Shown: positions 1 to 13,641 of the stretch, in pieces
Layout: each line of letters begins with the position of its first letter
Position numbering within the stretch: position 1 is the stretch's first letter
Position numbers and translations under genes: made by a program
Assembly: GCF_002218085.1 (NCBI RefSeq)
Contig: NZ_BDUC01000003.1
Coordinates: 974,565 to 988,205 of the forward strand
Reading direction: 5' to 3'
From: Tolypothrix sp. NIES-4075
GTDB taxonomy: Bacteria > Cyanobacteriota > Cyanobacteriia > Cyanobacteriales > Nostocaceae
Length of the DNA stretch: 13,641 nt
The notes under the pieces: generated by a model
What the model saw: only the letters and a program-made list of their open reading frames with translations
Databases searched by the model: none
Told to the model about the DNA's origin: nothing

Positions 1-98
1 ATATTTGTGAGCAACGCTTAGGTGTAAATCATCCCGACACTATCACTACTCGTGAAAATTTGGCAAGTCTTCGCGCTGCGATGACTTCAGAGCAGTAA
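1..98 (+). CDS. 3' end of a TPR-repeat NLR-like (STAND) protein, paralog of the 2091..4178 gene. Only the last 31 codons plus stop are in the window; codon phase starts at nt 3 and the 5' part lies outside.
   Basis: Translation from nt 3 is ICEQRLGVNHPDTITTRENLASLRAAMTSEQ*. It aligns with the C-terminus of the 2091..4178 product (FQRQLGVNHPHTITVRENLATLRAEITSKQ*). Nucleotide identity is roughly 80-85% by eye and continues past the TAA stop at 96-98. Confidence 0.8.
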   Translation, partial: ICEQRLGVNHPDTITTRENLASLRAAMTSEQ

Positions 99-149
99 AA
101 TTCAACGTCATTGCCTCAAGTTGAAGTTATAAACTCGGATTTTGCACTG

Positions 150-385
150 TTGAACCTGAAGTTTCATGCTCAGAAGCTCAACGTTCACCCTCAGAAGCTC
201 AACATTCACCTTCAGAGGCTCAACATTCACCTTCAGAGGCTCAACATTCACCTTCAGAGGCTCAACATTCACCTTCAGAGGCTCAACGTTCACCTTCAGA
301 GGCTCAACATTCACCTTCAGAGGCTCAACGTTCACCCTTTGAGGCTCATCGTTTATGCTTTGAGGCTCAACTTCCGAGTTCCAAG
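150..385. repeat. Tandem array A. The 21-bp unit is gctcaacRttcaccYtcagaR. Eight well-conserved copies span 176..343, with degenerate copies on both sides.
   Basis: Unit boundaries read directly at 176, 197, 218, 239, 260, 281, 302 and 323. Each unit is three related heptamers (gctcaac/attcacc/ttcagag), like the STRR-type heptamer repeats of heterocystous cyanobacteria. The array starts about 55 nt after the stop of the upstream TPR gene. Confidence 0.95.
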
Positions 386-476
386 GTTGAATGATGGTGT
401 TAAAAGGCGTAAACGTAGCCCACCCAGGACAAAATTAGCTACGATCAATCATATAATTATTTTCACAAACACAGAA

Positions 477-686
477 ATGTTAATTACATACACGGCAAAA
501 TATACAAAAACTAATAGCGGATATATGGGACAACTGATTGAATGGCAAGAAGTCATCACAGAAGGAGAAACCATAGAAGAATGTAGGGTGATGTTGCAAG
601 ATGCAACCAAAGAAATGATTCTCGCTTATCGTCAACAAAATAAAGAAATTCCCACAGGTGATTTATTGCTCAACAAATTCCTATAG
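477..686 (+). CDS. HicB-like / UPF0150-fold antitoxin-family small protein (69 aa). No adjacent HicA is visible.
   Basis: This is an internal ATG of the 111..686 ORF. The product is MLITYTAKYTKTNSGYMGQLIEWQEVITEGETIEECRVMLQDATKEMILAYRQQNKEIPTGDLLLNKFL. It shows the pattern typical of small HicB-family antitoxins: beta-strand, G-Y/F, then E..GxTxEE and a helix. Everything upstream of 477 in this ORF is translated repeat array. Confidence 0.6.
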   Translation: MLITYTAKYTKTNSGYMGQLIEWQEVITEGETIEECRVMLQDATKEMILAYRQQNKEIPTGDLLLNKFL

Positions 687-716
687 AAGTTTGAGCGTGT
701 CAGTCAAACATTTTAC

Positions 717-1079
717 TCATATCGGTAATCGCCTCACTCGGAAAGTTTCATTACTCACAGAAATAATTACTCCTACCTCTAAATCTTCTTGACATTCACG
801 CAAAACTTGCGTCAACCGTTGATTAATTGCATCGTAATTTTCATTCCCCAACCTAAATAAAATCACACTGGGTAAACTATCGCCACTCACTGCTAAAAGC
901 TGGGCAAAATCTAAATCTATAGTTAATAAAATTCTCCCTTCTGCACGGGCTTTAATTAAAATCTCATCATCTGGTAGTCTTTGCAAACCTTCATCACGTA
1001 AATGCACCACATCATAACCATCACCACGCAACCAAAATACAGTGCGTAATGAAATTCCCATATCTGCCAAAAACTTCAT
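717..1079 (-). CDS. DUF5615-family PIN-like (Mut7-C-like) putative nuclease, the candidate toxin of a DUF433/DUF5615 pair.
   Basis: The 120-aa ORF reads MKFLADMGIS...DVVHLRDEGL..LPDDEILIKARAEGRILLTIDLDF. This matches the characteristic DUF5615 pattern (MKFLaDenl, hDV, D.eIl..A..E.RiLlT.D.DF). It sits 9 nt downstream of the DUF433 ORF on the same strand. Confidence 0.8.
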   Translation of the reverse strand: MKFLADMGISLRTVFWLRGDGYDVVHLRDEGLQRLPDDEILIKARAEGRILLTIDLDFAQLLAVSGDSLPSVILFRLGNENYDAINQRLTQVLRECQEDLEVGVIISVSNETFRVRRLPI

Positions 1080-1088
1080 GATTATTTT

Positions 1089-1319
1089 TTAAGCACTTTT
1101 GAACGGATAAACCCGCTCTTGAGTCAACCACGCCGCGTAAAGTAGAGATTGACGAATATCCTCTGGTTCTAAATCAGGATATTCTTCTAAAATCTCCGCT
1201 ACAGGTTTGTCATTAGCTACCAAATTTACGACTAAAGAAACCGGAATTCGCATCCCACGAATGCAAGCTTGTCCACCCATTACGCTAGGGTTAAATGTAA
1301 CTCTGTCTAGACCTAACAT
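1089..1319 (-). CDS. DUF433-domain protein, the candidate antitoxin/partner of DUF5615.
   Basis: The 76-aa ORF carries the DUF433 hallmark: NPSVMGGQACIRGMRIPVSLVVNLVA...ILEEYPDLEPEDIRQSLLYAA. It forms an operon-like arrangement with 717..1079. Confidence 0.85.
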   Translation of the reverse strand: MLGLDRVTFNPSVMGGQACIRGMRIPVSLVVNLVANDKPVAEILEEYPDLEPEDIRQSLLYAAWLTQERVYPFKSA

Positions 1320-1405
1320 AAAATTTAAAATTATCTCTCTAAAATATTGTTTATCTTTGCTTACAAGGATGTGGATTTAGCGGACATGGTATTACACAGT
1401 CGATC

Positions 1406-1444
1406 TTCCACCTAAACTTATTAAACCACGCAAAGCGATCGCGA
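1406..1444. repeat. Partial copy of a HIP1-centred dispersed repeat (family copy 1 of 3).
   Basis: ttccacctaaacttattaaaccacgcaaagcgatcgcg aligns with ttccacctaaaaggattaaagcacgctcatgcgatcgcatg at 4411 and with the copy at 5055. Confidence 0.6.
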
Positions 1445-1598
1445 CTATTCATCCAGTCCTAAATCATCTATACATCTTAATTCGTAGTGCGGACTGAAGT
1501 CCGCTCCTTCCTTACCATATTTTAATGAACCACCGGAGAAGACAAGCTTACACTTGAAGATATATATAACTGTAATCTTGTAATTAATAGCTTGCTGC

Positions 1599-2030
1599 AT
1601 GGAACCTGTAACAATCACAACTGTAGCAACAGCGATCGCCACAATAGTTTTCACTAAAGCCCTAGAAAAAACAGGCGAAAAGCTTGGAGAAGCTGCATTA
1701 AACCAAAGTCATAAGTTAATCGAACAGCTACGCCATAAGAATAAGTTACCATTACTAGCGAATGCCACACCAGAAAACCAAGAACGATTAGATTATGGCA
1801 AAGCAGTACTGGAGTTGAAAGCAGCAGCAGACGCAGATAGCGAAATTGCTGAATCAGTCCGGTCTGTAGAAGCAGCAGCAAACGCCGATGCACAAGTTGC
1901 GCCAAAAGTCAAAGAGTTAGCAAATGATATCAACTCGCAACCAGCAGGTGTAATCAATTCTACAAAGTTAGCTGAATCGATTAAAAACGTCTTTCAGGGA
2001 AATACTTTTAACGGTACTAATATCTTTTGA
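1599..2030 (+). CDS. 143-aa hypothetical protein. It has an N-terminal hydrophobic helix, an Ala/Asp/Glu-rich helical region and an N/G/Q-rich C-terminal tail. It may be the detached or read-through N-terminal effector module of the downstream NLR-like gene.
   Basis: ATG-initiated ORF. The N-terminus is MEPVTITTVATAIATIVFTKALEKTGEKLGE and the tail is IKNVFQGNTFNGTNIF*. It is in the same reading frame as 2091..4178, and only the TGA at 2028-2030 lies between them. Confidence 0.6.
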   Translation: MEPVTITTVATAIATIVFTKALEKTGEKLGEAALNQSHKLIEQLRHKNKLPLLANATPENQERLDYGKAVLELKAAADADSEIAESVRSVEAAANADAQVAPKVKELANDINSQPAGVINSTKLAESIKNVFQGNTFNGTNIF

Positions 2031-2090
2031 CTCTGTACGTCCGAACGGGAACGGACAAAGTTAAATCCCCCTATTATAATACCGCATAAT

Positions 2091-4178
2091 TTGCCCTGGA
2101 GTGGGGTGACGGAGTTTGTCGGGCGTGAAAAAGAACTCGAACATCTCCACCAACTCTTGCAGGGAAATGACTCTGTGGCGATCGCGGCTGTTGCTGGTAT
2201 GGGTGGCGTGGGTAAAACAGAATTGGCGTTGCAATATGCACTTAGTAAGCGCGAATTTTACTCAGGTGGGATTTGCTGGTGTCAAGTTAAAAGCGGCAAT
2301 GTCGGTTTGCAGGTGGTGCAATTTGCTCGCATTCACCTAGAATTAAACCCCTTGACAGATTTGGATTTAGTCGGGCAGGTAAAATATTGCTGGCAGCGCT
2401 GGCGTGAGGGTAAAGTGTTGCTAGTGCTGGATGACGTCACTATATATAAGGAAATTGTGCCGTATTTACCGCCGTCATCCTCCCGATTTAAGGTGCTGAT
2501 GACAACCAGAAAGCACTTCGGGCAGATTTCTAAATTACCATTAGATGTGCTGCAACCACAAGCCGCGCTGGAGTTGTTGCGAAATCTCATCGGCGCAAAA
2601 CGGGTTAATGTAGAGACGCGAAATTTCGCGTCTCTACCTGAAAGGTTGGGATATTTGCCTTTAGGGATAGAGTTAGTTGGACGGTATTTAGCAAGAAAAG
2701 AGGATTTGTCCCTCACAGAAATGTTGAAAAGGTTGGAGAAAAAGAAACTCTTTGAGCGTTCTTTATCTCAGCCAGAAGAAAACATGACAGCACAGCAGGG
2801 TGTGCAAGCAGCATTCGAGTTAAGTTGGCAAGAATTAAACGATACAGATAAGCAATTAGCGTGTTTGCTGAGTTTATTTGCTGCTGCACCGATACCTTGG
2901 GAGTTAGTGAAACAGTGCTTAAGTAGTGCGGATGCAGAAGAGTTAGAAGAAAGTCGGGATGATAAGCTGGTGAATTTGCATTTGCTACAGCGTAAGTCCA
3001 AGGGAGTTTATCAACTGCATCGACTGCTGCGAGAATTTTTTCAAGCGAAGTTAGAAGCACCACCTTTGCAGGAAAGTAGCAGGAATTTTAAACAAGCTTT
3101 TACCACAGTAATGATAGCAGTAGCCAAATATATTCCTCAAACCCCCACCCTTAAGTTTATCACCGCTGTCTCCCCCGCTATGCCTCATTTAGCAGAAGTA
3201 GCGAAGAATTTTATTCAACATATTAGCGATGAGGATTTAATCTGGGCTTTCGTCGGGCAGGGTCGATTTTACAATGGTCAGGGATTGTATGCTCAAGCAG
3301 AACCTTGGTTTAAGCTGTGTCTAGAAGTTACTAAAAAGCGTTTGGGAGACAACCATCCTTATGTAGCGCAAAGCTTAAACAACCTAGCAGGACTTTACAA
3401 ATCCCAAGGACGTTACCCAGATGCCGAACCATTGTACCAACAAGCTTTGCAACTAATGCGACACCTGCGGGGAGAAGAACATCCCTATCTTGCACCTACC
3501 CTCAACAGCTTGGCGGAACTCTACCGTTCTCAAGGACGTTACGCAGATGCCGAACCATTGTACCAACAAGCTTTGCAACTTCGGCGACATCTGTTGGGAG
3601 AAGAACATCCCGCTGTCGCAGTTAGCCTTAACAACTTGGCGTTACTTTACTATTATCAAGGACGCTATACTGAAGCCGAACCTCTAGCACTCCGAGCAAT
3701 AGAACTAGATAAGCAGTTTTTAGGGGAAAAGCACCCCGATTTAGCTACAGATATTCACAATTTGGCTTTGATATACCGCGCTCAAGGACGCTATAGCGAA
3801 GCAGAACCATTGTTTCTGGAAGCTTTGAAACTCAAACAGCTTCTACTGCCAGAAGATCATCCTCTTTTAGCAGATACTATCTACGCTCTCGGTTATATGT
3901 ACAGAATTCAGGGTTGCTACACTAAAGCAGAAGCATTTTCCATAAAAGCATTGGAACTCGATAAACGTTTGCTGGGAGACAATCATCCCCATGTCGCGCA
4001 AAGCTTAAACAACTTGGCAGAACTCTACAAATCTCAAGGAAGTTACAGCCAAGCCGAACCTTTATTGCAAGAAGCTTTAGATATTTTTCAGCGTCAGTTA
4101 GGTGTGAATCATCCCCACACTATCACTGTTCGTGAAAATCTGGCAACTCTTCGTGCTGAGATAACTTCAAAGCAGTAA
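2091..4178 (+). CDS. NB-ARC (STAND P-loop NTPase) plus seven 42-aa TPR units: a bacterial NLR-like protein. The start is uncertain. TTG 2091 is the track's start and GTG 2106 is the alternative. The frame is open upstream to the TGA at 2028.
   Basis: Walker A is [11 protein letters not shown] (nt ~2196-2228) and Walker B is VLLVLDDV. An NB-ARC-like region with LPLGIELVG follows. From about nt 3243 there are seven kinesin-light-chain-type TPR units (NLAxLYxSQGRYxxAEPLxxxALxxxxxxLGxxHPxVAxSLN). Confidence 0.9.
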   Translation: MPWSGVTEFVGREKELEHLHQLLQGNDSVAIAAVAGMGGVGKTELALQYALSKREFYSGGICWCQVKSGNVGLQVVQFARIHLELNPLTDLDLVGQVKYCWQRWREGKVLLVLDDVTIYKEIVPYLPPSSSRFKVLMTTRKHFGQISKLPLDVLQPQAALELLRNLIGAKRVNVETRNFASLPERLGYLPLGIELVGRYLARKEDLSLTEMLKRLEKKKLFERSLSQPEENMTAQQGVQAAFELSWQELNDTDKQLACLLSLFAAAPIPWELVKQCLSSADAEELEESRDDKLVNLHLLQRKSKGVYQLHRLLREFFQAKLEAPPLQESSRNFKQAFTTVMIAVAKYIPQTPTLKFITAVSPAMPHLAEVAKNFIQHISDEDLIWAFVGQGRFYNGQGLYAQAEPWFKLCLEVTKKRLGDNHPYVAQSLNNLAGLYKSQGRYPDAEPLYQQALQLMRHLRGEEHPYLAPTLNSLAELYRSQGRYADAEPLYQQALQLRRHLLGEEHPAVAVSLNNLALLYYYQGRYTEAEPLALRAIELDKQFLGEKHPDLATDIHNLALIYRAQGRYSEAEPLFLEALKLKQLLLPEDHPLLADTIYALGYMYRIQGCYTKAEAFSIKALELDKRLLGDNHPHVAQSLNNLAELYKSQGSYSQAEPLLQEALDIFQRQLGVNHPHTITVRENLATLRAEITSKQ

Positions 4179-4235
4179 AATTCAACTTCTCAGCCTCAAC
4201 GATGAAGTTCTCAACTCGGATTTTGCAGTGTTGAA

Positions 4236-4340
4236 GCTCAACTTTCAGCTTCAGAAGCTCAACTTTCAGCTTCAGAAGCTCAACTTTCAGCTTCAGAAGC
4301 TCAACTTTCAGCTTCAGAAGCTCAACTTTCAGCTTCTGAA
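4236..4340. repeat. Tandem array B. The 21-bp unit is gctcaactttcagcttcagaa, in five copies, with degenerate flanks over about 4179..4404.
   Basis: Units start at 4236, 4257, 4278, 4299 and 4320. The array starts 58 nt after the TAA of the NB-ARC/TPR gene. Its flanks are homologous to those of array A (aactcggattttgcaNtgttgaa upstream, aggttgaatgatRRtgtta downstream). Confidence 0.95.
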
Positions 4341-4410
4341 CTCGGATGATGAACCTCAAAGCTTGAATTATCAACTTCTGAGGTTGAATGATAATGTTAC
4401 ATAGTCACTT

Positions 4411-4470
4411 TTCCACCTAAAAGGATTAAAGCACGCTCATGCGATCGCATGAGTCTGCTGTGCGGCGCAT
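4411..4470. repeat. HIP1-centred dispersed repeat (family copy 2 of 3). This is the uninterrupted reference copy.
   Basis: The sequence is ttccacctaaaaggattaaagcacgctcatgcgatcgcatgagtctgctgtgcggcgcattacatt. It contains the 18-bp perfect palindrome ctcatgcgatcgcatgag. Confidence 0.7.
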
Positions 4471-4803
4471 TACATTCGTATATTTTTTTCATAAAATCTC
4501 GCGTACCACCAGGCACGATCGTACTTAAAAAAAGACTTAAGCGAAGGGCGATCGCTCATTAAGTAAACTTTTTGGTTTACTAACTTTGATTGCTGTGATG
4601 AACATTTACAGCAGCAATTCGTAGCAGGTGTGAATATTCCCTTGCTCAAAAAAAATGCTGATTTTTTTAACTATCACGCTTGTGACCTGTTCAACCGCAC
4701 CAAACTGCTATTAGTCAAAGTTTAAGACTGAACAAATTTTGAGAAAGCACCCGGTATTAGCTGACTAAGGAGTGATGAATTAAATATCCGAGTAGCTAAA
4801 CCA

Positions 4804-4965
4804 ATGAAAATTTTAGCAGTTTTGTTGATTAGCGCGATCGCCCTTCCGATGCCAGCGCTAGCAGATGCCTACAAATCACCCAGCTATGACTTACCTAATG
4901 CAATGAGTGATTGTACTTATCGCGGGGGTGGTCGCCGTGAAGATTGCTTCTCCCTCCTGCGCTAG
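4804..4965 (+). CDS. Small (53 aa) predicted secreted peptide with two Cys. It is not in the ORF track because it is shorter than 60 aa.
   Basis: My translation is MKILAVLLISAIALPMPALADAYKSPSYDLPNAMSDCTYRGGGRREDCFSLLR*. It has a textbook Sec signal peptide: an MK n-region, a hydrophobic core and ALA just before D. No convincing Shine-Dalgarno lies close to the ATG. Confidence 0.45.
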   Translation: MKILAVLLISAIALPMPALADAYKSPSYDLPNAMSDCTYRGGGRREDCFSLLR

Positions 4966-5054
4966 GTAAAACCCCAAAAAACCGGGAATGCCTTTGAAGC
5001 TAACCCGGTCGATTGCTTTTTGCTTTGAAAATGCATTACGCCGTCAAACCTAAC

Positions 5055-5200
5055 TACACCTAAAAGCATTAAACCACACTCATGCGATCGCATGAGTTAT
5101 GCTGTGCGATCAGCGCTTCGCCTCCGGCGACGCAAAGTGCGAACGCTGCTGCGCTTCCGCAGAGCGGACGCTTACGCGAACGCTATCGCGCATTATATTT
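5055..5200. repeat. HIP1-centred dispersed repeat (family copy 3 of 3), carrying a nested 79-bp GC-rich insertion at 5109..5187.
   Basis: It aligns with copy 2 on both sides (acacctaaaagcattaaaccacactcatgcgatcgcatgagttatgctgtgcg ... gcgcattatattt). The intervening segment, atcagcgcttcgcc...gcgaacgctatc, is absent from copy 2 and has imperfect inverted ends. Confidence 0.7.
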
Positions 5201-5224
5201 AAAATAAACATAAATAAAAGCGCG

Positions 5225-5264
5225 AAAGTTAGCCCGCACGCACCAAGCAACGCGGGCTAATTTT
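5225..5264. terminator. Hairpin shaped like a bidirectional intrinsic terminator: A-tract, 9-bp GC-rich stem, T-tract.
   Basis: aaag-ttagcccgc (5229-5237), a 14-nt loop, then gcgggctaa (5252-5260)-tttt. The 3' arm can pair instead with 5269-5281 (see findings). Confidence 0.4.
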
Positions 5265-5556
5265 GTCTGCCCGCGTTGCTTTCACCCAACATTCTTGAGG
5301 GCAATAAAACGCAACATCAACGATATCAATGTGCTGCGTCATGTTCTTTGAGCAAAACTACTGAAAAGAGTTTTCATTGCGTATAAACACTAAATACTGT
5401 CAGTATGAAAACGCTTTTTTCTTAAGCGAAAAAGCTTCATAAATTCACTTTAACTTTACCCGATTAAAGTGGATAAAAATTAAATTAGCTAATGAAATGG
5501 CTGAATCTGTTGCAAATAAACAGATTCGCATAACATCAAAAATTAGCGAGACAACT

Positions 5557-6633
5557 ATGACAGTAACTATCAAAAAATTATTGGTTGGTGCAACCGTAGC
5601 AGCAAGCATGAGCGCGATCGCTTCAACTCCAGCTTTCGCTACCAACCTTACCAAACCGACTAATATTCAATTCACCACCAACGGTGTCAAGAACACAGAT
5701 GCCAATAAAGCTAATATCAATACCTGGACTTACGGTTCTGTGGAATCCGATAAGACTGGTATCGGTGGTGTGAACCGACAAGTTTTAAACGATTATAAAA
5801 ACTACGGCAATACCAATAAAGCGATCGCAGCTTTAACAGACAACGATAGTACTACTAACGTTGAACTGTTTAACAATGGTGAAAATGTCTCAGATCATGT
5901 TGGCTTCACTGCTAATTTAGGAAAAAACACCATTAAGGTTGAAAGTGTCACTAAGGCTGACTGGGCTGATGGTACATTAGCGAAACAGTGGTTGACAGGC
6001 TTTAGCAATACTTACAGCGGATTAATGGCAAGCACTGCTACAACTCCTGGTTCTAACCTGCTCAAAGATTTTAATAATAATTTTGATTCTATAGTCAGCT
6101 ACCTCAGCACTAACGGTTTTAAGAGGGCTGACGATCCTAATATTGGGGATATTTCGTACGATAAACAGACTGGTAATTTGAAAGTTGACCTAGTTGGACA
6201 CTTGGATCTGGCTGGAAAATATGTAGATACCAGAAAACAAATTAAAGTGGGTAACACATTAGTAAATAACCCGGCTTATGGCAAAGGTTTATCGCCTGAG
6301 TATGACAGTTACAAGACGGGAAATGTAATCTTTGATGCAATGCTGTTTAGGTTATCTCAAACAGCAGTAGCCACAAATACAATGTTACAAATGAGTGAAA
6401 TTGCTAAAGTAACTTTCAATGGTCAAGTTGACTACGCATTTACCTTCGCAGCAAAAGATTCCGGTGCTATAGCAGGCGATCGCAACAAGCTCACTGATAC
6501 CACATCTCACACCGGCATTTACTCTTGGAATAAGACTCGCAAGAGAGTACCCGAACCTTCAGCCATTTTCGGTTTAGTAGCTGTCGGTGGTTTAGTAGTT
6601 GCTTCACGACGCAAGCGTATGCAAAATGCGTAG
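5557..6633 (+). CDS. PEP-CTERM-anchored secreted protein with an uncharacterised passenger domain. The alternative upstream ATG at 5497 is judged less likely.
   Basis: From ATG 5557 the product is MTVTIKKLLVGATVAASMSAIASTPAFA|TN..., a classic signal peptide. The C-terminus VPEPSAIFGLVAVGGLVVASRRKR is the PEP motif, a TM helix and an Arg-rich tail, i.e. the PEP-CTERM/exosortase sorting signal. Confidence 0.85.
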   Translation: MTVTIKKLLVGATVAASMSAIASTPAFATNLTKPTNIQFTTNGVKNTDANKANINTWTYGSVESDKTGIGGVNRQVLNDYKNYGNTNKAIAALTDNDSTTNVELFNNGENVSDHVGFTANLGKNTIKVESVTKADWADGTLAKQWLTGFSNTYSGLMASTATTPGSNLLKDFNNNFDSIVSYLSTNGFKRADDPNIGDISYDKQTGNLKVDLVGHLDLAGKYVDTRKQIKVGNTLVNNPAYGKGLSPEYDSYKTGNVIFDAMLFRLSQTAVATNTMLQMSEIAKVTFNGQVDYAFTFAAKDSGAIAGDRNKLTDTTSHTGIYSWNKTRKRVPEPSAIFGLVAVGGLVVASRRKRMQNA

Positions 6634-6771
6634 ATTTTGTATTTCACAGCTTGCTAAATTTAATAATTTGATTTTGGCAACTTTTCAGCAACTCAATTGA
6701 AATAAATGCGGTGTGAGGACAGATTGCATAAAGCAGTTTTAGCTGTCATCAATTAATGATAAATTTAAATT

Positions 6772-6810
6772 AGGGGTAGAACTTCAGTTTTACCCCTACT
6801 TACTTTTTAT
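6772..6810 (+). terminator. Candidate rho-independent terminator for the PEP-CTERM gene.
   Basis: aggggta (6772-6778), a 12-nt loop, then tacccct (6791-6797), followed by acttacttttt. Confidence 0.5.
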
Positions 6811-6835
6811 ATCAGTTAAGAGTTGTTATCAGCCA

Positions 6836-6867
6836 TACAAAAAACCCCTAGTATTTATACCAGGGGT
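6836..6867 (-). terminator. Candidate rho-independent terminator for clpC.
   Basis: On the minus strand, acccct/aggggt form a 6-bp stem (6844-6849 with 6862-6867), followed by a U-run (plus-strand caaaaaa at 6838-6844). It lies about 45 nt downstream of the clpC stop. Confidence 0.55.
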
Positions 6868-6909
6868 CAAATTTATATTTAATTCAAGCAAAAAGTGATT
6901 TGGAATAAA

Positions 6910-9357
6910 TTAGCCAACACTTGTTAATAACAACTCGCGTTTTTCTGTCTTACGTACTACCACCTGACCGTCGTCGTCAACGTCAACAATGGCTGAGTCT
7001 CCATCAACGACTTGACCGGATAGCATTGCTTCGGCGAGAGAATCTTCCAAAAGGCGCATAATCGCTCTACGTAACGGTCTAGCACCGTAGCTGGGGTCAT
7101 AACCTTCTTGTACCACACGCTCTTTGAAGCGTTCTGTGACTTCTAAGGTAATTCCCTTTTCAGTTAAGCGACCAGCAACTTCTTTGAGCATGATTTGGGC
7201 GATTTGCTTGACTTCTTCTTTGTTCAACTGAGTGAAGACGATAATCTCATCCAGACGGTTGAGGAACTCAGGACGGAAGTAAGCTTTTAATTCTTCGTTC
7301 ACCAAAGTTTTGATGCGGGTGTAATTTGCATCGGCTGCATTTTCGCTGAAATCGAAGCCCAAACCACCACCACCTTTTTCAATCACCTTAGAACCGATGT
7401 TAGAAGTCAAGATGATCAAAGTGTTCTTAAAGTCCACTTTTCGACCTTTCGCATCACTGAGATGACCGTCATCTAAGATTTGCAGCAGCATATTGAATAC
7501 ATCGGGGTGCGCTTTTTCGATTTCGTCGAATAGCAGCACTGTGTATGGTCTGCGGCGCACGGCTTCGGTTAGTTGTCCGCCTTCGTCGTATCCGACGTAA
7601 CCAGGAGGCGAACCAATTAACTTAGAAACGGTGTGACGTTCCATGTATTCCGACATATCCAAGCGAATCATTGCTTCTTCAGAACCGAAGAAGTAACTCG
7701 CTAAGGATTTTGCTAACTCGGTTTTACCGACTCCGGTAGGACCAGAGAAAATAAAGCTAGCGATCGGACGGTTGGGATTTTTTAAGCCAACTCTAGCGCG
7801 ACGAATGGCGCGAGATACTGAGGTAACTGCTTGTTCTTGACCGATAAGCCGTTGGTGGAGAGTATCTTCTAAGTGTAGAAGCAACTCTGACTCAGATTCG
7901 GTCAGCTTGTTGACGGGTACACCAGTCCAGGAAGCCACGATTTGGGCGATGTCTTCCTCATCAACGATTCCGTGGAAAGTTGCCTCGTTTTGTGATTCTA
8001 ATTGCAGTTGCGCTTCAATTTCTAACTCTTGGTCGCGCAGTTGTCCTGCTTTGTCAAAATCTTGAACTCTAACGGATTCATCTTTAGCTTTGGAAACGCT
8101 GATGAGTTGGCGCTTGAGTTCTTTGTTGGTAGAAGACATCGAGTTCCGCAGACGAACGCGAGAACCGGCTTCATCAATCAAGTCTATTGCTTTGTCTGGT
8201 AAGAAGCGATCGCTAATATAGCGGTCTGACAACTCAGCCGCAGCTTTTAGCGCTGCATCTGAAATTGTGACTCTGTGGTGCTGCTCGTAAACGCTCCGCA
8301 AGCCCTGTAGAATCTCGATGGTTTCCTGTACAGTGGGTTCCCCGACCATAATCGGTTGGAAACGACGCTCTAGAGCTGCATCGCGCTCGATGTGCTTGCG
8401 ATACTCATCAAGGGTAGTTGCTCCCAAGCATTGAAGTTCACCTCGCGCTAATGCTGGCTTGAGAATATTAGAAGCATCCAAGCCGCCTTCTGTGCCACCT
8501 GCACCAACAAGCGTGTGAATTTCATCTATCACGAGGATGATATTACCCGCCGTGCGGATTTCCTCCATGATTTTCTTCAGGCGTTCTTCAAAATCGCCAC
8601 GGAAGCGAGTACCTGACACCACCGAACCCATGTCTAGGCTGATAACTTGCTTGTCTTGCAAAATATCCGGCACATCTTGATTTATAATGCGTTGTGCTAG
8701 ACCTTCGGCGATCGCTGTTTTGCCTACTCCTGGTTCGCCAACCAACACTGGGTTATTCTTCGTGCGGCGACCGAGAATTTGCACGGCACGCTCAATTTCT
8801 TTTTCTCGACCAACTACAGGGTCAATCTTGCCTTCTTTGGCTAGTTTGGTGAGATTTCTGCCAAACTCTTCTATACTCAGGTTTTGGGTGCGTTTTTGAC
8901 CACCACCTGCGGTAACGCTTGCATCATCACCCAAGCGGCGAATGACTGCACTGCGGACACTTTGTAGCTCAACTCCCAGATTTTGCAGTACTTTGGCGGC
9001 AACGCCCTCACCAGCTTCAGTCAATCCCAAAAGTAGATGTTCTGTGTTTATGTAGTTGTGTCCCAGACTGCGAGCTTCTTTAAATGATTGCTCAAACAGG
9101 CTTTTTACTTTGGGTGTAAAGGGAATTTCTGGTGGTACAAAGCCTGTACCGCGACCAATGATTTTTTCTACTTCTCGACGTGCGTCTTTGAGGGTAACAC
9201 CCAACTCAGTCAGCACTTTTGCAGCCACCCCAGTTCCTTCTCCCATCAAGCCCAGGAGAATCTGTTCTGTGCCTACAAAGTTGTGTCCCAGGCGCCGAGC
9301 TTCCTCCTGAGCTAACATAATTACTCTAATGGCTTCGGAAGTGAAGTGTTCAAACAT
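6910..9357 (-). CDS. clpC: ATP-dependent Clp protease ATP-binding subunit ClpC (class I Clp/Hsp100, two AAA+ modules).
   Basis: The 815-aa product starts [37 protein letters not shown], followed by a second Clp_N repeat ([14 protein letters not shown]). Walker A motifs are GEPGVGKT and GPTGVGKT. There is a short UVR-like middle motif ([23 protein letters not shown]) and a GLGF ClpP-docking loop. The length and short M-domain fit ClpC rather than ClpB. Confidence 0.93.
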
Positions 9358-9613
9358 AATGGGTTCTTGCTCCCTTGCTGCTTACGCTTAGAGTGAAAAT
9401 AATCTTCACTCTTTTTAAACTTTCATGTATTTTCTTAAGGACAATGTATCTTTATTTAAAGTGAAGTGGCAGTAGTGAGAGCCGTAAGGCTCAGGTGTGG
9501 TTGCCGTCTAATAGTAGATTGAAGAGGCTGGAGAGCCTGTGGAAGTCCAAAACTATAACTTTTGGCTCTTAAACTTAGCAAAAAAAATATAAAATTTTAA
9601 TTCGGTGTAAATT

Positions 9614-9910
9614 ATGACAGACGCATCTGTAGGTAAAGACCAACAACATCCGCTTTACAATCGCGATCGCCCTCTAATAGATAGTTTACTATCTCAAGAG
9701 CCAACAGATTACAATTTAGCAGAACTTGCTAGACTGCGAATGCGTTATCAAGGCTTTCCAGGTGCGAGAGACATCCAACAGAGTTTAGATAAAGTCTTGC
9801 TTACTTGGGGTTTGACAGAAGCGGAACTTTATGACAAAACCCGCCAAATTCACAACTTTGCGAAGATTTACAAAACTCGCGGCAAAAAAGAAGAACAAGA
9901 TTGGAATTAG
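9614..9910 (+). CDS. Small conserved cyanobacterial protein of unknown function. I believe it belongs to the DUF3288 family.
   Basis: The 98-aa ORF contains PTDYNLAELARLRMRYQGFPGARDIQQSLDKVLLTWGLTEAELYDKTRQIH. I recognise this as a cyanobacteria-restricted small-protein family. It is divergent from clpC. Confidence 0.7.
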   Translation: MTDASVGKDQQHPLYNRDRPLIDSLLSQEPTDYNLAELARLRMRYQGFPGARDIQQSLDKVLLTWGLTEAELYDKTRQIHNFAKIYKTRGKKEEQDWN

Positions 9911-9927
9911 GTATTGACACTCCCCCA

Positions 9928-10489
9928 CTAAGCTGATGAAGCCTTCTGACCTGCGACTAAATTTAATCGAGCAATTTTATTGCGTTCTGCTTGCTTGGTG
10001 ACAAGCTCAATAATGATTTGTCCGTTGTTTCCTAAAGCTGCAAGCAGACGCGATCGCCATTGCTGCACTTGCTCATCTGACTCACCGAGTAGTTGCTGTA
10101 CTAATTTTTGCAGAGCATTTGCGATCGCGCTATAGGGAATATTGCGCTGGAATTGATCAAATTTCCCCCAGATAAAATAGCCGCGCTTTTGGGTAATTGG
10201 TTTATATATTTCCTGCACTAACGCAGACTTCCCAATGCCAGCATAGCCAGATACCAACATCATTTCGACTTGGAATTTTGGGTTGCCCCCTTGTTCGGTT
10301 TGTGAAGTCGTTTCTCAATTGTTTGGTAAAGCAGCGACGCGATTTGACTCTGGACACGCTACGCGAACAAACGCCGCCAGTAACATTGTAACTTCCTTGT
10401 CCCGTCCATAAAGTTTTTGGGGAATTTGAAACTGATTACAAACGTCTTGAAGTGCCAGCTCAATACTAAAGATTTGACCGATTTCTTCT
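9928..10489 (-). pseudogene. Remnant, distal part, of a multidomain Ser/Thr-kinase/AAA-ATPase sensor protein. It covers the kinase-AAA linker and the Walker A region, has an in-frame TGA and is truncated at the 3' end.
   Basis: The two track ORFs (10315..10503 and 9928..10263) share a frame and are separated only by a TGA (plus-strand tca, 10315-10317). Motifs are FQIPQKLYGRDKEV..LLAAF and MLVSGYAGIGKSALVQEIYKPITQKRGYFIWGKFDQFQRNIPYSAI, typical of cyanobacterial kinase-AAA-GAF-histidine-kinase proteins. Everything after ...GNNGQIIIEL degenerates, and the ORF ends 18 nt from the neighbouring gene. Confidence 0.8.
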
Positions 10490-11462
10490 ATAGCAACCGC
10501 CAAGGCGGTTTGAGTATAAACTGGAAGAGTCCGTTTCCTTTTCCTGCAAAGCGCGATCGCGCTAACATATGCCCAAACCTTACAGTTACGACCTTCGTCA
10601 AAAGGTCATCCAAGCCATTGAACTTGATGGCTTGAAGAAAAGCGAGGTCAGTCAACTGTTCAATATTAGTCGCAATACCATAGACTTATGGCTGAAGCGA
10701 AAAAGCGAAACAGGCGACTTCCAAGCCTTAGCGAACAAGCCTCCTGGGAATGGTCATAAAATTACCGACTGGGAAAAATTCCGAGAGTTCGCTTTATCTC
10801 ATGGGGATAAAACCCAAGTCGAGATGGCCTCACTTTGGGAGGGACAAATCAGCGATCGCACCATTTCACGAGCGTTAAAAAAAATTGGCTTCACTCGAAA
10901 AAAAAGACCTACGGCTACCGTGAGCGCGATGAAGACAAACGGCAAGCGTTTGTAGCGCAGTTATCCACCCTATCTGTAAAGAAAATTGTTTACCTTGATG
11001 AGTCTGGTATGGATAACCGAGAGGACTATGAGTATGGTTGGAATGAAAAAGGGCAGCGCTTCCATGCAATGCGCGTCAGGCCGTCGTCAGGGTCGGGTAA
11101 ACATGATTGCCGCACTATGTGACCAAAACTTGATCGCTCCCTTCACTATTGAGGGTGCATGTAATCGAACAGTATTTGAAACATGGTTGGAAACCTGTTT
11201 GCTTCCTATACTCGAACCAGGACAGGTTGTAGTCATGGATAATGCAACGTTCCATAAAGGTGGGTGCATTCAACAACTGATCCAGGATGCGGGATGTGAA
11301 GTGCTATACTTACCACCTTATTCTCCAGACCTTAACAAGATTGAAAAATGCTGGTCTTGGTTAAAAAGTCGAATCCGCAAAAAGCTGGATCAGTTCGATT
11401 GTTTACGAGATGCCATTGAGCATGTCTTGCGTTTGACGTCTTAACCGCCTTGGCGATTGCTA
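10490..11462 (+). mobile_element. IS630-family (Tc1/mariner-like) insertion sequence, 973 bp, with 20-bp terminal inverted repeats and a TA target-site duplication.
   Basis: The left end is tagcaaccgccaaggcggtt (10490-10509). The right end is aaccgccttggcgattgcta (11443-11462), whose reverse complement tagcaatcgccaaggcggtt matches 19/20. It is flanked by TA at 10488-10489 and 11463-11464. Removing the IS and one TA restores the host reading frame (...ADQLEEIGQIF...). Confidence 0.9.
10569..11444 (+). CDS. IS630-family DDE transposase. Three frame segments (0, then -1, then back to 0) are needed to make the full protein, so this copy is probably defective.
   Basis: The HTH N-terminus is MPKPYSYDLRQKVIQAIE...SRNTIDLWLKRK. 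The catalytic residues sit in YLDESG, VVMDNATFHK and PYSPDLNKIEKCWSWLK. The frame changes at the A8 run 10898-10905 and again near the gcgcg at 11070-11075. Confidence 0.85.
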
Positions 11463-11774
11463 TAATTGATCAGCACAGATTTCTAAATCCGCTTTGATTC
11501 CCCAGGCACTCTGATAGCGATCTTCTGCATTTTTTGCCATCAGTTTGAGAATGATATCTGAAACTGGCTTGGGAATCGTTGTATTTATTTCATGAGGCAG
11601 AGGTGGCTGCTTGGCAATATGACAATGGACTAGCTCAAGGATGTCCGTTGTTGGAAACGGCAGATGTCCGGTTAGCAGTTTGTAGAACGTCACACCAAGA
11701 AAGTAAAAATCGGTGCGGTAATCGAGTAAACGGTTCATCCGTCCGGTTTGCTCTGGAGATAGATATGCAGGCGC
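11463..11774 (-). pseudogene. Remnant, proximal part, of the same Ser/Thr-kinase gene. Only the kinase C-lobe is present. The N-lobe and catalytic loop are missing, and weak similarity may extend to about 11837.
   Basis: The minus-strand translation is ...APAYLSPEQTGRMNRLLDYRTDFYFLGVTFYKLLTGHLPFPTTDILELVHCHIAKQPPLP...AEDRYQSAWGIKADLEICADQL. This carries the kinase subdomain VIII-XI signature of cyanobacterial sensor kinases. An in-frame TGA lies at 11775-11777, and there is no recognisable kinase sequence further upstream. Confidence 0.8.
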
Positions 11775-12102
11775 TCACAAATTCGCCTTTAAAATAGTTG
11801 ATATGGGGGCGATTTGCTGCTTGACATCAGCAAAAATTTATTCTGATTTTTTCCCCCACTCATGATGATCGCATTTCCCCAAGTTGTGCCATAATGTCAC
11901 GAGCAAAAAGTTAATACCGCGCTCTGACACCCCCAATCAAAGGGCAAGTGCGATCGCCCTCATTAACTCAGCCGCTCGACCCCACCAACATTTCCTGCCA
12001 CGGGATAATGTGGTTGAGCCAATAGGGGCAATATTTATAAACCTTGAAAAAAAGGCAAATTTTCCAAAATTTATTCTGTAGCAGAGTTGAGAAGAGATTT
12101 AG

Positions 12103-13641
12103 ATGAGCTTGTTAAAGTTACACAATCCTGAGGCTGCACTAACCTCTAATGCCGATAATCAGACGAATTTCGGTTTGACAGAAACGGCATACCCGCGTCC
12201 GCAGCTGCGGCGATCGCATTGGCAAAATCTAAACGGTCTGTGGAAGTTCGCATTTGATGACGAAGGCAAATGCATTCAACCCAGCCATATTAGTCAGTGG
12301 ACAGATTATATAGAAGTTCCCTTTGCTCCCGAATCTACCAAAAGTGGTATTGGCGATACAGGATTTCACCCAAATTGCTGGTACGAGCGAGAATTTGAAA
12401 CGCCTCCAGGCGAGGATAGATTGCTGCTGCACTTCGGTGCTGTAGACTATCGCGCTCGTGTCTGGGTAAATGGTCAATACATAGCTGAACATGAAGGTGG
12501 ACATACCAATTTCACCCTCGATATTACCCATGTATTGAATGACAGCGGTATAACAAAAGTAACAGTCTGGGCTTCTGATGACCCTTCTGACCTCGCCAAA
12601 CCTAGAGGAAAACAGGATTGGCAACTCCAACCGCACAGTATTTGGTATCCTCGCACCAGTGGTATTTGGCAAACTGTATGGGTTGAGCGCGTGGGTGCAA
12701 CTTATATAGATCACATCCGCTGGACTCCCGACTTCGAGCGGTGGGAAATTGGTTGTTATGCGGCTCTAGCCGGTAATGCTCCGGCTTCGGGGATACAAAT
12801 AAAGGTGAAACTGAGCGTTGGCGATCGCCTGCTGGCGAACGATACTTATGAAGTATTCAACGGCGAAGTTAGCCGCCGCATTGCCCTTTCAGACCCAGGT
12901 ATCGACGACTACCGCAACGAATTGCTGTGGAGTCCGGAAAAACCAACGCTGATTGACGCAGAAATTCAACTATGGCAGGGAAACCAACTACTAGATAAAG
13001 TAATAACTTATACAGCAATGCGGACTGTGAGCATCCAGCGCGATCGCTTTATGCTTAATGGTCGTCCCTACTATTTGCGCTTAGTTCTCGATCAAGGCTA
13101 CTGGCATGATAGCCTAATGACCGCACCCGATGATGAAGCGTTGCGACGAGATGTAGAACTCGCCAAAGCGATGGGTTTCAACGGTGTCCGCAAGCACCAA
13201 AAAATTGAAGACCCCCGCTTTTTATATTGGGCAGACGTGTTAGGGCTGTTAGTATGGGAGGAGATGCCCAGTGCCTATCGCTTCTCGCCTAAAGCAGTTG
13301 AGCGCACCACCAAAGAGTGGACTGAAGTCATCAAACGTGACGTCAACCACCCGTGTATTGTGGCTTGGGTTCCGTTTAATGAATCTTGGGGAGTTCCGAA
13401 TCTGGTCGAAACCCAAGCTCACCGGAACTACGTTTTAGCAATGTTTCACTTGACAAAGACGCTAGATCCGACTCGCCCAGTAATTGGTAACGATGGTTGG
13501 GAAAGTACAGATACTGACATTCTCGCTCTCCATGACTATGACACCAATCCTTCTCACTTGGCTGCTCGCTATGGACCGGAAGTCAAGCTATCAGATTTGT
13601 TTGATCGTAAGCGTCCCGGAGGACGTATCTTGACCTTAGAC
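12103..13641 (+). CDS. Glycoside hydrolase family 2 protein (beta-galactosidase/beta-glucuronidase/beta-mannosidase-like). It is 3'-truncated by the window end.
   Basis: My translation gives 513 codons with no stop, from ATG 12103 (directly preceded by an in-frame TAG) to the last base of the window. It is absent from the ORF track only because it has no stop in the window. Motifs include LLLHFGAVDYRARVWVNGQYIAEHEGGHTNFTLDIT (GH2 sugar-binding domain), GFNGVRKHQK, LLVWEEMP and VAWVPFNESWG (the acid/base Glu in the NE motif). Confidence 0.88.
   Translation, partial: MSLLKLHNPEAALTSNADNQTNFGLTETAYPRPQLRRSHWQNLNGLWKFAFDDEGKCIQPSHISQWTDYIEVPFAPESTKSGIGDTGFHPNCWYEREFETPPGEDRLLLHFGAVDYRARVWVNGQYIAEHEGGHTNFTLDITHVLNDSGITKVTVWASDDPSDLAKPRGKQDWQLQPHSIWYPRTSGIWQTVWVERVGATYIDHIRWTPDFERWEIGCYAALAGNAPASGIQIKVKLSVGDRLLANDTYEVFNGEVSRRIALSDPGIDDYRNELLWSPEKPTLIDAEIQLWQGNQLLDKVITYTAMRTVSIQRDRFMLNGRPYYLRLVLDQGYWHDSLMTAPDDEALRRDVELAKAMGFNGVRKHQKIEDPRFLYWADVLGLLVWEEMPSAYRFSPKAVERTTKEWTEVIKRDVNHPCIVAWVPFNESWGVPNLVETQAHRNYVLAMFHLTKTLDPTRPVIGNDGWESTDTDILALHDYDTNPSHLAARYGPEVKLSDLFDRKRPGGRILTLD

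Follow-up and report, generated by a model that had tools for sequence, protein, structure and literature searches.

Bell/BASS-NLR pairs (Dyrka et al. 2020, bioRxiv 10.1101/2020.01.06.895854; Bab/Agp in E. coli, bioRxiv 10.1101/2024.11.07.622273) combine a helical effector of ~120 aa, which begins with a hydrophobic helix and ends in a short G/N/Q-rich tail, with an NB-ARC/TPR or NACHT NLR encoded directly downstream on the same strand. A hydrophobic helix at the N-terminus is a hallmark of Bell/HeLo-type domains. The pipeline of Dyrka 2020 demanded that a motif be present on both genes (bioRxiv 10.1101/2020.01.06.895854). The locus described here occupies positions 1599-4178 of the forward strand of a 13,641-nt stretch of DNA from Tolypothrix sp. 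NIES-4075 (the window). It shares this organisation and, like the pairs, its arrangement is confined to filamentous, multicellular cyanobacteria. Unlike in the pairs, the NLR appears to have neither a start codon nor an N-terminal motif copy; one in-frame UGA, together with an RNA structure, takes the place of the intergenic region, the start codon and the second motif. Comparison of related loci suggests that programmed UGA read-through probably joins effector and NLR, so that 1599-4178 would be one recoded gene.

Viruses and eukaryotes offer well-known cases of programmed stop-codon read-through. For genes on bacterial chromosomes we are aware of essentially no documented case, of none with a covarying 3' pseudoknot, and of no established precedent for stimulation by a pseudoknot. 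Further, no earlier description of UGA read-through in loci of this kind was found in the literature open to search.

Organisation of the locus

The preliminary description had placed the ORF at 1599-2030 (ATG start, 143 aa) and that at 2091-4178 (TTG start) in one frame, interrupted only by the TGA at 2028-2030. Translation bears this out, giving 860 codons with one internal stop; the intervening 2031-2090 reads LCTSERERTKLNPPIIIPHN and holds no stop. The features are as follows.

1599-2027, + strand: upstream ORF, Bell-like helical effector of 143 aa and proposed termination product (exact match to GAX42350.1, Tolypothrix sp. NIES-4075)
1599-1673, + strand: hydrophobic N-terminal helix (MEPVTITTVATAIATIVFTKALEKT), the best-conserved part of the family (alignment A1, AF2)
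1962-2027, + strand: C-terminal G/N/Q-rich tail (TKLAESIKNVFQGNTFNGTNIF), putative amyloid signalling motif (alignment, AF2, related tails)
2028-2031, + strand: candidate recoding site, UGA stop with C at +4 (conservation, leaky context)
2031-2038, + strand: 8-nt spacer, CUCUGUAC in the window, family consensus CUR-NAN-UC (alignment)
2039-2056, + strand: stem 1 hairpin, GUCCG 2039-2043 with CGGAC 2052-2056, loop AACGGGAA (covariation, RNAalifold)
2047-2069, + strand: putative stem 2 (pseudoknot), GGGA 2047-2050 with UCCC 2066-2069, A-rich connecting loop AAAGUUAAA at 2057-2065 (covariation, shuffles)
2031-2126, + strand: putative read-through linker and conserved pre-P-loop segment (LCTSERERTKLNPPIIIPHNLPWSGVTEFVGR), including the nominal starts TTG 2091 and GTG 2106 (open frame, codon pattern)
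2127-2768, + strand: NB-ARC NTPase domain, Walker A GMGGVGKT at 2196-2219 (PF00931, E = 3.2e-15, residues 33-246 of the 715-aa frame)
3246-4178, + strand: TPR sensor repeats, then TAA 4176-4178 (TPR_12, E = 1.9e-97, 6 stretches; TPR_10, E = 7e-74, 7 stretches; TPR_NPHP3)

With an NB-ARC domain carrying Walker A and followed by TPR repeats, the downstream protein belongs to the STAND NTPases of the NB-ARC type. By sequence homology, the upstream protein is a member of the Bell/BASS amyloid-signalling family, related to the Bell proteins of BASS5/BASS7 pairs, and supplies the helical effector of a Bell/BASS system. It aligns over its full length with the small proteins of loci L061 (64% identity, residues 1-136) and L106, and positions A12, I13, T15, T19, K20, E23, G26 and E27 are invariant in alignment A1. 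AF2 predicts an all-alpha fold of 7 helices (pLDDT 67), one of them at residues 6-25, with disorder at residues 134-143. No Pfam model matched the protein and Foldseek returned no match in the PDB, leaving Bell-fold membership without confirmation from structure search.

The small-protein family comprises 403 representative relatives, nearly all of 120-160 aa. Its tails, G/N/Q/T-rich in the 143-aa protein, differ from member to member on a conserved domain, as swappable variants. Each of the 120 top-ranked homologues in the database is a stand-alone protein of about 140-150 aa, and among the best 150 representatives only 3 are long, atypical proteins. A fused protein with a sense codon at the TGA position was not found among the small-protein homologues; judged from these sequences, both the free effector and the fusion seem to be needed.

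Conservation of the stop codon

An NB-ARC or NACHT NLR adjacent to and collinear with the small protein is found in the window and likewise at ~70 loci. Comparison of orthologues, which the preliminary description had proposed as a check, puts TGA at the position in question in 81 of the 82 distinct related cassettes; the one non-stop cassette has AAC. At genome level, the small ORF ends in TGA in ~72 of 78 loci and the frame then stays open for 300-1135 codons. A pattern made from the pseudoknot described below, which left the stop open, matched 32 metagenome sequences, and in 31 of these a TGA stood exactly 9 nt ahead of the match. The arrangement occurs in Nostoc, Scytonema, Tolypothrix, Anabaena, Calothrix, Fischerella, Brasilonema and other genera; the cassette was not found in viral contigs. 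Loci in PCC 7120-like Anabaena/Nostoc genomes belong to the cassette family (L112 is the Anabaena PCC 7120-like locus), and the complete genomes bearing a cassette include CP183817.1 and AP018288.1.

These distributions bear on two of the readings offered earlier, a TGA introduced by sequencing or assembly error and a recent nonsense mutation that left a decaying or dead NLR. Viewed in isolation the window does resemble a split gene, and some relatives are truncated downstream (L045, L069, L098 and the second copy in L081). However, the exact 143-aa sequence recurs in independent NCBI, JGI, ENA and Logan assemblies, so the TGA is not a sequencing error. A recent mutation is contradicted by the same TGA in the same place at ~80 distinct loci, across many genera and with small-protein identity down to ~54%, followed by intact downstream frames. 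The probability left to either reading is negligible.

The TGA-C context noted in the window is borne out and is a property of the family: C stands at +4 in 78 of 81 TGA cassettes (anchored on the pseudoknot and pooled over all loci), against a background of 11/254 (4.3%) for TGA-C as the terminator of long ORFs in the same loci. The first codon after the TGA is CTA or CTG in 72 of the 81. UGA followed by C, and UGA-CUA, form a leaky context (PMC7026636), and the stop at these loci is thus both conserved and in such a context. A point against read-through is that the window's spacer codons, CUC UGU ACG, deviate from the consensus CUA CAG UCG.

An open downstream frame without a conserved start

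Gene callers annotate two genes at such loci, in line with a rival reading of two separate proteins, with UGA as an ordinary terminator and the NLR initiated at GTG 2106 or TTG 2091 by translational coupling, re-initiation or an internal promoter; the RNA structure would then act on coupling, on the stability of the mRNA or on its processing, and not on decoding. Separate, tightly linked genes are also the ordinary state for Bell proteins and NLRs, as this reading expects. The preliminary description had argued against an independent start from the absence of any ATG ahead of Walker A and of a purine-rich Shine-Dalgarno sequence. The first point holds, the sole ATG, GTG or TTG codons there being TTG 2091 and GTG 2106. 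The second does not: GGAG at 2098-2101 precedes GTG 2106 with a 4-nt spacer, which makes the argument from a missing Shine-Dalgarno weak. This GTG is codon 26 past the stop. Within the NB-ARC subgroup that codon is a GTG of unusual conservation (36/39 Val, third-position entropy 0.17), which follows G-rich sequence and may serve as an internal start there. Further, a promoter-like CGGACA-17-TATAAT lies at window 2052-2080, although the TATAAT is confined to close relatives of the window.

Against initiation within the linker stands the behaviour of the frame itself. Frame 0 between TGA and Walker A contains no stop in 64/64 loci, over 52-113 codons, whereas frames +1 and +2 contain stops in 64/64, and all differences in linker length among these loci are multiples of three; an untranslated linker would need neither an open frame nor frame-keeping indels. 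Codons 14-25 and 26-55 show a coding pattern, with third positions the most variable, and the first of these stretches precedes the conserved GTG. A conserved independent start for the NLR was sought across loci and none emerged, the first ATG, GTG or TTG falling anywhere from codon 1 to codon 72. Among 73 distinct cassettes, 1 has no start at all before Walker A and 14 have their first start ≤22 codons from it, inside the NB-ARC domain. For the same Anabaena gene, annotation pipelines choose different starts or none.

Protein comparison points the same way. The segment '..NLP.SG..FVGRE.EL', named in the preliminary description as a conserved pre-P-loop stretch, is indeed conserved and translated in ordinary NB-ARC proteins with N-terminal domains (P0123, P0126, P0128). 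NACHT-type loci carry a conserved 'TPINW...YVPL.LV.R' upstream of any start, 90% identical to the ATG-initiated NLR of L061. Lastly, an NLR started within the linker would be without a signalling motif, whereas the two-gene relatives carry one. The downstream frame is therefore open and coding-like and shows no initiation site of its own, with the caveat of the GTG that the NB-ARC subgroup conserves at codon 26; two separately translated proteins are considered unlikely, though this is the strongest of the competing accounts.

The two-gene relatives, L061, L066 and L106, have the classic form: the NLR starts at an ATG of its own and carries a separate copy of the motif. The C-terminal tail of their Bell protein matches the N-terminus of the NLR, and the motifs are the published BASS5/BASS7 (Table S2, Dyrka 2020). 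It is only at these three loci that a motif copy sits on a separately initiated NLR; the window has none. The tails of the read-through type (FQGN, NLNQAQ, VAQQI, GTNYGG) are absent from the published motif-pair table (Dyrka 2020). At L106 an ordinary NLR ORF includes the linker peptide SSERERVKSNPP, and the pseudoknot sequence is kept there without a stop, so some other role for the element or for the peptide it encodes is conceivable.

The RNA element downstream of the stop

A small hairpin, GUCCG 2039-2043 with CGGAC 2052-2056 and an 8-nt loop, had been described 8 nt past the stop. The hairpin stands, but the description was incomplete, since it is probably part of a pseudoknot. Stem 1 is paired in 98.2% of cells across 65 sequences, with compensatory changes at 3 of 5 pairs: CG and UA interchange in 14 sequences at one pair and in 22 at another, and GC and CG in 4. 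This covariation includes a synonymous third position of Pro changing with the second position of Arg/Gln, and RNAalifold independently predicts the same stem.

The covariation makes it likely that the loop of stem 1 pairs with 2066-2069 to give the pseudoknot. Stem 2 is paired in 91.6-92.6% of cells versus 23-65% with a slid partner, a level that shuffles never reached (0 of 2000 or 5000), and its pairs covary as GGGA/UCCC, AGGA/UCCU and GAGA/UCUC; NACHT-type cassettes add a fifth G-C pair. Over codons 1-13 past the TGA, conservation is as high at third positions as at the first and second. It should, however, be noted that stem 2 has only 4-5 bp and lies inside coding sequence, and that the single-sequence fold of the window is not significant (z = -1.3), its MFE structure differing from stem 1. 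A covarying 3' structure thus lies ~8 nt from the stop, where it would presumably stimulate read-through.

A conserved hairpin just 3' of an in-frame UGA also recalls selenocysteine, with the hairpin acting as a bacterial SECIS element read by SelB. The hairpin geometry, with a G-containing apical loop that starts ~16 nt from the UGA, is loosely compatible with a bacterial SECIS. Selenoprotein families, however, usually have Cys homologues, and Cys (TGT/TGC) occupies the position in 0/82 cassettes; the site is an interdomain linker rather than a redox centre, covariation of stem 2 favours a pseudoknot over a SECIS stem-loop, and the window contains no tRNA gene. Further, the Sec-decoding trait went undetected in Cyanobacteria when genomes were surveyed for it (PMC1794560, PMC1273633). 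Selenocysteine insertion is accordingly rated very improbable.

Proposed mechanism and implications

Regulated UGA read-through yielding a free effector and an effector-NLR, one of the possibilities first raised for this locus, is the reading that the comparative evidence supports: the TGA-C is virtually invariant, the downstream frame is open and coding-like without a conserved start, the 3' structure covaries, and the cassette interchanges with a two-gene form. The occurrence of read-through, its rate and the identity of the inserted amino acid are inferred. Most ribosomes would stop at UGA 2028-2030 and release the 143-aa Bell-like effector with its C-terminal amyloid-type tail. A minority would decode the UGA, most likely with near-cognate Trp-tRNA, and go on in frame, favoured by the weak UGA-C and by the compact pseudoknot that, 8 nt downstream, would sit at the mRNA entrance of the ribosome. 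The product, of ~859 aa, would comprise effector, tail, linker, NB-ARC and TPR; the NLR would take its start and motif from the upstream ORF and would therefore need neither of its own.

Triggering of the TPR sensor may make the NB-ARC domains oligomerise, and the clustered tails could nucleate an amyloid fold that templates the abundant free effector, whose hydrophobic N-terminal helix would damage the membrane and cause an abortive, altruistic cell death. The amyloid behaviour of the tail is presumed from its composition, its disorder in the AF2 model and the homology of related tails to BASS5/7; the membrane action of the effector is likewise presumed. The Bell/BASS two-gene system would thus have collapsed into one gene, in which seed and substrate motifs always match.

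A broader and more tentative proposal, which we hold as somewhat less than an even chance, is that UGA-C plus pseudoknot forms a portable recoding cassette between effector modules (Bell-like proteins, alpha/beta hydrolases) and NLRs in filamentous cyanobacteria. One gene would then give a fixed small amount of fusion as seed and a large pool of free effector as substrate, both sharing the same prion-like motif. As the rate of read-through depends on RF2 and tRNA status, the cassette might in addition tie the amount of immune receptor to the translational stress that comes with infection. Amyloid seeding gives no explanation for the hydrolase-type loci L091, L097 and L100, where the cassette follows alpha/beta-hydrolase modules without an amyloid-like tail.

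More than 80 distinct cassettes show the full comparative signature of read-through. If the proposal is true, it adds a third bacterial NLR architecture beside two-gene amyloid pairs and all-in-one fusions, and explains both the apparent lack of a start codon in many cyanobacterial NLR genes and the disagreement among pipelines. Making seed and substrate from one gene would also remove the need for two motif copies to co-evolve, which fits the free swapping of tails on a conserved domain. Annotation of loci with the cassette is systematically wrong: it gives a 'hypothetical protein' and, after it, an NLR truncated at the 5' end. PCC 7120 is a genetically tractable model strain and PCC 7120-like genomes are in the family, so the read-through idea is directly testable; at the PCC 7120-like locus, the region matching window 2031-2090 would give the tryptic peptide LNPEIPQNLPLSGVVK.

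Comparison with known recoding systems and NLRs

Among described systems, bacterial selenocysteine insertion (UGA, SECIS and SelB) resembles the locus in having an in-frame UGA closely followed by a conserved hairpin; it differs in the missing Cys variants, the linker position, the favoured pseudoknot and the Sec trait, which has not been detected in Cyanobacteria. 'All-in-one' fungal NLRs, with a HeLo/HeLo-like or SesB-like lipase N-terminus, have the same order of effector or hydrolase, NOD and repeats as the proposed read-through product. They are plain fusions, whereas the cassettes keep the stop, which suggests that the free effector is also wanted.

In coliphage Q-beta, a leaky UGA at the end of the coat gene gives the minor extended protein A1, needed beside the major short one, and a leaky UGA in a bacterial translation system is what is proposed here. 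We know of no stimulatory 3' structure for the Q-beta signal; unlike that phage gene, the cassette is cellular and carries a covarying structure. The MuLV gag-pol signal is alike in its in-frame stop, 8-nt spacer and compact H-type pseudoknot with an A-rich loop. Differences are the stop (UGA-C here versus UAG-G), the bacterial ribosome and release factor (RF2), the chromosomal setting and the smaller, putative pseudoknot (5 bp + 4-5 bp). From the MuLV signal come a short protein in abundance and, rarely, a fusion extended at the C-terminus; the same output is proposed for the cyanobacterial cassette.

One frame interrupted by a single TGA

ORF calling and translation bore out the preliminary description: the ATG-initiated small ORF (1599-2030, 143 aa) and the TTG-initiated NLR ORF (2091-4178) share one frame, the TGA at 2028-2030 is the sole internal stop in 1599-4178, and the 20 codons beyond it, LCTSERERTKLNPPIIIPHN, contain no stop. 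Across the junction the frame reads NVFQGNTFNGTNIF-X-LCTSER, where X is the residue at the UGA. The downstream frame encodes an NB-ARC domain (PF00931, E = 3e-15, residues 33-246 numbered from 2031) followed by TPR_12/TPR_10 repeats. No ATG precedes the Walker A motif (GMGGVGKT, 2196-2219), and TTG 2091 and GTG 2106 are indeed the only canonical starts there. The claim that neither start has a Shine–Dalgarno sequence was wrong for GTG 2106, which has GGAG at 2098-2101, 4 nt upstream.

Conservation of the TGA

A sequencing error or a recent nonsense mutation had been proposed as the source of the TGA. The exact 143-aa protein is GAX42350.1 (Tolypothrix sp. NIES-4075), and entries with the same sequence appear in NCBI, Logan, UniRef and nr. 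It falls in a 23-member 90%-identity cluster whose members, from JGI, ENA, Logan and NCBI, are mostly 143 aa long. A search of 5.8 billion proteins returned 219 relatives of the small protein, the best 120 of which are all stand-alone proteins of ~140-150 aa from Nostocales (97-44% identity). Of 80 genomic loci compared, the small ORF ends in TGA in ~72, nearly always with C next, and beyond it the frame stays open for another 300-1135 codons, encoding a STAND NTPase. The NTPase is of two kinds, an NB-ARC type (..NLPLSGVVKFVGRE..GMGGLGKT) or a NACHT-like type (..TPINW..YVPLGLVERK..). Among distinct cassettes (the stop, an 8-nt spacer and the RNA element described below), TGA occupies the stop position in 81/82. 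The recurring protein, the conserved TGA and the intact downstream frames exclude a pseudogene or a sequencing error, and a TGA at the same place in so many loci disposes of a recent mutation.

The base after the stop is C in 78 of the 81 TGA cassettes, against a TGA-C background of 4.3% of long-ORF ends in the same loci. Further, when metagenomes were scanned with the pseudoknot pattern only, the stop being left unspecified, 31/32 matches had an in-frame TGA exactly 9 nt upstream. The TGA is best regarded as part of the RNA element. Viral contigs gave no match for either cassette variant. It should also be noted that some contigs carry tandem cassette-bearing systems, namely L081 (4004, 9648), L108 (5186, 8113) and the overlapping stretches L002/L043 of NZ_KK073768.1, and that some copies are truncated soon past the linker (the second copy of L081 after 25 codons; L098 by a TAG two codons beyond the TGA), which suggests turnover. 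Complete genomes bearing the cassette are AP018288.1, AP018194.1, CP019636.1 and CP183817.1; the last holds an Anabaena/Nostoc PCC 7120-like locus (L112, CP183817.1:4563265-4571723) with its TGA at 4457.

Codons for Cys, Trp or Arg occur at the stop position in none of the 82 cassettes. The lack of Cys variants speaks against decoding of the UGA as selenocysteine, an unlikely reading given also that the UGA lies in a linker and that the selenocysteine trait was not detected in Cyanobacteria (PMC1794560, PMC1273633). A junction-spanning protein query of 5.8 billion proteins found no sense-codon fused version. As for orthologues with a single fused ORF, the searched proteins included no NB-ARC fusion like the predicted read-through product. 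When 1.84 billion representatives were searched with a profile, the 150 best included only three long relatives (P0293, 823 aa; P0226, 700 aa; P0224, 364 aa), none of this type. In these a Bell-like domain is joined to a dynamin-like GTPase, to the C-terminal half of a NACHT/HEAT protein or to a coiled coil ending in another N-rich tail.

Two other routes into the downstream sequence were considered and rejected. An RF2-type +1 frameshift at UUU-UGA-C, or transcriptional slippage at the T4 run, would lead into the +1 frame, which, read from the sequence, meets a conserved UAA in 'GG GUA AAG' ~10 codons on.

A coding linker without a conserved start

The stretch from TGA to Walker A, 52-113 codons long, was compared in 64 distinct loci. 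Frame 0 contains stops in 0/64 loci and frames +1 and +2 in 64/64, and length differences are multiples of three throughout. From codon 14 onwards the linker is under ordinary coding constraint: codon-position entropies are H3 0.57 > H1 0.42 > H2 0.32 for codons 14-25, and H3 0.87 vs H2 0.22 for codons 26-55. Further, NACHT-type sequence past the TGA is up to 90% identical to an ATG-initiated NLR (locus L059 vs the two-gene locus L061), and this identity already begins ahead of the first possible start codon of the read-through loci.

The first ATG, GTG or TTG past the TGA ranges from codon 1 to codon 72. In a set of 73 distinct cassettes, a start before Walker A is missing altogether from one, and in 14 the first start lies ≤22 codons from Walker A, i.e. 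inside the NB-ARC domain. In PCC 7120-like strains a predicted linker peptide upstream of any start is LNPEIPQNLPLSGVVK. There different gene callers put the NLR start at 4529 in L111 and at 4541 in L112 and called none in L113, although all three are assemblies of essentially the same Anabaena/Nostoc locus. These NLR genes are thus systematically mis-annotated.

Independent initiation of the NLR is possible in the NB-ARC subgroup, in which codon 26 is a conserved GTG behind a G-rich sequence. The window also has a promoter-like CGGACA-17-TATAAT (10/12 matches; 2052-2080, + strand) that overlaps the pseudoknot and lies shortly before TTG 2091. However, the TATAAT is confined to the window's closest relatives and the promoter-like site is not conserved. 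Initiation of this kind would also leave unexplained the universal linker frame and its openness, the loci without a usable start, and an NLR that lacks a signalling motif.

An RNA element after the stop

Conservation of the 40 nt past the TGA extends to the nucleotide level. Across codons 1-13, third positions (entropy 0.45) vary as little as first and second positions (0.39 and 0.52), and in several of these codons the third position is invariant while the first or second varies. The hairpin noted in the preliminary description (2039-2043 with 2052-2056), here stem 1, exists as described. Over 65 sequences, 98.2% of its cells are paired, and 3/5 pairs show compensatory changes (CG<->UA in 14 and 22 sequences, GC<->CG in 4); RNAalifold recovers it independently. 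One pair couples the synonymous third position of a Pro codon with the second position of an Arg/Gln codon, for which selection on the protein offers no reason.

A second stem would join the loop GGGA (2047-2050) to UCCC (2066-2069), past a conserved 9-nt A-rich stretch. Stem 2 is short and lies inside coding sequence, and is paired in 92.6% vs 30-65% when slid, a value equalled by 0/2000 shuffles in a register-aware count. In an enlarged set of 83 sequences it is 91.6% paired (0/5000 shuffles). It covaries as GGGA/UCCC, AGGA/UCCU and GAGA/UCUC, and NACHT-type loci add a fifth G-C pair. Together the two stems likely form a compact H-type pseudoknot beginning 8 nt past the stop, the window's spacer being atypical.

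The case for a structured RNA is one of covariation, not of energy. The single-sequence fold of 2028-2075 is not significant (z = -1.3), and at the MFE the sequence forms an extended hairpin instead of stem 1. Rfam has no family at 1400-2400 even at E <= 1, and ARAGORN found no tRNA in the window. An outer helix between UGACU (2028-2032, the stop plus 2 nt) and AGUUA (2059-2063) in the A-rich loop is pairable in 98% of the 65 sequences, one pair alternating between G-U and G-C. This figure is uninformative either way because both sides are nearly invariant and lack covariation evidence. The sequence AAAGUYAA is strongly conserved.

The effector module and its two-gene relatives

The small protein has a highly conserved hydrophobic N-terminal helix, a helical body and, at residues 122-143, a ~20-aa disordered G/N/Q-rich tail, which occurs as several unrelated variants on one conserved domain. 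Neither Pfam nor PADLOC placed the single sequence or any of the 36 aligned members in a family at E <= 1. The AF2 model has 7 helices (pLDDT 67). Foldseek found no PDB structure that matches this model at E <= 0.001, so the Bell/HeLo fold is putative.

The assignment comes from three relatives in which effector and NLR are two separate genes, the classic arrangement. The small proteins of L061 and L066 have the C-terminus ..KLAEKIGQVVVGGTGSIQNQSF, and the NLR encoded a short distance downstream opens with MPEDTGKFAEKIGVVAHNSTVNIHNQNI..; the L106 counterparts are ..ENWKGINIKGGNPNISNNTFNF on the small protein and MTDENWQGINLKGGNPTIKDNVINF.. on the NLR, where the linker ISSERERVKSNPP comes next. 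The paired sequences correspond to BASS5 and BASS7 Bell/NLR pairs listed by Dyrka et al. 2020 (Table S2), which identifies the small-protein family as the Bell domain of NLR-associated amyloid signalling. Tails of the read-through type are not in that table, as expected, because the published screen demanded a motif on both genes (Dyrka et al. 2020).

At L106 (2861-3340) the NLR, which starts at ATG 3270, retains the full pseudoknot sequence, translated as ISSERERVKSNPP and without a preceding stop. This locus may represent an intermediate stage of evolution, or it may point to a second role for the element or its peptide.

The cassette also stands behind other Bell-like subfamilies. It is further seen behind alpha/beta-hydrolase modules in L091 (stop 887, - strand), L097 (stop 1610) and L100 (stop 1475), and so is not tied to Bell domains. 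These hydrolases are DUF676/PGAP1-like (weak Pfam matches, E ~1e-4) with GxSxG as HSLGG/HSMGG, lack an amyloid-like tail and lead into NACHT-type NTPases.

Neighbouring genes

Other features of the window
111-686, + strand: UPF0150 (HicB-like) ORF, just upstream of the NLR locus
717-1319, - strand: DUF433 (1089-1319) and DUF5615 PIN-like (717-1079) pair, resembling a toxin-antitoxin module
5497-6633, + strand: protein weakly matching PEP-CTERM (E = 0.0014, below the Pfam cut-off)
6910-9357, - strand: ClpB/ClpC-type AAA+ chaperone
9614-9910, + strand: DUF3288 protein
9928-10263, - strand: AAA_16/NACHT fragment flanking the IS630-family element
10569-11444: IS630-family transposase frame (HTH_Tnp_IS630 + DDE_3) with two in-frame stops (TAG, TAA)
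11460-11738, - strand: protein-kinase fragment flanking the IS630-family element

The genes at 5497-6633, 6910-9357 and 9614-9910 have no obvious functional tie to the NLR locus. Within 9928-11738 a second STAND-type gene appears to have been broken by the IS630-family insertion.

Probable programmed read-through and known systems

The simplest account of all these observations is programmed UGA read-through, which we judge probable. UGA with C at +4 and CUA or CUG as the next codon is a leaky context (PMC7026636). Termination at the UGA would release the free effector, and occasional read-through, presumably aided by the pseudoknot and placing some amino acid at the UGA, would yield a single chain of effector, tail, linker and NLR. 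The upstream ORF would thereby provide the NLR with its start codon and signalling motif. At Bell-type loci one gene would supply both partners of an amyloid pair with motifs identical by construction, which fits the free exchange of tails and recent switching between the two architectures; amyloid templating and membrane damage would belong to the same putative scheme. That the stop has not been swapped for a sense codon argues that the free effector is also needed. The hydrolase-type cassettes do not fit this seeding rationale, and a more general role, such as keeping the full-length NLR rare, is possible.

Among the papers searched on cyanobacterial NLR/Bell systems we found no mention of read-through or recoding, and the terms 'stop codon' and 'readthrough' are absent from Dyrka 2020, Kaur 2020 and the 2026 STAND papers. 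The cassette is present in PCC 7120-like Anabaena/Nostoc strains, where the model can be tested. To our knowledge, pseudoknot-stimulated read-through has no bacterial precedent. The geometry of the cassette is that of the MuLV gag-pol read-through signal, in which a pseudoknot also lies 8 nt past the stop. The components are of known kinds, Bell/BASS-NLR signalling on the one hand and read-through with a 3' pseudoknot on the other; what appears to be new is that a bacterial chromosomal gene family combines them.

Follow-up and report, generated by a model that had tools for sequence, protein, structure and literature searches.

A candidate UGA readthrough cassette between a Bell-like effector module and an NB-ARC NTPase in Tolypothrix sp. 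NIES-4075

The stretch of DNA analyzed here (the window) comprises 13,641 nucleotides of Tolypothrix sp. NIES-4075 (contig NZ_BDUC01000003.1, positions 974,565 to 988,205). On its forward strand, an ORF for a 143-aa protein runs from an ATG at 1599 to a TGA at 2028-2030, and the protein matches GAX42350.1/WP_089128131.1 of the same organism exactly. The initial annotation had likened the product of this ORF to a membrane-targeting effector domain, and translation recovered the ORF at 1599-2030 on the forward strand together with every sequence feature claimed for it. It had overlooked that the frame is open straight across the TGA into the ORF at 2031-4178, which encodes an NB-ARC/TPR protein (Pfam NB-ARC, 3.2e-15; TPR_12, 1.9e-97). 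Readthrough of the UGA at 2028 would yield an 859-aa fusion. The features of the locus are the following.

1599..2027, forward strand: coding sequence of the Bell-like 143-aa module, based on the ORF, its homologues and an AlphaFold2 model; this is the short product if the UGA terminates
1605..1655, forward strand: N-terminal helix, residues 3-19 PVTITTVATAIATIVFT, uncharged and hydrophobic, with the ME of the MEP motif just before it
1965..2027, forward strand: N/Q/G-rich tail, residues 123-143 KLAESIKNVFQGNTFNGTNIF, based on the family alignment and pLDDT
2028..2033, forward strand: in-frame UGA followed by CUC (UGA-CUR in the family), a candidate leaky, recoded stop codon
2031..4178, forward strand: STAND NTPase ORF with NB-ARC and TPR, 715 codons and a stop, in frame with the 143-aa ORF
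2039..2056, forward strand: hairpin S1, GUCCG at 2039-2043 paired with CGGAC at 2052-2056 around an 8-nt loop AACGGGAA, based on covariation
2047..2069, forward strand: possible pseudoknot stem S2, loop GGGA at 2047-2050 with UCCC at 2066-2069, spanning the A-rich linker AAAGUUAAA

Homologues of the 143-aa protein numbered 219 in a single-sequence search and 1360 in a profile search, with 184 representatives at the 50% clustering level and nearly all lengths between 130 and 155 aa. From these comparisons, the ORF is judged to be a genuine gene and not a chance ORF, belonging to a large Nostocales family of about 140 to 150 aa. The claimed order of its parts holds: MEPVTITTVATAIATIVFT is followed by KALEKTGEKLGEAALNQSHKLIEQL, then by an Ala/Asp/Glu-rich stretch, and finally by IKNVFQGNTFNGTNIF, the short N/G/Q-rich segment that had been noted at the C-terminus. 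The uncharged hydrophobic helix described for the N-terminus is borne out at residues 3-19 by a Kyte-Doolittle mean of 1.68 and a net charge of 0, and the amphipathic stretch by the helices that come next, with muH of 0.44 to 0.60. We regard residues 3-19 as a putative membrane-inserting or pore-lining helix. The AlphaFold2 model, built with 71 homologues, was all-alpha, with seven helices over residues 6-133 (the first at residues 6-25), a mean pLDDT of 69.6 and a disordered tail at residues 135-143 (pLDDT below 50). It describes a compact all-alpha domain of approximately 120 aa, as is characteristic of the Bell/HeLo superfamily, whose domains span about 80-120 residues.

The N-terminal uncharged MEP helix is the most conserved part of the family, which has the consensus MEPVTLTAVATAIAT and the variants MEPLS and MEPLT at this end. 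A 'MEPIS' motif is common to the N-termini of Bab, Bell, Hell, Avast2 and bNACHT proteins (Ibarlosa et al., bioRxiv 10.1101/2024.11.07.622273), and the N-terminus of the window protein fits this type of motif when matched by eye. Profile searches with HeLo-type models, which had been proposed as a check, gave no support: in Pfam, NCBIfam and PADLOC the 143-aa protein had no significant match to HeLo, Helo_like_N, SesA or any other family, and the sole family at E <= 1 was a spurious wHTH match (0.031). A profile search of PDB sequences with hmmsearch returned nothing significant for the module (best E 0.31), nor did a Foldseek comparison of the AlphaFold2 model with the PDB (best E = 2.3). The Bell/HeLo-like reading stands on family context, the MEP helix and the all-alpha fold, while no significant profile or fold match accompanies it. 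The family context described below places the protein in the Bell/BASS group as a putative membrane-attacking module of Bell type; that it forms pores or amyloid is an inference.

The closest known systems are the Bell/BASS-NLR pairs (Dyrka et al. 2020, bioRxiv 10.1101/2020.01.06.895854) and the Bab/Agp abortive-infection system of E. coli (bioRxiv 10.1101/2024.11.07.622273). The window protein shares with both a small helical module, a hydrophobic MEP-type N-terminal helix and a short N/Q/G-rich C-terminal tail; unlike Bab and other solved relatives, it gave no significant profile or fold match. As in the Bell/BASS pairs, which also occur in Nostocales, an NB-ARC or NACHT partner lies directly downstream. 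Fungal HET-S/NWD2 and HELLP have the same layout, in which a helical domain that targets membranes and begins with a hydrophobic helix is joined to an amyloid motif and nucleated by an NLR. The cyanobacterial case differs from these in being bacterial, in having no match to a Pfam HeLo family, and in a predicted coupling by a recoded stop codon and not by two genes.

Short amyloid motifs (BASS) had been suggested to couple the module to its partner in the manner of a two-gene pair. This holds in three relatives (L056, L060 and L064), which are classical two-gene pairs carrying a BASS5-type motif in place of the cassette described below. Their effector tail is KLAEKIGQVVVGGTGSIQNQSF and the adjoining NACHT protein begins with MPEDTGKFAEKIGVVAHNSTVNIHNQ; the motif on the two proteins shares 12 of 20 identities, and the pair fits what Dyrka et al. 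2020 list under BASS5 in Table S2. In the family alignment, the window tail aligns in position with the BASS5-type tail of these relatives. The sequence following the UGA in the window, LCTSERERTKLNPPIIIPHNLPWSGVTEFVGRE, does not repeat the tail motif, and BASS pairing in its two-gene form therefore does not apply there. Cluster look-ups for the family gave RCJ37669.1 and GAX42350.1, neither of which is listed in the tables of Dyrka et al., and the published BASS5 Bell proteins were not among the best 120 matches of a search from L060. RCJ37669.1 differs from the published RCJ33357.1.

The boundary between module and NTPase was compared across 81 junctions, drawn from the window and 79 related genome loci with module identities of 53-92%. 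NB-ARC or NACHT ORFs followed in 78 of the 81, in keeping with the recurrent STAND NTPase association that had been expected. The stop codon was TGA at all 81 junctions. Among the 79 distinct junction sequences, C occupied the +4 position in 75 and T the +5 position in 77, and the codon after UGA was CTR in most. As background, TGA made up 34% of stops in the same loci, and TGA followed by C was found in just 9 of 80. Leakiness is known for UGA, for C in the +4 position and for UGA-CUA (PMC7026636).

The cassette was present at 78 of the 81 junctions, and the STAND NTPase continued in the UGA frame at 78 of the 81. Of the 78 cassette loci, 68 had an open frame of 300 codons or more (median 756) and 2 others had one that ran to the contig end, while in 8 it was truncated. 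Matches to NB-ARC by tblastn fell in frame 0 at every cassette junction whose open frame reached the NB-ARC domain. Linker lengths of 52, 55, 58 and 61 nt differed solely by multiples of 3, and a family member with 31% identity had the same UGA-CUG, hairpin and in-frame NACHT. Two relatives replace the stop, one with TGG at the UGA position and the other as a direct fusion that omits this codon. The predicted readthrough junction peptide in the window is NVFQGNTFNGTNIF-X-LCTSER, where X is the residue at the UGA.

From its pattern of substitutions, the sequence after the UGA is seen to evolve as coding sequence in the UGA frame. In that frame pN/pS was 0.11 over codons 17-71 and 0.22 over codons 17-100, compared with at least 1 in the other frames. 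The signal was weaker in the short NB-ARC linker, where pN/pS was 0.40 in the UGA frame and 0.68-0.77 out of frame. No conserved start codon follows the UGA in the NACHT class, where the first ATG, GTG or TTG appears at codon 72 in one group and none occurs within 100 codons in one locus (L078). In the window, the first canonical starts after the UGA are TTG at 2091 and GTG at 2106. The NB-ARC class, which includes the window, uses GTG at Val codons 26/27 after the UGA in 92-93% of cases versus a background of 33%, which would allow an NLR lacking the effector to be initiated there on its own.

These start codons bear on the simplest alternative, namely that the locus holds two ordinary adjacent genes, with the NLR initiated at TTG 2091 or GTG 2106 or by termination-reinitiation, and with the hairpin serving in coupling, mRNA stability or processing. 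We consider this unlikely, although gene callers annotate the module and the NLR separately, GTG is strongly enriched at the two Val codons of the NB-ARC class, and classical two-gene Bell/NLR pairs exist both in this family and in Dyrka et al. 2020. An NLR initiated independently could lie in any frame, but 78 of 81 junctions preserve the shared one, in NB-ARC and NACHT classes alike and despite indels in the linker. Nor does independent initiation call for a stop that is invariably UGA, with C next in nearly every case. The UGA is succeeded by CUA or CUG, neither of them usable as a start, and the NACHT class goes 70 to 100 codons with no conserved start through a stretch on which purifying selection acts in the UGA frame. 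A promoter-like match at 2052-2080 depends on a TATAAT that is specific to the window and missing in relatives.

A conserved RNA structure lies directly downstream of the stop codon. Hairpin S1 has 5 bp and begins 8 nt 3' of the UGA; across 74 sequences 98.4% of cells were paired, and three of the five pairs covary. None of 500 shuffles reached the observed score, controls slid along the alignment were 6-39% paired, and RNAalifold predicted the same hairpin unaided. A covariance model scored 68.2 bits in the window and found 80 matches in 869 kb, all of them on the forward strand and at module/NTPase junctions. Rfam contained no family matching the junction or any other part of the window, and a tRNA scan of the window found none.

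The loop of S1 may pair further to form a pseudoknot. The four core pairs of S2 were paired in 91% of cases versus 87% after shuffling (0 of 2000 shuffles reached the observed value) and in 30-65% when slid. Two pairs show G-C to A-U double changes and one pair carries 12 A.C mismatches. On 80 metagenome cassettes the pairing was replicated at 92% versus 88%. These comparisons are suggestive and give the pseudoknot modest support.

The same cassette is found behind other effector types, including a TIR domain (Pfam TIR_2, 3.9e-16), a DUF676/PGAP1-like alpha/beta-hydrolase and other MEP-helix modules. Each of these carries an N/Q/G-rich tail ahead of the cassette, and some of the tails resemble BASS9. 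In addition, several mechanisms were considered for the junction and set aside. An internal promoter at 2052-2080 was rejected since the match is window-specific and not conserved, and a Shine-Dalgarno role for the purine-rich loop since no start codon lies within reach. Frameshifting by +1 or -1, or hopping, was rejected because the ORFs are already in frame, because the codon before the stop is not fixed (TTT, TTC, AAC and ACT among others) and because wobble variation occurs right after the UGA. An alternative genetic code was rejected because TGA is the normal stop of 34% of the long ORFs in the same loci.

Reuse of the cassette bears on what the module itself does. Readthrough could be real and the module still not form pores, acting instead as a helical adaptor or regulator, for example as a decoy or inhibitor of the long form or as an oligomerisation handle. 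This would accord with the sequence and fold searches, which gave no significant link to HeLo, Bab, MLKL or other pore-forming families, with the moderate confidence of the AlphaFold2 model, and with a cassette that also serves enzymatic effectors (TIR, hydrolase). The last point implies that the logic of short and long forms is independent of pore formation. We nonetheless think a non-pore role improbable for this family, since the conserved uncharged MEP helix fits a motif needed for the activity of Bab and Avast2, and since BASS5-type motifs couple family members to NLRs just as in published Bell proteins.

A hairpin immediately after an in-frame UGA is also the layout of a bacterial SECIS element (PMC7026636), in which case the UGA would encode selenocysteine. 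We regard this as very unlikely: the UGA lies in an inter-domain linker and not at a redox site, no Rfam family matched the junction, the sense-codon relative has Trp (TGG) and not Cys while the other relative lacks the codon, the cassette occurs as many paralogues per genome and also behind unrelated effector domains, and in published surveys the Sec trait went undetected in Cyanobacteria. That the NLR part is a decaying pseudogene, severed from its N-terminal domain by a nonsense mutation, is scarcely credible and already contradicted by the conservation data, for although the downstream frame is truncated in 8 of 78 cassette loci and one orphan copy (L173) has TAA and a decayed cassette, 79 related genome loci and approximately 80 metagenome contigs share this stop and its position, purifying selection acts downstream (pN/pS 0.11-0.22), and the neighbouring RNA structure covaries.

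Our preferred reading, which we consider the probable one on the comparative evidence from sequence, is that 1599-4178 is one recoded immune gene in which programmed UGA readthrough yields a short effector and an effector-NLR fusion. Ribosomes would initiate at ATG 1599, and most would stop at UGA 2028 and free the 143-aa Bell-type module. This short form would be a helical bundle that sheathes the hydrophobic MEP helix at its N-terminus, with a disordered tail of BASS5-like type behind it. A minority of ribosomes would decode the UGA, most likely as Trp by near-cognate tRNA-Trp, favoured by the weak UGA-C(U) context, the hairpin 8 nt downstream and the possible pseudoknot. These ribosomes would go on to translate the NB-ARC-TPR part and produce the 859-aa effector-tail-NLR fusion, a rare long form that would act as the sensor. 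Recognition of a trigger and oligomerisation of the NB-ARC domain would cluster the N-terminal tails and Bell domains of the fusion, and the clustered tails may then recruit or template the abundant short form. Released N-terminal helices would attack the membrane, leading to abortive infection or cell death, presumably in defence against phage.

The proposed architecture departs from that of the Bell/BASS pairs in that, in the window and at 78 of 81 junctions, the NLR has neither a motif copy nor a conserved start of its own and instead lies in frame after the UGA and hairpin. The receptor would consequently carry the whole effector and its tail, with a single ORF as the source of both partners. 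The predicted long isoform, a MEP-helix domain followed by a STAND NTPase and repeats, resembles Avast2/Avs2 and bNACHT02/11/23. Unlike these plain fusions, the cassette loci retain a stop codon between the domains, from which an excess of free effector module would be expected.

Viral and eukaryotic readthrough signals offer a close parallel for the junction itself. In gammaretrovirus gag-pol the stop codon is followed by an 8-nt spacer and a pseudoknot, and the cassette structure likewise begins 8 nt downstream. The leaky context of a UGA with C at +4 and CUR recalls the UGA-CUA(G) of alphaviruses and human genes and the A1 UGA of phage Qbeta, and as in viral and eukaryotic readthrough the predicted products are a short and a C-terminally extended form with a common N-terminus (PMC7026636). 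The candidate described here differs from viral and eukaryotic signals in lying in chromosomal bacterial genes, in being reused as a module between effectors and STAND NTPases, and in its absence from Rfam. A conserved hairpin immediately after an in-frame UGA is shared with bacterial SECIS elements, from which the cassette is set apart by its linker position, by Trp and not Cys in the sense-codon relative, and by the lack of an Rfam match.

A broader proposal, which in our judgment could equally well prove right or wrong, is that filamentous cyanobacteria possess a portable cassette made up of UGA-CUR, a spacer of 8 nt and then a hairpin or pseudoknot. Its place would be ahead of NB-ARC or NACHT sensors and behind Bell-like, TIR or alpha/beta-hydrolase effectors that each end in an amyloid-type motif, and structure-stimulated readthrough would set a fixed ratio of free effector to fusion, giving a one-gene form of amyloid or templated NLR signalling. 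We know of no cellular bacterial gene for which structure-stimulated readthrough has been established, and searches of the accessible literature for NLR genes that are read through or recoded, in cyanobacteria or other bacteria, found nothing relevant. If the model is correct, this would be the first readthrough signal stimulated by structured RNA in cellular bacterial genes, Sec and Pyl insertion aside. Confirmed readthrough would define a new class of bacterial recoding signal in the form of a compact, covarying RNA element. It would also account for hundreds of cyanobacterial NLR genes in which neither a start codon nor an N-terminal domain is apparent; annotation has probably mislabelled many of these, either as truncated genes or as small hypothetical genes in their own right. 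A single gene could then fix how much sensor is made per effector, which would bear on the amplification of amyloid or templated signals in bacterial immunity and on the evolution of NLR/effector pairs in fungi and animals.

The ORF at 1599-2030 (+), proposed in the initial annotation to encode a membrane-targeting, Bell/HeLo-like module with an amyloid-like tail, is present, and its translation yields exactly the 143 residues quoted. The protein (GAX42350.1/WP_089128131.1, Tolypothrix sp. NIES-4075) is annotated 'hypothetical protein'. A single-sequence search found 219 homologues, a profile search 1360, and an exhaustive search 184 cluster representatives; nearly all are 130-155 aa long and come from Nostocales. 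Judged by this conservation, the ORF is a genuine gene. The layout described for it was also borne out: residues 3-19 (PVTITTVATAIATIVFT) form an uncharged hydrophobic N-terminal helix with a mean Kyte-Doolittle hydropathy of 1.68, amphipathic helices follow, and the tail, said to be N/G/Q-rich, ends in 17 residues rich in N, G, F and T. AlphaFold2, run on a 71-sequence alignment, predicted with moderate confidence (mean pLDDT 69.6) seven helices within residues 6-133, followed by disorder over the tail (135-143).

The assignment to Bell and BASS systems was upheld in part. At its N-terminus (MEPVT..., family consensus MEPVTLTAVATAIAT) the protein agrees with the 'MEPIS' motif, which Ibarlosa et al. 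2024 report for Bab, Bell, Hell, Avast2 and bNACHT proteins alike and as necessary for the activity of Bab and Avast2. Three relatives of the same family (L056, L060 and L064, 64-66% identity to the window protein) do not carry the candidate readthrough cassette described below; their module tail is KLAEKIGQVVVGGTGSIQNQSF, and 25 nt past it, in a different frame, a NACHT gene opens MPEDTGKFAEKIGVVAHNSTVNIHNQNIG...TPINWHEICRQLL. Tail and NACHT start are a BASS pair by operational definition and match the BASS5 rows of Dyrka et al. 2020, Table S2 (KLADKIGQVVMPGGTGNIENQ / MPEDSGKFADKIGVFAAPGAQVNIGTQI). The part that did not stand is a direct match: Pfam, NCBIfam and PADLOC profile scans of the module gave nothing significant, nor did comparison with the PDB by sequence or by Foldseek, and the published BASS5 Bell accessions did not appear among the matches listed in a homology search from the module family. 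The module may be an adaptor or decoy and not a pore former.

The module ends in a UGA, and the reading frame from 2031 is uninterrupted, encoding a 715-codon NB-ARC + TPR protein (translation; Pfam). The features of this junction are as follows.

1599-2030, + strand: 143-aa module
2031-4178, + strand: STAND NTPase (NLR) ORF
2039-2043 with 2052-2056, + strand: hairpin GUCCG/CGGAC, 5 bp, 8-nt loop, beginning 8 nt past the UGA
2106-2108, + strand: conserved GTG codon of the NB-ARC class, at codons 26/27 after the UGA

Junctions were compared across the window and 79 related loci from different genomes, picked by protein homology (53-92% identity), 81 junctions in all. The stop codon was TGA in 81/81, followed by C in 75 of 79 distinct junction sequences and by a CTR codon in most of these; at the same loci just 34% of long ORFs end in TGA, and few (9/80) in TGA-C. 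The same downstream cassette was present in 78/81 junctions. Of these 78, 68 have an open frame of at least 300 codons after the UGA (median 756), 2 more remain open to the contig end, and 8 are truncated further downstream by decay or assembly errors. The recurrent pairing with STAND NTPases expected from the initial annotation was found, an NB-ARC or NACHT ORF lying beyond the UGA at 78/81 junctions, and it extends to more than one partner family: NB-ARC+TPR, NACHT+HEAT(+NCC-H) and one NB-ARC+DUF7779+phycobilisome-protein domain. The linker from the UGA to the same NB-ARC residue measures 52, 55, 58 or 61 nt, differences that are always multiples of three, and a metagenomic member at only 31% identity has the same UGA-CUG, hairpin and in-frame NACHT. 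A cassette-linked NB-ARC protein (L047, 6436-8421) has no TPR or HEAT repeats but ends in a phycobilisome-protein (globin-like) domain (PF00502, 1.9e-36), which would be an unusual sensor. The TPR region of the window contains 126-bp (42-codon) tandem repeats (3405-3682) with 82% mutual identity; such high internal conservation is reported for NLR repeat domains.

Substitution patterns suggest that translation continues past the UGA without a change of frame. Two NACHT-class groups were scored over codons 17-71 and 17-100 counted from the UGA, stretches that begin beyond the RNA structure and precede any start codon; pN/pS was 0.11 and 0.22 in the UGA frame and at least 1 in the others. These groups have no conserved ATG/GTG/TTG after the UGA: the first start codon is at codon 72 in one group and at scattered positions in others, one locus (L078) has none within 100 codons, and the P-loop lies at about codon 107-115. 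The NB-ARC and NACHT classes share the peptide L-[QHY]-S-P-x-x-E-x-x-V/T-K-x-x-P right after the UGA. The short linker of the NB-ARC class gave a weaker signal (pN/pS 0.40 in frame vs 0.68-0.77 in other frames). In the NB-ARC class, window included, independent genes or reinitiation may add a second route. The Val-Val codons 26/27 of '..SGVVKFVGRE' use GTG there in 47/51 and 40/43 cases (92-93%, with a background of 33% among other Val codons); an NLR lacking the effector may start internally at this GUG, or the GTG may reflect another RNA-level constraint. As a general explanation, independent genes or reinitiation leave the shared frame, the UGA-C conservation and the start-less NACHT class unexplained. 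A sigma-70-like promoter match between the UGA and the NB-ARC (2052-2080, CGGACA-17-TATAAT, 10/12) is probably due to chance, since its TATAAT comes from window-specific codons (ATT ATA ATA) absent in relatives.

The hairpin is conserved as a structure. Across 74 distinct junctions 98.4% of cells are paired, with covariation at three of the five pairs: one changes from C-G to U-A in 17 sequences, one from C-G to U-A or G-C in 27, and one from G-C to C-G or U-G in 8 (7 + 1). Its score was matched by 0/500 column shuffles, which overstate independence as the sequences are related; sliding the partner columns lowered pairing to 6-39%, and RNAalifold recovered the same helix unaided. On both arms the compensating changes alter the encoded residue (Pro..Val to Ser..Thr and the like), which points to a constraint at the RNA rather than the protein level. 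In the NACHT class the loop is 11 nt. Loop bases GGGA(G) are complementary to (C)UCCC, which lies nine nucleotides 3' of the hairpin, and pairing between them would make an H-type pseudoknot. In two data sets the core of four pairs reaches 91-92% pairing vs 87-88% when shuffled (0/2000 each), with some G-C to A-U double changes and one pair with 12 A.C mismatches; this stem is a plausible candidate. A covariance model built from the junction, scanned over both strands of 869 kb, gave 80 matches, all on the coding strand at module/NTPase junctions, two of them new to the set; Rfam had no match at the junction. In a single-sequence fold, UUUGACU at 2025-2031, which holds the UGA, pairs with AGUUAAA at 2059-2065 and encloses the hairpin. 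The 3' partner AAAGUYAAAU is almost invariant across all cassettes; its U/C variation exchanges Leu and Ser, and in either form (G.U or G-C) the base still pairs with the UGA's G. This pairing may be a stop-masking alternative helix, an A-rich pseudoknot loop or a protein constraint.

Two relatives join module and NLR by sense codons. A GC-rich relative (L172) reads AAC TGG CTG GAG TCG CCC, with Trp exactly at the UGA position, and another (L173, P0257) is a direct module-NACHT fusion lacking the stop-position codon; its contig also carries an orphan module copy (196-690) that ends in TAA, with a decayed cassette and no NTPase. These comparisons show that a continuous module-NLR polypeptide is viable and favour Trp as the residue inserted at the UGA. 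Selenocysteine is unlikely, as the trait went undetected in Cyanobacteria (PMC1794560), the codon falls within a linker, its counterpart in the sense-codon relative encodes Trp and not Cys, and Rfam gave no SECIS match. A pseudogene origin of the NLR part is contradicted by conservation and purifying selection downstream of the UGA.

The case for readthrough is built throughout on comparative evidence. A single mRNA would carry module and NLR; no terminator-like site was found on the + strand of 1100-4500. Most ribosomes would stop at UGA-C and yield the 15-kDa module with its tail, and a fraction would read through into an 859-aa module-tail-NB-ARC-TPR protein, favoured by RNA structure at the mRNA entry site and by a stop context that terminates weakly. 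Leakiness is known for UGA, for C at +4 and for UGA-CUA (PMC7026636). On the model of Bab/Agp and HET-S/NWD2, we infer that the oligomerised long form would cluster tails, that these would recruit or template the short form, and that the freed N-terminal helix would damage the membrane.

Several neighbouring features were recorded. Tandem repeats of 21 bp form two arrays whose units are related (TCAGAGGCTCAACATTCACCT and GAAGCTCAACTTTCAGCTTCA), one ~1.2 kb upstream of the module (170-371) and one directly past the NLR stop codon (4233-4340); a close relative (L007, 4551-4982) has a similar repeat after its NLR, read as LQRLNVH.... A DUF5615 (Mut7-C/PIN-like, 2.8e-24) + DUF433 (1.3e-22) gene pair of toxin-antitoxin-like layout and a UPF0150/HicB-like ORF, the latter just upstream of the module, occupy 717-1319 (-) and 489-683 (+). 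Further away, at 5497-6633 and 6910-9357 (-), are a 378-aa protein with no match in Pfam and an 815-aa ORF; by eye, the former's C-terminus resembles a PEP-CTERM sorting signal (VPEPSAIFGLVAVGGLVVASRRKR) and the latter a ClpC-type AAA+ chaperone. A protein-kinase/AAA_16 gene (9928-11738, -), in fragments at 11460-11738 and 9928-10263, appears split by an IS630-type element whose transposase occupies two ORFs (10569-10955, HTH_Tnp_IS630; 10986-11444, DDE_3).

Metagenomes were scanned for the cassette with a degenerate DNA pattern, which fixes TGA and part of the hairpin; 90 sites were found on 89 contigs. The 143-aa family precedes 73 of them; the other 17 follow different N-terminal modules, all in frame:

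alpha/beta-hydrolases of ~300 aa (weak DUF676, PGAP1 and Abhydrolase_6 matches)
a TIR domain (TIR_2, 3.9e-16)
other small MEP-helix modules

Every one of these ends in an N/Q/G-rich segment directly before the UGA, and two tails, NFGDTRNFQTQIEGGTAYI (hydrolase) and NSTGWQVNVSGGTVNL (TIR), resemble the published BASS9 motif MTQNNYDNARGWQTKVEGGTAYI. By this distribution the cassette is modular. Further sites, at L007 1987-2421 and L004 198-263, follow a 125-aa MEP-helix module of greater divergence (MEPATLTAAAIATLVIVKAFEKTGE...GNTFNF, with TGA CAG after it); one genome region can thus hold two such systems in tandem, and CUR after the UGA is not absolute.

The Bell/BASS-NLR kind is already known, and the family of the window protein overlaps it. 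Dyrka et al. 2020 contains no occurrence of in-frame stop codons or readthrough, and nothing on readthrough in such genes was found in the full-text literature, whose coverage was incomplete, so that an earlier description elsewhere is possible. Because the cassette-less relatives are BASS-type pairs, the module family uses two alternatives: a two-gene arrangement with a separate copy of the motif on the NLR, and one in which the NLR would gain motif and whole module by UGA readthrough.
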